The position numbers and the translations under genes were made by a program. Below are positions 1-64,000 of a stretch of 64,000 nt of DNA, one piece after another. This DNA is from Candidatus Thorarchaeota archaeon (GTDB lineage: Archaea > Asgardarchaeota > Thorarchaeia > Thorarchaeales > Thorarchaeaceae): NCBI GenBank assembly GCA_003345595.1, contig PRDI01000039.1:1-64000 (forward strand), in the 5' to 3' direction. Each line of letters begins with the position of its first letter. The stretch's first letter is position 1. Below the pieces are notes generated by a model. That model was given only the letters and a program-made list of their open reading frames with translations, was not told where the DNA came from and made no database searches.

Positions 1-409
1 CGGCGGGTACATCCCCGGCTTGACTGGCAATGCTTTGTCTGATTTGGAGTGGAGAACTGGCATCTCTGCAGTGACTGGTATAGCGTGGGCGGACGTCATA
101 GTGCACGCTAGAACTGCGGTCTTCGCTGCCGTCGTGACATTCGAGCTCCTCTTTGTCTGGAACTGTAGAAACGAGCATGGGCCCGTCTGGAGAACGAGCT
201 TAGCTGGAACGAAGTACCTGTTCGCAGCGGTAATGGCTTCCGTCGTGCTGACACTGGCGACAATCTATCTGCCTTTCGCGCAGCCACTGTTCGAAACCAT
301 GTCCCTGAACCTAGAGGATTGGATGGTCATACTGGTGACTTCTCTGCCTGCTCTCTTGATCCCTCCGCACATCATCTTTGGGCACTGGCGGAGCGAGCGC
401 AATAGCTAG
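1..409 (+). CDS. Cation-transporting P-type ATPase (type II, Ca2+-ATPase-like), C-terminal fragment; truncated by window start
   Basis: Cation_ATPase_C-like helices: ARTAVF...FELLFVWNCRNE...KYLFAAV...IYLPFAQPLFET..L...DW. Confidence 0.85.
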   Translation, partial: GGYIPGLTGNALSDLEWRTGISAVTGIAWADVIVHARTAVFAAVVTFELLFVWNCRNEHGPVWRTSLAGTKYLFAAVMASVVLTLATIYLPFAQPLFETMSLNLEDWMVILVTSLPALLIPPHIIFGHWRSERNS

Positions 410-444
410 GGGTCGATAGCATCATAAGGACGGCATCTTCTACA

Positions 445-1404
445 GTGACTGAGAAGATGGCCCCAACAGAGATAATTCCGGGAGTCTACGCCATAAAGGG
501 TAGGTTCGCAGGTGAGTTCGGTTTCATATCGAGCTACTTGGTCATGGAAGGGGAGGAGGGTCTTGTAATAGATCCGGGAACAGCGGGAGATCCAGGCGAG
601 GAAATCGTCAAAGGAATGGTCGGTCTTGGCCTGAACCCCAAGAAGTCTCTCATTGGTATACTATGTACTCATGGTCATCCTGATCATGTCGGTGGTGCTG
701 GCCGGCTGCGCAGAGTCACTGGTGCGCAGATTATGATTCATGGCGGGGACGTGGATCTTTTGGAGGATCCTCGCCTCTTCATCAAGCACAGGTTGAGGCT
801 CGACGCTGCTGAGAGGCTCGCAATGAAGATGGACAGAAGTCCTCTCCGGGTCAACTACACAGGGACAAAGCCTGACAGGATACTCCGGCAGGGGGATGAG
901 ATCAAGATTGGCCGGGTAGTCTTGAAAGTCATACATACTGGGGGTCACTCAGCCGGGCACTGTATGTTTTTGGACGCAGACAGGAAGATCTTGTTCTCTG
1001 GCGACGAGCTGAATAACCTCCCGGATGATTCGCGGAAGTTCTATGTTGATCTCACTGGAAGCCTAACTGCGAAGCTGGCTGCAATAGACGAGATTGCTTC
1101 GCATGACATCGAGTATTTGCTACCTGCACATGACATTCCACACATTGGGCATGATGCACGACTCCAAATTCAGGACGTACGAGATGGTGTCACACATTTC
1201 TTGGATGCTGTGCTTGAACACGTTTCCCTAAGGGGTGAGATTGACATCGAGCAGCTCGCGTTCGACATAAGGCAGAGCCGGGCTGTTCCTGTACCGGAAG
1301 AACTAGCTCCTCTGCTTCCAACTACGCTAGAAGTAGCACTGCATGACCTAGAGAAGGCTGGTCTTGTCAAGGCCGACACCCACGGTATATGGAAGAGGAT
1401 CTAG
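445..1404 (+). CDS. MBL-fold metallo-hydrolase (glyoxalase II-like) with C-terminal winged-helix-like region
   Basis: THGHPDHVG, HTGGHS, FSGD and PAH metal-binding motifs. Confidence 0.85.
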   Translation: MTEKMAPTEIIPGVYAIKGRFAGEFGFISSYLVMEGEEGLVIDPGTAGDPGEEIVKGMVGLGLNPKKSLIGILCTHGHPDHVGGAGRLRRVTGAQIMIHGGDVDLLEDPRLFIKHRLRLDAAERLAMKMDRSPLRVNYTGTKPDRILRQGDEIKIGRVVLKVIHTGGHSAGHCMFLDADRKILFSGDELNNLPDDSRKFYVDLTGSLTAKLAAIDEIASHDIEYLLPAHDIPHIGHDARLQIQDVRDGVTHFLDAVLEHVSLRGEIDIEQLAFDIRQSRAVPVPEELAPLLPTTLEVALHDLEKAGLVKADTHGIWKRI

Positions 1405-1538
1405 GGCGTCGCCCTACAACCGAGCTACATTCAAAAGGTCTCCCCACTGTTTGGACTGTTGGACACGCCACCGAACGACCAAGGCCTGTTTCGATTGCAG
1501 GCCAACACAAGCGGTGGCTCAGAACTGGAGGTAGAGTC

Positions 1539-4172
1539 ATGTCTTCGATTGGCAAGGCCAAGGCCGCCGTTCCCAGCACTGTCGAAGCCATTCGGATGGC
1601 GTCAGTTTCAGTGTTAGGTTCTACAACTACTCGCGGTTTGCCCGTCGGTGCAGCTGTCGGGCTAGGCAGCATGATGGAGGAGAACTCTGAGACTGTGGCT
1701 ATGAATGTCGCACCGCTGGTGTTCTCTGTGCGCGACTCGCTGAGAGAATCCGAGGGCCTTGAGCTTCTGTCAGTGATATGGGACCTAGATCGAACACCAA
1801 GTTCTGAGATTCTGCCTGAGCAGCTAGTTGTGGCAGGAAGTTCTGTTGGTGAAGCAAGTTCTCATGCGTGTATGCTGACTTGGGAAAAGGGTGTTGTGGA
1901 TCCCTTCAAAGTGGACGCCAACATCAGGAAACTGACGAGGAAGATGGCGGACATAGAGGTTGCCGTCCTAAGCAGTGGCCTTGACTACGACCGCGAGGGA
2001 CTAGCAGTCCTTCGACACTTCGCTGACAGGTTCAACAGAGTAATGTTTGTAGACATGTTGGACCGCCAGTTTCAGAGTTCATATACGACCACGAGTGTCA
2101 AACCGGACGATATCGATTTCGAGGCTGTCGTGAAGGCGAAGTGCCGCAAGGACTTCAGCACAATGCCTCCTGGTCTAAGGGTCCTCAAGCCTCGGGAACT
2201 CCAAATGGTCCTTCCAAAAGCGGAGCCTGGTGTACTCAGCGAACATTTCAAGCATCGCATCATGACTCCGAATGCCATTGAGACCCTTGTCACCCGGATT
2301 CCCGAGGTAGGCAGAACGATACTCGGTGAGCTGAATGCGTATGCATACAGTAGTGAGGAAGTCGGCATCGCGACAACAGTCATCGGGGCACTTGTTGAGT
2401 ATATTGGCCGAGATAGAATCAGAGCCAGTGAGCTCGATAAAGCAATCGAGCAAGGGAACAACTTCTCCGACATGGTTGCAAAGACTGTTGACGTCTTGAG
2501 TGAAGCGGTAGAACAGCACATCTCTTCTGGCGCGGCGCTATTGCCCACGGGTCATAAAGACGCACTCGTCAGCATAGCCGCGGCCAAGACCAAGAAACTG
2601 ACGGGTCGCGGTGGCGAAGTCGCTCTAAATATGCTGACTCGATTCCTGGATCAGATGATGGACACTGTCGAACGTGCTATCCCTGAAGGCGAAGAAACTA
2701 GGGCATGGCAGCTTAAAGGGGCTTTGAGATACTTTGTCGCATATGCGAGGAAGGTTGCTTACTATTTCGCTGAGGAGTTTCGAAGATTCCTAGTCATTAC
2801 GTTGTCGCGAAAGACAGTTCTCAGTACGATTGTCGCATTTCGCCAAGAACTGACCGGTCGTTTTACTAGCCCTACTGATCTCATGTTGTTTCAGAAGTTC
2901 ATCGCTGAACTCTACTCGATGTTGAATGCCGCTTTTGATAAAGCGACGTTCGAGGGCGTGAGGATGAAGACGCCTACACAGCTCATGGACGTCGCCATAG
3001 ATGCCATGATAGAGGGCTTCGACAGTCTCGATGTGTCGGACTTGATATCATTCAGTGACACAGCACAGATTGCCAGATTGGAAGTCACGAGCAGACACAC
3101 TGTTCGGGCGGCGGGTCAGGAAGGGGCACTGGACTCAGAAGGCAAGGCCCTGATGGACAAGCTCTCCACTCTGGAAGGGCTCGTCGGTGACATATCACCG
3201 AATATCGCTGGGACGGTCCTCGCTAGGCCCTTCATCAGCCAGGTTCTTGATGCGGTGGACGCGGGGGGTGCTGACCTGAAGGGCGAGTTGATCAGGGCGG
3301 TCGATTCGCTTGGCGAGAAGTCCCCTGAATGGAGGGTGGAGGCACTACATCTGGTCAATGAAGCGTTCAGTGGAGTTCAAGACGCATCTGACTATCGCTC
3401 CAATTTACTTGCCTTCGCCCGCTATGTTCATGAGAACATTGGACTACGAATGTCGTCCCAGTCAATACTGGATAGAGTGAGGTCAGAGGCAGATCATCTT
3501 CAGAAGGCGCATGAGCAGGAATTGAAGCGATGGGAACAAATCTGCCTGCAGATTGAGGAAGAAAACAAAGCCATCCGACAGCACAATGAAAAACGACAGA
3601 GACTTCTCGAGCAGGCAAAGGTTGACTATGTGCGAGAGTCCGCTGAATACGATGCTGCTCTGAAACAGGTCGAACCCAAGCCGGCACTTGCTGAACAGAC
3701 TATGCCGCCACAAGCTGAGGGCTCCACTGTTTCTGTGACACCTCCCGAGCCCCTTCAAAGCCGTCTTCGAGGAATTGATCTTGAACTTCCACTACTCGTG
3801 GCCAAACCACTTCCGGTCAAACCGGAGCCCTCCGGGGATCTCATCATCAGCGTTGAGCTGCGAGATCTATTGGCAGCCAAGCTTGACGAGATGGGAAAGA
3901 GAGAGCACGAATTGGAGAAGCTGATTTCACAACACCTGCAAGGGCTTAAGGCTGAGCGCGCGCGGGCCACAGGCGAGTCGAGTGTCAGCATCAATGAAGA
4001 GTTTCTCGAGTATCTGATGAATTCAACAATAAGAAGCCTCGGCAGACTGCTGCCTCGTGCGACACGGGTCTATTTGACGGACCCGGAGTTTCCGGGCCTA
4101 GTCTACTTGGTGACCTACGATTATCATGACGACGAGATGACTGTTCGCTTGGGCAACAACTTCCTGAGGTGA
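1539..4172 (+). CDS. Large hypothetical protein: possible N-terminal longin-like domain, helical body, coiled coil, Pro-rich segment
   Basis: Long ORF; start moved to ATG 1539, which follows GGAGGT; coiled coil QEELKRWEQ..RQRLLEQAK region. Confidence 0.7.
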   Translation: MSSIGKAKAAVPSTVEAIRMASVSVLGSTTTRGLPVGAAVGLGSMMEENSETVAMNVAPLVFSVRDSLRESEGLELLSVIWDLDRTPSSEILPEQLVVAGSSVGEASSHACMLTWEKGVVDPFKVDANIRKLTRKMADIEVAVLSSGLDYDREGLAVLRHFADRFNRVMFVDMLDRQFQSSYTTTSVKPDDIDFEAVVKAKCRKDFSTMPPGLRVLKPRELQMVLPKAEPGVLSEHFKHRIMTPNAIETLVTRIPEVGRTILGELNAYAYSSEEVGIATTVIGALVEYIGRDRIRASELDKAIEQGNNFSDMVAKTVDVLSEAVEQHISSGAALLPTGHKDALVSIAAAKTKKLTGRGGEVALNMLTRFLDQMMDTVERAIPEGEETRAWQLKGALRYFVAYARKVAYYFAEEFRRFLVITLSRKTVLSTIVAFRQELTGRFTSPTDLMLFQKFIAELYSMLNAAFDKATFEGVRMKTPTQLMDVAIDAMIEGFDSLDVSDLISFSDTAQIARLEVTSRHTVRAAGQEGALDSEGKALMDKLSTLEGLVGDISPNIAGTVLARPFISQVLDAVDAGGADLKGELIRAVDSLGEKSPEWRVEALHLVNEAFSGVQDASDYRSNLLAFARYVHENIGLRMSSQSILDRVRSEADHLQKAHEQELKRWEQICLQIEEENKAIRQHNEKRQRLLEQAKVDYVRESAEYDAALKQVEPKPALAEQTMPPQAEGSTVSVTPPEPLQSRLRGIDLELPLLVAKPLPVKPEPSGDLIISVELRDLLAAKLDEMGKREHELEKLISQHLQGLKAERARATGESSVSINEEFLEYLMNSTIRSLGRLLPRATRVYLTDPEFPGLVYLVTYDYHDDEMTVRLGNNFLR

Positions 4173-4176
4173 TCAT

Positions 4177-6618
4177 GTGTCAAGTGCTTGGATTCTAAGG
4201 ACACGACAGATGAGTGAGGCAGGCAAAGAGATACTCTTGAGAGAAGCATTGGCCACGCACATGCGGAGTCCACGTGATAGGCAAATGGTTAGCGCGATTC
4301 TTGCAGATCGTCGACTGCTTGAGGATCTTCTCTCTTTCTTCTCTGCATTCTACCTTGTGAACTACCAAGATGTCCACATCAGTCAAGGCAAGACTGGTAG
4401 ACAGTTGACAATCGAACAGAAGAGTGACACGGAGCAAGAGTCCCGGCGACTTCTGGAACTGGAGGTCAGGCAGATTCTCGGTAACAAGCAGAGGGAGGAA
4501 CTCGACCGGGCCAGACTTGTCAGCGAGTTCTCAATTGCGCTCTGCGACATCGTAGATGACGCCAATGCTTCGGAACCGCAGACAGTGAAGAGAGTCGTAG
4601 GTCAGCTGAAAAGCTACTTGAGCAAGCTGCCTCGCGAGTATGCCGGAAATCATGATGTTGACTTCGTCAACGAGGTGACGGGCTGGGGCTCGTTGTGGAG
4701 GAGTGACATCTATGCCAAGGCGTCCGGCCTGAAGGAGTCGTTAATGTCACTAAGGGATGAGCTTCTCAGAGAGCATGAGGAAGAGGTGCCGGAAACCTCT
4801 ATCCTGAAGCGCGGAAGTGCACGTCTACTCGGAAGACCCACCTGCCTTGCTGCACGGCTTATGATGTCTGGCGTGACTGATCAGACCTGGGACGAAGTCG
4901 CTATTGCCGCGATTGGCAACTTGCCGAAAGGTCGAAACAGACAGACTCTGAAACGTGCGCACGAGCTCAGAGTTGCGATTCTTGATGTGATTGAGGGGGA
5001 TATCGACACACCTACAACCATCGGCGACTTTGAGAGTCGGATCGCGGATGTGGTGGCTAGAAAACTAGCAGTGGAATTCGAGAAGAACCCTACTGACTCG
5101 TTCACTCTATTGGGATACTTGCTGGGACTGAACCCCGAGGACATACGGCTTTCGCTACAACCGAAAGGTATTGCGTCGCCCGCAGACCTTGCGGTTGCAC
5201 TGAGTGCGTCTTTTGGCAGGGCAACAGCTAGCAAGGCTGCCGACCGAGTGTCTAGGGAGGACTTAGAAGACTTAACGAGGTCGCTAAAGACTCTAGAGAA
5301 GATAGAGCAGACACTCGAACGACCTGTGAAGGGTGCGCTCCGCTCGCGGGGCCTAAGAGGAGCCGAGCTTGACAAGATAACACTCCAACTCCTAACAAAG
5401 GATCGTAGTAGTCTAATCGGTATAGAGGTCGAAGTGGTGGAGGAACTGAAGAAGAGAGTCCGCCTGCCGCCACCGGATGAAATCAAGCGACTGATCCAAG
5501 CAAGGGAGTCCTTGCAGGAAACGGGAGCGACTGTGGCGGGGGCCGCTTCTGCGCATGAAATGGACCAACAGCTGAAACAGGAGGAAACTATCGCCTCTCT
5601 CAAGCTGGACGTCGTCTGGCATCTTATGATAGGCTTGTTCACGAATCTAGCGAGAGTCGTAGAAACTTATGTGAGATCGAGGCAAGATCTGATGCGAACA
5701 AAAGCACTCCTGAAGAGTATCTACGAGAAAACAGAGCCAGAGCTGCAGTACCTACGCGAGGAGATACTGGTAGACTTAACGGCAAACAGAGTCAAGGAGC
5801 TCAAGTGTGTGCATCCCGAGCTCGACACCCCAGCAATCTCTGCTTGGTTGCATGCGCGCTTATCAGGCTCAGATATGACTTTCGCTGGATCCGACTTGGA
5901 ATCGACACCGAGTCCAGTCTTCGAGGGGATTGCTGAAACGTCTCTTGGACTGAGCGGCCTGGAATGCGACAATTATGCTGTGGCCTTTGACCTGATGAGT
6001 CGGTTCCTCAAGCAGGAGCGTGCGCAAAAACTGGTTAAGGAAGAGGCCGCGATTCAGGCACAACTTGAGGAGCAGAGGATTGCTGACAGCAAGAAGAAGG
6101 CACTGGATCCTCTCCTATTCATTTACACAAAGGCCCACACTGTTTTCAGGGCGATAGGCCGCCTCGGCACCAAGGGACTCGAGTGGACTCCCGTTGACGA
6201 TGCAAAGTGTGCGAATCTTCTGTCGTACTACGTGAGAGTGAACCGGGGAAGGCTCATATGTTCAGTCTGCGGAGAAACGCCCAAAGAAGGAGTCTGTCCT
6301 ACTCATGGCAAGTCTGACATGACCACAAGCAATGACATGGACAATCTGGCTGTATTCGTGATGCGGGCTCTAACTGACATTAAGAGCGGCCTCATTGGCC
6401 CGACCTCCGAGGCAATGTCTTGGGAGAAGACAAAAGCAATCGTTCAGCGAGAGGTTTCGCTTCTGAGACAGAGGGGAAAGCTCACGGCCAAGACGAATGT
6501 GAGAGAGCTTCTGCCTGGCGAGCTGAACAACATCGTCGGACCTGCAATAGCCGTGGTGGTTGGCAAGTACTTCAACGAGTCACTCGAATACGCTGCGCGA
6601 AGGGAAGACCTTGCTTGA
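4177..6618 (+). CDS. Large helical hypothetical protein with a Zn-ribbon near the C-terminus
   Basis: 813-aa ORF 4 bp after the upstream gene, GAGGTGA SD; CSVCGETPKEGVCPTH motif. Confidence 0.75.
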   Translation: MSSAWILRTRQMSEAGKEILLREALATHMRSPRDRQMVSAILADRRLLEDLLSFFSAFYLVNYQDVHISQGKTGRQLTIEQKSDTEQESRRLLELEVRQILGNKQREELDRARLVSEFSIALCDIVDDANASEPQTVKRVVGQLKSYLSKLPREYAGNHDVDFVNEVTGWGSLWRSDIYAKASGLKESLMSLRDELLREHEEEVPETSILKRGSARLLGRPTCLAARLMMSGVTDQTWDEVAIAAIGNLPKGRNRQTLKRAHELRVAILDVIEGDIDTPTTIGDFESRIADVVARKLAVEFEKNPTDSFTLLGYLLGLNPEDIRLSLQPKGIASPADLAVALSASFGRATASKAADRVSREDLEDLTRSLKTLEKIEQTLERPVKGALRSRGLRGAELDKITLQLLTKDRSSLIGIEVEVVEELKKRVRLPPPDEIKRLIQARESLQETGATVAGAASAHEMDQQLKQEETIASLKLDVVWHLMIGLFTNLARVVETYVRSRQDLMRTKALLKSIYEKTEPELQYLREEILVDLTANRVKELKCVHPELDTPAISAWLHARLSGSDMTFAGSDLESTPSPVFEGIAETSLGLSGLECDNYAVAFDLMSRFLKQERAQKLVKEEAAIQAQLEEQRIADSKKKALDPLLFIYTKAHTVFRAIGRLGTKGLEWTPVDDAKCANLLSYYVRVNRGRLICSVCGETPKEGVCPTHGKSDMTTSNDMDNLAVFVMRALTDIKSGLIGPTSEAMSWEKTKAIVQREVSLLRQRGKLTAKTNVRELLPGELNNIVGPAIAVVVGKYFNESLEYAARREDLA

Positions 6619-6638
6619 ATCGTGGCAGTAGTCATTCG

Positions 6639-6962
6639 TCATGGTTCATCCACTACGCAGTCTGAGATCCATTCAAGGTACTTTCTCGAGCCCCATTCTA
6701 TGGGCACCACAACGAGTTCAGGTAATTCGTAAGGATGCACTTTCTCCATGGCGTCATGAAGTGCCTCCTGTAGTCTCTTCTCAGTCTTCATGATAAGAAT
6801 CACCTCGTTATCGTTACGTATCTCTCCCTTCCAACGATATATGCTGGTAACGTTGTGAACTATGTTGACACAGGCACAGAGCTTGTCTTCCACGAGCTTG
6901 GACGCGATTCCTTCTGCTTTGCTCTCGGGGCAGGCAGTCAGGGCGACGATGTAGCGGCTCAT
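6639..6962 (-). CDS. cutA: Divalent-cation tolerance protein CutA
   Basis: LVEDKLCACVNI..VTSIYRWKG...E...MKT...HPYELPE signature. Confidence 0.95.
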   Translation of the reverse strand: MSRYIVALTACPESKAEGIASKLVEDKLCACVNIVHNVTSIYRWKGEIRNDNEVILIMKTEKRLQEALHDAMEKVHPYELPELVVVPIEWGSRKYLEWISDCVVDEP

Positions 6963-6986
6963 TGTATGGATATCCGGAAGCTGAGA

Positions 6987-6994
6987 TTTATAAA
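6987..6994. promoter_or_regulatory. Palindromic TATA box (TTTATAAA) between the divergent cutA and dapA-fae genes
   Basis: About 25 bp from the cutA start and 40 bp from the dapA-fae start; matches the archaeal TATA consensus. Confidence 0.55.
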
Positions 6995-7033
6995 CGAACG
7001 TCTAGACCCGCCTCACCAATCTGGTGAGTCAGT

Positions 7034-8434
7034 ATGCCGAGGAAGTTTGTTCCCAAAGGAGTGATGCCTGCCCTCGTTACTCCGTTTACAAAGGACGGTG
7101 ATATTATGGAGGACAGCTTCCGTCAGATCATAGATTACACAATCAGTAAGGGTGCCACAGGCGTTGTGCCTGCTGGTACAACTGGTGAGTTTGTCTACAT
7201 GCGAACGGAGGAGCGCAAGAAGCTACTGAAGCTGACAGTCGAGTTTGTCGATGGTCGTGTACCTGTGATTGCAGGCACAGGCCAGAACAGCACAAAGGGG
7301 ACAATCGCTCTAACGAAATACGCAGCAGAGGTTGGATGTGATGCGGCTCTTGTGGTTTCTCCCTTCTACTTGAGGCCGAGCGACAAGGGCTATTTCGAGC
7401 ATTTCACAGCTGTTGCCAACCAGGGAAACCTTCCGGTCATACTCTACAACATCCCCCAGTGCACCTTGGGAGTCCTTCAACCAAACATCGTAGAAGACCT
7501 TGCAGATAACGACAATATTGTGGGTATAAAGGATAGCAGTGGTAACATGGGCTATACTCTCGAGCTCATCCAGAAGCTCAAGGACCGTATGCCGGTAATC
7601 ATAGGACATGACGAGTGTTTTCTCCCGGCAGTGGCAGCAGGGGTGAGAGCTGCAATCATGGCTTCTGCCAACATCATGCCTCACCTATGGCTCGATACTA
7701 TGAAGAAGGTACAGAAGGGCGACATTGAGGGGGCCGCCAGACTCCAGCTTTCAATGCAGACTCTGGCTCGCATAGTGACAAGGTACGGCGGTGCTCCGCC
7801 CGTCAAGGCGGCACTTAAGATGATGGGGATTGATGCTGGGAAATCCCGCATGCCTCTCAACTCAGGAGGAACACTCACTCCGGAGCTCAAGGACGAAATA
7901 CGAGTAGAACTTGAGAAGCTCGGATTAATCAAGGGTGTCAAGCACACGCCGCCATCCAAGGACACTGACGTTGTTCCGTTTCTCGCTGACGTTGGAGTCA
8001 CCGCTGATCACCACGGTGGCATGAGGTTTGGGCGGGGTTCGAATCAGACCGTCGCTGCCAGCATAGTCAGCGGACCCAAGACCGGACCACTCGGTGCGGC
8101 CTTCGTTCAGTTATTGTCCACGCCCAGAGTTGGACATGAGGCCTTGAGTGTAATCCTGGAGCCCAACCTTGCAGTGCGACCGACAAGCATCATGTTGCCT
8201 GTTAGGAAAATACAGTCTCTGCGTCAGGCATCACTGTTCTACGGTCCGGTGCAGTCTGGAGCGGCCAAGGCCGTAGTTGCTCATCTTCGTGCGGCGAGGA
8301 TACCTCAGGCTGCCATCAATGATGAGGTCGTGGTTATGGCCCTTGACGTCGATTTGGACGCGATTGACCGGCGAGCAATCACTGCCGCAACTGAGAATGC
8401 AGTGTCAGCTGCGCTAAGTCAGATATGGAGGTGA
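7034..8434 (+). CDS. DapA/NAL-family class I aldolase fused to a degenerate Fae domain (copy 1)
   Basis: GTTGE, LYNIP, GIKDSSG (Schiff-base Lys); C-terminal GPKTGPLGAAF...GHEALSVILEPNLAVRP...RQASLFYGPVQ..AKAV is Fae-like. Confidence 0.85.
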   Translation: MPRKFVPKGVMPALVTPFTKDGDIMEDSFRQIIDYTISKGATGVVPAGTTGEFVYMRTEERKKLLKLTVEFVDGRVPVIAGTGQNSTKGTIALTKYAAEVGCDAALVVSPFYLRPSDKGYFEHFTAVANQGNLPVILYNIPQCTLGVLQPNIVEDLADNDNIVGIKDSSGNMGYTLELIQKLKDRMPVIIGHDECFLPAVAAGVRAAIMASANIMPHLWLDTMKKVQKGDIEGAARLQLSMQTLARIVTRYGGAPPVKAALKMMGIDAGKSRMPLNSGGTLTPELKDEIRVELEKLGLIKGVKHTPPSKDTDVVPFLADVGVTADHHGGMRFGRGSNQTVAASIVSGPKTGPLGAAFVQLLSTPRVGHEALSVILEPNLAVRPTSIMLPVRKIQSLRQASLFYGPVQSGAAKAVVAHLRAARIPQAAINDEVVVMALDVDLDAIDRRAITAATENAVSAALSQIWR

Positions 8435-8439
8435 TACTG

Positions 8440-9915
8440 GTGTCACGGACTTCTTGGCGATTCAAAGGTGTATACCCCGCACTGGTAACACCGTTCGATG
8501 AGAGTGGGGTCAATGAACAACAGTACCGCACTCTGATAGACCACGTGATCAAAGCCGGGGCCACTGGCATTGTCCCATGTGGCTCGACAGGCGAGTTCAC
8601 AAACATGAGCTTTGAGGAACGTATAGAGGCTCTCCGTATCGCATGTGAAACAGCGAAGGGACGTGTACCTGTCCTCGCTGGAACAGGAGCCGCCTACACG
8701 AACGATGCCGTCAAGCTCACTCGAAAGGCTGCAGAACTTGGTGCATCTGCGGCCCTCGTCATTTCACCTTACTTCTTGAAGCCATCCACCAAGGAGATCT
8801 ACGAGCACTTTGAGAAGGTCGCTGGCTCTAGTGAACTGCCAATCTTCCTCTACAACTATCCGCAGGTCACCGGAGTCAATCTCGACTGGTGGTTGGTTGA
8901 TGGTCTTCGTGAGATTGACGGTATTATCGGAATGAAAGACTCGAGCGGCAACATGGTCAATCTCACGAACATTCTCGTCCGTCGACCAGAGGAGTTTCAG
9001 ATTGTCGTTGGCCACGACGAGATTGCGCTGCCTGCACTGGCAGCAGGTTGTGACGGAGCCGTGCTGGCGAGCGCGAATGTCTTCTTGGATCGCTACTTGA
9101 GAATAATGACCGATCTCTCTCAGGGCGATTTAAAGGAGGCGAGGCTCATTCAACGCAGCATACAGCGGACAGTCAGGATTCTCATCAAGGGTGGAGGCCT
9201 TGCTGTCAAGGCAGCTCTCAACATGATGGGAATTCCCGTTGGCAAGGCGCGAATGCCTTTGATGGACGGTGACCTGCTGGGTTATGATGAGATTGATGAG
9301 CTGAGAGCTCTCCTCGAAGACCTTCAACTCATACCGCGTGGTCCCGTGACGTTCAAGATGGGCAACCGCTCTCTAGTGGCCGAGGCATATCCCAAGGCCG
9401 TGGGAATGACAAGAGATGTTATCGATGATTTGACACTTCTTCATGGAGAATCTTTGTGCGGTGAAGCGCTTGAAGTAGCTCATGTCGACCTCGTAATGGG
9501 TCTGAAGGATGGGCCACTCCAGGCCGCGGTGGCCAATTCAGGGAAACTTGTCGATGGATTTCACTCTTCAAACATAATCAAAGACTTGCGTCCGACAACT
9601 GTCTTCTCATCGACAGTTGCCATCACTGGTGAGGGCCACAGAAAGATGGTGTATGAGATTGCTCAGAAGGCTGTTGCAGATGCCGTCACGAGGACCATCA
9701 CCGACAGGATGATTCCTGAGGAACTTGTTCCTGACTTGGTGATTGTAGTCAACGTCTTCGTGCATCCCAACGCCAATAATCCGCGCAGGGTGTTCTATAA
9801 CAACTTTCGCGCAGTGAGATATGCTATACGCCACGCGCTGGAACGAAGGCAGTCGATAGAAGAGATCATGGCAAGAAAGGAATCTGCGCGGCATCCATTC
9901 GCCTACAATCCTTAA
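8440..9915 (+). CDS. DapA/NAL-family class I aldolase fused to a Fae domain (copy 2)
   Basis: GSTGE, YNYP, MKDSSG; C-terminal GESLCGEALEVAHVDLVMG...AQKAVADAV...VFVHP...ARHPF; GTG start after GGAGGTGA. Confidence 0.88.
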   Translation: MSRTSWRFKGVYPALVTPFDESGVNEQQYRTLIDHVIKAGATGIVPCGSTGEFTNMSFEERIEALRIACETAKGRVPVLAGTGAAYTNDAVKLTRKAAELGASAALVISPYFLKPSTKEIYEHFEKVAGSSELPIFLYNYPQVTGVNLDWWLVDGLREIDGIIGMKDSSGNMVNLTNILVRRPEEFQIVVGHDEIALPALAAGCDGAVLASANVFLDRYLRIMTDLSQGDLKEARLIQRSIQRTVRILIKGGGLAVKAALNMMGIPVGKARMPLMDGDLLGYDEIDELRALLEDLQLIPRGPVTFKMGNRSLVAEAYPKAVGMTRDVIDDLTLLHGESLCGEALEVAHVDLVMGLKDGPLQAAVANSGKLVDGFHSSNIIKDLRPTTVFSSTVAITGEGHRKMVYEIAQKAVADAVTRTITDRMIPEELVPDLVIVVNVFVHPNANNPRRVFYNNFRAVRYAIRHALERRQSIEEIMARKESARHPFAYNP

Positions 9916-10047
9916 CAGAGCCGATTGGTGATCACACATCTGCACCCTAGAAGGCCGAATCTGAGAGATATGACATAGATTCTCCTATAAGGGGGACAGT
10001 CATACAAGGAGGACTGTCGAAAGCGCGTCACCACATCCTATCAGGAT

Positions 10048-10260
10048 GTGTCAACTGTGGCAGAGAGTTACTCATCGTATCTCAAGGACATCTTGAGGAA
10101 GATATGTTCTGCAGACGCGGGGGCATTTGTCGCCGAGGGAGAAACAGTAGTTATAGACACAGGATCGGAGCGGGTGGCCTTATCGCGAAAGAATGGCGTT
10201 CTCACAGTGGCGCCCTTTTCTGGAACAGGCATTGAAACAAAGGGACTACGAGTCAAGTGA
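10048..10260 (+). CDS. Small hypothetical protein
   Basis: 70-aa ORF with protein-like composition, downstream of a TATA-like CTATAA; its stop overlaps the next start (GTGA). Confidence 0.45.
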   Translation: MSTVAESYSSYLKDILRKICSADAGAFVAEGETVVIDTGSERVALSRKNGVLTVAPFSGTGIETKGLRVK

Positions 10261-10745
10261 GTTTGACGAATGTCCGTTTGTTAAGTGCTGACGCTATGGA
10301 ATGTCTGTTTTTTGGGCAGCTTTCTTCACATCACCGCCTACGTGATGCAGAGCCTTTCAGGAGTGCGGTTTGGGACCTTCTGGCGCTGTTTCTCGCGCTC
10401 TCAGGCATATATACTCTTGGCGGACATGTTTCATTGCGCGAACATTCCGCTACGCGCTATCATAGCTTCCTGGAGCTCGACACAACGGTTGAGGCCTGCC
10501 AGTTCCAAACGCAGGGGCCGAGCTCACGTGCCAGAGATCATGAGACGGATGCGACCTGTATTGGGGATGCGTCATTGGGGACTTGGTCGCAGTCACCACT
10601 CATCGGAAGAGTCCTGGCAGTGAGTGTTGGTTCCCGACTGTTTCTTAGGCTGGCAGGTCTCAGCCAACCAAGTCCCAACAAGTCCGTGGTGGCGAGTCTC
10701 AGCAAGCTCTTGGATCGTCATTGCACACAGCTCGGACAGGGGTAA
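10257..10745 (+). CDS. Hypothetical protein
   Basis: GTGA overlap with the upstream ORF and fills the gap; no recognised motif. Confidence 0.35.
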   Translation: MSLTNVRLLSADAMECLFFGQLSSHHRLRDAEPFRSAVWDLLALFLALSGIYTLGGHVSLREHSATRYHSFLELDTTVEACQFQTQGPSSRARDHETDATCIGDASLGTWSQSPLIGRVLAVSVGSRLFLRLAGLSQPSPNKSVVASLSKLLDRHCTQLGQG

Positions 10746-10844
10746 CCGCCTCATTGACCGCCTGTTATCTGGGCTGCATTCGCACTTATGAAATGACCGA
10801 AGACCGTGTTAGGAACGTTCTTAGCATCCCCGCCTTGAGATGAG

Positions 10845-11987
10845 TTGGGTATTAGCTTGACAGACACCGCTCGCTTGATGAGACTGGCCAGAGATCTGAT
10901 TGCGACAAACTCAGAAAACCCACCAGGCAGAGAAGCTGACGCCGTCCGAGTCTTGAAGGAACACATGGAGGCTCATGGTCTTGCTTGTAGAGAGGTCGGA
11001 CGAACCGAGCGGCCAAACCTGATCATTTCATCCGGCGGCGCAGGGAGAGCTCAACTCGTATTGCACGGTCACCTGGATACAGTTCCTGCGGGTGCAAGAG
11101 AGTTTTGGTCCCATGATCCGTTTGAATCTGAGATAGTAAATGGCAGACTTTATGGTCGAGGCGCCTGCGACATGAAGGGGCCAATGGCTGCATTGGCAGA
11201 AGCTCTTATCGAGTACAGCAAGAAGCCTCAATCATCACCGCTACTCATGCTGGCCACTTCTGACGAAGAGAGTGGATGCATGGGAGCTGAGGACGTTGCC
11301 TTAAGCGGGCAGTTGGCCGGGACCAAGTTCGGCGTGTGTGCAGAACCAACTGATCTCGAGGTCCTGGTAGGCGAACGAGGGATGCTTTGGACTCGTGTTA
11401 GTGCTGTGGGTAAAGCTGCTCACGGGTCCCGCCCAGAAACTGGGTTGAATGCAATCAATGTGTGCATGGACGCTCTTCGGGTGCTTATCAAACGGGGATA
11501 TGCGTATGAAGCCGATCACATGATGGGAAGGCCAACTATCAACATAGGCACGATCAAAGGTGGTATCAGGATCAATGTTGTTCCAGACCAGTGCGAGGCT
11601 CTGGTGGATATGCGCCTTGTCAAGGGACAGAAGCCAGACTCCGTGCTCGGGGAGATGAGGGACCGACTCGATTCTGCGGGCCTCTCGGAGCGCGTGAGCG
11701 TCGAATACGTATTCGGCAAGCCTCCCGTAAAGACGCCTCCTGACTCGGAGATAGTCGCCGTCGCAGTTCAAGCTGTTCGAAAGATAACGGGCAAGACACT
11801 GAAGCTCCGCGCAGCCACTTTTGGAACGGACTGTTCGGTTCTTCAACCTAAGGTGGGCATAATCAGTGTGATTTGCGGACCTGGGTCTATTGAACAGGCT
11901 CACCAGCCGGACGAGTACATCTCGGTGAGTCAGCTACTCAAATCCGTCGATGTCTATCTCGCAATCGCTCGTCATTTCGGCACGTAG
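10845..11987 (+). CDS. M20 family metallo-amidohydrolase (ArgE/DapE-like)
   Basis: HGHLDTVP, GRGACDMKG, SDEE, AEPT, GKAAHGS, AHQPDE. Confidence 0.92.
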   Translation: MGISLTDTARLMRLARDLIATNSENPPGREADAVRVLKEHMEAHGLACREVGRTERPNLIISSGGAGRAQLVLHGHLDTVPAGAREFWSHDPFESEIVNGRLYGRGACDMKGPMAALAEALIEYSKKPQSSPLLMLATSDEESGCMGAEDVALSGQLAGTKFGVCAEPTDLEVLVGERGMLWTRVSAVGKAAHGSRPETGLNAINVCMDALRVLIKRGYAYEADHMMGRPTINIGTIKGGIRINVVPDQCEALVDMRLVKGQKPDSVLGEMRDRLDSAGLSERVSVEYVFGKPPVKTPPDSEIVAVAVQAVRKITGKTLKLRAATFGTDCSVLQPKVGIISVICGPGSIEQAHQPDEYISVSQLLKSVDVYLAIARHFGT

Positions 11988-12134
11988 TGACTCCGTTTGA
12001 CATATTGTGACTCCGGTACGTTTCATCGCGCTTCTGTACTTGGCGTGTCCGACCGACCACGCTCGCAGAAACATTAAAGTTGGCGTTGTACAGCATCGGC
12101 TTCGATAAGGCTCTAGGCTCAGGGGCAGGTCTTC

Positions 12135-12650
12135 ATGCAGGTAACTGATATTCTAGCCATCATTCAGAATCCTTTGGTGATTCTTGTCCTTGCTGTCGTC
12201 ATTGTGTTGATTGCGGGAGGCGTCAGGCAAAGAAGGAAACCTGGTGGGCGTGCCAAGGCACCCCTCATGAAGCATGTCTATCGGATGATGACTGAGATTG
12301 ACAAAGGCAAACCTGTCTCAGTTCCTCCGACGAAATCTCGCCAAGAAGTAATCACTCAGCTGTTCGAGAGCAAGATGAAGACTGTAGGACTGGAGCCATC
12401 GCATGATTCCGGCTACGTGCCCGTAGTGGTCACGCCGTTTGCTCAGTTTCTCCGCGATCACGGTGTCGCCGAGGATATGACAAGCGCTATCCTGTCAGGC
12501 GTGAAGGAGGCACGAAGCGAAAGTGAAGTTCAGGAGATCGTGCGCGCCGCAGCTGAGAGCCCTCAGGTAGGCCTGAAAGGTGCTGACCTCACAAAGGCCG
12601 AGGAGATTGCCACTCTTGAGTGGAAGCGGATGAGAACTGCCGGCCGTTAG
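12135..12650 (+). CDS. Hypothetical protein with N-terminal membrane anchor
   Basis: LVILVLAVVIVLIAGG followed by a basic stretch (RQRRK). Confidence 0.7.
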   Translation: MQVTDILAIIQNPLVILVLAVVIVLIAGGVRQRRKPGGRAKAPLMKHVYRMMTEIDKGKPVSVPPTKSRQEVITQLFESKMKTVGLEPSHDSGYVPVVVTPFAQFLRDHGVAEDMTSAILSGVKEARSESEVQEIVRAAAESPQVGLKGADLTKAEEIATLEWKRMRTAGR

Positions 12651-12660
12651 AGGAGAACAC

Positions 12661-13392
12661 GTGATGACAGACCTCCTTCATATGCGAAATAACTACCTTC
12701 GGGAGTTCGATGCGAGGATAGTGAAATCCCTGGAATCTGCAGTTATCCTCGACCGTACTGCATTCTATCCTGAGGGTGGGGGACAGGTGGGGGACCGCGG
12801 CGCACTGAGTGACGGAAACACGACTATTCAGGTATCTGACACAAGGAAAGTGGACGACGAAGTCCATCACATTGTAGTGGGGAGCATTCCTAACGGCTTC
12901 GGGCCCCAAGTCCATGGGGTACTGGACTGGACATGGCGGTACCAGTGTATGCGTTTTCACACAGCACAGCACGTGCTTTCACGATATCTCCAGCTAAACC
13001 TCGGACTGGAAACTGTCGGAAACATGGTCAAACCTGGCGAGAGCAGAGCTGACTACCGTCCGATAGATCACTTTACAGATGAGATGAAGCGTTCTGTCGA
13101 GGTCGGTGTCAATGCCATTCTCGCAAGAAATATGAAAGTCGAGATTCGCTTCATGCCTCGTCAAGAGGCAATGCTTTTCCTGAAGCAAGCAGGATATCAG
13201 ATGAGGTATATGGAGATGGTGCCCGAGTCTGTCACAGAGTTTCGTGTACTGATCATAGGTGACTTTGACGCCTCCTCATGCGCGGGAACACATGTGGCGA
13301 ACACACAAGAAGTCGGTATGATCCAAATCGGAAAGAACAAGAACATGGGTGCAGGAAAGCAGAGAATCTACTTTTCGCTCATTGACCGCTGA
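12661..13392 (+). CDS. alaXM: Alanyl-tRNA editing protein AlaX (AlaXM type)
   Basis: LDRTAFYPEGGGQVGD, MRFHTAQH, CAGTHV (HxxxH/CxxxH Zn site). Confidence 0.92.
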   Translation: MMTDLLHMRNNYLREFDARIVKSLESAVILDRTAFYPEGGGQVGDRGALSDGNTTIQVSDTRKVDDEVHHIVVGSIPNGFGPQVHGVLDWTWRYQCMRFHTAQHVLSRYLQLNLGLETVGNMVKPGESRADYRPIDHFTDEMKRSVEVGVNAILARNMKVEIRFMPRQEAMLFLKQAGYQMRYMEMVPESVTEFRVLIIGDFDASSCAGTHVANTQEVGMIQIGKNKNMGAGKQRIYFSLIDR

Positions 13393-13454
13393 AAGTAGGG
13401 GGTGACCAAAGGTTTTATCCCAGCAAGCGGTCGTGGATGCACGGTGTGAGCTAG

Positions 13455-14744
13455 ATGAAGGCACTCGTCCTCACTGCGGGAACAGGCAACCGTCTAAGGC
13501 CTCTTACTGCGAATCGGTCTAAGTCTATGCTGATGATTGCCGGAAAGCCGGTCCTGCAATACATAGTAGACAGCCTGAAGGACAATGGCGTCAGGGACAT
13601 AGTCTTGGTCGTAGGTCACGGAAAAGAAGAGCTGATGAGTCATTTTCAGCAGGGTGGCGACCAGAACATCAGCATAAGGTATGTTCATCAATTGAGGCAG
13701 GAGGGTACAGAAAACGCAATCCTGTGTGCGAAGGAGGAGCTGGCCGATGAAGAAGAGTTCTTGCTGGTGTACGGAGACGTTCTCGTGGAGCCGGAAATGG
13801 TATCTCGTACGCTTGACAATCACCGCAATGCTGACGCTTATGCCACTATGTTGGTCACACTTGTGTCAAACCCTGAGCAGTATGGCACAGTCAGGATTGG
13901 CCGGGACGGCGTGGTTGAGCGTCTCGTGGAAAAGGGCGGTCCAGACCGCTATCTGAGCAACTATGCCGTGGCCGGCGTATCTGTCTTCAACCGAGGGATT
14001 TTTCCGCTGCTTGAGAAGCACAAGACGCTAGAAGGCACAATCGAAGGCATGATCACGTCCAAGAAGAAGGTGAACGCGGCTGTCTGGGAGAAAGAATGGG
14101 CTGAGTTCACTTGGCCTTGGGATATACTGAAAGCCAATAGGATTGTAATGGACAGAAAACTCAGGGGCTATGGCACATTCATAGCTGAGTCAGCGGAGAT
14201 ACACAAAAACGTTGTCCTAGAAGGATCTGTGTTCATCGACGAGGGCAGCATCATCCGACCGGGCACGACGGTGCGGGGGCCTGTCTACATTGGCAAGAGA
14301 GTGTACGTGGGCAATAACTCGCTTGTGCGAGACTACGCCAGTCTATGCGATGGAGTCCACCTAGGCTATGCAGTCGAGGTCAGAAACAGCATGGTCTTTG
14401 AGAGGGTGAACATAGCAAGAATGACTTTTCTTGCCGATTCAATTGTGGGTGCGGACAGCTGTATCGAGGCCGGGGCACAGCTCTGGAACTGGCGTCCGGG
14501 TGGCCAGCCTCTCTACCTTGATGGTCCTGAAACAGTGCGGATACCCCTGAGCAAGTTTGGAGCCATAATCGGAGACAACGTTGTCATCGGAGTCAACACG
14601 TCGGTCTTTCCGGCAACACGGATTGGAGAGAACAGCGTCATCTCGGCTGGATGTATCATCGATCAGGACATTCCACCCGACAGTGATGTTAGGGCACAAC
14701 ACAACATCACGATCACTAAACGTTCTGAAACCAAGACGAGCTAG
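13455..14744 (+). CDS. Bifunctional sugar-1-phosphate nucleotidyltransferase/acetyltransferase (archaeal GlmU-like)
   Basis: LTAGTGNRLRPLT N-terminal motif plus hexapeptide LbH repeats; KFGAIIGDNV. Confidence 0.88.
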   Translation: MKALVLTAGTGNRLRPLTANRSKSMLMIAGKPVLQYIVDSLKDNGVRDIVLVVGHGKEELMSHFQQGGDQNISIRYVHQLRQEGTENAILCAKEELADEEEFLLVYGDVLVEPEMVSRTLDNHRNADAYATMLVTLVSNPEQYGTVRIGRDGVVERLVEKGGPDRYLSNYAVAGVSVFNRGIFPLLEKHKTLEGTIEGMITSKKKVNAAVWEKEWAEFTWPWDILKANRIVMDRKLRGYGTFIAESAEIHKNVVLEGSVFIDEGSIIRPGTTVRGPVYIGKRVYVGNNSLVRDYASLCDGVHLGYAVEVRNSMVFERVNIARMTFLADSIVGADSCIEAGAQLWNWRPGGQPLYLDGPETVRIPLSKFGAIIGDNVVIGVNTSVFPATRIGENSVISAGCIIDQDIPPDSDVRAQHNITITKRSETKTS

Positions 14745-14746
14745 TC

Positions 14747-15427
14747 TCAGTCCGACGGACCAAGACTTGACTGTCCTACGATTCTGTCATTCACATAAAG
14801 GAAGGCTGTGTCTTCCCTGATGACCAGCTTGACACCTGATGAGGAAGGTATCTGGAGACCATGAAATAGGTATCCGCCCACAGACGTTTGTCCACGTTCG
14901 TCCTCGACTACCGCAATGTCGTGAATCCTACCTACTCCCCCGTCGGAGGAAATCGAAGGCACGATTCTCAAATCACTGAGTAGGCGATTCAGCTGAATCG
15001 TTTCCTGATGAGTCAATCGCTGCCGTATTGATCGATAGCCGTAGTACCTGTCGCGGCCCCTGTGTGTAGTCTGGTCTTTGTACCGTCCTGTTGTGACCCT
15101 CTCTGTCGCGAGGTAGACACCCAGTCCCCTGTCTATCACATCCAAGTCCGCGTTAGCCTCAACGGGGCGCGCGGCTTCAGAAATGGGATGGCTGAGTTCG
15201 TGGGATAGGAGGCCGAACAGAGCTCCTTCATGCCAAGCTCTCGTCGAGGTATCACATGTGATGGAAACGTGTTTCTGGCGATTGTCCCATCTCACCTCTG
15301 CAAAAGACGAGATTCTTGACCATCGCGTTGTGAGGCGGTGGTCCAACAACTCTGGGTAGGCATGGCGAACAAGTCTAGAAACCAGAGCGTCCAAGTCCGG
15401 CGAGGTAATCTTTCGATCTATCAACAT
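14747..15427 (-). CDS. Hypothetical zincin-like protein (HExxH)
   Basis: GLLSHELSH followed by EANAD. Confidence 0.55.
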   Translation of the reverse strand: MLIDRKITSPDLDALVSRLVRHAYPELLDHRLTTRWSRISSFAEVRWDNRQKHVSITCDTSTRAWHEGALFGLLSHELSHPISEAARPVEANADLDVIDRGLGVYLATERVTTGRYKDQTTHRGRDRYYGYRSIRQRLTHQETIQLNRLLSDLRIVPSISSDGGVGRIHDIAVVEDERGQTSVGGYLFHGLQIPSSSGVKLVIREDTAFLYVNDRIVGQSSLGPSD

Positions 15428-15567
15428 TCACCTTCCATTTCTTGATTGCAGGAGCTAATAGCACCTTCGGACTCATTGCGGAGGTGGCTGTCCCATGAGC
15501 ATGTTTAAAAGCCAAGTTCTGGGTCATCCGCCGAGACCCCGTCCGGAATCATTTGGAGAGTGACTCT

Positions 15568-16488
15568 GTGTCCGTCAGGAAGAAGTGGGGAAAGACCGCC
15601 ACAAAGACTGAACGGCTTGTTCGTGAAGCCGTCCCAAAGCCCGAAACCATGCAGGAGATTGCTGAGTATCTCAAGAAGGCAAAACACACAACAGTGTACG
15701 ACATTGCCAACCGCTTTGGTGTCAGGCTGAGCGTTGCGAAGGACCTTCTAAAACAGCGTGAGGCCGATGGCAGCTTGGTTGCATATGTCCGTGATGGCGG
15801 CTTTGTTGCCTATAGCGTTCCGGCCGAGCTCGAGAGACGCGCATCAGGGCGGTCTGTGCTCATAGGAGATGCACTTGAAGAAGTTGCAGCATCGACGCCT
15901 TCTGAGCGTCTGATGACAGACGAGATGGAGGCTGCTCTTGCCGCAGCGGCAAGTATTACGACGGTTAAGCCGAGCAGGCTTGCAAGACAGAGACGAGAGG
16001 CTGGAGAACGAAAGGAGAAGATCCATGACAAGAGGCCTGAGGTTGTCGTCGAACCTCTCGAAGAAGAACGAGAGGAAGAGATCATCCCGCCTATTGGTGA
16101 ACCAGAGAAGCCTCGGAGAGAACCGTTCATAGAGGAACATGTCGGCAAACGCGAGACTGAGCCTAGTGGGGCTCTAGCGAAGAAACCTGTTGAACTGGAA
16201 ACGCCTGTCATCACAGCTGAAACTGTTGGTCCGAATGCCGATGTGGTGGAAGAGAGGGTACGGCCCAAGAAGAGGCCTGCGGCTGAGTCTGCCAAGCCAG
16301 TCGCCGCAGCGAAGGCCGAAGCAGCTGAGGAAAGACCCAGAGCCCGGAAGAAGGCTGAGTCAACTGGTGCGAAGCCCGGCAAACCTGCTCCGAAAACAGA
16401 GGCCAAGGCTGAGAAGCCCCGGCCCAGGAAGAAGACCGAGTCAAGCAGTGAGAAGCCTGCAAAGCCAGCCAAGAAGAAGACCGAGTAG
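15568..16488 (+). CDS. rps25e: 30S ribosomal protein eS25 with a long charged, low-complexity C-terminal extension
   Basis: RKKWGK N-terminus and wHTH core (TVYDIANRFGVRLSVAKDLLKQ...G.L); TATA-like TTTAAAA about 60 bp upstream. Confidence 0.8.
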   Translation: MSVRKKWGKTATKTERLVREAVPKPETMQEIAEYLKKAKHTTVYDIANRFGVRLSVAKDLLKQREADGSLVAYVRDGGFVAYSVPAELERRASGRSVLIGDALEEVAASTPSERLMTDEMEAALAAAASITTVKPSRLARQRREAGERKEKIHDKRPEVVVEPLEEEREEEIIPPIGEPEKPRREPFIEEHVGKRETEPSGALAKKPVELETPVITAETVGPNADVVEERVRPKKRPAAESAKPVAAAKAEAAEERPRARKKAESTGAKPGKPAPKTEAKAEKPRPRKKTESSSEKPAKPAKKKTE

Positions 16489-16711
16489 CAGGACACTCTG
16501 GAACTGCTCACTGGGTGTCATTCCGTTGCACATCGACTGCAGTGCGACAGGTCCATGACAGGATAACAAAGGGACAGCGAAGAAGAGGAATGGTTCAGTC
16601 CTGATTTCGTGTTCGCTGTCGTTGAGAGAACAACAGGCATCTCAGATGAGGGGAAGGTCCGAAGCTCTAGTGCGCGGCTGAGATGTCGGTCATTGGACGT
16701 AGGTATATCTC

Positions 16712-17353
16712 TTACTTGAGTCCAGCAATCTGTCGGTCCAGATCCTCCAGCTGAGAGTCAAGGTCTGCCTCTTTTGTCTTGTACTCGTCCTCTGGGATAT
16801 AACCTCTCATGTAGTCGAAGCGTAGATCAGTGAGCGACGCTTTCAGACGATCCTTCTGTTGAAGTAGGACGTCAATCTGGTCACTACCCCCTCCTGCTGA
16901 TGCCGGTGCGGGAGCCGGTGCCGGCGTGGGTGCCATTCTAGGCGCAGGAGCCGGCGCTGGAGCTGTTGCCGTCTTGGCTGCTGGAGCTGCTGTCGGAGCC
17001 GACTTGGGGGCCGGTGTCGGTGCAGACTTACTTCCGGGAGTCGGTGCTGCCCTTGATGCTGGAGCCGGAGACGGTGTAGGAGCCGGTATGGTGATTGGAG
17101 CCACCCCCGGACTAGCTTGGACTTTCTCCATACTCTCCATGTTGCGCCTAAGGTTCTCAATCTGGTCAGCAATCTCAGAGAAACTCTGGTTCATCGCCTG
17201 ATTGAGCGCAGTCTTCATTCCCGCAAAGTTCTCTGCTAGCTGGTCGGCCAGTTTCTTGGTTTCAGCGACCCTGCTTGCAAAGCTCTCGATTGCCTTGAGC
17301 TTCTGGTTCAGTTCTTCCATCTGTCTTTGAATTGCACTAAAATCAAAGGCCAT
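16712..17353 (-). CDS. Coiled-coil / Pro-Ala linker / C-terminal helical-hairpin (SHOCT-like) protein
   Basis: Heptad-rich N-terminus, about 75-aa PAP/APT linker, C-terminal LTDLRFDYMRGYIPEDEYK; GGTGAG SD. Confidence 0.75.
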   Translation of the reverse strand: MAFDFSAIQRQMEELNQKLKAIESFASRVAETKKLADQLAENFAGMKTALNQAMNQSFSEIADQIENLRRNMESMEKVQASPGVAPITIPAPTPSPAPASRAAPTPGSKSAPTPAPKSAPTAAPAAKTATAPAPAPAPRMAPTPAPAPAPASAGGGSDQIDVLLQQKDRLKASLTDLRFDYMRGYIPEDEYKTKEADLDSQLEDLDRQIAGLK

Positions 17354-17464
17354 GTGTACTCACCTACGGAACAGCCTCTGTCTTATGCTAAGGCTGGGTT
17401 GTCGTTCTTAACCTTTGCCGTCATTAACATCGCTGTCCGGGCGTCGAGAAACTGTGCGCGATTC

Positions 17465-18316
17465 TCAGGACGCCTTGGTTTCGGCCTTTCCTTCGAGTAT
17501 GGCTCTTCGGATGATCTGGATGAGGCGGTCTCTATAAGAGATGTCTATAGCGACGAGCTCGTAGGTTGGAATACTAAGAATCTGACCCACTCTCTCCGGC
17601 GTCAGCGCTGTCGGCAAGTCCTGCTTGTTGGCGATTCCTATGACCTTCGCCTCAGGCACCTCTTCCTTCACCAATGAAACGAGCTTCTTGCTGCGTAGGA
17701 CATTTTCCAGTGTGCTGTCGGTCACGATTATGACTACTTGAGCATTCGCTATCATCTTAGCCCAGAGGATGCTAAACCTTGATTGGCCTGCCAAATCCCA
17801 CAGAACAATGTTGGCATTCTGGACTTCATCTGGCAGCTTCTTAATCGAAACACCGATAGTCGGGTCGTGAACGAGCGGGAGTGTTTCTCCCCGAAGAAGA
17901 TGAAGCGTTGTGGTCTTGCCAACGCCAGCATATCCCAGTATCGCGACTTTGACCATTGTTACTGCAATCTCATCCACCTTGGCATCAAAGCCGTCTAGGG
18001 GCAGATTTGCATCAGCCAGAGGTGCGAAGTCCTTCACAAAAGTCGTCACGAGTTGTCCCATTCTTTCTTCAATCTGGGCTGCGTCGTCGGCCTTGTCTGC
18101 CATGAAGATGAACGTGAAGTCTCGTCGTACGGTATAGAATATCCTTGCTGTCGAGAAGCTCATGTACTCCGTCTTGCTCTCAAGATCGACTGAGCCGAGG
18201 AAATGAGCAAGGTTCACGAGGAACTCAACCAATGTTTCTCTCGAGTCGCTCTTGGCATACTCCTTTGAATAGACCATATTACTCTGTGGTCCGAGTATGT
18301 AGATGCTCCTAATCAT
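17465..18316 (-). CDS. Longin-domain / Arf-like small GTPase fusion
   Basis: N-terminal MIRSIYIL...VYSKEY longin (sigma/zeta-like) pattern; G1 GYAGVGKT, G2 PTIG, G3 WDLAGQ, G4 NKQD; ATGA overlap with the upstream gene. Confidence 0.9.
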   Translation of the reverse strand: MIRSIYILGPQSNMVYSKEYAKSDSRETLVEFLVNLAHFLGSVDLESKTEYMSFSTARIFYTVRRDFTFIFMADKADDAAQIEERMGQLVTTFVKDFAPLADANLPLDGFDAKVDEIAVTMVKVAILGYAGVGKTTTLHLLRGETLPLVHDPTIGVSIKKLPDEVQNANIVLWDLAGQSRFSILWAKMIANAQVVIIVTDSTLENVLRSKKLVSLVKEEVPEAKVIGIANKQDLPTALTPERVGQILSIPTYELVAIDISYRDRLIQIIRRAILEGKAETKAS

Positions 18317-19455
18317 TTGCGACCACTCCACGCTTCAGAGAGTAGCTCGAGATGCCTTCTCGCAATGTCGGGTCCTATCTCCTTGGCCGACAGTTTCTTG
18401 GCAATGACTGGTAGTATGAACTCTGGCATGAAAGTTTCCATCACCGGATCTGTCAAAAGGGCCCATGTTCCTTCCCCGATTTCGGCCGTGACATGGTCGG
18501 ATTGCAGCGTCGACAATGCGTTCTGGACGACTTCCTCCGGAAGTTCTGTCTTATCCGCAATCTGCCGTGTAGTCAACGGCTCTTCTCGAAGGCAATTCAG
18601 GACCGTGTAGCGAAGGCTCTTTGACAGCACGCGTGAGATCCTTTCTCTATCCTCGAATACCGGTGAATTAGGGTCATCACTAGGTATTGTGGGGTTGTAT
18701 CCTTTGCTCGGGGGAGGGGGTGTGAAGAACTGCGTCACTTGCTCCAAGTATTTTGCTGCTAGCTGAGGTACCGACTCCTTAGCTTTTGTAATCGCTTTGA
18801 CAGGTGGTGCCCGGTAGCCGAACAGATCTCTGAGTAGGAACACGGTTTCAGTGGTCTTGCCAATGACCTCGACCTTGACTAGACCTGAGTCCATCAGCGG
18901 CTTGATCACTTCGCGCAGGTCTACAGAGTCAGTTTGTACTTGGCCTTTCAGCCAGATTGAGATCTTAGCCGCTTTCTCGACCCCCTCTGACTCCATCTTC
19001 TCTAGTAGCAGTGCCGAGGATGGTGTCAAAAAGACCTGTGCATACTTCTGTTCTTCTCCGATTTCATCTAGCGAACTCTGGCGTTCCAGTATGTGTTCAA
19101 GACGGACTGTTTCGGGAGCCTCAATCATGAGCTCCAGTATAAGCCGTCCCATGCCTAGGATTGGTCTTCTGAGAGATTCTAATTGCTCTTCGGGGCCAAG
19201 GACGAAGCATACCATCCATCCATGATGGGCTTTGTCAACGAAGGAAGCAACCCTGAAGGTTTCTACCTCGGTATACCTAAGATTCTCCTTGCCTTCCTTC
19301 TCGTGTTCATAGAAGATGAGGTTTAGTACTTTCTCATTCAATGTGAACGAAGCCGGATACCTCTTCTCCACTATGAAACCTTGGTAGTCGTCTAGATGAA
19401 CAACGAAGACCGCTTCTGGCATGTCCTGCTCCGGACTTGGATTCACAGTCTCCAC
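18313..19455 (-). CDS. uDENN/longin-like N-terminal domain plus two winged-helix-like domains
   Basis: VFVVHLDDYQGFIVEKRYP resembles the (F/L)DxxxGxxxxxxYP start of uDENN/NPR2-type longins; wHTH LTTRQIADKTELPEEVVQNALSTL. Confidence 0.65.
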   Translation of the reverse strand: METVNPSPEQDMPEAVFVVHLDDYQGFIVEKRYPASFTLNEKVLNLIFYEHEKEGKENLRYTEVETFRVASFVDKAHHGWMVCFVLGPEEQLESLRRPILGMGRLILELMIEAPETVRLEHILERQSSLDEIGEEQKYAQVFLTPSSALLLEKMESEGVEKAAKISIWLKGQVQTDSVDLREVIKPLMDSGLVKVEVIGKTTETVFLLRDLFGYRAPPVKAITKAKESVPQLAAKYLEQVTQFFTPPPPSKGYNPTIPSDDPNSPVFEDRERISRVLSKSLRYTVLNCLREEPLTTRQIADKTELPEEVVQNALSTLQSDHVTAEIGEGTWALLTDPVMETFMPEFILPVIAKKLSAKEIGPDIARRHLELLSEAWSGRK

Positions 19456-19506
19456 ATAAATGTTTGACTGCGACGTTCCTTAACGATGAATGTGAAACCT
19501 CTAGGG

Positions 19507-29355: not shown

Positions 29356-32300
29356 ATGAAGAGAGGTAGCATCTCTGCGATAGTCATGACCATGTTGTTT
29401 CTTATCACAGCTGTAGATTTCGCAGGCAGTCCAATTGCGGCTGTCCCCGAGGCCAGGTCCGGCCTAATGGACGAAGGTTTCACTGAGGCAGGGCAGCCTG
29501 CCTACACCGGAACAGGTGCCGCAAGGACTGCTACGCTCAAGGGGCTTGTGACAAACACCTCCGCCGGCCCGTTGATAATTGACACTGCATCTGCTGACTA
29601 TGCACGAGTGAATGTACCTTCGGGGTGGACTGGGACATACGTTCGATCCGACATCAACATGATGTCAATGTGGTCCGATGACGAACTGAACAACGGAAAG
29701 CTTGACACGTATCATGATGAACTATGGCTGGGGATGAACTACGATTCAGAAGCCGTGGCCGTACCTAACCTCTGGACACTTGTGAAGTCAGAAAGTGGAA
29801 CTGGCTCAGGCAGAGAGCTGCATCCGCTACACGGGATCTTTGAATTGAATGCTTGGAGTGGAGATGGATATGGCGGATCTGGATCAATGGGGTGGCTTTT
29901 CGAGGCTGCATGGGCATCTGCCAACGTCCTGACAGCAAATGATGAAGTATACTTGAGCCAGCAGGTTGAGGTCGCGCACCGGGACCTGTTCTCAGCCAAG
30001 GTCACTTTCATGTACAACGTCTACTCTTCTTCGTCTATGCTCAACCAGACTCATCTCTTCGTCAGAATTGGCAGTAGTGTAACTAAGCTCTATGTCTTCG
30101 AGAGCACCGATGTGCAGAGTACTTGGCTTCAGGCCTCTGTTGACATACCGGTTTCTGCATTCCTTACCACGACTGTACCCTGCCAACTGCTGCTTGACGT
30201 GGGTCTTGCAACTGACCTCAGTGGATCTCAGGCAAATGCACGAACGAGCCAAGTCTTCATTGACGAGATTCAGTTCCTCTTACAGGTGCGGCCTTTTCCA
30301 GAACAAATCGCTCTGAAGGCGAACGGCACTGCTCTGGCCGGTTCCACATCTGGAAGCGTGTCACCCTACGTTCCAGACGGTGCCAACCGGGACTGCTATG
30401 ATGACGTAAGCACGGGCGTTGACTTGGATGGATACAGCAACAATGGCATTCTGGACGTTGGTCATTGGGACACAACCTGGAACGTTGCTTCGACCTTTCA
30501 GGTCGGTTTCCAATTCCAGCTGAGTATTCCCAAGGGAGCTGGCATCACGTCCGCCTATCTCGAAGTCGAGGCTGCAGAAACGTCCTATACACCCGGAATG
30601 AGAATCTACGTTGCAGATGCGGATACTGTTTCAGCGTTCACAAGCGGTCTTCCCCACTTAGAAAGCAGATACACATGGGTTCAAACAAGCATCGACTGGA
30701 ACCCAACGGCGTGGACGACCGACGTAAGGTATGCTTCTCCTGATATTTCAGGCCTCATTGAGAAGGTTGTCACAAGATCCGGATGGGCAAGTGGGAACTA
30801 CATCTGCCTGATGCTCAACTTCACCTATTCAACATACTACCAGTGCTATAATGGCATAAAGGGCACGTCTGCATATGACGGTGTTGACTTGGCTCGCCTT
30901 TTTGTGAATTACGTGACTGCAGGCGCTACTCCAGAGAAATACACGGCATCTGGAACTTGGACGGGTCCTAGAGCTCTGTCAGTGACATACACGACAACGT
31001 CCAAGCCAGTGGTAACACTTGACACAGCTACATCTGTCAACGTTACGACTACCTTGAGCTCTTTGGACAACAGTAACAGCGTCGGCACGACATTCAGCGT
31101 GTCCAACGCGTCATCCGTGACCTGGACAGGCAACGTCTTGGTTTCTCCTCCAGCTGGAGTGGGATATACAAACATCTCGTTCAGTAAGCCATCTACTTGG
31201 ACATTCGTTAGCCTTACAGATGCGGACGGCTCTACTCGGACTTCAGAGGTCACCACGACAACCACAGAGGTCCGAGTCAAGTCATCAGTTGTTGATGTAT
31301 TCGGAATCTGGAGGTTTGTCTTCACGGCTTCTGACGGCGCGACAAACCTGCAGTGCGGTGTCAACGCTGGCAGCTATGCAAGCACCTACACGTACACCGT
31401 AGGCAGTTCTGCCTGCTTCAGGGGTGCAGCACCCCCCACAGCCAACTCAGTAGAGCGACTACTACTCACCGCCCCCAACGGACAGCTCTTCTATGCCGCA
31501 GATAACATCTCTCAAGACAGCAGCGGCTATTTCACATGGACGGGCATCACGGTGACCGGTTCATGGGCGGCAGGCGTATGGTCTGCAGATGTCAATCTCA
31601 ATAACACTAGGGGCGCCTACCCCTCAATCACTGGCAGATACAGTCGCACTTTCACCGTCGTGCATGCGACGAGCCTTGCTCTGCAATCGCCAGTAAGTCA
31701 GACTTCGACCAAGACGGCGGGCGATCTGCTGTACGTTGAGGTAAAGCTCACTGACACGGACAACTTGGCTCTTATTGGTGGAGCGACGGTCACCATGAAC
31801 TGGACCGTGTCCGGCACTCCAACCGTGAAGACTTTGGACGATTTCGGCAATGGACTGTACGGGAAAACGCTGAACACCACTGACTTGGGGACTGCAAAGA
31901 GATGGAGGATCCAGCTGTCTGCATCTAGGCAGTACTATACAGGATCGACCACTTACTTCAACTTGGACCTGTGTCATACGACATACTTGACATATCAGAC
32001 CCCCGTGTCCACACCATATGGGGACGACTTCAAGGTCAAGGTGAATCTCTACGATGCTTTCAGTGGGGCCCTGATTTCGGGCGCAACGATAACCTCCAAT
32101 GCGACACTTTTCGGTTCACCTACGGACCACGGCAACGGTAGCTATACTGTTACCCTCGAAACAAGCGGGCTTGGTGTTGGGGACTATCTCTATCGTATCA
32201 ATGCCGCGCCCAGCAGTACATACCTATTGTCCTGTTCTGTCAACATCAAGTTTACTCTGCGTAATATATTCACGGCGACCTTTTTCGTCGGTGGAAGCGG

Positions 32301-35300
32301 TGTTTCGACGCCGTATTCCGTCAGTTCGTCCAAGGTGATTACCTACAATGACACCGATCACGCATCTGCCGGAATAGCCGGAGCAGGCAACTCAGTTCAG
32401 TCGCCCTCGGGTATTGTGGCAACTGTATCTGACTCTGGAGGGGGCAGATACACTGTCAACATCAATGTAGGCACAAAGTCAATCGGAACCTATCTCATCA
32501 ATGTAACGCTATCAAAGACGAGCTACTACAGCAGCACCATTCGGATCTCACTGACGATTACGGCCCACAACACCTACATAGTTGCTAAGTATACTACGCC
32601 TGTACCATGGGGTTTCAGTTCACCATTTACCGTGTCATGGTATGATGCAGATGCTAGTGGGGCCAACATCTCAGGCTCGGTGGCTGTCAGCAGCGTCACT
32701 GTCAATGGACAGTCATATGGAAGTAGCTTGAGCTTCACATACATCTCGAGCAGTCTGACAGTCGGAAGCTATAACCTCAATGTCACTGTGAATTCCGGAA
32801 ACGCGAACTACAAGAGCTCATGGGAGGTTGTAACGATTGTGGTGAGGGCGCATTACACCACAATCGCAGCGGTCGTAGGCAACTCTACACCATGGGGGTT
32901 CAACACAGTCGTCACGGTCACGTTCTGGGACACCGATGCCGGCGTTCAAGTGCCTCTGGCGAACGTGTCCACAATCGTTTACACTCCGACTGGCTACGCC
33001 GTGCAGACTCCGACCAAGAGCTACACTCCCACTCTCACGACCAACACATGGGGCGTAGGGGTTGTTTCAACCACTGTGAGCGCAACATGTGTACTCTCCA
33101 ACAAGTTCTATACTTCGGCTGTAAACAGCTTCATCATCTCAATCAGAGCGCACCACACAACAGTCAGCGCAGTCACTGGATCTTCAACGCCGTGGGGATT
33201 CAACACGCCGGTGATGGTTACATTCTGGGATTCTGATACTGGTAGCGAGGTACCTCTTGCGAACGTGTCCACAATCCAGTATTCTCCCACTGGTTACGCC
33301 GTACAGACACCGACCAAGAGTTACACCCCCACTCTCACGACGAACACATGGACTGTCGGTGCGGTGTCGACTGGGATATCTGTGTCTTGCGTCGACTCCA
33401 ACAAGTACTACAATACGGCCTCCAGCAGTTTCGTCATAACGGTGAGGTCGCACCATACTTCACTTTCAGCTTCTGTTATAGGCCCAACAGCATGGGGGTT
33501 CAATACTGCCGCCAACGTTGTGTTCTGGGACACAGACTCCAATTCGCAAGTGCCCTTGGCGAATGTTTCGACAATCCAATACTCTCCTACTGGCTACTCT
33601 GTACAGAGCCCGACCAAGAGCTACTCACCAACGCTGACAACCAGCTCTTGGGCAGTTGGAACAGTATTGACAGGTATCTCGGCCAGCTGCATGAGTTCCA
33701 ATGCATACTATGAGGCGGCGTCAAGCACGTTCAACATCGTGATCAGAGCTCACCGCACCTCCGTTTCTGCAAAAGGGGGCATGACATCCCCCTATGGGAA
33801 CAACACTCCTGTCAGTGTCGTCTTTTGGGATCTCGACAGCGATGTCCAAGTTAGCCTCGCTAATGTCAGTGCGGGTGGGGTATCATTCAATGCCGGTGCT
33901 CTGGGAACACAGAGCTTCAGTACATACACCCCGACGTTACTGACTGGCACTTGGTCAGTAGGCACGCATAGCGTCACATTGACTGTGACGTGTGTGCAAA
34001 CCAACAAGTTCTATGACACTGCCTCTTACACATTCACGATAACGATTCGGAGCTTGGGAGTCTACCTCTACCATGAGCCGAGTGATCTGGTCTTCCCAAG
34101 TGGGGACAGTTTCACGATTGTGCTTCGTATCAACGTGAGCGAACCGGGCAACCAGTACAACGGGAACCCGATCATTGGCCTGACTGCGGGGGAATTCACA
34201 GTCACCAATTCTACATACACCTTCCCCAAGACGATCGCAGGGCTTGGGGCTGGCAGGTACAACCTCACCATCAGCAGCTCCTACCTGAACATGAATGCAT
34301 ATACAATCACCGTGGTTGTCGATCCTACAAGCCTGAACTATGCGACCGCCTCCCTCGTGATATCGTTCAGTTATCGACCAGCCCGGAGCTACTTGTCATC
34401 TCCAAGCTATCCACATGTCACTACACCATATGGCATAGACATCGCAATCTCCCTGAATTACACAGATGTGGACCGTAACAAAGGGATAATCACTGCAGCC
34501 GTTTCGGCTCAAGGCATTTCCATCTACGGAATCCAGAACTTGGGCAATGGCATCTATCGGGTGACACTGAACGTAACGGGTTTGTCCAAGGGCGACCATC
34601 TGTTCAACATCAGTGCATCTGCACCGCAATACGAAACGAAGATCCTGACGTTCACTCTTACGGTCAGAATCGCCTATACCTCCGCTATTCCCACAGTCGG
34701 TTCCCTTGACATTCCTGTCGGCAATAGCCCGATCTTCTTTGTGAGGTTCTGGGACACCGACCGCGATCAGCCCGTGACGAGCGCCTCCATGACATCTTCT
34801 TGGATTCGAACCCTAACTGCAATCTACTTACCTGCAGAACAGAGGTATCAGGTACAGTTCGTGACTCTGGACACTGATGAATTGAGGCCGAACCTTGTAG
34901 TTAGATTCAACTTCTCATATGGCGAAAACTATCAGTTTGGCATCTTCAATATTACAGTCACCATCAGGACGCACAGCACAGAGTTCCGTCTAGTGAGTGC
35001 TGTACAACCGACCTCGTACAATGGAATGATTAACATATCGTTGTACTACGGCGACCTCGACAATAATGCTGGTATTGACTCGGGTCTTGTTTCGCACAAG
35101 GTCAAAAACTCTACCGGACTCGTTTTATCAAGCTTGATTAATAGCGGCAGCGGCTACTATGTTGTACGAGTATCCGCGTCTCAGTTCCGTAGCTTGGGCC
35201 TGCAGACTCTGACGGTCTACTTCAACTGGACCGGGTCGATCTACAAGTACTATAACAAGACCGTTGTGGCAGGAGCCAACATCATAGGGGAGGACTCCAA

Positions 35301-38300
35301 GTATACGCTGTTGCAGGCTTCTGAGCCGACACCCTATCTCGACAACATGAGCTATACATTCCTGTATGCCGAGCTCTACAGCGGCACTGGTATTACCAAT
35401 GCAACTCAAAACGTGTTCATCAGTGTTATGTTCCAAGGGGAATCGGCGGATCTCTCCAAGGTCAACATCTGGGAAACGAACAGAGGCACAAGCCCCGGGT
35501 ACTATTCCATCCGGTTCAACACTACCCTGTTTGCTCACACGGGTCTCATTTACATGAATGTGTTCATCAACTGGTCAAAGGGTGTTTCACCGTTCTACAC
35601 CAATCGCACTGATGTCATTTCTGTGCGCATTCTCGCTCGAGATACTCTAGTATCCATCTTCCCACCATCACCAACGGCATGGGGTGAGAATGCGACGTTC
35701 TCTTTCACCTATGATGATGTCACAGGAGGTGGAAGTGAGCCAATCGGTATTGACGCCAAGATGACAATATCGCTTAGTCTGTCCAGCTTCACTCTGACCT
35801 ACAACAGCTTGACAAAGACATTCTCGGTGTCGTTTAGCACGAGCCAATCACCGATTGGTGATGCGCCAATAGGCTCTAAGTCGTTCATATTGAACGTCAG
35901 GTGGGCCGGGTCACCATATTACGCAAACCGAACTGGACTTTCAGTCACGATTACGGTGATCGCTCGGCAGACGGTTCTGGATTATCAGTCTCCGGCTCCG
36001 ACTCAGTACCTTGACAATGTCACTTTCATCGTGACGTGGACTGATGTGACGGCTTCTCCTGTGGGCATCACTGGTGCAACAGTGACGCTCTATGATGGGG
36101 TTACCCCAGTATCAGCTACGAAGTACAAGGTCACACCACAGGGAGGTGGCAGCTACTCAGTCCAGCTCAATACCACCTACAAGGCCTCGCCAGGGACCTA
36201 TTCATTGAGGATTATCCTAACAAGACCCGAGTTCTACATACCGCTCGCTAACTCCTCGAGACCGTTCAACATCAGGTACCGCGTTACACTCGTTTCGGCA
36301 GAGCTGCCCGGTGAAGTTCCATACAACTCGTCAGTTGTGGTGAACGTTCACTATCGCGATTCACTGAAGCTGACTGAGATTGGCAACGGCAGCGGGCTCA
36401 CTTCTATAAGGATTCTCAATGGTACAGGTTGGCTCTTCACCTGTTCTTGGCAACCTGCATTCGCTTACTATGTTCTCACAGTCTACACTTACAATCACCC
36501 TGAGCTCCAGATTGGCAAACTCTACACACTCCACATCAACATGACATACGCGAGTCAGGTTCCATTCTATGATTGGGATGATACCTTCGTTTCATTCCAG
36601 TTGCGCCTGAGAGTCACAACTCTGAGTGCCTCGGCTCCGACATCCACGCCCTATCTGAACTACGCAAACTTCACAATTGACTATCTTGATGTGGATGCGG
36701 GTGGCATGGGCATTGGATCCGCCAGCATCTCCATCAGGAAAGGCGGTGTGCTCCTGCTGCTCGGAACAGAGTATCTTGCCACCGAGAATTCTCCGGGTGT
36801 GTGGGCCATATCGGTTAACACCACTGCACTTGGAGGTCTTAGCACATGGCAGGTGGTCGTGTATGCGACATGGTACGGTAGACCCTACTACTCGAACAGG
36901 ACACAGTCTGTAGACATTCCAGTCATTCGGCGTCCCACTTCTGTTGATATTCTAGTACCGCCATCACTGACTCGATATCTTGACAGTGTTATGTTCACAA
37001 TAGCCTATGTTGATTCGGGAAGAGGATACTACATCTCTGGGGTATCCGACAAAATCCTCATCCTTAACGGCACAAAGTATCTATCTTCTGGCCAGTATAC
37101 CGTGGTAGCAGGGACATTTCCTGGGACATTCGACATAAGAATTAACTCGACCATTCTTAGTGCCCGGTTGCTGACGAACTACCAGCTGATCGTGAAGGTC
37201 TACTGGCTCATTTCTGTGCCCTACTATGCAAACAGCACGACTACTGTACGGGTGACAACCACCAACAGAGTTGGTACACTGACCTGGAATCCGATAGACA
37301 ATACGCCCCTCGGGGATTTGATGAACCTCACCTTCTACTACAAGGACTCAGACACCGGTGCAGGGATTGCTAACGCAATTGTGCAGTTCGACTGCGTGCA
37401 GAAACCGGGTCTCCAGGTCGGAGTTGACTACACGATCGAGAAAGGTACTGGAGCAAGCACAGGTACATACATAGTCCGAGTTGACACCGAACGGCTGTTG
37501 GGCATACGGACCTACGCGTTCACATTAACTGTTCTGTGGAGTCCCACTACTGTCCCGTACTACTCTAATCAGACGCCTAGGTCTATAGGCGGCACAGTCA
37601 GGATAATCTCCGCTTCGCTTACTACTGGTCTTCCCACGCCTTCAACAGTGCCATACTACGAGATTGTGTCGATCGATGTAACTTTCGACGACGCCGACCA
37701 TTTGCGGCCCATCCCAGGCGTGACAAAAAGCAATGTGAGCGTTACGTACGTACCGGGTGCACAACCCGAAGTTTGGGGATTCAGCGAGTTAGGCGGCGGC
37801 GTCTACAGGATCACAGTGAACATCTCTGATTCAGGACTTGCTGGACTGAAATCGCTGAAGATAGCCTTCAACTGGTATCCGTACACTGTATTAGAGAGAC
37901 AGGTTCAGTTCCAGGTCAGATACAGGAACGGAGCATTGTCAGCTCCTTCGACTCTACCTCCGTTCTACGCAGGCGATCCATCCTTCATCGTCCTGAATCT
38001 CACTGACATTGATGGCGGGAAACCACTAGCAGGCGGCACATTGGCCATTACATGGGGCTCAACCAGCTCTTGGCAGTATATTGGCTCAGGGCTGTACAAT
38101 GTGTCTTTCGCGACGCTTGGAATGCCTGCGGGCTCTCGGACTATGCAGATACAGGCGTCCAAGGCCAACTTCACCATTCAGCTATTAATGGTCGATGTAT
38201 ACCTCAGGGCCGTTCCGATGGCGATTCTGCCCGGAGAGGACCTCGATGGTAAGTCAGTGTACTGGGGCAGCACGATTGTCATCCATGTCCTCATGAACGA

Positions 38301-40980
38301 TACTCTTCACGGAGTGCCTATCACGGGAGTGACTGTCACCTACACCTTCGGCCAAAACTCAGGTAGTCTTGCACCGACGTCACCAAGCGGCAACTACTCA
38401 GCAGTCATCGATACCTCATTGGTGGCTTGGGGCGCCACCATAGTGCAGATTCGCGCTGAGAAGGATAACTATGCCTTGGCTGAGGCCCAGATCACGCTGA
38501 ATGTAGAGAGACTGCCAACATACCTGACCTCAGATGCCTACGCGATTGATCTGCCCCGAGGTACTCCTTGGGTCATCATCGTCTACTTGAACGATACATA
38601 CAACAACCAGCCAGTCATCGGTGCAACTCTACGTATCTACTGGTCCTATGGAATCCCTCAATCTGATTACGTAACGCCTCTCGGACTTGGGTATTATCAG
38701 TATTCACTGGCCACCGCGTCTGCTAATGTCGGTACTACCTATACAATCAGTATTGTAGCCACAAAGGCCAACTATCTGAATGCATTGACTACTCTCACGC
38801 TCACTGTAACAGCTACACCCACCTTTACGAGGCCTGACAGTGAAACCAGCACGTACGACAATAGGACCTTCTACTGGTCCGAAATCGTGAGAGTAGGTGT
38901 GTTGGTCACCGCCAATCTGTCGCCGCTAGACGTGGATTACTACCGGAACGATGTAGTTGTCACATGGCAAAGCCCGGGCGGACTAGGCGGTACTTTCACT
39001 CGTGATTCAGACGGACACTACACCTACGTTCTAAACACATCTCTTCTCTCTGCAGTCACATATACGCTCTGGATAACCTCGAGCTCAGCAAGCAACCCGG
39101 CCTTTACTGATTCCAGTATGGTAGTCACAATAGTGATCACAAGGATTCCGACTTTGGTGAGTTCACCCAGTTCCCAAGAGAGATACTGGGGCTGGAGCGG
39201 ATGGTTCGTGTTCAACTACACAAATCCTGTGACGAACGCTTCGATAGGTAACGTGTCCTATGGCCATGCTGTGAGTGCGACATACCTGTGGGACAACGTG
39301 CAGTACGATGCGGTCTACTGGGGGAATGGGCAGTATGCCATCTTCATTAACACCACTGATGTTCTGCCTAGCACTCAGGCGATTAAACTGGAATTCCGCT
39401 ATGACAACTACATACCATCATCCGGATCATTCAATCTCGTTGTGAAAGGAATACCTACGAACATCAGAGTCTACTATCAGAATGGGATCTACAATCCAGA
39501 CACGGGCATGTATAGGGTAGCATACGGTGATGACCTTGTTCTGATATTTTTCTACAATGCCACAGTATCCTCCAACGACACGCCTTTCTTCGGAGGCATT
39601 GAGAACGCCTCCTGGTCAGGCGATTACGGCTTTCCAGCACTGATTCCGCCCGACGCTTTGGCTGGGTCTGTCAACATCACACCACTTGCCGGTGGTAACT
39701 ACAGTCTAGTCTTCCGCTCCGCCAATTACAGGATTCATACAAGTCCGTATCGCCTGAACATCATGGCCTACCTTGCCAATAGAGACGCAAAGACCATCGA
39801 TGTATTCATCAAGGTCGAGTCAATTGATACTGACCTCACAATAGAGGGGATGCAGGGTAACTCACTTTCTATGTCCTACGGTGACACCAGAACTCTGACA
39901 CTCCTGTATTATGACAACTGGACGCTGCATAACAGGCCCGGAATATCCGGAGGATATGTTGAACCACGCATCGGCAGTTCTGTTCTCGTGATATCGACTA
40001 GCGAACTCGGGAATGGAAGGTATGAGTTGACCATCTTTGCAGACCCTGGCTGGATTCCAGTGTTCTTGCAGGAGAACCGACTCTATGTTGACATACAGCT
40101 GTCCGCGCTTAACTATGCCAACATCACAAAGACGATTACCGTTGTAGTCACGCCAACTGAGATCCAGAAGACTCTGACAGCCGCCGTGAACTATGGCTTC
40201 CCAATCTTCTTTGTGGCAATGACGGCACTTCTTCTCTGGGTGAGGGTCTTCAGCGTGCCCAAGCGACTGCGCCAGATCAATGCGCAAATCAAGGCATTGC
40301 GCAAGGGCCGGATGCCCAAGCCAGTTGGTGAGGCCAAGAGCAGAGAGCAGCTTGTCGCCGACCTGTTCAATGACACGTTTGCCGAGCTCAGCCTTACTAG
40401 GACGGCAGACCAGATGCCTGCTGAGTCAGTGACCATTGCGATACCCGAGATGGGCGAGCTCTTAGTCCAGCTATCATTGCTCACGCACCTCAACCAGCAG
40501 GAACTTGACGACTTCAAAGCTGACATTTCCAAGATGAAGATGAGCGAGCAGGCCGCGTTCGTCAAAGAGGTGATCACTCAGGAGGCTCTTCGTGTCGCTC
40601 GCCGCGAGGGTAAGACTGTTGAGCAGGTCCTTGCGGGCTTGAAATCCCAGACCACAAAACGACTTGGTGAGGAGAAGCCAGTCGAGGAGGTGCCCGAGGA
40701 AGCCGCCGAAGAGCCAGTCATACTGAAACGTGAAGCGAAGGTTGTCGAGAAGGTTCCAGCTCCCTCAGAGAGGGTGACCCCAAGGCCGACTCGACCCGTC
40801 GGCGAGGAAGCAGCGCCTGTAGGAGACAAGCTCAGTCCCTTCGAACTCGCTGAGCTCAAGAAGCAGCTCGAAGCGAAAGGTGTACCTGCAAATGAGATTG
40901 ACACCATAATGGAGCAGGCAAAGCAACTGCCTCGTGACCTTGTCGAAGAGCTCGTTAAGAGCATCACCGGAGGAGGGTAG
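29356..40980 (+). CDS. Giant (3874 aa) cell-surface glycoprotein / adhesin-like type I membrane protein
   Basis: Signal peptide; T/S/V/Y-rich beta-sandwich repeats with recurrent GxY; many N-x-S/T sequons; single TM helix (~40190-40250); about 240-aa cytoplasmic tail; GGAGGT SD. Confidence 0.9.
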   Translation: MKRGSISAIVMTMLFLITAVDFAGSPIAAVPEARSGLMDEGFTEAGQPAYTGTGAARTATLKGLVTNTSAGPLIIDTASADYARVNVPSGWTGTYVRSDINMMSMWSDDELNNGKLDTYHDELWLGMNYDSEAVAVPNLWTLVKSESGTGSGRELHPLHGIFELNAWSGDGYGGSGSMGWLFEAAWASANVLTANDEVYLSQQVEVAHRDLFSAKVTFMYNVYSSSSMLNQTHLFVRIGSSVTKLYVFESTDVQSTWLQASVDIPVSAFLTTTVPCQLLLDVGLATDLSGSQANARTSQVFIDEIQFLLQVRPFPEQIALKANGTALAGSTSGSVSPYVPDGANRDCYDDVSTGVDLDGYSNNGILDVGHWDTTWNVASTFQVGFQFQLSIPKGAGITSAYLEVEAAETSYTPGMRIYVADADTVSAFTSGLPHLESRYTWVQTSIDWNPTAWTTDVRYASPDISGLIEKVVTRSGWASGNYICLMLNFTYSTYYQCYNGIKGTSAYDGVDLARLFVNYVTAGATPEKYTASGTWTGPRALSVTYTTTSKPVVTLDTATSVNVTTTLSSLDNSNSVGTTFSVSNASSVTWTGNVLVSPPAGVGYTNISFSKPSTWTFVSLTDADGSTRTSEVTTTTTEVRVKSSVVDVFGIWRFVFTASDGATNLQCGVNAGSYASTYTYTVGSSACFRGAAPPTANSVERLLLTAPNGQLFYAADNISQDSSGYFTWTGITVTGSWAAGVWSADVNLNNTRGAYPSITGRYSRTFTVVHATSLALQSPVSQTSTKTAGDLLYVEVKLTDTDNLALIGGATVTMNWTVSGTPTVKTLDDFGNGLYGKTLNTTDLGTAKRWRIQLSASRQYYTGSTTYFNLDLCHTTYLTYQTPVSTPYGDDFKVKVNLYDAFSGALISGATITSNATLFGSPTDHGNGSYTVTLETSGLGVGDYLYRINAAPSSTYLLSCSVNIKFTLRNIFTATFFVGGSGVSTPYSVSSSKVITYNDTDHASAGIAGAGNSVQSPSGIVATVSDSGGGRYTVNINVGTKSIGTYLINVTLSKTSYYSSTIRISLTITAHNTYIVAKYTTPVPWGFSSPFTVSWYDADASGANISGSVAVSSVTVNGQSYGSSLSFTYISSSLTVGSYNLNVTVNSGNANYKSSWEVVTIVVRAHYTTIAAVVGNSTPWGFNTVVTVTFWDTDAGVQVPLANVSTIVYTPTGYAVQTPTKSYTPTLTTNTWGVGVVSTTVSATCVLSNKFYTSAVNSFIISIRAHHTTVSAVTGSSTPWGFNTPVMVTFWDSDTGSEVPLANVSTIQYSPTGYAVQTPTKSYTPTLTTNTWTVGAVSTGISVSCVDSNKYYNTASSSFVITVRSHHTSLSASVIGPTAWGFNTAANVVFWDTDSNSQVPLANVSTIQYSPTGYSVQSPTKSYSPTLTTSSWAVGTVLTGISASCMSSNAYYEAASSTFNIVIRAHRTSVSAKGGMTSPYGNNTPVSVVFWDLDSDVQVSLANVSAGGVSFNAGALGTQSFSTYTPTLLTGTWSVGTHSVTLTVTCVQTNKFYDTASYTFTITIRSLGVYLYHEPSDLVFPSGDSFTIVLRINVSEPGNQYNGNPIIGLTAGEFTVTNSTYTFPKTIAGLGAGRYNLTISSSYLNMNAYTITVVVDPTSLNYATASLVISFSYRPARSYLSSPSYPHVTTPYGIDIAISLNYTDVDRNKGIITAAVSAQGISIYGIQNLGNGIYRVTLNVTGLSKGDHLFNISASAPQYETKILTFTLTVRIAYTSAIPTVGSLDIPVGNSPIFFVRFWDTDRDQPVTSASMTSSWIRTLTAIYLPAEQRYQVQFVTLDTDELRPNLVVRFNFSYGENYQFGIFNITVTIRTHSTEFRLVSAVQPTSYNGMINISLYYGDLDNNAGIDSGLVSHKVKNSTGLVLSSLINSGSGYYVVRVSASQFRSLGLQTLTVYFNWTGSIYKYYNKTVVAGANIIGEDSKYTLLQASEPTPYLDNMSYTFLYAELYSGTGITNATQNVFISVMFQGESADLSKVNIWETNRGTSPGYYSIRFNTTLFAHTGLIYMNVFINWSKGVSPFYTNRTDVISVRILARDTLVSIFPPSPTAWGENATFSFTYDDVTGGGSEPIGIDAKMTISLSLSSFTLTYNSLTKTFSVSFSTSQSPIGDAPIGSKSFILNVRWAGSPYYANRTGLSVTITVIARQTVLDYQSPAPTQYLDNVTFIVTWTDVTASPVGITGATVTLYDGVTPVSATKYKVTPQGGGSYSVQLNTTYKASPGTYSLRIILTRPEFYIPLANSSRPFNIRYRVTLVSAELPGEVPYNSSVVVNVHYRDSLKLTEIGNGSGLTSIRILNGTGWLFTCSWQPAFAYYVLTVYTYNHPELQIGKLYTLHINMTYASQVPFYDWDDTFVSFQLRLRVTTLSASAPTSTPYLNYANFTIDYLDVDAGGMGIGSASISIRKGGVLLLLGTEYLATENSPGVWAISVNTTALGGLSTWQVVVYATWYGRPYYSNRTQSVDIPVIRRPTSVDILVPPSLTRYLDSVMFTIAYVDSGRGYYISGVSDKILILNGTKYLSSGQYTVVAGTFPGTFDIRINSTILSARLLTNYQLIVKVYWLISVPYYANSTTTVRVTTTNRVGTLTWNPIDNTPLGDLMNLTFYYKDSDTGAGIANAIVQFDCVQKPGLQVGVDYTIEKGTGASTGTYIVRVDTERLLGIRTYAFTLTVLWSPTTVPYYSNQTPRSIGGTVRIISASLTTGLPTPSTVPYYEIVSIDVTFDDADHLRPIPGVTKSNVSVTYVPGAQPEVWGFSELGGGVYRITVNISDSGLAGLKSLKIAFNWYPYTVLERQVQFQVRYRNGALSAPSTLPPFYAGDPSFIVLNLTDIDGGKPLAGGTLAITWGSTSSWQYIGSGLYNVSFATLGMPAGSRTMQIQASKANFTIQLLMVDVYLRAVPMAILPGEDLDGKSVYWGSTIVIHVLMNDTLHGVPITGVTVTYTFGQNSGSLAPTSPSGNYSAVIDTSLVAWGATIVQIRAEKDNYALAEAQITLNVERLPTYLTSDAYAIDLPRGTPWVIIVYLNDTYNNQPVIGATLRIYWSYGIPQSDYVTPLGLGYYQYSLATASANVGTTYTISIVATKANYLNALTTLTLTVTATPTFTRPDSETSTYDNRTFYWSEIVRVGVLVTANLSPLDVDYYRNDVVVTWQSPGGLGGTFTRDSDGHYTYVLNTSLLSAVTYTLWITSSSASNPAFTDSSMVVTIVITRIPTLVSSPSSQERYWGWSGWFVFNYTNPVTNASIGNVSYGHAVSATYLWDNVQYDAVYWGNGQYAIFINTTDVLPSTQAIKLEFRYDNYIPSSGSFNLVVKGIPTNIRVYYQNGIYNPDTGMYRVAYGDDLVLIFFYNATVSSNDTPFFGGIENASWSGDYGFPALIPPDALAGSVNITPLAGGNYSLVFRSANYRIHTSPYRLNIMAYLANRDAKTIDVFIKVESIDTDLTIEGMQGNSLSMSYGDTRTLTLLYYDNWTLHNRPGISGGYVEPRIGSSVLVISTSELGNGRYELTIFADPGWIPVFLQENRLYVDIQLSALNYANITKTITVVVTPTEIQKTLTAAVNYGFPIFFVAMTALLLWVRVFSVPKRLRQINAQIKALRKGRMPKPVGEAKSREQLVADLFNDTFAELSLTRTADQMPAESVTIAIPEMGELLVQLSLLTHLNQQELDDFKADISKMKMSEQAAFVKEVITQEALRVARREGKTVEQVLAGLKSQTTKRLGEEKPVEEVPEEAAEEPVILKREAKVVEKVPAPSERVTPRPTRPVGEEAAPVGDKLSPFELAELKKQLEAKGVPANEIDTIMEQAKQLPRDLVEELVKSITGGG
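32848..34050 (+). repeat. Four tandem ~300-bp (100-aa) coding repeats inside the giant protein
   Basis: Units start at 32848, 33148, 33448 and 33748 with (A/S)H.T; the first three share (P/A)WGFNT...FWD.D...VPLANVSTI.Y.PTGY.VQ.PTKSY.PTLTT; the fourth is more diverged. Confidence 0.92.
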
Positions 40981-41020
40981 TGGGAGAGCATAGCTCTTCT
41001 ACGGCCCTCATGTCCTTCCT

Positions 41021-41785
41021 CTACTCTTCTTCCTCCCCAAGGAAGTGAGAGAGTGGCAGGGTGGTCCCAAAGCTGACAGGCTTTGAGCGCGACGCTCGTC
41101 TCACAGGGTATTGCGGGTGCTTTGCCAGTGTGTATTTGAAGTACGCCGCACTCTCCGCGACGTTGACATGTACCTGAGCACAGCTGGCGAGAGCCTTTCC
41201 TCCGGCAGGAAGATCGGGGCTCTTTGGAGAGGAAGGTGCTGATACCAGAGTCACTATTCCCCTGCTGAGAGTGAAAGCCATGAGTCTTGTCGCCATGTGC
41301 GAGAGCTGCTGCAGTCCCTCTCCTGTCAGCCCCTCTGTGATGTAGAGGTCAGGGAGTCCTGCGACAATGAGCATCCGTGCAGGGGCTCTCTCAAAGAACT
41401 GGTCAAGCTGGTTCATCACTAGCTCGTACGTCTGGGACGAGTTGAACGCACGGGATATGTAGACACGGTCCATCACATCTTCTGGCTCAAGTCCCAACTC
41501 AAACGAGAGGTCAGTCAATTTGTCAATTCTGATCATGTTTGCACTGTCAATGATGATTGTTGGACTGTTAATGCCTCCACGTTCCTCAGGGAGTTGTACT
41601 TGGACCGCAGCACGCAGAAGGTCCTCGTTCAGGCAGCGGCTTCCATAGAAGAGATGCACGAGCCCCATCTCAAACCCGCCGCCCAGCAATGTGTCCAGAG
41701 GCTTACTCCCGGTACTCACTACCCGGCGCATCATTTGGTCTGCTGTCTGGAACCCTGCTCCTGTGAGCGCCTCTTGTCTATTCAT
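41021..41785 (-). CDS. RadA/Rad51 paralog with a degenerate Walker A
   Basis: VSTGSKPLDTLLGGGFEMG and YISRAFN RadA motifs; P-loop position reads YGSRCLNED. Confidence 0.8.
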   Translation of the reverse strand: MNRQEALTGAGFQTADQMMRRVVSTGSKPLDTLLGGGFEMGLVHLFYGSRCLNEDLLRAAVQVQLPEERGGINSPTIIIDSANMIRIDKLTDLSFELGLEPEDVMDRVYISRAFNSSQTYELVMNQLDQFFERAPARMLIVAGLPDLYITEGLTGEGLQQLSHMATRLMAFTLSRGIVTLVSAPSSPKSPDLPAGGKALASCAQVHVNVAESAAYFKYTLAKHPQYPVRRASRSKPVSFGTTLPLSHFLGEEEE

Positions 41786-41929
41786 CCCAATAATAAGCCG
41801 TCATTACGGGTTATAATGACCCCTAATCATGGCCGGCGCCAGAGGAGCGCCTCGAATACTCATTTCAGAGATTAGTCCGAAACTGACTTAAGGACCGCAC
41901 ACGCTGCACCAATCTCAGGTGACACGAGA

Positions 41930-42355
41930 ATGGTCAAGTACGAAGGCTTCGATTTTCCAGACAGCCTGTTCTACACAAGCGACCAGATCTGGTTGAAGAA
42001 AGAGGACAAGACCGTAAGGATTGGATTCACACCCTTTGGCATGGACCTCGCGGGGAAGATCAAGTTCGTCCGGCTGAGACCGGCAGGCAAGCCGATTGAA
42101 GCGGGCAAGAGCATTGGCACGCTCGAGTCGGGCAAGTGGACTGGACCAGTGAAGTCCCCGGTGACCGGCATGCTCAAAGCGATTAACGAGGACCTCAAAA
42201 ACACCCCCGGACTTCTTAACGAAGACCCGTACGGCAAGGGCTGGATAGCAGTCATCGAGCCCACGAAACTAGATGCCGAGCTCAAGACGATGCAGGGTGC
42301 AACCGGGCTTGAGGCATGGGTCAAGAAAGAGTTCGCTGAGAAGAAGAAGAAGTAG
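41930..42355 (+). CDS. gcvH: Glycine cleavage H-protein-like lipoyl carrier
   Basis: IGTLESGKWTGPVKSPVTG (lipoyl-Lys), LLNEDPYGKGWI. Confidence 0.9.
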   Translation: MVKYEGFDFPDSLFYTSDQIWLKKEDKTVRIGFTPFGMDLAGKIKFVRLRPAGKPIEAGKSIGTLESGKWTGPVKSPVTGMLKAINEDLKNTPGLLNEDPYGKGWIAVIEPTKLDAELKTMQGATGLEAWVKKEFAEKKKK

Positions 42356-42397
42356 TGCACAATCGCGTGTGTGGCCGGTCAGACCGGTCACACTCTC

Positions 42398-43540
42398 TCA
42401 TTTTCTCCTAGTGAGTTCTCGCCTCATGCTCATTGCCGCATCATATAGCACCTCAGGGGGCACTAGGATATAGAGCAGATTGCGCGAGTAGCCAGACTCG
42501 AAGACAATACTCTGGAATATCAGAGTCTGAAGGCTCTTGTCTATGTCATCAGGTGTATAGTTGATGCCAAGTTCCTCGCACTTTATCATAACATTCTCGT
42601 TCAGTGTCTGACGGTCCACGTAGGTTTCTGTTCTGTATCTCATGAGATGCTCAGACATCACCTCAAGCACGAGCAGCGTCATGAAGTCGTTCGTGCTGAT
42701 TGTGTCGACCACGTCCAAGTAGTCTTGGTCATGTCCGAGCGATACTATTCGGGCTGTCGCTGCACGGACTGCATCTGAGTCTATCTCCTGGCCGCGCTGG
42801 GACAGAGGCCAGAGTGCCTTGAGTGCCTCTATTGATGTCTTGGGCTTGGATGCATCGAATTCACAGACGATGTCAGTGATGTAGCGCAGAACCTCTTCTG
42901 TGAGGCCAAGGGGGAACGTGTCTTCTACCCTCATTCTCACTATATCATACAGCTGTGACTGCGTGTATGTATCTAGGTGGACCTCAAAGTCATAGGCCAT
43001 CTGTGTAGCTGGTGCCTTTGTCAACAACCTGTAGTCATGACTGTTCAGTACCCCTATTGTGCTCGCTTTGATCTCCTTAGACAGACGAGCGAGTTTAGAG
43101 TACATGTCTTCGTTTCCCTCGTCTATGTTGTCAATCACGAACACTGTTCTCTTCCTCGCATCCGTTGCCATACGCTTGAAGTGCATCCAGAGGACGTCCG
43201 CGTCGAAAGCGACTGTGATTGGCTTATTCTCTTTCCTATGGATGGCGTCGTTGAGCTCTGACACGATCTCGAGAACGTCCTTGCTCTTGGCATCCACGTA
43301 TATCGTGTGCGCGTCGAACCGTTCAGGAATGACCTTGGTCAGGAAGTACCGAGAGAAGACTGTCATGCCGACACCGGTGATCCCATGAACAAGGCAGTTG
43401 ACCCCGTACTCTTCTTCGTAGGCGTCCTTGTATACGCCTGTTATTGCTTCGAGCTCCCTGTCACGGTAAAGCAGCGTTTCAGGCACATAGTACGGGTCGA
43501 ACAACCCCTTGGGACTGCGTTGCGGCCTGCTCATGTTCAT
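42398..43540 (-). CDS. Orc1/Cdc6 family AAA+ protein, divergent (Walker A Lys replaced by Met)
   Basis: FDPYYVPETLLYRDRELE, HGITGVGMT, FVIDNID, YTQSQLYDIVRMRV, C-terminal wHTH. Confidence 0.85.
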   Translation of the reverse strand: MNMSRPQRSPKGLFDPYYVPETLLYRDRELEAITGVYKDAYEEEYGVNCLVHGITGVGMTVFSRYFLTKVIPERFDAHTIYVDAKSKDVLEIVSELNDAIHRKENKPITVAFDADVLWMHFKRMATDARKRTVFVIDNIDEGNEDMYSKLARLSKEIKASTIGVLNSHDYRLLTKAPATQMAYDFEVHLDTYTQSQLYDIVRMRVEDTFPLGLTEEVLRYITDIVCEFDASKPKTSIEALKALWPLSQRGQEIDSDAVRAATARIVSLGHDQDYLDVVDTISTNDFMTLLVLEVMSEHLMRYRTETYVDRQTLNENVMIKCEELGINYTPDDIDKSLQTLIFQSIVFESGYSRNLLYILVPPEVLYDAAMSMRRELTRRK

Positions 43541-43562
43541 CGGCCGCTTGTCCTCTTGAGCG

Positions 43563-43570
43563 TATATAAA
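43563..43570 (-). promoter_or_regulatory. TATA box (TTTATATA) of the cdc6-like gene
   Basis: Consensus TATA about 23-30 bp upstream of the ATG, implying a leaderless or short-leader transcript. Confidence 0.55.
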
Positions 43571-43610
43571 CCACCCACGAGACGCATGACCGAAAGTATT
43601 CCATGTGATG

Positions 43611-44948
43611 CTACACCATGGAGCTTAGAACTTCGTTGCAGTTGGGCTGAAGGAGGAACGCGTTGAATCCTCCACCGATGATTCCTCTCAGTTCCTGAAG
43701 CCTCGCCAGCTTGATCTTGTCACTGTAGGGCCACTTGTGCTCGGGTTTTGGCGTTATTCCCATTCTTTCACACATGCGTACTATGTCAAGTACGGCTTCA
43801 AATATCTGGGCCTTAGTCTTTGTTTCGGGGCGTATCTCTCTGGAGTGCATTATGATTCCATAAGCCGGAGTGTTGTCGCCCAAGTACCACTTGCTCGGGG
43901 CATGACCATACTTTGCGAAAGGCGTGAACCCATGCTTCTCCAAGAGTGAATCTATCTTATCGACCCCACGCTGCATCTTGGTCAGACTCTTCCCAAAGAA
44001 ACCATAATCTTCGAAGAGAGCCATCTGGAGTCCTGTCTTCGGGTTGCGTTTGGGCAGCTTCAATCGAATATCCTTGAGCGTTGCCAACTCACTGTCTGAC
44101 AGTTTCCTGATGTCCGTAATCTGTCGAAGCTCGGACTCGTAGCTCTCAGGGTATTCGAGTATGAGCATGGGTGGCTTGAGGTCACCGCGGACATCAGGAT
44201 GGGCAGACACAACCGCCTCTCCATACCTTATCGGGCTCTTGGACTCAATCATACGGAAAAGAACTCTGCCGAGCTCATCACAGCTGTTGTATTCAGCAAG
44301 GCCTCCAACAAGGGTTTCGCGAGTGATAGGTCTGATGGCGAGACGCAATTCCGTCACAAACCCCAAGGTTCCATGAGCGCCGGAGAGGTCGTGTATTCCC
44401 ATGTTTGCCCCGTTAAGCGCAGCCTCAAGTTCCGAGTCGCCTGATCTGACACCATCTCTGTCGATGCTGATACGTCTGCCATCGTAGAGAACCATCTTGA
44501 TTCTGACGACGTTGTCGCGCATAGTACCGTTGACCCACGCATCATTTCCACCGGCGTCTGTATTCACCATCCCGCCCACAGTCGCGACATCTCTACTGCT
44601 CGGAGTTACGTAGAACTTCATTTTTGATGATGCAAGTAGAGCATTGATCTCATCCGGAGTTGCCCCAGGCTGGACATCCACGAAGCCCTGATCTTTCGAA
44701 ACAGAGAGTATCTCCCTCATTCGGAGACTGCTTATCATGACCCTGTCGCGGTCGCCTCCGGTGCATGCGCCGCTCAGCCCTGAGCCTCCTCCCTTGGGCG
44801 TCACATCATAGCCCTTCTCTCTGGCCGTAGCTATCGCCCCCAGGACCTCATCTTCAGTTCTGGGATAGAACACACCCTTGATCTTGGTGAAGTCCATGCG
44901 ATAGTAGATTGAGGCGTTTGCGCCTATGGCGATGTCTCTGAGCTTCAA
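43611..44948 (-). CDS. FAD-binding oxidoreductase (GlcD/D-lactate dehydrogenase-like)
   Basis: PKGGGSGLSG, VQPG, ATVGGMVNTDAGG, GAHGTLGFVTEL, PEH. Confidence 0.85.
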   Translation of the reverse strand: MKLRDIAIGANASIYYRMDFTKIKGVFYPRTEDEVLGAIATAREKGYDVTPKGGGSGLSGACTGGDRDRVMISSLRMREILSVSKDQGFVDVQPGATPDEINALLASSKMKFYVTPSSRDVATVGGMVNTDAGGNDAWVNGTMRDNVVRIKMVLYDGRRISIDRDGVRSGDSELEAALNGANMGIHDLSGAHGTLGFVTELRLAIRPITRETLVGGLAEYNSCDELGRVLFRMIESKSPIRYGEAVVSAHPDVRGDLKPPMLILEYPESYESELRQITDIRKLSDSELATLKDIRLKLPKRNPKTGLQMALFEDYGFFGKSLTKMQRGVDKIDSLLEKHGFTPFAKYGHAPSKWYLGDNTPAYGIIMHSREIRPETKTKAQIFEAVLDIVRMCERMGITPKPEHKWPYSDKIKLARLQELRGIIGGGFNAFLLQPNCNEVLSSMV

Positions 44949-46079
44949 TCACGCCTCACGCTCCTGCAGCGCCTCGTAGACGAGCTCGACTATGTCTCTT
45001 GTCTTCAAGTCGTTGAGCAGAAGCTGTTCTCTGCAAGATGGACAGGCAGTTATGATGGTGACGTCTTTCAGATGCTCGCGTGCCGCACGAAGCTGCATAA
45101 TCTTTTCACTGAGGCTGGGATCAGTCATTCTGAGCAGCCCGCCGCCACCACAACAGCTCAGTTCCAGTTCCCGGAACTCCACTCCCATCTTCCTCAGCAG
45201 GGACCTGGGTTCTGTCTTCACTCCACATATCCTATGGAGTTCACACGGATCATGATAGACGAACTTCTCAGTCTGTTTGTACTTTGGGATTGTCTTCAGC
45301 ATTCGGTCGAGAAACTGGGTGTGATGGATCACTTCGACTCCCTGGAGTCCGTGATTCTTGGATAACTGAATTAGACATCCTGGGCAGCAAGTGATGACTT
45401 TCTTCGCATGGGCTTCTTCGATTACACTTCGATTGTGCTCTCTCAGATCTTTTGTCCCCTTCTCGTATCCCATCAGGTCGAGAGGATGACCGCAGCAGAA
45501 TTCCTCCGCACCCATAACAAGGTAGTCGACCTTGAGGGTTTCAAGTGTCTTGAACAGTGCTTTGAGGACATCGACTTGAGTCCCTCTGAACGACATCAGA
45601 CAACCCAAGAAGACTAGAACGTCTGCAGTCTTCCCCTTGGCGAACACCCTGTCTTGGATGTGGGGTATCTCGCTCTCCAGCTCATCGAGCCAATAGACGG
45701 CCCTGTCTTCTGGGGATAAGCCGTAGATGTTCTTCACATTCTCAAGAGAGTCCTTCAGTGCATCAAGGTACTCGAACTCCTCAGGTGATGTTTCAATCGC
45801 TTTGGCTCTCTGCTCATGCCAGACCCTGAGCAGGTCTACATCAGATGAACAGGCCTCATTGCATCTACCGCACATAGCACACTGGAAGAGCAGTCTTCTA
45901 AACTCCTTCGCGGCCTCAGGATCAGACTCGACCTGATCCATGATCTGGAGCAGGTATATCTTGCCTCTAGGAGAATACTGCTCTTCACCCATGACGTCAA
46001 AGATAGGGCATAGTTTCATGCATGAGCCGCAACGGACGCATTTCTCATAGGATGCGCTTGTTGACACTTGGCGGAACAC
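44949..46079 (-). CDS. Fe-S / CCG-domain protein (GlcF/HdrD-like)
   Basis: Two CxxCxxCxxxC motifs; CCG, TCCPGC, YHDPC, CCGGGG, TACPSC. Confidence 0.9.
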   Translation of the reverse strand: MFRQVSTSASYEKCVRCGSCMKLCPIFDVMGEEQYSPRGKIYLLQIMDQVESDPEAAKEFRRLLFQCAMCGRCNEACSSDVDLLRVWHEQRAKAIETSPEEFEYLDALKDSLENVKNIYGLSPEDRAVYWLDELESEIPHIQDRVFAKGKTADVLVFLGCLMSFRGTQVDVLKALFKTLETLKVDYLVMGAEEFCCGHPLDLMGYEKGTKDLREHNRSVIEEAHAKKVITCCPGCLIQLSKNHGLQGVEVIHHTQFLDRMLKTIPKYKQTEKFVYHDPCELHRICGVKTEPRSLLRKMGVEFRELELSCCGGGGLLRMTDPSLSEKIMQLRAAREHLKDVTIITACPSCREQLLLNDLKTRDIVELVYEALQEREA

Positions 46080-46282
46080 CTTCTCTGAGGTTCCAGACCT
46101 CTTGCAGAAGAAGGTCTGTCAGTTTTTCATTCTTCCCACGCTTTATAACACGTGGGGAAGATGCACAATCGGGTGCCTATCTTCCACTTCAACGCTGCGC
46201 TGGTCGGTGCTCGTTTCGGTGCGTATTTATGTGTATTATCATCGCTAGTGGTGGCTGTCGGCAGGCTCAGGATAAGACTACC

Positions 46283-48256
46283 ATGAACCGGCGCAAAGCG
46301 TCCTCACTTGTGGTCGTTGCAGTCATGGTCCTAGCTGTGGGAATCATCTTGCTGCCTCCACTCGATACCCCATCAGAAGACGGCAATCAAGATGGAACGA
46401 CCTCGTTGTCTCCACATACGTTCAACAACCTGAACTGGTGGGACATAGCGTCCGAGCTCGGGACCAAGGGTACTCTACTAACGACGCTTCAGGTGATTGC
46501 TGGCTACGGCCCGCGATATGACGGAAGTCCCGGTTACTACCTCGCGGGCGGTTGGTTGATTGATCTCCTGTCATCGATGGGGATCACGACAACCTACTAT
46601 GGCAATCATGACTCTGTTTTGGGCTTTCAGCCAGGCTATGGCAACGACAGTCGGGCAATCGTGTTTGGTGCCCATCTCGATTCAGCCGCAGTATCGATTG
46701 GCATAGAGGAGAATCTGGGTGGATGCGCGGTTGTCGCTAGCATTGCCAGTATACTCTCCCGATTCAGACTTCCTATCGACGTCTACTACTGCTTCTTTGC
46801 AGGCAACATGGAGTTCCTCGATGACCAGCAGAGGAACCGGGCTATGTGGGGTTCTAGAGAGATCTCTGCTCACTTGGTCGAAGAAGGCGTTGACGTCATA
46901 GCCTTCTACAACTTCGATGAACTGCTCTTCAGGAACTTGGCCCAGAGTGAAACACAACGCCTTGTTGCGGAATATCGTACAACGGTTCTTTTTGGCTACC
47001 ACTCGACTGCATACTTGGCGGATCTTCTTGTCACCTTCATGAGACTGTCAGGACTTAACATAATGTCCACTGTCGAAGAGGTTGGCACCCAGACTGATCA
47101 CTGGTCCTTCTGGGACCGCTTGCTTCCAGCAGTCAATGTCAAGAGCGGCCACACTTCCGATCCGGATGATCCATTCTTTGATTCACTCAGTAATCCCCAC
47201 TTCAACACGACCCAAGGCTTCTTGGTCGCAAGAGCCGCTGCCTCTGTGGCAGTCTACCTCTCCATGCAGGGAAACGGTGAAAGGTCGACACAGAAGCTTC
47301 AGGGCACCATTGATCCGGGAGACCAGCTGACCCTCAGGGCCGTGATGACTGTTCCTCAGATGCTGTCAATGAGAGGTGTTTGCTCAGGAAACAGCATCCT
47401 CACTGTTCGGGTCTTCGGCAGGACCACCTCTCTGCTTGACTTATCAGCGATTCCCAATGGCAACTTCACTATCACGTGTGAGCTAGCTGCTGAGTTGGGT
47501 CCTGTTAATGTTCAGGTCGTCAACCAGGGGAATCTCTCTGCCAATGTCACGTTGTATCTCGATTACGACTCGGATACGGATGGCAATGGCGTGTTCGATT
47601 CGTTCCAGTACATCTGGCCCAGCCCAGAGCCGCCTCTTGACTGGGATGGCGATGGCCTGAGTGACGCCGAAGAAGCAGTTCGCGGCACTGACATATTCAA
47701 GCCCGACACTGACTCAGACATGATAGGTGACTCGGTTGAAGTCGAATACGGCTTAGACCCCCTGCGGAACGACGCAGACGAGGATCCCGATGCTGACGGT
47801 CTCACAAGCTTCCGTGAAATAGCCCTCGGCACACATCCACTCAACAGCGATACCGATTCTGACGGTATGCCCGACGGATGGGAAGTGGACTATGGCACCA
47901 ATCCGCTCGTCAATGATGCAGCATCTGATCCAGACAATGACACACTGACGAACATTGAGGAGTACAGGTGCAGGGCCGATCCTCTCTCAGCTGATGGAGA
48001 TGCGGACGGGGTGCCAGATTCGACCGAGGTGTCATTAGGAATGGATCCTATGAATCCGGACAGCGACTCAGATGGCTTGCGGGATCAAGTGGAGCTCCTC
48101 GAGGGAACGAATCCACTGGTCCCGGACTACGATGCTGATGTCCTGTGGGATGGTCCAGATCCCAATCCCCGGATTAATCTTCTTCTCGTGATTGGTCTAA
48201 TCATCATATTGCCTGTTGTGGTGGGTTCGTTCATCTTCTGGCGTCGTATTAGGTAG
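46283..48256 (+). CDS. Membrane-anchored M28 peptidase-like protein with Ca-binding DxDxDG (TSP3-like) repeats
   Basis: N-terminal TM, GAHLDS, TDHWSF; repeats D.DGDGL.D..E...GT.P; C-terminal TM plus RRIR; start re-called at ATG 46283. Confidence 0.82.
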   Translation: MNRRKASSLVVVAVMVLAVGIILLPPLDTPSEDGNQDGTTSLSPHTFNNLNWWDIASELGTKGTLLTTLQVIAGYGPRYDGSPGYYLAGGWLIDLLSSMGITTTYYGNHDSVLGFQPGYGNDSRAIVFGAHLDSAAVSIGIEENLGGCAVVASIASILSRFRLPIDVYYCFFAGNMEFLDDQQRNRAMWGSREISAHLVEEGVDVIAFYNFDELLFRNLAQSETQRLVAEYRTTVLFGYHSTAYLADLLVTFMRLSGLNIMSTVEEVGTQTDHWSFWDRLLPAVNVKSGHTSDPDDPFFDSLSNPHFNTTQGFLVARAAASVAVYLSMQGNGERSTQKLQGTIDPGDQLTLRAVMTVPQMLSMRGVCSGNSILTVRVFGRTTSLLDLSAIPNGNFTITCELAAELGPVNVQVVNQGNLSANVTLYLDYDSDTDGNGVFDSFQYIWPSPEPPLDWDGDGLSDAEEAVRGTDIFKPDTDSDMIGDSVEVEYGLDPLRNDADEDPDADGLTSFREIALGTHPLNSDTDSDGMPDGWEVDYGTNPLVNDAASDPDNDTLTNIEEYRCRADPLSADGDADGVPDSTEVSLGMDPMNPDSDSDGLRDQVELLEGTNPLVPDYDADVLWDGPDPNPRINLLLVIGLIIILPVVVGSFIFWRRIR

Positions 48257-48353
48257 GATGCGCACAGCTACACAGATAGGCGATGCTATCTTGATATCCT
48301 TCAGAAAGAGTAGATGCCACGGAGTGTCGGCCGCGGCATCTAGCTGGCTCTGA

Positions 48354-49787
48354 CTATGTCGGTGGAGCCTTTGGAATATGGCCCTGCTTGTAGAGGATGT
48401 CCGAGGCCGCGCGCGCAGTTCTGATGACATCTTCTGCGTGCTTGTACAGATCCTTCTCCTCCCAGTGTTTCCGGGCAATGCCTTGTTCTATTGCCTTCAT
48501 GCCGACAGCAGTGGCCTCTTTTGGATACAGTTCCCATTGTGACATCGTTGGAATGACGCGCCTCGGGGACGCTTCTTTAGCGCCGAGGTCCGCAAGAGCT
48601 TGGGCCGCCGCGATACACATCTCGTCAGTTATGGTTCGAGCCTGAACATCTAGTGTGCCCCTGAAGATACCTGGGAAGCCAAGAGAGTTGTTAATCTGAT
48701 TGTCGAAGTCGCTCCGTCCAGTGCCGACGATCTTCGCACCTGCGTCGAGCGCATCCCACGGCCATATCTCAGGGTAGGGGTTGGCGCAAGCGAAGACAAT
48801 GGAGTCCTTTGCCATCTTGGCGACCCACTCCTTCTTCACGCTACCTGGCACGGGCGTAGCCGCAGTGATCAGAATGTCGGCTCCCTTTATGACCTGCCCG
48901 AGGTCTCCCGTCATCCTCTCAGGATTTGTCTTCTGCGCTAGGTCATACTTGAATTTGTCCTCATCACGTTCCTTGACAATGTCCTCACGGTCTGCATAGA
49001 TTGCTCCCTTGGAGTCGACAAGGATTACGTTCTTTGGGCTGACTCCCGCGGAAAACATGAGATATGCAGTACGGGTGTTAGCAGAACCGACGCCGAGCAT
49101 AGCAACTCTGACGTTCCTGATGTCTTTCTTGACAACTCTGAGTCCGCCCATAACTCCGGCCAGCACGACTGTTGCAGTACCTTGGGCGTCATCATGCCAC
49201 ACAGGAATCTTCACCGTGGGGTCTTTCCGAAGGGTTTCGAGGACCTCGTAGCATTTAGGCTTCTCAATGTCCTCAAGGTTGATGCCTCCAAACGACGGTT
49301 GGATGAGCCTAACAGTCTCAATGATCTTTGCAGGGTCCTTGGAGTCTACACATATCGGCCAAGCATCTACTCCCCCCAGATACTTGAACAGAAGTGCTTT
49401 GCCTTCCATGACTGGGCCTGCCCCATATGGGCCTATGTCACCAAGGCCTAGGACTCTTGTGCCATCACTTACCACAGCGACCATGTTGCCTTTGTTGGTC
49501 ATCTCATATGCTAAGTCTTCGTTGTCCCTTATCGCTAGGCATGGCTTTGCTACACCAGGTGTATACCATATGGCGAAGTCGCTGAATTCGCGTACGGGAC
49601 ACTTGCCGATGCTCATGATCTTTCCCCTGTAAAATGGGTGGAGTATCATGGCGTCCTTACCCGGCTTCTCAGCCCTCTTTTTGAGATCCTCCACCGTGAG
49701 CTTCTCTTCGGCCTTCGGTGGTTCTGTTGTCTTCTCGGCCTTCTTCTCAGGCTCCTTCTTTGGAGCTGCAGGTTTCTTCTCAGGCAT
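48354..49787 (-). CDS. NAD(P)-dependent malic enzyme
   Basis: YTPGVA, VAVVSDGTRVLGLGDIG, PVMEGKALLFK, GGINLEDI, HDDAQGT, ACANP, NQINNSLGFPGIFRG. Confidence 0.96.
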   Translation of the reverse strand: MPEKKPAAPKKEPEKKAEKTTEPPKAEEKLTVEDLKKRAEKPGKDAMILHPFYRGKIMSIGKCPVREFSDFAIWYTPGVAKPCLAIRDNEDLAYEMTNKGNMVAVVSDGTRVLGLGDIGPYGAGPVMEGKALLFKYLGGVDAWPICVDSKDPAKIIETVRLIQPSFGGINLEDIEKPKCYEVLETLRKDPTVKIPVWHDDAQGTATVVLAGVMGGLRVVKKDIRNVRVAMLGVGSANTRTAYLMFSAGVSPKNVILVDSKGAIYADREDIVKERDEDKFKYDLAQKTNPERMTGDLGQVIKGADILITAATPVPGSVKKEWVAKMAKDSIVFACANPYPEIWPWDALDAGAKIVGTGRSDFDNQINNSLGFPGIFRGTLDVQARTITDEMCIAAAQALADLGAKEASPRRVIPTMSQWELYPKEATAVGMKAIEQGIARKHWEEKDLYKHAEDVIRTARAASDILYKQGHIPKAPPT

Positions 49788-49967
49788 AGTGATGAGCCCC
49801 TGTACTTGATCTATGACAGACCTATTTCTGCAGGTCTGACTGGGCGAGCTGGTCTGCAGCCTCGATTAAAACCTATGCCTAGACATCCGCAGGATTATTC
49901 TTCTCGTCAGTGCAGCACCTAGCCACTAATTGATAAGGAATCTCGACTGGCTTTCCACCGATGCGCT

Positions 49968-50699
49968 ATGGTCCCGTCTGCTGGTCATGAGTTTCACACG
50001 AAAAGCGGGTATGTACGAGGAAAGCTGCCCTCCCACAGTCTAGACTGGGCTACTAGGCCCGCAACGTTCAAGGAGTATCCTGGAAAAGAAAGTGTTCCTC
50101 TACCCGCGCCTGAGACTTCTGGAGGTCCGGGGATCTGGGAATCTCTGCGCAAGAGGCGAAGCGTCAGAGCCTATAGCCAGGTACCAGTGACCAAACAGGA
50201 GTTGTCGCAGCTACTTTGGGCAACGCAAGGGATTACTGCTCGACTCAGGGATGGACTGCGGACTGCTCCATCCGCCGGCGCCCTGTATCCGATTGAGACT
50301 TATGTCTGTGTTAACCGGGTCACAGACCTCGAGCAAGGCCTCTACCATTACGATGTCCGAGGCGGAAGGCTGGATGTTCTGAAGAGAGGCGATCTAACGA
50401 GAGCGGTTGCCGCCGCAGCATTGGATCAGGAAATGGCCGCACGTTCTGCAGTTGTTTTCATCTGGTCAGCCGTCTTTCCTAGGTCTGTTTGGAAGTATCT
50501 TGATCGTGCGTATAGATATGCATACATGGACGTGGGACATATCGCACAGAATCTGGCCCTTGCCGCGGAGGCCATTGGTCTTTCAACCTGCCAGATTGGC
50601 TCTTTCTATGACAACGAGGTGGATAGCCTTATCGAAGCGGATGGCGTCCAAGAGGCCGTCGTGTACCTGAGCAGCGTTGGGCGAGCGGCAAGGAAGTGA
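49968..50699 (+). CDS. SagB-type / nitroreductase family protein
   Basis: RRSVR, LSQLLWATQG, RTAPSAGALYP, KY..RAYRY..MDVGHIAQN. Confidence 0.92.
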   Translation: MVPSAGHEFHTKSGYVRGKLPSHSLDWATRPATFKEYPGKESVPLPAPETSGGPGIWESLRKRRSVRAYSQVPVTKQELSQLLWATQGITARLRDGLRTAPSAGALYPIETYVCVNRVTDLEQGLYHYDVRGGRLDVLKRGDLTRAVAAAALDQEMAARSAVVFIWSAVFPRSVWKYLDRAYRYAYMDVGHIAQNLALAAEAIGLSTCQIGSFYDNEVDSLIEADGVQEAVVYLSSVGRAARK

Positions 50700-50734
50700 A
50701 ACTGCCGCACACTTTGGCGGCAGCCCTAATCCCA

Positions 50735-51217
50735 CTACAGCTTCAAGCCCCAGAAATTGAGTATCTGATCGGCGTGTTCGCGCGTCTTCACTCTGTCGAG
50801 ACCTTCAGGACCGCCGAATATTCCTTCTATCTTGCCTTCAGCATCTATAAGGAAGGTCACGCGTTGAACACCCAATAGCTCCTTTCCAAGAATCTTCACG
50901 GGCCTGTACACCCCATAGAGCTTTGCGATTGCGTGGTCCTCGTCTATGAGCAGGGTGAAGTTGAGCCTGTGATTCTCCTTGAACCGCTGGTGAGACTCCC
51001 GAGAACCGCCTGAGACGCCATAGACGTCAATTCCCTTTTCTAGGAATGTGTTATAGCTATCCCTGATAGAACAAGCTTCCGCCGTGCACCCGGGTGTTTC
51101 ATCAGCAGGGTAGAAGTACACAACTACTCTCTTTCCTCTCTTTTCGCTGAGCTTGAACGACTCTCCAGTGTCTGTAGTTGTCTGGAAGTCTGGCGCATTA
51201 TCACCGATTGACAACAA
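50735..51217 (-). CDS. bcp: Peroxiredoxin Bcp/PrxQ (copy 2)
   Basis: YFYPADETPGCTAEAC, RVTFLID. Confidence 0.93.
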   Translation of the reverse strand: MLSIGDNAPDFQTTTDTGESFKLSEKRGKRVVVYFYPADETPGCTAEACSIRDSYNTFLEKGIDVYGVSGGSRESHQRFKENHRLNFTLLIDEDHAIAKLYGVYRPVKILGKELLGVQRVTFLIDAEGKIEGIFGGPEGLDRVKTREHADQILNFWGLKL

Positions 51218-51229
51218 TTTAATTACCTC

Positions 51230-51721
51230 CTACAGCTTCAAACCCCAGAACTTGATCACTTGCTGGGCATGCTCTTTCGTGTCAACCTTCTCGATCCCTT
51301 CAGGCCCGCCGAAGATCCCTTCAACTTTCCCCTGTTGGTTGATCAGAAAGGTAGTCCTCTCAATGCCCATGTAATCCTTGCCGTACAGCTTCTTGGGTAC
51401 ATACACGTCGTACAGCTTTGCAATCCTGTAGTCCTCATCCATCAGTAATGGAAATGGCAGGCTATACTTCGCCTTGAAATCCTGATGCGAGCCAACCGGC
51501 CCACCGGAAACACCATAGACTACCGCATTGTTGCTATTGAACGCCCTGTAGCTGTCTCGTATAGAGCATGCTTCCGCAGTACAGCCCGGTGTATCATCCT
51601 TCGGATAGAAATAGAGCATCACTCTCTTTCCTCTCAGAGCGCTCAGTCTGAACTTCTCCCCAGACTCTGTCGTCGTTTCGAAGTCTGGTGCAACCTCGCC
51701 AATCTTTACCATAACCTTCAC
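51230..51721 (-). CDS. bcp: Peroxiredoxin Bcp/PrxQ (copy 1)
   Basis: YFYPKDDTPGCTAEAC, ERTTFLI. Confidence 0.93.
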   Translation of the reverse strand: MKVMVKIGEVAPDFETTTESGEKFRLSALRGKRVMLYFYPKDDTPGCTAEACSIRDSYRAFNSNNAVVYGVSGGPVGSHQDFKAKYSLPFPLLMDEDYRIAKLYDVYVPKKLYGKDYMGIERTTFLINQQGKVEGIFGGPEGIEKVDTKEHAQQVIKFWGLKL

Positions 51722-51864
51722 CTCTCCAGTTTACTATTGTTAATAGCCTAATAAGCCTTGCCTTGTATCGCCAGTCCGGCTCTCTCTGCTGCAATTACGC
51801 CCGAAGTCTCATAGCACGCAACTCTTAAGGAGCCCCTGCCCCGGCATCATCGCCCGCGTAGGGA

Positions 51865-52878
51865 GTGATCAGAGTGTCAGGGTCTCCAGTTATGTTCAAG
51901 TCGATGAGGTTGGCGTGGACTCTCTTTGTTGCGGAGGCCCTCCTGCTAGCTGTCGGCGGCTATTGGGTTACTCTGATTCTCTCTAGTACTGACAGCTTTT
52001 TCGGGCTTGCCTGGTTCATTGTTGTCGCAATGTACGCGGCTGTGGTGGGATTCTGCATCGGATGGAAGACAAAGAAGTCGACTGTGATCTATGTAGCGCC
52101 CCAGTGGCAATTCGAGCCCCTTCAGCTCAAGGCAGACGAATGCCGTAAGCTGGTCAGGGAACACAACAGACAGTTCAGGCGCCTTGTCGCCGCGAGCAGC
52201 TTCTGGCACTTCTACATCCCGATACCTCTGATTCTAGCGAATATCTCACTACCATACGATGGCTCCTTCCTGTACCCAGCACTGTCACCATTCATTCCTC
52301 TGCTGTCGTCTCTCATTCTTCTTGGCGTTCATGCGACTACCACATATGGTGGCTTCAGTGCGACGTCAAACGCAGCTTCTCCGGACTTCACGTTGCCCCT
52401 GATACGAGAGGCTGTGTGGGTGGCAAGCGTGCAGTCGAAAATCCCCAACATCTCGAATGTCAGAGTGCTTATTGACAGAGCTCAGAGTGGGAATTTTGTT
52501 GTGTACAGGAATCCACGTGTGATCGCGCGCATCGCAGGACTGGAGAGTGACGCCTATATCGAGTCCTGGTCCGGTGAGCTGAGAGCAGTCAGCAGAGTGC
52601 TCTGCCGGCTGTCCGGGTATGCTTCTTCGGGTGTGACAACGTGGCTGTGGGACTCAAGAGACAGGAACTTCATCAAGTCCACTGCTCTCGACAAGGAAGG
52701 CTACTACGTCCGCAACCCTGTGCCGTCGCGAGTTCATGAGCTTGGCGTCAAGGATGTCCTGCTAATCACGCAAAACGCAGTCGCTTTGATTCTTATCGAA
52801 TACTCGGCAACACGGGGCGAGGATCCACGCATCAATGACATGCTAGAGGTTCTCGGCGTAAAGCACCGAAAGGGCTAA
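51865..52878 (+). CDS. 4-TM membrane protein, paralog A
   Basis: Two hydrophobic hairpins plus a soluble C-terminal domain; similar to the next two ORFs. Confidence 0.75.
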   Translation: MIRVSGSPVMFKSMRLAWTLFVAEALLLAVGGYWVTLILSSTDSFFGLAWFIVVAMYAAVVGFCIGWKTKKSTVIYVAPQWQFEPLQLKADECRKLVREHNRQFRRLVAASSFWHFYIPIPLILANISLPYDGSFLYPALSPFIPLLSSLILLGVHATTTYGGFSATSNAASPDFTLPLIREAVWVASVQSKIPNISNVRVLIDRAQSGNFVVYRNPRVIARIAGLESDAYIESWSGELRAVSRVLCRLSGYASSGVTTWLWDSRDRNFIKSTALDKEGYYVRNPVPSRVHELGVKDVLLITQNAVALILIEYSATRGEDPRINDMLEVLGVKHRKG

Positions 52879-52879
52879 T

Positions 52880-53956
52880 TTGACCGGGAGGCTCTCCCAT
52901 CTCATTGGAGACCTGTATGTGTCTGCTGATCCTATCGCCTATAGATCGCTTCTGCCATACTACGCGCTGATGTTCGTTGTGATTGTTATATGGATCATCA
53001 TAGGTGAGGAGCTCTCTCAGTTTGGACTCCTGGCTGCGACATCGGATTCGATGAGTTGGGTGAGAATGGCTGCGGCAGTCATGGGGACAATGTGTGCCCC
53101 TATCGCAGTACTATCGTGGAGAATGAAGCAACAGGTCTCAGTCACTTCGCTTGATTGGAAACTCCATGAGCGAGAGATAGAATACTCAGAGTTCGAAGTC
53201 CTCCTAAGTGACTACAACAAAGCGTACTCACATCTGATGAATCGCATCGATACTATGTCCGTGGCAATGACCGCAAGTGTTTTCGTCGCGGCAATCTTGC
53301 TGCCATTCATAATCGTGTTCTACATACCTGACATCATTGCGACTGCTCCGTATGTCTTTGGTTTTCTCCTGTTGCCGTTTGGGCTTATGGTTGGACGCAC
53401 AGTCTACTTGGCTGTTCCAAACGATGCTAGCATCGAGTTTCCGTCGGTTTCCTCGAAACTCATCCGGAGGGCAGTCGAGCTGCTGGAAGTAACCTACGGT
53501 CTTTCTTGGGCTGGTGTTCGATTGTCCATAGGCGAGACTGCGGGGTACTTCACTCTGCGCGACCCCAGAGCCGTAGGCAGGATCGAAGGTATCGAGAGTT
53601 CTGCATGGATTGGCGTCGAAGCGGATGAATCAGGACGCCCAATTGGCGCAGTGGCACGAGTTGCATTAGGCTCTCACGAGAGGGAATTCCATTCTCAGCT
53701 CCCCGCTAGCGGAGAGTTGGCTCGTCGCGACCTTGAAAACCTTGTCCGTACATGCTTCACAGAGTACGTCAGTGAACGGGGCAGTGATGAGATGTTAGAT
53801 GGCATAATGGAGGATTTGGGTATCCAGATGACTAAGGCTGTCGGTCCTGACCCGCAGAAGACAGATGGAGGCGATGCTCTTATCTCAGGCGACCAACGGA
53901 CACCAAGTGATGCAGAGGACGATGAGAATGAGCGAGGATCAAGTCATTCGGCATGA
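52880..53956 (+). CDS. 4-TM membrane protein, paralog B
   Basis: Same architecture as paralog A; acidic C-terminal tail. Confidence 0.75.
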   Translation: MTGRLSHLIGDLYVSADPIAYRSLLPYYALMFVVIVIWIIIGEELSQFGLLAATSDSMSWVRMAAAVMGTMCAPIAVLSWRMKQQVSVTSLDWKLHEREIEYSEFEVLLSDYNKAYSHLMNRIDTMSVAMTASVFVAAILLPFIIVFYIPDIIATAPYVFGFLLLPFGLMVGRTVYLAVPNDASIEFPSVSSKLIRRAVELLEVTYGLSWAGVRLSIGETAGYFTLRDPRAVGRIEGIESSAWIGVEADESGRPIGAVARVALGSHEREFHSQLPASGELARRDLENLVRTCFTEYVSERGSDEMLDGIMEDLGIQMTKAVGPDPQKTDGGDALISGDQRTPSDAEDDENERGSSHSA

Positions 53957-54896
53957 CCGGCAGCGCCCGGTTAACATAGCGTTTGTTGTCATAACGGCGA
54001 CCTTCATCGTTTCTGGTGCATATGTGGAGTATACTAGCCCTGGTAGCCTTGAAACCATACTGCTGGTCTACTCAGCGACTCCCCTATTCCTTCTTTTTGT
54101 TTCCGGGATAATGGGAGCGGGCTCAAAGCGAGCCATAGATTACATTCCCGGAGAGTGGGAACAACGCAGAGTCTGGGCAACGTTTGAACAGTATGATATC
54201 ATGCTCAAGGAACATGAAAGGGCATACGGTCATCTGTATGCCCATCCAGCTGGGACGATGGCTTGTTGTTGCATGATGCCTGTGGCGTTGGGTGTCGGGG
54301 GTCTTGCTCTGCTGTACAAGCTGAATCCGCATCCAGTGTTCAGTTCTTTCATTGACTCATTGATTCTCATCATCATTCTCTACGGGATAGTATCCGTACT
54401 TGGTTTCTTTGTCGGCTACCGAGTCCCGAAAATCGACGCTGTGGCTTTCTTCCAGCCCCCGCTGTCTGATGATGTCTACAGGTTCACTCGCGAACTGGCC
54501 GATGTCCCCGGCATTAAGGCTGGCGTGAACGTAGAGCTTGGGGAACGCGCAGGTATTCGCACAATCATTGGGGCGGAATGCAAAGCGTATGTTGAGGGTC
54601 TGCCTGACACGGTCGCAATCAAGGTCCAAGTTTCGCACTCCGGGTTCGCATATCCCTATCTGGTAGGCACAGTATACAAGGGCAAGACTGTGGAAGCCGA
54701 AAAAGAACAAGTCCGTCTGCGGACTAGGTATCCTGCATTGATTGAGTACTCCATGGACAAGGATGTCGCAGTGATGGTAGCCCGATTTGACATCCCAAAG
54801 CGTACCAGCGAAGTGCCTTCCATCTCTAGGCAGGATTTCAAGGCCTTGGCAGGAATCTTGGTTGCTAGGCTGAAGCAGGTTTACGAGCCCTCTTAG
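53928..54896 (+). CDS. 4-TM membrane protein, paralog C
   Basis: Same architecture; start re-called at ATG 53928 to limit overlap. Confidence 0.75.
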   Translation: MSEDQVIRHDRQRPVNIAFVVITATFIVSGAYVEYTSPGSLETILLVYSATPLFLLFVSGIMGAGSKRAIDYIPGEWEQRRVWATFEQYDIMLKEHERAYGHLYAHPAGTMACCCMMPVALGVGGLALLYKLNPHPVFSSFIDSLILIIILYGIVSVLGFFVGYRVPKIDAVAFFQPPLSDDVYRFTRELADVPGIKAGVNVELGERAGIRTIIGAECKAYVEGLPDTVAIKVQVSHSGFAYPYLVGTVYKGKTVEAEKEQVRLRTRYPALIEYSMDKDVAVMVARFDIPKRTSEVPSISRQDFKALAGILVARLKQVYEPS

Positions 54897-54957
54897 AGAA
54901 GGCATCATAGTTATGTTTAACTGGAATTCTCGGGTATCCTAACTTGTCAACTCATAC

Positions 54958-55278
54958 TTGAGGAGTGTGCAGATGGGACTGTCCCATTGGACGAACAAGT
55001 GGGTTCTAATGCTGATAGCAGGCATAGCGATTCAGGCCGTGGCCTATCCTTTGATATGGAACCTTCAGCTGTTCACGCACCAATTCTTTTCTGATGTGTT
55101 TGTCATATGCATTGGCGCGCTTGTGATTCAGTTCATAGGTTTCTCTGTCATCATGGCAAAGACGAAAAATCAGGACCCGAAGATCTACGCACAGGGTCGA
55201 CCGTTCAAACACAAGCTGCGTGAAGAGGACAAGGAAGAGGCTACTCGAAAGCCCACCTTTACGGGTACCACGAGTTGA
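54958..55278 (+). CDS. Small two-TM hypothetical protein
   Basis: Two hydrophobic segments and a charged tail. Confidence 0.6.
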   Translation: MRSVQMGLSHWTNKWVLMLIAGIAIQAVAYPLIWNLQLFTHQFFSDVFVICIGALVIQFIGFSVIMAKTKNQDPKIYAQGRPFKHKLREEDKEEATRKPTFTGTTS

Positions 55279-55339
55279 TGTCGAATAGCCCCAGCTTCTC
55301 CAGCCAGGCCGCTCGGGTTCACCACCATATCTTCGGTGG

Positions 55340-56140
55340 CTAATGGGGGGGTATGAAGCCCGGGAACCAGATATTCAGCAGCGGCATGTAAGGGTAGATG
55401 ACCATGGTGACGACTACAAGAATAGCGAATGTCAATGTGTGAACGGCTGTGACGTATGTGTAGTATGGCCTGATGTATGAGTAGAAGGCAAAGGCAGGGA
55501 TCGAAATAGCAGCCATTGCCATGACTTCAACTGGGTCGAAGAAGAACGGCATGGTCACTGGCCACAGGAGGTAGAAGAGGGCTGTTATCTTGGCGTTTGT
55601 TGTTTCATGATGCGCAATCTTATGAATTCCATCGACAGCCTGAGAGAGAAAGAAGACGGGGATGACAAGCCACCACTGGAATGCGACAAAGAACATGGCT
55701 CCAGCATAGAACAGCAGGTCTCCTACGCTTTCCACTCTCTCCCATAGTGGGTTTCGACTCAGGTACTCTGTGGCTTCAGTCATGAAATACCCTATCATTT
55801 GCATGAGGACAAGTAGCGGTAGGAGCGCAAACGAGATGACTATCATCAATACTGCTCCCTTGGGCAGTTCGGGGATTTTACCCTCATTGAAGTTGTCTAG
55901 AGGGTAGATACCATGCAACATGATGGCAGTGACTAGTGCCAGTAGTCCACTTGGAATGGTGAAAAAGGGTTGCAGAAGGAAGCCTATTGGTCCTAGGAAT
56001 GCGTAGACATTCCCCAGAAGAGAGTCAGGTTTCAGATACCAGACACCAAACACGACAAGGAGCTCGGGAATCAGCATCTTCATTCTGTAGTCCTGAATGA
56101 ACTTCATGACTAGTCCGGGCTGCTTGCTGGGCACCTGCAC
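55340..56140 (-). CDS. Polytopic membrane hypothetical protein
   Basis: Multiple hydrophobic helices across 266 aa. Confidence 0.7.
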   Translation of the reverse strand: MQVPSKQPGLVMKFIQDYRMKMLIPELLVVFGVWYLKPDSLLGNVYAFLGPIGFLLQPFFTIPSGLLALVTAIMLHGIYPLDNFNEGKIPELPKGAVLMIVISFALLPLLVLMQMIGYFMTEATEYLSRNPLWERVESVGDLLFYAGAMFFVAFQWWLVIPVFFLSQAVDGIHKIAHHETTNAKITALFYLLWPVTMPFFFDPVEVMAMAAISIPAFAFYSYIRPYYTYVTAVHTLTFAILVVVTMVIYPYMPLLNIWFPGFIPPH

Positions 56141-56265
56141 GGCCTCGACTCTCCTGTTTGAGGCGGAACCTGTGCTTACCTCTTAAGCCTATCTTGTTGT
56201 GCAGCCAGTTTCCGCGGTTCTATCGTTCCTACATCGTCAAAATCGAATCGAGAGTTCGACTACTT

Positions 56266-57300
56266 TCAGAGAAGCCGCTTGATTGTTTCTTCGAAGATTG
56301 ACCTGAACTCATTGCTCTTCTCGTGAATCTCTTTTGAGAGCGGGCTACTGGCTCTGGACAGACCGCATTGTGTCGAAATCATTGCCCGGTCATGCAAGAG
56401 ATCCAGGCTAACTGTGCTCTTTTGGAATGACTCGAGCACCAGTTTCAGATTCCTCCGAAGGGTTTCGGTGACTGGGGTGATATAAGCATCATCAACATTC
56501 GGAAGTACGCCTAGTCCAAGTGCGCCTCCCCTTTCCATAAAGGAATTGATACTCTCCGCTTGTCCCGGGTCAATCTCCGGCAGAAATGCCAGCACGTCGA
56601 TGTGCACTATCTTGGGGACGCCGTCCCACAGGATGTAAGAGCTGTTGCTGGAGAGCAGCCGCCAGTCATCGCAGTAATGGTACGCCGGGACAACCGACTT
56701 AGGGAACAGTTTTTCTGTACCATCAATGACCTGCCTCAGAGTAAGGCCATCAGCTCGACCATCCCTTATCATTTTGACCACGAATCCAAGAGCAGGGTCG
56801 TCCTGACACAGGAAGACAGTCTTGCAGGAACGTGATAGATGCTCAACCTGGCCCTTCGCAACTCTTGTCATAAGTGACGAATAAAAGTGAAACATCCTCT
56901 GAGACACAAGTTGCCTGCCGTCGCTTCCTCTAGTGCTGAAACACATCGTGGCTGGCGCAGTTTGTTGTGTCTTGAAAAACTCGTACCGGCTTCCATCCAT
57001 CATCAGATATAATCCGTGTGCATGGCTCTGATCTGGGATTAGCGGCATACCATTCTGCGTCATCTCTTGATACGCATACAGATCTAGGTCGAGTATGTAG
57101 TCACCCTTCTCTTCAAAACCCTCGACCAGCGATCCGAACTGTCGTATCATGTCCTCTTCCTTGATTCTCGGGACTTGATACGCATAGGGCAGCTTGAGCC
57201 TCTTCACATAAGGCAAAGCAGCCTTTGGGTCCGATTCCCCAACACTGCCCACCCCGAGGAACTCTCCCACGAGCTGCCCAGGTAGGACTCTCTGTGTCAT
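56266..57300 (-). CDS. MetE-catalytic-domain-like (URO-D/MetE superfamily) Zn protein
   Basis: GVGS N-terminus, QVP..EEDMIRQ, K.Q.T.P.T, QDDP, HYC, GLGVLP, ISTQCGL. Confidence 0.75.
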   Translation of the reverse strand: MTQRVLPGQLVGEFLGVGSVGESDPKAALPYVKRLKLPYAYQVPRIKEEDMIRQFGSLVEGFEEKGDYILDLDLYAYQEMTQNGMPLIPDQSHAHGLYLMMDGSRYEFFKTQQTAPATMCFSTRGSDGRQLVSQRMFHFYSSLMTRVAKGQVEHLSRSCKTVFLCQDDPALGFVVKMIRDGRADGLTLRQVIDGTEKLFPKSVVPAYHYCDDWRLLSSNSSYILWDGVPKIVHIDVLAFLPEIDPGQAESINSFMERGGALGLGVLPNVDDAYITPVTETLRRNLKLVLESFQKSTVSLDLLHDRAMISTQCGLSRASSPLSKEIHEKSNEFRSIFEETIKRLL

Positions 57301-59021
57301 TCCCTTTTCTCCCTGACCGTGTGGGCCTTCCGTCTTACTACCTTGTTACAAGATTGGAGCGCCGGGCAACCGAAACACGCCTCTGGAGCATCAGAGAGCG
57401 TCTGCTCGCCGTATAGCAAGACCTGTTCGGCCACCGCTGATCCTTGAGTTTCCTGAGGCTCTGGCTTCTTCTTATCAGCTCTAGTAACATTGCACTTGTG
57501 ATTCCGCAATTCCTCGGCGAGCTTGTCGATGTCACCCTGCAACACTACAGCCATCGGTCCTACTCTCTTGACTACGCTATGTGCAAAGTCTTCTATAAGT
57601 AGAAGATTCTCAAGGTCTTTCTCAGTTTCCGTTTCCAACAACAGGACCTGAGACACCGTTGCGAACGTTGCTTGCGAAATCCAGTCTTTGATTGAGCGGA
57701 CAACGTTCGCAGGAACTGGCTTACTGCTCTCCTCCTCCAAGAAACCAAGAATGTCTCGTTCTCTAAGACCCATTTCGATGGCTTGGAAGACTGACTTGTC
57801 AGTCATTTTGAGCGTGGTCACCACATCTGTTCTGATGGGCTCCGTGAACAGCATCAATCTGTAGATCTTGTGATAGTCCATTTCGGACGTGAACACGGTG
57901 ATTTCGAAGTTGGGCTGAACGAGGAAGGTTTCATGACTCTCCTCAGCTTTCAGCGTCTGGTTTGCAATTACTGCGGCACCTATTGGAGTCAGGGTTACGA
58001 ACTGGAGAGTCTTACCCCTGTATGCGCCCTCCAGAAGTCCCAAGAGGATTGGCGTTTCCAGTGCCGTACTTACTCTCTCCTCATCGACTTGGATCCATTT
58101 CAGCGGCTGATTCTCAATGAAGAGCTCACTCCGAATCCAGTCCCGCAGTTCTGTTACACTTATCCACTCATCCTGCTTGCTTTCGCGTAGCCTGCAGACG
58201 GCGAGGTTGAGAGTGTACTCAGTAGGTTGATCGGGTGTCGCCCATATGGCCCTTGTATGGCCAAGAGAGGAGAGAAGTATCCGACGAGCGACTTGGTCCT
58301 GTTGCCCTGCAAAAAGGAGGTCAATCTTGGAAGGCACTGCTCTGTCATTCTCAACAATCGAATAGGCTCCTGCCTTCCGGGCCGTCTTCTGAACCAAGTC
58401 GAACCGTTCGTCTGTTGGCTGTGACATGGCTTCCTTCACACGGTCGACGTCCCTCTTCGGGAATTCCCATGAGCTTGTCATATGTGTTTCTTGCTTCGCA
58501 AGATATGAAACGAGGATTAGCATGTCGACAAGGAGAGTGTCCCGATAGTCGACAAACACCTTCAGCCGCTTTGGCTTCTGTCCGGACGGAACTGGCTTCT
58601 CCGAGAAGTACCTGACCAGGTGCGGAGTAAGAAAGTCCAATATCTTGAACTCGGCCACTTCTCTGCCCAACTCAGTGAGTCTTGACATCACCCTTCTTAC
58701 TATGATTCCCTTCTTCCGAAGATCCTTTTCGGTCTGGTTCAGCTGGCCATAGCTGTATACTTTTCTGTACGGTTTGAGCCTGTCATAGCTCATGGCGCCA
58801 CCGCTGAGGGACAGCATCCCAAGGAGATCCTTCTCTTTGGAGTCAAAGGTGCTGAAGACGCGGTCTCGGGCCTGCTTTGACCTCATCCTCTCAGCTAGCA
58901 ATCTAATGAGAGATGTCCCCGAGGAAGAGCCGCTCACTTCCACGCCCCAGTATTGGCACGCAGCGATTAGGTCCTCTCTGAGCATGTGTTCGAGCTCTTG
59001 CTCCAGCGTTTCCTTTGACAT
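57297..59021 (-). CDS. XPB helicase-associated (Helicase_C_3 / Tfb2-p52-like) protein
   Basis: FLVQPNFEI...LMLFTE...LKMTDKSVFQAIEMGL....ILGFLEEES.KPVPANV..SIKDW; N-terminal helical/wHTH repeats. Confidence 0.82.
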   Translation of the reverse strand: MSKETLEQELEHMLREDLIAACQYWGVEVSGSSSGTSLIRLLAERMRSKQARDRVFSTFDSKEKDLLGMLSLSGGAMSYDRLKPYRKVYSYGQLNQTEKDLRKKGIIVRRVMSRLTELGREVAEFKILDFLTPHLVRYFSEKPVPSGQKPKRLKVFVDYRDTLLVDMLILVSYLAKQETHMTSSWEFPKRDVDRVKEAMSQPTDERFDLVQKTARKAGAYSIVENDRAVPSKIDLLFAGQQDQVARRILLSSLGHTRAIWATPDQPTEYTLNLAVCRLRESKQDEWISVTELRDWIRSELFIENQPLKWIQVDEERVSTALETPILLGLLEGAYRGKTLQFVTLTPIGAAVIANQTLKAEESHETFLVQPNFEITVFTSEMDYHKIYRLMLFTEPIRTDVVTTLKMTDKSVFQAIEMGLRERDILGFLEEESSKPVPANVVRSIKDWISQATFATVSQVLLLETETEKDLENLLLIEDFAHSVVKRVGPMAVVLQGDIDKLAEELRNHKCNVTRADKKKPEPQETQGSAVAEQVLLYGEQTLSDAPEACFGCPALQSCNKVVRRKAHTVREKRE

Positions 59022-59206
59022 ATCGACTTGCTATCCTCTGTCGTTCACTCGAAGTTTCGCAAACAAGCAGCCTGAAACCATCAGTTTATGATGGTTTCGG
59101 TGTTGTCAACCTTTAGTTACGGGGGAGCATCTTCCGACTGCTAGAAGCAGAGTAGGGAGGGGCAGGCTTATCTTGTCTGCGCAGGACATCTTACTTGGTG
59201 CGATAG

Positions 59207-60322
59207 GTGGAGCCAGCGCTCTGGTCCATAAAATACAGTCCTCAGGCATGGGACGACTTCGTCGGTCAAGACGATGCCATCTCACAATTGAGGAAACTTG
59301 CAGAGTCAAAGACCGGTCAGAACATGATCTTCTGCGGCCCGGCGGGCACTGGCAAGTCGTGCGCTGCCTTTGTCTTTTCGCGGGCTCTGTTGGGGGACAC
59401 ATTCACTGCGAATTTCAAATACCTGAACGTCCGCGACCTAAGAGAAACCACAGTTGCCAAGGCCAAGCGCGATCTCCAGACGTTGTCGAAGCTCGAGAGA
59501 AGCGAACGCACGGAGTTGGACGAATACATGTCCGCCGTGTACAAGGAGGCAAAGGCAGACTTGGCTCTGAAGGGGCATACTGGTGAGCCCAACAAGAGCC
59601 AACTCCTGCACGAGGCAATCAGACTGTTTGCATCTACTATCACTGTCAGCGATGAGATGGTCAAGTACTTGGTTCTAGATGAGGCTGATGCACTTGACAG
59701 GAATATGCAACAGGCGTTGCGCAGGACTATGGAGATGTACAGTGACGCATGTCGCTTTATTCTGACAACTCCATCTCTCGCAGGCTGGAACACTGCTGTT
59801 GTTTCGCGGTGCTTGGTCGTCAGGTTTCCTGCCCCACAGGATGATGTCGTCGAGAAGCTTCTCAGGACGATAGCGACGAAGGAGCGTGTGAAGTGTGATG
59901 ACAAGGCATTCAGAGCGATTGCCCGTGAGTCGTCAGGTGATATGCGTCGAGCCATCAACCTTCTTCAGGTGTGTGCGGCAGGAGTTCAATCTGTGACAGA
60001 GGATGTGGTGTACGAGTGCTCTGAAAACCAGCTCAACAAGGACGTTCGGGAGATGGTGTCCCTTGTTGTCAACGGATCGTTTGCTCAGGGGAGGGATCTC
60101 ATGAAGCGGCTGTTGGCAGTGGATAGTTACGGCCCCGATGAGATATGCATTGCAGTCCAGGCGGACATCATGAACAGACCACTAGACTCACTGACTACAG
60201 ATCGAATCCTTCAACGTATTGCAGACATTGAATATCGCATTACGCAGGCGAAGAACCCGTTCGTCCATTTGTCTGCCCTCTTGGCGTCGATTGGTGAGAT
60301 GACGTCGGCGAAGACTGCCTAG
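59207..60322 (+). CDS. rfcS: Replication factor C small subunit (with insertion)
   Basis: WSIKYSP, GPAGTGKS, LDEAD, QQALRRTME, SRC, GDMRRAIN.LQ. Confidence 0.9.
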   Translation: MEPALWSIKYSPQAWDDFVGQDDAISQLRKLAESKTGQNMIFCGPAGTGKSCAAFVFSRALLGDTFTANFKYLNVRDLRETTVAKAKRDLQTLSKLERSERTELDEYMSAVYKEAKADLALKGHTGEPNKSQLLHEAIRLFASTITVSDEMVKYLVLDEADALDRNMQQALRRTMEMYSDACRFILTTPSLAGWNTAVVSRCLVVRFPAPQDDVVEKLLRTIATKERVKCDDKAFRAIARESSGDMRRAINLLQVCAAGVQSVTEDVVYECSENQLNKDVREMVSLVVNGSFAQGRDLMKRLLAVDSYGPDEICIAVQADIMNRPLDSLTTDRILQRIADIEYRITQAKNPFVHLSALLASIGEMTSAKTA

Positions 60323-60606
60323 TGCATGGGCTCGAACTTCGTGTCGACCACTACTGAGTCCTGAAGCTTGCCCACCAAGTCTGGACCCAGTGCTTGACGG
60401 TCAAAGAGGAACACCGGGCAAAGCAATTCTCCTTCTCTGGAAATGAGGTCATTCTGGAGCGCGACTGTTAGCATCCTTCTCACATTACTCGGTGTGCCAA
60501 ACCTCCACCTGAAGGACAGTAGCTCCACGGCCTCCTCTACCTTGACTGGGCATCCCTGCTTTCTGAAGAGGTGTGCCAGTATGAGCAGGACCTCTCTTCC
60601 ATTCAT
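60319..60606 (-). CDS. Small hypothetical protein (DUF2240-like)
   Basis: ILAHLFRKQG...LSFRWRFGTP....RML..A...LI...G pattern; TATA-like TTAAAG upstream. Confidence 0.55.
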   Translation of the reverse strand: MNGREVLLILAHLFRKQGCPVKVEEAVELLSFRWRFGTPSNVRRMLTVALQNDLISREGELLCPVFLFDRQALGPDLVGKLQDSVVVDTKFEPMH

Positions 60607-60668
60607 GCGCCTTCCGTGCTCGGTGTTCTTTAAGTACTTTGACTTGCTGAGGGGTCGTCGTTTCCGAC

Positions 60669-61628
60669 ATGAGTCCTCAAGTCAAGATCGTGCATGGGCA
60701 CTCCTTACCGGAACTGGAGAATCAAGTGAGCTCCGCACTGGGCGGCGGGTTGGATGTCACGATTGACGCTTCCCTCCTAGGCGGCTGGAGCAACATCACT
60801 CTCTTGACGTACTCACAGGGACGTACCTTTGTCCTGAAACTCCCGGCCACGAAGGGCCCTTTCGCTTCGCACCCCTACGCCCAAGAGTACAGGGTGATGG
60901 ACTTCCTTTCCCGAGACGGGCTCTGCCCAAAACCTGTGAAGATTGGTCGTCTGAACGATGAAGATCGCACACCGTTCATGGTGTCTGAGTATGTCGAGGG
61001 TGTGGTCAGGTCAAGCTTGGCTGAGGTGACCGGCAGTGACCTGCACAATCTCCGAGTCGCGTTGAGTCGTCTTTCAGCACGCAGGCCGCCCGGTGTAAAG
61101 TCGTACAAGAAGCCTTCTGACTACCTGTCAAGTATCGCAAACACAGTCAAGCAGTCAACAATGGGGGCAGCATCCCCGTCACCCAACCTCGGCCGCCTTC
61201 TTGAGTCATTTGAGGCAGTCGTCGAGCGAGTGGGGGACCTTGCTGATTCGTCCTACATTTGGTCAGGGAAAACGATGCATGGTGACCTGCAAAGGTCCAA
61301 CGTCATTATTCAACCGAATCGGATTGTGCTAATAGATCTCGGTTCCTGCTGCATTGGTGAGCCGCTCCTTGACTTGGCTTATTTCTTCAGTCAGGATGAG
61401 GGCCCAATACTGAGCATTCGCCGTGAAGTCCTGTCCTCGGGCGATGAGTTACCCATTATAGAGGGTCTAAGGCCCCTTGCAGTCATTTCGGCTGTAGGAT
61501 GGAGTCTTCAGTTTCTGCAGCGACTGGAGGCTGATCTGTTCGATGGCACTGCATTAGCTCCTGACGCTGGAACAAGAGTATCTAGGTATGTTGAAGACAA
61601 GATGCAGTATCTGGCCTCCCTCAGGTAA
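60669..61628 (+). CDS. APH/choline-kinase family phosphotransferase
   Basis: LGGWSN, VLK, E..VM, MVSEYVEG, HGDLQRSNV, LIDLG, DLA. Confidence 0.88.
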   Translation: MSPQVKIVHGHSLPELENQVSSALGGGLDVTIDASLLGGWSNITLLTYSQGRTFVLKLPATKGPFASHPYAQEYRVMDFLSRDGLCPKPVKIGRLNDEDRTPFMVSEYVEGVVRSSLAEVTGSDLHNLRVALSRLSARRPPGVKSYKKPSDYLSSIANTVKQSTMGAASPSPNLGRLLESFEAVVERVGDLADSSYIWSGKTMHGDLQRSNVIIQPNRIVLIDLGSCCIGEPLLDLAYFFSQDEGPILSIRREVLSSGDELPIIEGLRPLAVISAVGWSLQFLQRLEADLFDGTALAPDAGTRVSRYVEDKMQYLASLR

Positions 61629-61696
61629 GATTATCAGTCGGCAGGGTCAGCGCCCTCGTCGTTGTTTCGCGGACACACATTTGGCGAGGTGGCGGC

Positions 61697-62527
61697 ATGA
61701 GCTATAAGGAACTCCTAGAAAAGGGCAAGAACCTATACAGGACAGGCATAGGTGTTCTAGATGACGAGCTACCCAATGGCTTTCCATGCAACGCATTCGG
61801 AGTCATTAGAGGTCCTGGCGGAGGCGGCAAGTCAGTTATTCTCAATGAGATTGCCAAGTGCATGATGGAGGCAGGCAAGAGCGTCATCTATGTCTGCTTT
61901 GAAGACACTCCGCTCTCGGTACTGCAGAATCTATGCTCACTTGGCTGGGACTATGCAACGATGCTCGACAAGGGGTTGATACGGCTAGTCGATTGTTTCT
62001 CCACCCAAATACTTCATCGCACTGCACCGAGTGAGCATACCACTCTCGTGAGTGATCCTAGCGAGCCAGACCAAATAGGTGAAGCGATAAGGGCTATCAT
62101 CCAAGAGAGTAATCGTCGCAAGATCGGAGCGATATTCATGGACAGCATAACAGAGCTGTTCCTCCAGTCTCAGCCGTTCAAGGCTGTCAATGCAGTGAAA
62201 GCATGGAGAGCAACATTCTGCAAAGAGCTTTCAATACCATTCTGGGCCACTTACCACACCGGTCTCCAGCAGTTCTCAGCGTACGATGACATAATCACAT
62301 ACATCAGTGACGTCATTGTGGACACCAGGCACGAGCCTGCATTCAGCAAGGCCGGCGTGCTCATCAAACAGTTCAGAGTGACCAAGGTCAAGGGCGCAGC
62401 TCACAATCCCATATGGGTCACGTTCGATGTTGGTATCAAGGGTATAAGGAACGTCGGCATGGATGAGATAAAACAGATTGCCAAATCCATCACCCGGTTC
62501 GAGTCTCCCGGACCTGAAGGCGACTAG
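61697..62527 (+). CDS. KaiC/RAD55-family RecA-superfamily ATPase
   Basis: TGIGVLD, GPGGGGKS, FED, FMDSIT, RVTKVKG. Confidence 0.9.
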   Translation: MSYKELLEKGKNLYRTGIGVLDDELPNGFPCNAFGVIRGPGGGGKSVILNEIAKCMMEAGKSVIYVCFEDTPLSVLQNLCSLGWDYATMLDKGLIRLVDCFSTQILHRTAPSEHTTLVSDPSEPDQIGEAIRAIIQESNRRKIGAIFMDSITELFLQSQPFKAVNAVKAWRATFCKELSIPFWATYHTGLQQFSAYDDIITYISDVIVDTRHEPAFSKAGVLIKQFRVTKVKGAAHNPIWVTFDVGIKGIRNVGMDEIKQIAKSITRFESPGPEGD

Positions 62528-64000
62528 CAGAAGAGTTTCTGAATCGGCTCCTTCCAGACCTCTTCCTCGCCAGACGCAATGATGTACTGATAGCCCTGTT
62601 CTGTTAGGAAAAGCTGTCTCTTGGCGGCAAAGTCCATATCGCGAGTGTCCTTCGTCACTATGCTATAGAACCTTGCCAGACTTCCATCAGTCTTGGGTCT
62701 AAGGATTCTGCCCAGTCTCTGGGCCTCCTCCTGCCGAGAACCAAAGGTCCCAGACACTTGAATGGCGACATTGGCATCGGGTAGGTCCAACGCGAAGTTC
62801 GCTACTTTCGACACTACCAAAGTCTTGAGTTCACCACGGCGAAAGGCACCATAGAGTTCACCCCGCTCCGTGTTGCTGGTCTTCCCTGTAATCAATGGCG
62901 CGTCGAGTTCGTCAGCGATGATGTTGAGCTGATCAAGATACATGCCGATCACCAGGATGTTGTCCTTATGGTGGTGCTCGACAATCTTCCTAAGTATCTC
63001 AAGCTTGACAGGGTTCTCTGCAGCAATTCGGTACTTCCGTCTGTCTTCTTCCACGGCGTACTTCCGCTTTAGTCCCTCTGGCAGCTCGATGCGTATCTCA
63101 TAGCAGACTGCGGTTGCAATCCAGCCTTGGTCTTCCAGCTGCTTCCACGGTACGTCATATTTTTTCGGGCCGATAAGGCTGAAAACGTCCTCCTCTCTTT
63201 CATCCTCTCTGACCAAGGTTGCCGTCAGGCCCAGTCTTCTTGTGGCCTGAATCGAAGCGGTGACTCTGAAGACAGGGGCCGGTAGGAGGTGTACCTCGTC
63301 ATATATGATGAGACCCCATTTCCTAGCCTCGAAGATCTTGAAGTGCTCAAACTCCCCGTCCTTCGACCTACGCCAGGTGAGAATCTGATATGTCGCAACA
63401 GTGACAGGACGTACTGCCTTCGTGTCCCCTGTATACTCGCCTATCTGTTCTGGTTTGAGTGTCGTCTTGTCGAGCAGCTCAGTTATCCATTGGCGGACTG
63501 CCACAACATTAGGGCAGAGTATCAGGACAGACGTCTGAAGCCTGTACATTATTCCCATTCCTACCATAGTCTTCCCTGCGCCGCACGGGAGAACTACAAC
63601 CCCTGAACCACCTGAAACTCCCCCGCCTGCGTGAAAGGCAGCTGCAGACGCTTCTTGATAGTCTCTCAGTTTGAAAGGTCTACCCGACAGACTTGTAGAG
63701 CGGAGTTCAAAATGAAGTTCCTCTCCCTCTACATAGCCCGCAACATCTTCCACCGGGTGGCCGAACTCTATCAGTACTTGTTTTACAAGCCCTCTCATCG
63801 ACGGTTCAATGACCATCCTCTTCTTGTCCAGTCTCTCAAGGATGAGTTCGCGGACTCTCTTGTTCGTCCAAAGCTCCTCAGCAAGGTTTTGAGTAGCACA
63901 GGAGAGGATCAACCTGTCACCTTCCTTTTCTAGGGAGATCTGCCCGTACCTGCTCATGTAGTCGATGATTTCACGGGCTATGTTGCCCGGTATTGGGTAC
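62524..64000 (-). CDS. xpb: DNA repair helicase XPB (type with N-terminal domain); 5' end lies beyond the window
   Basis: LRDYQ, GVVVLPCGAGKT, DEVH, LGLTATLVRED (RED motif), QEEAQRLGRILR; the frame stays open to the window edge (YPIPGNIAREIIDY upstream of the listed Met). Confidence 0.95.
   Translation of the reverse strand, partial: YPIPGNIAREIIDYMSRYGQISLEKEGDRLILSCATQNLAEELWTNKRVRELILERLDKKRMVIEPSMRGLVKQVLIEFGHPVEDVAGYVEGEELHFELRSTSLSGRPFKLRDYQEASAAAFHAGGGVSGGSGVVVLPCGAGKTMVGMGIMYRLQTSVLILCPNVVAVRQWITELLDKTTLKPEQIGEYTGDTKAVRPVTVATYQILTWRRSKDGEFEHFKIFEARKWGLIIYDEVHLLPAPVFRVTASIQATRRLGLTATLVREDEREEDVFSLIGPKKYDVPWKQLEDQGWIATAVCYEIRIELPEGLKRKYAVEEDRRKYRIAAENPVKLEILRKIVEHHHKDNILVIGMYLDQLNIIADELDAPLITGKTSNTERGELYGAFRRGELKTLVVSKVANFALDLPDANVAIQVSGTFGSRQEEAQRLGRILRPKTDGSLARFYSIVTKDTRDMDFAAKRQLFLTEQGYQYIIASGEEEVWKEPIQKLFC

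Follow-up and report, generated by a model that had tools for sequence, protein, structure and literature searches.

A tandem pair of aldolase-Fae fusion genes in Thorarchaeota, candidate subunits of one enzyme with a divided Fae site

The window, a stretch of 64,000 nucleotides from a Thorarchaeota genome, carries two adjacent genes, here called A and B, each of which joins an aldolase barrel of the DHDPS family to a C-terminal domain related to Fae. The features of the locus are:

6987-6994, + strand: TATA-like box TTTATAAA, read from the sequence, 39 nt upstream of the gene A ATG
7034-8434, + strand: gene A, 466 aa; aldolase barrel plus the degenerate 'PNL/GPxQ' half-site of Fae
7055-7864, + strand: A, DHDPS-family domain (class I, Schiff-base), Pfam E 1.6e-78, aa 8-277
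7175-7192, 7445-7465 and 7604-7615, + strand: A, aldolase motifs GTTGEF, YNIPQCT and GHDE
7529-7531, + strand: A, codon of the Schiff-base Lys166, within IKDSSG
8051-8419, + strand: A, Fae-like domain, Pfam E 6.3e-25, aa 340-462, profile positions 13-135 of 159
8051-8068, + strand: A, VAASIV at the site where the His22/Asp24 equivalents of Fae are lost; the C-terminal HPF tail is also absent
8159-8170 and 8240-8254, + strand: A, retained Fae motifs EPNL and YGPVQ
8425-9915, + strand: gene B, 496 aa from ATG 8425; aldolase barrel plus the 'His/Asp + HPF' half of Fae
8427-8434, + strand: Shine-Dalgarno-like GGAGGTGA, spanning the TGA stop of A, 5 nt before GTG 8440
8461-9273, + strand: B, DHDPS-family domain, Pfam E 1.4e-71, aa 13-283
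8581-8598, 8851-8871 and 9010-9021, + strand: B, aldolase motifs GSTGEF, YNYPQVT and GHDE
8935-8937, + strand: B, codon of the Schiff-base Lys171, within MKDSSG
9445-9900, + strand: B, Fae domain, near full length, Pfam E 2.6e-31, aa 341-492
9475-9492 and 9886-9906, + strand: B, retained Fae motifs VAHVDL (His353/Asp355) and, C-terminal, ARHPFAY
9652-9666, + strand: B, YEIAQ in place of GPxQ; the PNL loop is deleted

The initial annotation had described both genes as DapA-family barrels with an intact Schiff-base Lys and a C-terminal Fae domain, and an HMM scan bore this out: A and B each match the DHDPS and Fae families of Pfam with scores far beyond chance, the Lys is present in both (K166 and K171), and the C-terminal domains are homologues of Fae (88.5 bits for A and 109.2 bits for B, against a cut-off of 27). 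The Fae domain of A lacks the C-terminal ~20 residues. An AlphaFold2 model of the gene B product reached a mean pLDDT of 91.5 and a pTM of 0.89, and the solved folds closest to its barrel were those of DapA (TM 0.94-0.96 normalised to the target, rmsd 1.5-1.7 A).

The TATA-like box TTTATAAA sits in a 71-bp divergent spacer common to gene A and cutA1 and is a putative promoter element for the pair; inspection of the sequence found no comparable element between A and B. Translation of B probably starts at GTG 8440, which gives 491 aa, the length of its homologues, and the position of GGAGGTGA suggests that translation of the two genes is coupled. An overlap or a very short gap between A and B recurs elsewhere (L026, L028, L051 and L053), and the order A then B, with frames overlapping or abutting, was found in 17 of the 18 family genomes and in distant lineages; the gene pair is ancient. 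Three short RNA contigs from one wetland metatranscriptome library lie on both genes, a weak signal whose uncovered parts are uninformative and which informs neither on co-transcription nor on expression level. Rfam and tRNA scans of the window returned no matches.

Hundreds of public records name these proteins 4-hydroxy-tetrahydrodipicolinate synthase (DapA), a label explained by their scores of 233.2 bits (A) and 221.2 bits (B), both above the TIGR00674 cut-off of 206.15. The nearest solved sequences and folds are indeed those of DapA, with which A and B share the barrel fold, the Schiff-base Lys, the equivalents of Tyr133 and Thr44 and general sequence similarity. They differ from it in their motifs (GTTGES, YN.P.RT and GDD in DapA; GTTGEF, YNIPQ(C/V)T and GHDE here), in the fused Fae domain, which plays no part in the lysine pathway, and in the absence of the Arg138 equivalent. 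The latter had been noted at the outset from the motifs YNIPQCT and YNYPQVT, and alignment to solved DapA placed Val of B at this position, where A has Cys. In DapA, Arg138 binds the carboxylate of aspartate semialdehyde; structures of R138 mutants are available (2A6L, 2A6N). The Arg is replaced in 230/230 orthologues, by Cys, Val, Met or Leu in 229 and by Phe in 1 (Cys in 115/121 A, Val in 101/109 B). In addition, a search of 19 family genomes, many with a completeness of 95-98%, gave no DapB above the cut-off, against 262 bits in a control Asgard genome. Asd turned up in just 4 of 18 relatives and was not found in this genome, which is only 83% complete. The early suspicion that these are probably not lysine-pathway enzymes can thus be put more firmly: A and B are almost certainly not DapA of the lysine pathway, and the chance that they are genuine 4-hydroxy-tetrahydrodipicolinate synthases, as publicly annotated, is very slight. 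When the metabolism of Asgard archaea is reconstructed, the label wrongly implies lysine synthesis by the DAP pathway. A and B also fall below both NanA models (NF003164, 169.7 and 168.7 bits vs 281; TIGR00683, 148.5 and 152.7 bits vs 382).

The Fae domains of A and B have each lost part of the Fae motif set, and the losses are complementary. Fae of Methylorubrum extorquens (1Y5Y/1Y60) belongs to the same fold family (PF08714) at low sequence identity (phmmer 65 and 41 bits), and each entry contains five identical chains with every motif in each, whereas here no chain is complete, the His/Asp and HPF motifs being found in B and the PNL and GPxQ motifs in A. Gene A has more than 120 orthologues in Thorarchaeota, with 64-93% identity, in which the PNL motif is kept (P 121/121, N 120/121, L 121/121), as are the G and Q of GPxQ (121/121), and the His/Asp pair is kept in 0/121. 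Orthologues of B keep the His and the Asp (108/109 each) and the HPF tail (H and P in 109/109, F in 107/109), with the PNL loop in 0/109. The full set of His/Asp, PNL, GPxQ and HPF therefore occurs only across A and B together and never in one chain, a pattern of degeneration seen in 121 A and 109 B Thorarchaeota sequences as well as in lineages L024, L026 and L028. Single-gene fusions of the Lokiarchaeota type retain the complete set and reach 185-202 bits against Fae, where A and B reach 88-109; against the TIGR03126 equivalog-domain cut-off of 118.05, A reaches 78.1 and B 118.0 bits. In a quick tree, A and B formed separate clades across lineages (SH-aLRT 87 and 90), with the single-gene type outside both.

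A model of the complex between the A and B Fae domains scored 0.87 (best of 3 controls, 0.00), passing a mark that 58 of 80 solved complexes reach, as do 2 of 110 mismatched pairs. The runs shared at least 85% of contacts, with partner pLDDT of at least 91, and at the modelled interface the complementary motifs meet, represented by residues 353, 355 and 488-492 of B and by residues 374-382, 403-405 and 407-408 of A. Resemblance to the solved Fae homopentamer 1Y5Y may account for this pass, and the model does not separate A-B from B-B pairing. This genome has no Fae homologue besides A and B, and since Hps was not found in Thorarchaeota-family genomes, there is no other partner for Fae. From the observed domain make-up, motif loss, gene pairing and conservation of catalytic residues we infer that A and B very probably assemble into a heteromer whose one Fae site is composite, rather than acting as two parallel enzymes. 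Against this reading, the known oligomeric states differ, Fae being a pentamer and DHDPS a dimer or tetramer. As such a heteromer, the pair would show cleanly, in nature, how a duplicated gene can share out one active site over two paralogous subunits.

We propose that A and B are two subunits of one enzyme, to which each would supply a DapA-derived class I (Lys Schiff-base) 2-oxo-acid aldolase barrel, and that their Fae-derived C-terminal domains would pair to form the composite site, with the catalytic His/Asp segment and HPF tail coming from B and the PNL loop and GPxQ segment from A. The roles of His22 and Asp24 here are those that we presume for them in Fae, alongside their conservation. 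The aldolase site and a reduced pterin, to judge by homology an H4MPT-like carrier, would most likely exchange formaldehyde, such that it never accumulates in free form; the simplest reaction would be 4-hydroxy-2-oxobutanoate + pterin = pyruvate + methylene-pterin, in either direction. We give this explanation as a whole a probability of roughly 50%, and hold the formaldehyde and 2-oxo-acid chemistry of the pair to be at best an even bet. Literature searches found no publication on this aldolase-Fae fusion. If the proposal is true, an undescribed enzyme that joins central 2-oxo-acid metabolism to the C1 pool is present in a large set of archaea from sediments and wetlands, and pyruvate-formaldehyde aldol chemistry, so far exploited only in synthetic methylotrophy, is used in nature.

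The closest known precedent for the fusion is, as was initially suggested, Fae-Hps (5,6,7,8-tetrahydromethanopterin hydro-lyase / 3-hexulose-6-phosphate synthase, NF009833), in which Fae is likewise joined to an enzyme of aldolase type that has formaldehyde as product or substrate, with a presumed direct hand-over to pterin, and which occurs in archaea with methanopterin-type C1 genes, other Asgard lineages among them. The logic of channelling would be the same, but the parts are not: the partner in Fae-Hps is a C-terminal Hps of the OMP-decarboxylase fold, whereas here it is an N-terminal Lys Schiff-base barrel of the DHDPS family. A and B score 60.5 and 90.5 bits against the NF009833 cut-off of 274, through the Fae part only and with no Hps domain; the Fae site is split between paralogous subunits, and what Hps does with sugar phosphates has no bearing here. 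For the aldol reaction itself a parallel exists in RhmA of E. coli, whose promiscuous HOB aldolase activity (pyruvate + formaldehyde = 4-hydroxy-2-oxobutanoate, then amination to homoserine) is used in the synthetic homoserine cycle (review PMC8879981). RhmA differs in being a metal-dependent class II aldolase, with formaldehyde as a side activity in engineered use and no pterin carrier. PanB has the same net type of reaction, the transfer of pterin-bound C1 at the formaldehyde level onto C3 of a 2-oxo acid, on an unrelated fold and by an unrelated mechanism; the idea that the pair stands in for PanB as a ketopantoate hydroxymethyltransferase analogue was ruled out, as PanB is present in 17/18 family genomes.

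In Thorarchaeota, both subunits retain equivalents of T44, T45, Y133 and K161, and these residues, together with GxDE, are invariant or nearly so in 121/121 A orthologues, at only ~65-70% overall identity; the B orthologues have the Lys in 105/109, the Tyr133 equivalent in 109/109, Thr (102) or Ser (7) at the Thr44 position, and Phe as the Tyr107 equivalent in 108/109. Such residues would not be expected to persist in a mere scaffold, and in Fae-Hps, too, a formaldehyde-handling domain is fused to an aldolase. Both points argue against a reading in which the selected activity is the condensation of formaldehyde with pterin only, and the barrels serve as an oligomerisation scaffold or have an unrelated side activity. 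That reading has its own evidence. Both subunits of lineage L028 have lost the Schiff-base Lys, YNxP and GTTGE and retain the split Fae motifs, and the Lys is absent from 4/109 Thorarchaeota B proteins, cases which indicate that the Fae part can be selected without aldolase chemistry; A and B are, moreover, the only Fae homologues in Thorarchaeota genomes. We consider it unlikely, at perhaps one chance in several, and the strongest of the competing accounts.

The barrels could also act on an aldehyde other than formaldehyde (glycolaldehyde, glyceraldehyde, glyoxylate, or a semialdehyde other than aspartate semialdehyde), with the Fae pair binding a pterin or other ligand in a regulatory or non-formaldehyde reaction. 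The GHDE of the otherwise DapA-like barrel is a GxDE motif, presumably typical of the sialic-acid-lyase branch; the Fae domains are divergent (88 and 109 bits, vs ~238 for Asgard Fae-Hps); and in one genome (G030) the gene adjoins a glycerate kinase and a phosphoglycerate mutase. The last is a single case, with genes on the opposite strand, and the joint retention of His/Asp, HPF, PNL and GPxQ under strong constraint speaks for the Fae reaction itself having been kept, which makes this option improbable and the least favoured of those that set aside the lysine label.

Returning to the two-subunit aldolase-Fae enzyme, its carrier had been assumed to be H4MPT. This genome encodes Mch and FolD, and searches of it gave no match to Ftr, Mtd or beta-RFAP synthase and a Mer-like match below the cut-off; beta-RFAP synthase was found in 0/6 Thorarchaeota genomes. 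H4MPT as the carrier is therefore doubtful.

An anabolic special case of this enzyme would run from pyruvate and methylene-pterin to 4-hydroxy-2-oxobutanoate and, by transamination, to homoserine, the pair replacing aspartate-semialdehyde dehydrogenase and homoserine dehydrogenase. Neither this genome nor 17/18 family relatives yielded a Hom, and Asd, as above, is found in few relatives. The fusion and Hom are negatively associated across 121 Asgard genomes, of which 7 have both fusion and Hom, 41 the fusion only, 39 Hom only and 34 neither (Fisher p = 1.8e-5), and all 9 genomes of one Lokiarchaeota-side genus have the fusion and/or Hom. The closest unfused relative (P0131), with the same motifs, lies between an aminotransferase gene and a ThrC-like gene, and the chemistry is known from engineered E. 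coli (PMC8879981). The genomes are not independent, however, and per family the association is gone (p = 0.66); the 7 genomes with both and the 34 with neither also count against the route. Enzymes that would evidently make or use 4-hydroxy-2-oxobutanoate are not encoded here (Hom, ThrB and MetX were not found), searches for homoserine consumers in Thorarchaeota gave no ThrB or MetX, and an ApgM-like protein for the proposed kinase is below the cut-off. In this genome the ThrC-like protein carries a fused PadR domain, and its type co-exists with canonical ThrC and is also found in families without fusion and Hom. Plain auxotrophy accounts equally well for the missing pathway. A natural pterin-dependent pyruvate hydroxymethyltransferase, taking Wood-Ljungdahl C1 and pyruvate to 4-hydroxy-2-oxobutanoate and on to homoserine, threonine and methionine, is thus a speculative proposal that we think rather unlikely. 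If true, it would be a route without aspartate semialdehyde or homoserine dehydrogenase, known so far only as the laboratory 'homoserine cycle'. A supposed gap, a threonine synthase without a homoserine source, was discarded: the ThrC-like gene passes a ThrC cut-off yet is PadR-fused, and its type occurs regardless of Hom or the fusion.

In Thorarchaeota the entire region keeps one gene order (MBL, two large unknown genes, cutA1, A, B, M20, alaX, NTP-transferase), and among the lineages compared outside this family no neighbour of the fusion recurs. We therefore dropped gene neighbourhood as a guide to function, and the proposed tie to amino-acid or sugar-acid catabolism finds no support in it. 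Methionine-related neighbours were seen in single cases, an AdoHcyase in L024 and an IF-2B-family gene with a class II aldolase in L028.

Two further leads were rejected. A 427-aa ORF upstream of the Lokiarchaeota-type gene was considered as its specific partner; the protein has no similarity to A (hhalign probability 0.1%), is Asgard-wide and highly conserved (all 8000 scored candidates at E <= 1e-5) and lies on another contig in this genome, and Atlas, PDB and NCBIfam searches with it gave nothing usable. A fusion of DHDPS to a transglutaminase-like domain (P0142), considered as a different partner for this aldolase subfamily, was uninformative, being a single 2.6-kb contig. The aldolase-Fae fusion itself is present in 48/121 sampled Asgard genomes, and related forms occur in genomes labelled Korarchaeota or Thermoproteota and in one labelled Anaerolineae.

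Genes A and B, which form an adjacent pair in a metagenome-assembled genome of 2.73 Mb (completeness 83%), probably encode one conserved enzyme of two subunits, which is uncharacterised and wrongly labelled as DapA. Close homologues of the proteins in the window carry the Thorarchaeota label, and wetland metagenomes hold DNA near-identical to it. The two genes and the elements read from the sequence around them are as follows.

7034-8434, plus strand: gene A, ORF of 466 aa
8425-9915, plus strand: gene B, ORF of 496 aa (491 aa from an in-frame GTG at 8440)
39 nt upstream of A: TATA-like TTTATAAA
Overlapping the stop codon of A, 5 nt before the in-frame GTG at 8440: GGAGGTGA

The GTG start at 8440 agrees with the 491-aa length of B homologues, and no spacer separates the genes; we infer that A and B share a single transcript and are translationally coupled. 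Three short contigs of a wetland metatranscriptome library match A and B, a weak sign of expression. The initial annotation had described both genes as fusions of a DHDPS-family barrel to Fae, with an intact Schiff-base lysine and without the DapA-type arginine. An HMM scan bore this out: a structured linker separates the Pfam DHDPS match (A, E = 1.6e-78; B, E = 1.4e-71) from a C-terminal Pfam Fae match (A, E = 6.3e-25; B, E = 2.6e-31), the lysine is kept as K166 within IKDSSG (A) and K171 within MKDSSG (B), and YNIPQCT (A) and YNYPQVT (B) occupy the position of DapA YN.P.RT.

When aligned with the solved Fae structure 1Y5Y, the two domains proved to divide the motifs of the active site between them. 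B retains the EVAHVDL segment, which we take to contain the equivalents of His22 and Asp24 of the Fae literature, together with the C-terminal ARHPF; A has VAASIV in place of the His/Asp segment and a C-terminus about 20 residues short. Conversely, A retains EPNL..RP and YGPVQ, and in B the loop is deleted and YEIAQ is found instead. This division holds across the Thorarchaeota orthologues.

Fae motifs in Thorarchaeota sequences (121 A and 109 B)
Fae His: B 108/109; A 0/121
Fae Asp: B 108/109; A 0/121
HPF tail: B, H and P 109/109, F 107; A, absent in all
PNL loop: B 0/109; A 120-121/121 (P 121, N 120, L 121)
G and Q of GPxQ: B mostly replaced; A 121/121

The same division occurs in three distant lineages with an A-then-B pair, represented by loci L024 (a cluster labelled 'Anaerolineae'), L026 (labelled Korarchaeota or Thermoproteota) and L028 (an archaeal assembly), and single-gene proteins of the Lokiarchaeota type keep all four segments, with Fae scores of 185-202 bits. 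Modelled as a complex, the two Fae domains gave a score of 0.87 (best of three controls, 0.00), a level that 58 of 80 solved complexes attained, as did 2 of 110 mismatched pairs; this pass possibly echoes likeness to the Fae homopentamer, since solved Fae has five chains per entry, and the model is unable to separate A-B from B-B pairing. Runs agreed in at least 85% of contacts, with partner pLDDT of at least 91, and the modelled interface (B 353, 355, 488-492 and 494; A 374-382, 403-405 and 407-408) coincides exactly with the complementary motifs. The architecture is well supported; we know of no other Fae whose site is shared out over two chains.

In a quick maximum-likelihood tree, whose topology is provisional, the fused family forms one clade (support 97) containing an A clade (87) and a B clade (90), each spanning lineages, with the single-gene type and one unfused relative outside both. 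The simplest history would start from a homomeric aldolase-Fae ancestor, the gene of which would have been duplicated before complementary motif loss in the A and B copies.

The predicted structure of B is confident (pLDDT 91.5, pTM 0.89), and its barrel superimposes on DapA structures with TM 0.94-0.96 (normalised to the target) and an rmsd of 1.5-1.7 A; comparison with this model found no solved chain spanning both domains. Equivalents of DapA T44, T45, Y133 and K161 are held in A and B, as is the GHDE motif. The equivalent of Tyr107, which in DapA reaches into the active site of the neighbouring subunit, is Tyr in 111 of 121 A and Phe in 108 of 109 B proteins, a further asymmetry between the two. 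The lysine is lost in four of the 109 Thorarchaeota B proteins, and in the following lineage the lysine, YNxP and GTTGE are all lost from both subunits.

L028 6544-9449 (assembly GCA_003560875.1): A/B pair, Lys replaced (ALADSSG and GILDATG)

Since this lineage keeps the split Fae motifs, the Fae function looks indispensable; Thorarchaeota conserve the aldolase function strongly, and A most of all, but it is not universal. The gene immediately upstream of the L028 pair belongs to the RibD_C family. P0131 (L044 136-2530), the unfused protein closest to the aldolase domain, has GTTGEF, YNIPQVT, KDSSG and GHDE in common with the fused proteins.

Both proteins pass the cut-off of the NCBI dapA model (A 233 and B 221 bits; cut-off 206), which explains why hundreds of their relatives are labelled '4-hydroxy-tetrahydrodipicolinate synthase'. 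A role as true DapA is nevertheless very unlikely, as the initial annotation had anticipated, in view of the replaced Arg138 and, in the family genomes searched, the missing DapB and the mostly missing Asd (aspartate-semialdehyde dehydrogenase). At the Arg138 equivalent, 115 of the 121 A proteins have Cys and 101 of the 109 B proteins have Val, with Arg in neither set. DapB scored above the cut-off in 0 of 19 family genomes, many of them 95-98% complete (positive control, an Asgard genome from outside the family: 262 bits), and Asd turned up in just 4 of the 18 relatives and was not found in the source genome (83% complete). The third DHDPS-family gene of the source genome is KdgD-like, not DapA.

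By analogy with Fae-Hps, formaldehyde would pass between the aldolase and pterin sites of the fusion, and the formaldehyde adduct of a pyruvate-type class I aldolase would be 4-hydroxy-2-oxobutanoate; such chemistry is plausible for A/B. The pyruvate-formaldehyde aldol reaction is a promiscuous activity exploited in a synthetic homoserine cycle (PMC8879981). A homoserine-building route in the archaeon itself seems unlikely. In its favour, 17 of 18 relatives, like the source genome, gave no hit for homoserine dehydrogenase (Hom), and on its 2.7-kb contig P0131 is flanked by genes for a class V aminotransferase and a ThrC-like PALP enzyme. Fusion and Hom are also negatively associated across 121 Asgard genomes (7 with both, 41 with the fusion only, 39 with Hom only, 34 with neither; p = 1.8e-5 counted per genome); the association is, however, not significant per family (p = 0.66). 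Moreover, ThrB and MetX were not found in the Thorarchaeota genomes searched, the alternative kinase candidate is only an ApgM-like protein below threshold, and the ThrC-like protein of the source genome is a PALP-PadR fusion of a type similar to that also seen where both Hom and the fusion are missing. Auxotrophy explains these data equally well. Catabolic C1 release was considered as a third reading, for which the C4 keto acid lacks an evident source. A stand-in for PanB (ketopantoate hydroxymethyltransferase) was rejected because PanB itself is present in family genomes.

The ThrC-like PALP with its C-terminal PadR-type DNA-binding domain is encoded on another contig of the source genome (G000:C8:14421-15914; L045 4421-5914, minus strand; NF006050, 332 bits, cut-off 303), and ThrC-like ORFs of about 500 aa with similar scores occur across Asgard families, some beside a canonical ThrC.

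The pterin carrier of the proposed two-subunit enzyme could be methanopterin-like or folate-like. Genes for the C1 carrier were searched for in the source genome (G000) and in relatives G006, G007, G012, G013 and G014. Mch is present in the source genome and all five high-quality relatives, and Ftr in three of the five; neither Ftr nor Mtd was found in the source genome at its 83% completeness, and for Mer only a Mer-like protein below threshold was recovered. Beta-RFAP synthase catalyses the first step of methanopterin synthesis; TIGR00144, a model that does match four control archaea, detected it in 0 of 6 Thorarchaeota genomes. FolD occurs in 5 of 5 genomes tested. These markers neither establish nor rule out the H4MPT pathway on which the initial annotation relied.

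A and B are the only Fae homologues of the source genome, and the pair recurs in 17 of 18 family relatives, every time as exactly two adjacent matches. The fusion is found in 48 of 121 sampled Asgard genomes, from 8 of 26 families; Hps was not found in the Thorarchaeota family, and Fae-Hps or Hps occurs in every other sampled Asgard lineage. Fae-Hps is the nearest known system, but the aldolase of A/B differs from its partner in fold and mechanism. That no characterised example was known held up in a literature search, which found no paper describing the aldolase-Fae fusion; the Asgard metabolism literature searched leaves it unmentioned, one work citing only Fae-Hps.

Synteny around the pair holds within Thorarchaeota and is lost beyond, so that the neighbourhood offers no functional lead. 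The following genes were observed near A/B or its relatives.

1389-4172, plus strand: ORF of 927 aa without a Pfam family
4177-6618, plus strand: ORF of 813 aa without a Pfam family, adjacent to the former
10845-11987, plus strand: M20 deacylase, ArgE/DapE family (TIGR01910, 243 bits)
L050 4467-5714: M20 gene, 29% identical, near the single-gene fusion of genome G029
L048 9335-12100, opposite strand: glycerate kinase (DUF4147 + MOFRL) and ApgM-type phosphoglycerate mutase, just downstream of the single-gene aldolase-Fae of genome G030, a single case
L022 6683-7966: 427-aa protein

Four other Thorarchaeota genera have the 927- and 813-aa ORFs (37-52% identity) at the corresponding site upstream of the pair, and of five Thorarchaeota relatives examined, four have the M20 gene about 0.6-2 kb downstream of it. 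The 427-aa protein, encoded immediately 5' of the single-gene aldolase-Fae at two loci of the Lokiarchaeota type, is without a match in Pfam, NCBIfam and PDB; its identity is 75-94% among the Asgard homologues listed (8000 of 8000 scored candidates matched), and a homologue with 61-63% identity is encoded in the source genome (G000:C8:16833-17690).

Follow-up and report, generated by a model that had tools for sequence, protein, structure and literature searches.

Two coupled genes encode aldolase-Fae fusion proteins

The window analysed here is a stretch of 64,000 nucleotides from a Candidatus Thorarchaeota archaeon (contig PRDI01000039.1). It contains two intact open reading frames, referred to as A and B, whose coordinates and domains are compiled in Table 1. 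In both proteins a Fae domain is fused C-terminally behind a DapA-family aldolase, and the database label of both is the lysine enzyme DapA. Protein A matched the DHDPS profile PF00701 with an E value of 1.6e-78 and the Fae profile PF08714 with 88.5 bits (residues 340-462 against profile positions 13-135 of 159). For protein B the E value was 1.4e-71 and the Fae score 109.2 bits (residues 341-492 against positions 2-158), and both proteins pass the PF08714 cut-off of 27 bits. The Fae equivalog TIGR03126 (cut-off 118.05) was missed by both (A 78.1, B 118.0); the DHDPS/DapA equivalog TIGR00674 (cut-off 206.15) was passed by both (233.2 and 221.2). To NF009833 (Fae-Hps, cut-off 274) the Fae part alone matched, with 60.5 bits for A and 90.5 bits for B.

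Table 1. Features of the A/B gene pair (positions in the window)
Feature	Positions	Strand	Basis
Gene A (P0001, 466 aa), DapA-family aldolase with A-type Fae half-domain	7034..8434	+	ORF, PF00701 and PF08714 matches
Aldolase (DHDPS-fold) domain of A	7055..7864	+	
A-type Fae domain	8051..8419	+	
Coupled A/B junction	8425..8442	+	sequence read
Gene B (P0002, 496 aa counted from ATG), DapA-family aldolase with B-type Fae half-domain	8425..9915	+	ORF, PF00701 and PF08714 matches
Aldolase domain of B	8461..9273	+	
B-type Fae domain	9445..9900	+	

The two genes overlap by 10 nt when B is counted from the ATG at 8425, the TGA stop codon of A occupying 8432-8434. An alternative in-frame GTG start of B is located at 8440. 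Just before it, at 8427-8435, lies GGAGGTGAT, which looks like a ribosome-binding site for the GTG start, and the length of the B orthologues (491-492 aa) agrees with initiation at this codon. More than 100 orthologues were found for each gene, with identities of 64-75% for A and 64-77% for B.

The elements of the Fae site are divided between A and B

Canonical Fae holds methylene-H4MPT in a cleft between adjacent subunits of a homopentamer. The Methylobacterium extorquens enzyme (PDB 1Y5Y/1Y60, five chains in each entry; PF08714, TIGR03126) is of the same family as both C-terminal domains, and its site between subunits is reportedly described in Acharya et al. 2005. A and B were each aligned with 1Y5Y, and a group alignment was added. 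The A-type domain is missing the strand with the catalytic His and the C-terminal arm, and keeps GHEAL..ILEPNL..P and RQAS..YGPVQ. Divergent A-types show no variation at E369, E376, P377, L379, P383, P389, R397, A399, G404 or Q407; E-P-N-L, R-Q-A and G-P-x-Q remain invariant among A-types of merely 27-60% mutual identity. Conserved in the B-type domain are HGE.L, AHVDL (with His353 and Asp355), PTVTIT, NVFVHP, NNF and the SARHPFAYNP arm. Here LEPNL is replaced by a 5-residue deletion, seen in 109/109 Thorarchaeota orthologues, and YEIAQ stands in place of FGPAQ. The retained motifs are at least 90% conserved among 121 A and 109 B orthologues. In single-copy fusions and in Fae-Hps all Fae motifs are kept.

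A first-pass annotation of this DNA had described the two Fae domains as degenerate in complementary ways, and every sequence string that it quoted is present. EVAHVDL, VFVHP and the HPF tail, said to be kept by B, are all found (the arm reads ARHPFAYNP), as are GHEALSVILEPNLAVRP and RQASLFYGPVQ in A. The stated absence of the His motif and the HPF tail from A is likewise correct: QTVAASIV replaces EVAHIDL, and the protein ends about 30 residues short of the HPF arm. Regarding the losses in B, the description holds for the EPNL segment and for the R-Q and G-P of RQ..FGPAQ, but not for the final Q. This Gln88 equivalent is still present in B and in 89% of its Thorarchaeota orthologues; it is gone from the B-types of other lineages.

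Within single subunits, the acid-catalyst His (His22 equivalent) is found in B (His353, 99% of orthologues; the same share holds for His plus Asp) and not in A, where Ala or Ser occupies an unconserved position. The PNL loop and the FGPAQ (Gln88) loop are both present in A (EPNL in 99-100%, and GPVQ), and neither loop is intact in B. B has the C-terminal arm ending in HPF; A stops about 30 residues earlier in 121/121 orthologues and in all divergent A-types. Judged by the His strand, only A and B combined are complete, and jointly they keep all the Fae elements, namely the His22/Asp24 strand, the PNL loop, the GPxQ (Gln88) loop and the C-terminal arm. Whereas Fae is one protein with identical sites between its subunits, the site elements are here divided between two paralogues, each of which carries a fused aldolase.

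Counted over the 42 columns that are invariant in complete Fae domains, the complementarity was not significant (Fisher p = 0.17): seven columns are kept by both proteins, eight by A only, 18 by B only and nine by neither, B keeping 25 of the 42. A split by interface face took the place of this test.

A predicted A:B complex and face-specific conservation

Residues 318-466 of A and 330-496 of B were modelled as a two-chain A:B complex. The model reached an ipSAE of 0.71, compared with 0.01 for the best of three controls. In a benchmark, 58 of 80 solved complexes but just 2 of 110 mismatched pairs attained the ipSAE mark, which is a rough guide only, own alignments having been used. The runs share at least 82% of contacts, and the partner pLDDT is at least 79. 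In the modelled interface the HGESL strand, His353, Asp355 and arm 478-487 of B lie against residues 361-367 and 374-382 (ILEPNLAVR) of A, so that the His face of B is predicted to oppose the EPNL face of A. Because the homopentamer is a solved structure (1Y5Y/1Y60), the score may reflect memory of the Fae interface. What it shows is likeness and not binding.

The faces were taken from this predicted model and not from the 1Y60 coordinates. In the face(-) columns the canonical residue is kept at 15/28 positions by A and 3/28 by B (p = 0.0013), and in the face(+) columns at 5/33 by A and 15/33 by B (p = 0.015). The split by predicted face is significant, and it is partly circular since the faces were defined from the same A:B model. 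The mean majority frequency in A is 0.78 on the used face and 0.37 on the other, His-side face, where 11/33 columns are deleted; in B the values are 0.89 and 0.61. Outside the interface, Fae conservation is 0.63 in A versus 0.82 in B. The His-side face of A is barely constrained, which argues that a canonical closed Fae ring is not formed. Decay of one face in each paralogue makes a closed homomeric ring, as in Fae, unlikely.

The aldolase domains lack the aspartate-semialdehyde-binding arginine

The best PDB matches of both N-terminal domains are DHDPS/DapA enzymes (E. coli 1DHP, M. jannaschii 2YXG; TIGR00674), with E values of 2e-53 and 3e-49. The TIM-barrel class I aldolase signature (GTTGE, Tyr133, Schiff-base Lys) is common to these enzymes and to A and B; at the DHDPS positions Lys161, Tyr133 and Thr44/45 both proteins show KDSSG, YN(I/Y)P and G(T/S)TGE. 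A keeps GTTGE, Tyr133, Tyr107 and the Schiff-base Lys (IKDSSG), and B keeps G(S/T)TGE, Tyr133 and the Lys (MKDSSG). In contrast to DHDPS, A and B are fused to Fae and have Cys (A, YNIPQCT) or Val (B, YNYPQVT) at the position of Arg138. This residue, which binds aspartate semialdehyde, is missing from all aligned A, B and single-copy fusion proteins. In B, Tyr107 is replaced by Phe (SPYFLKP), a change specific to Thorarchaeota. It was considered as further evidence for asymmetry in an A:B aldolase dimer and given little weight, since the B-types of Baldrarchaeia and those of the metagenomic loci L025 and L026 do not show it in a comparison that covers loci with this stretch aligned.

Searches of the own genome (83% complete) gave no dapB match over the cut-off and no asd match, while control genomes did match; hom gave no match either. 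The missing Arg138 and the lack of dapB, asd and hom matches indicate that the A and B aldolases are not the DapA of the lysine pathway, a role that we rejected on the absence of Arg138, dapB and asd. The H4MPT enzyme Mch (393 bits) and thrC (202 bits) were found in this genome. Homoserine kinase gave no match over the cut-off, and Ftr (PF01913) was not found, which says little at 83% completeness. Across the family, hom was detected in 3/76 genomes; the figures for Asgard families that lack Fae are 20/28, 7/11 and 17/21. One Asgard family (f9), with hom in 35/68, includes members that carry this gene together with the fusion.

The A-then-B pair recurs in archaea and Chloroflexota

Among genomes of the own family that are at least 85% complete, 54 of 59 carry both genes. 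In 16/16 genera the two genes are always direct neighbours on one strand, A lying upstream of B. Canonical Fae was found in none of the 76 own-family genomes, and the only Fae domains of the own genome are the two described here. Outside this family, A-then-B pairs with an identical partition were found in Baldrarchaeia, in four further metagenomic lineages, in Bathyarchaeota, in a Methanomassiliicoccus MAG and in 14 Chloroflexota/Anaerolineae/Caldilineae MAGs; in 13 of the 14 the genes are directly adjacent and in one there is an intervening gene. Two genome scans with single-protein queries detected the pair at 17 of the 18 loci with sufficient downstream DNA; at locus L043 there was no B within 2.5 kb. 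Altogether the partition recurs in at least six lineages with mutual identities of only 27-50%. In L024, a lineage known from metagenomes, neither partner has the aldolase Lys any longer, and both keep the Fae motifs.

In a tree of the DapA domains, A and B form one clade each (support 100), and the A proteins of Thorarchaeota and Baldrarchaeia are sisters (SH-aLRT 90). With an outgroup branch of 8.4 this tree is not reliably rooted; its topology fits a single old duplication.

Other Asgard archaea possess an uncharacterised single-copy fusion, annotated as 4-hydroxy-tetrahydrodipicolinate synthase, with the same two-domain architecture and the same aldolase subfamily (YNIPQ[C/V]T, without Arg138). 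It is encoded by one gene of about 500 aa and has a complete Fae domain (195-208 bits), whereas Thorarchaeota have two half-site paralogues. Genomes with the single-copy fusion usually carry Fae-Hps too, unlike those of Thorarchaeota. Fae-Hps (methanogens and other archaea; NF009833) also joins Fae to an aldolase-type enzyme with formaldehyde as product or substrate, and is a precedent for passing formaldehyde between fused domains. Its partner is hexulose-6-phosphate synthase instead of a DHDPS-fold domain, and its Fae domain is N-terminal and complete within a single gene, while that of A and B is C-terminal and halved. Literature searches returned no account of a DapA-Fae fusion or of Fae in Thorarchaeota.

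Discussion

The adjacency and coupled junction of the genes, their co-inheritance in several archaeal phyla and in Chloroflexota, the A:B model and the face-specific conservation agree with the core of the first-pass proposal, according to which each paralogue kept one face and the two form a heteromer. In our assessment A and B are probably two subunits of one enzyme, whose Fae domains would form a B(His face):A(EPNL face) heteromeric module with one composite site and not a closed pentamer. With one complementary half of the site in each, the two proteins most likely work only together, as a two-subunit one-carbon enzyme.

The ancestor may have been a single DapA-like-aldolase-Fae fusion, surviving as one complete-Fae gene in other Asgard lineages. 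Upon its duplication each copy would have retained one wall of the cleft, B contributing its N-terminal strand, His353 as acid catalyst (together with Asp355) and the C-terminal arm, and A the EPNL loop together with the RQA..GPxQ loop and helix. Since each paralogue kept one wall, the Fae domains would pair B(His face):A(EPNL face) around a single composite site, and, the unused faces having decayed, a heterodimeric module is more probable than a closed five-membered ring. Such a module would agree with the two-fold symmetry of DapA-type aldolase dimers or tetramers (AB or A2B2, a stoichiometry that we infer from computation), and pairing as a B:A dimer would do away with the mismatch between a Fae pentamer and a DapA tetramer. 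Heteromers of paralogues whose shared site is split or dead are known, for example trypanosomatid deoxyhypusine synthase and AdoMetDC/prozyme, in which a homo-oligomer with sites between subunits was duplicated, the paralogues keep complementary residues and the hetero-interface alone is active. These are unrelated in fold and organism, and differ from A and B, each of which keeps a second, apparently intact catalytic domain.

Several properties of B would suit a sole working Fae, acting alone or as a homo-oligomer with a remodelled pterin pocket, the Fae domain of A then being a non-catalytic scaffold or regulatory passenger. B spans the whole Fae profile, nearly reaches the TIGR03126 cut-off (118.0 against 118.05) and retains the His, the C-terminal arm, 25 of the 42 columns invariant in complete Fae domains and, in Thorarchaeota, the Gln88 equivalent, and the A domain is less conserved overall (0.63 versus 0.82 in non-interface columns). 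A scaffold, however, has no reason to retain precisely those canonical site residues that B lost. The EPNL loop is deleted from all 109 Thorarchaeota B proteins, Gln88 is gone from B-types elsewhere, and the model would place the retained loop of A against the His of B, and we regard a B-only Fae as unlikely. The sub-threshold equivalog scores of both domains and the probably altered oligomeric architecture could also mean that free formaldehyde is not activated at all. The pair would then be a pterin-binding or structural module, with a hydroxymethyl group exchanged directly between methylene-H4MPT and the aldolase, or would have another function. L024 adds to this, since its partners lost the aldolase Lys but kept the Fae motifs, so that coupling of the two activities is not universal. 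Against it stand the acid-catalyst His and Asp in 99% of B proteins, the canonical pocket residues in A, and a genome family that has Mch and no other Fae; we give this explanation only a slim chance.

That A and B are recent duplicates in random decay, complementary by chance, could be argued from the column-level test alone (p = 0.17). Yet both genes are intact and 64-77% identical over more than 100 orthologues, the identical partition is seen in lineages of two domains of life, and each of the two proteins forms an old clade of its own. Chance complementarity is thus extremely improbable, and decay as pseudogenes was rejected in view of the conservation.

Both aldolase domains keep the Schiff-base machinery without the Arg that binds aspartate semialdehyde. 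The complex most likely connects the H4MPT-bound one-carbon pool to an aldol reaction between a pyruvate-type 2-oxoacid and formaldehyde. This substrate assignment is based on genes missing from an 83%-complete MAG and on counts at the level of families. An example would be pyruvate + formaldehyde <-> 4-hydroxy-2-oxobutanoate, a product that is the keto acid corresponding to homoserine. Tentatively, and with less confidence than doubt, we envisage that A and B naturally form an A2B2 (or AB) enzyme whose Fae ring collapsed to a heterodimer and whose composite site passes formaldehyde, released from methylene-H4MPT, to the pyruvate aldolase. The resulting 4-hydroxy-2-oxobutanoate would allow entry into homoserine and threonine without aspartate-semialdehyde and homoserine dehydrogenases, in a module that spread between archaea and Chloroflexota. 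To our knowledge, a 4-hydroxy-2-oxobutanoate route to homoserine or threonine has so far been described as an engineered pathway only.

Should this reading be correct, the name 4-hydroxy-tetrahydrodipicolinate synthase is wrong for thousands of database entries from Asgard archaea, Bathyarchaeota and Anaerolineae, which represent subunits of a previously undescribed one-carbon enzyme. Reconstructions of Thorarchaeota metabolism would in that case misassign a step of the lysine pathway and miss a link between the H4MPT one-carbon pool and 2-oxoacid/amino-acid metabolism. The pair would also be a clean natural case in which complementary losses at a shared site converted a homo-oligomeric enzyme into an obligate heteromer, and with the unsplit, ancestor-like form alive in sister lineages the evolutionary path would be directly testable.

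A further gene was noted in the neighbourhood of related loci. Its product (P0244) has no Pfam match, and with P0244 as sole query no homologue was found in the own genome; as a neighbour of 312-320 aa it is conserved at Lokiarchaeia-like, Baldrarchaeia and Chloroflexota loci.

Organization of the aldolase-Fae gene pair

The Pfam DHDPS profile PF00701 covers the first ~280 residues of both A (copy 1, P0001; E = 1.6e-78) and B (copy 2, P0002; E = 1.4e-71). The Fae profile PF08714 (159 positions) matches A residues 340-462 at profile positions 13-135 only (88.5 bits) and B residues 341-492 at positions 2-158 (109 bits). These are the only Fae domains in the own assembly (2.73 Mb, 83% complete), which the names of orthologues assign to the Thorarchaeota (Asgard). 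Gene B may start at an ATG overlapping gene A or at an in-frame GTG, the latter in agreement with orthologue lengths of 491-492 aa; the genes are coupled whichever start is used. The pair is flanked by a CutA1 gene and an M20-family peptidase/deacylase gene (ArgE/DapE-like fold), both absent from the loci of other lineages examined.

Coordinates of the gene pair, its flanks and related features at other loci (window positions unless a contig or locus is named)
Feature	Position	Strand	Remark
Gene A (P0001, 466 aa)	7034-8434	+	ORF
Gene B (P0002, 496 aa)	8425-9915	+	ORF
Gene A stop TGA	8432-8434		within GGAGGTGAT (8427-8435)
Gene B start candidate ATG	8425		overlaps A
Gene B start candidate GTG	8440		five bases past A stop
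SPYFLKP in B	8755-8775		residues ~111-117
CutA1 gene	6639-6962	opposite	upstream flank
M20-family gene	10845-11987		downstream flank
KdgD-like paralogue (302 aa)	G000 contig C24:14185-15093 (L022:1471-2379)		own genome
Divergent A/B pair	L024:231-2788		soda-lake sediment metagenome
Conserved neighbour gene (~312-327 aa)	L017:3628-4563; L043:421-1380; L046:1037-1996		also at L003, L004, L007
Other ~300-aa gene	L046:3480-4400; L043:3928-4815		after A-type gene; between A and B at L046
Triose-phosphate-isomerase-family gene (PF00121)	L017:7542-8228		Baldrarchaeia, directly after pair

The two Fae domains retain complementary motifs

Four groups were aligned: 121 A orthologues, 109 Thorarchaeota B orthologues, 6 one-gene aldolase-Fae proteins of other Asgard genomes (single-copy fusions) and 8 canonical Fae domains of Fae-Hps proteins. 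All Fae motifs were present in the last two groups. The A orthologues conserve GhEALtVILEPNL.V.P and SMRQASlFYGPVQSGAA (at least 90%); their GE.L..AH.DL strand is left without any conserved residue, VFVHP and NNF are gone, and the proteins end ~30 residues early. In the B orthologues HGEaL, evAHVDL, PTVTIT, NvFVHP, NNF and SARHPFAYnP are conserved (at least 90%), and a 5-residue deletion is found where LEPNL stands. The first-pass annotation had described the two domains as degenerate in complementary ways. This observation is confirmed, and every string quoted for either copy was borne out when the copies were aligned with the Fae chain of M. extorquens (PDB 1Y5Y). The reported loss of Q..GP.Q from copy 2 stands only in part: FGPAQ has become y.vAQ, but the last Gln (Gln88 equivalent) is still there in Thorarchaeota B; it is gone in B-types elsewhere. 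Both domains belong to the Fae Pfam family, and the Fae site elements, complete in neither protein alone, are complete in A and B together.

In the aldolase-domain tree, Thorarchaeota A and Thorarchaeota B each form one clade (support 100), with Baldrarchaeia A as sister to Thorarchaeota A (SH-aLRT 90). Between these two clades fall the single-copy fusions; with an outgroup branch of 8.4, the tree cannot be rooted reliably. The topology is consistent with a single ancient duplication of a complete fusion, which would have been followed by complementary loss. Homo-oligomers that became heteromers when complementary parts of a shared site were lost are known among other enzymes; for Fae, to our knowledge, no such case has been described. 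The closest relatives of the pair are the uncharacterised single-copy fusions and the closest studied system is Fae-Hps; a literature search found no paper on an aldolase-Fae fusion or pair.

A predicted interface joins the retained halves

In the Fae structure, methylene-H4MPT reportedly sits in a cleft between adjacent subunits, with His22 as the acid catalyst; Gln88 is said to flip upon binding, and the C-terminal arm to become ordered. Modelling A 318-466 together with B 330-496 as two chains gave an ipSAE of 0.71 (runs 0.68, 0.79, 0.71), and the highest-scoring of three controls gave 0.01. The A:B score shows likeness and not binding, and it may stem from the predictor's knowledge of the solved Fae homopentamer. 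Of 80 solved complexes, 58 attain this ipSAE mark, as do 2 of 110 mismatched pairs; these counts are rough here because our own alignments were used. Contacts agreed by at least 82% between runs, with a partner pLDDT of at least 79. The orientation of the modelled interface is more informative than the score: two hetero-interfaces are possible, and the model picks the one joining the retained halves. B contributes the HGESL strand (340-344), His353, Asp355, 393-399, 441/443 and the arm (478-487), and A contributes 354-367, 374-382 (ILEPNLAVR), residue 399 and the helix following GPVQ.

At 28 contact columns found only on the A side, the consensus equals the canonical residue at 15 in A versus 3 in B, where 5 are deleted (p = 0.0013), and at 33 B-side-only columns at 5 in A (11 deleted) versus 15 in B (p = 0.015), a split that is partly circular, the faces being contact columns of the same A:B model. 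Within-family conservation, subject to the same circularity, was 0.78 (A) and 0.89 (B) on the used faces versus 0.37 and 0.61 on the unused ones. A plain complementarity test over 42 invariant columns was not significant (p = 0.17). Because constraint is nearly absent on the His-side face of A, a neighbour is unlikely to dock there in the canonical way, which favours, over any closed ring, a Fae module that would be a B:A dimer with one composite site. An alternating A/B ring is impossible with five positions. The dimer module would also do away with the mismatch between a pentamer and a dimer or tetramer, a symmetry problem to which the first-pass annotation had pointed. A heteromer of complementary halves, as the first-pass annotation had suggested, is probably what the pair forms: it best explains a model that joins the retained halves, the co-inheritance of the genes and the face-specific conservation.

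The half-types are inherited together

Among 301 Asgard genomes sampled, Fae matches occurred in 71 of 76 own-family genomes, nearly always exactly two, with E-values between 1e-23 and 1e-35; none of the 76 had a canonical Fae, for which E is about 1e-65 to 1e-72. Both genes were present in 54 of the 59 own-family genomes at least 85% complete, always adjacent on one strand with A upstream (16/16 genera). Other Asgard families carry Fae-Hps and often also a single aldolase-Fae fusion of ~500 aa whose Fae is complete (195-208 bits). A Baldrarchaeia contig holds a 470-aa A-like gene without the His and with a shortened tail, ILEPNL and MRQAS..GPVQ being kept; a B-like gene (489 aa) begins 6 nt after it. 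Searching the A Fae domain against 1.84 billion representatives yielded more fused A-type clusters (28-41% identity), all without His and tail and all with EPNL and RQA..GPxQ. A second DapA-like gene immediately followed the A-type gene in 4/4 cluster contigs examined (cluster P0263 not among them), bearing GEA..AH[VI]DL wherever the contig was long enough. In two scans of species-representative genomes, the tandem turned up in Baldrarchaeum yapensis, in one MAG each of Bathyarchaeota and Methanomassiliicoccus, and in 14 MAGs of Chloroflexota (Anaerolineae/Caldilineae), one of which (L046) has a ~300-aa gene separating A from B. Both genes were present at 17 of 18 loci of these scans having enough downstream DNA; at the Chloroflexota locus L043 no B was found within 2.5 kb. 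As the tandem occurs across Asgard, metagenomic lineages, Bathyarchaeota, Methanomassiliicoccus and Chloroflexota, the half-types are co-inherited over very deep divergence and between domains of life.

The Chloroflexota pair (L028-L040, L043, L045, L046) is archaeal-looking and common in Anaerolineae and Caldilineae; its occurrence there implies transfer between domains of life, and these bacteria may possess one-carbon chemistry of the H4MPT type. A conserved neighbour gene (start ..KVGIPGRDAYDLPTS.KRFPDG.., end ..DLAIPKP, no Pfam match) adjoins aldolase-Fae genes at Lokiarchaeia-like and Baldrarchaeia loci and at those of Chloroflexota; a search of the own genome with the Baldrarchaeia protein did not find it. 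The table lists further neighbours in two Chloroflexota loci and one Baldrarchaeia locus.

The aldolase domains and a possible reaction

The closest PDB entries to the aldolase domains are DHDPS (2YXG and 3HIJ; E 2e-53 and 3e-49), and both domains exceed the dapA equivalog cut-off. Arg138, the DHDPS residue that binds aspartate semialdehyde, is replaced by Cys in A and by Val in B, and is absent from every fusion aligned. In the own genome (83% complete), dapB had no match over the cut-off and asd no match, which together with the absent Arg138 argues against a lysine-pathway role. Given these absences, and a KdgD-like stand-alone copy as the sole other DHDPS-family gene, the 'DapA' annotation is most likely wrong. 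This KdgD-like paralogue (GNTGEF, GIKYAFG) has an oppositely oriented citrate-synthase-like gene as its neighbour. Compared with Thorarchaeota, the Arg138-position Cys and Val are swapped in Chloroflexota (A YNIPQVMD, B YNIPQCAG). DHDPS Tyr107 extends into the partner's active site over the tight dimer; Thorarchaeota B has Phe there (SPYFLKP), and B-types of other lineages retain Tyr.

Mch is present in the own genome (393 bits), so an H4MPT one-carbon route exists; Ftr (PF01913) had no match in this 83% complete assembly. We infer as substrates of the A/B enzyme pyruvate and an H4MPT-derived one-carbon unit; formation of 4-hydroxy-2-oxobutanoate, a route to homoserine, is plausible but unproven. 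In the same assembly threonine synthase (thrC) is present, homoserine dehydrogenase (hom) was not found and homoserine kinase (thrB) had no match over the cut-off. Across the phylum sample, where kin are not independent, hom occurs in 3/76 own-family genomes; three further families that have Fae give 0/19, 0/3 and 0/11, versus 20/28, 7/11 and 17/21 where Fae is lacking, and family f9, at 35/68, is mixed. The homoserine route is no stronger than plausible because of the missing kinase match, this uneven hom profile and the relatedness of the genomes.

In the divergent pair L024, the Schiff-base Lys is gone from both aldolases (ALADSSG, ILDATGD), as are the YNxP Tyr motif and GTTGE. Its two proteins retain their Fae half-motifs (LEPNL and MRQAN..GPAQ in A, GEA..AHVDL in B), so the Fae module may work without the aldolase.
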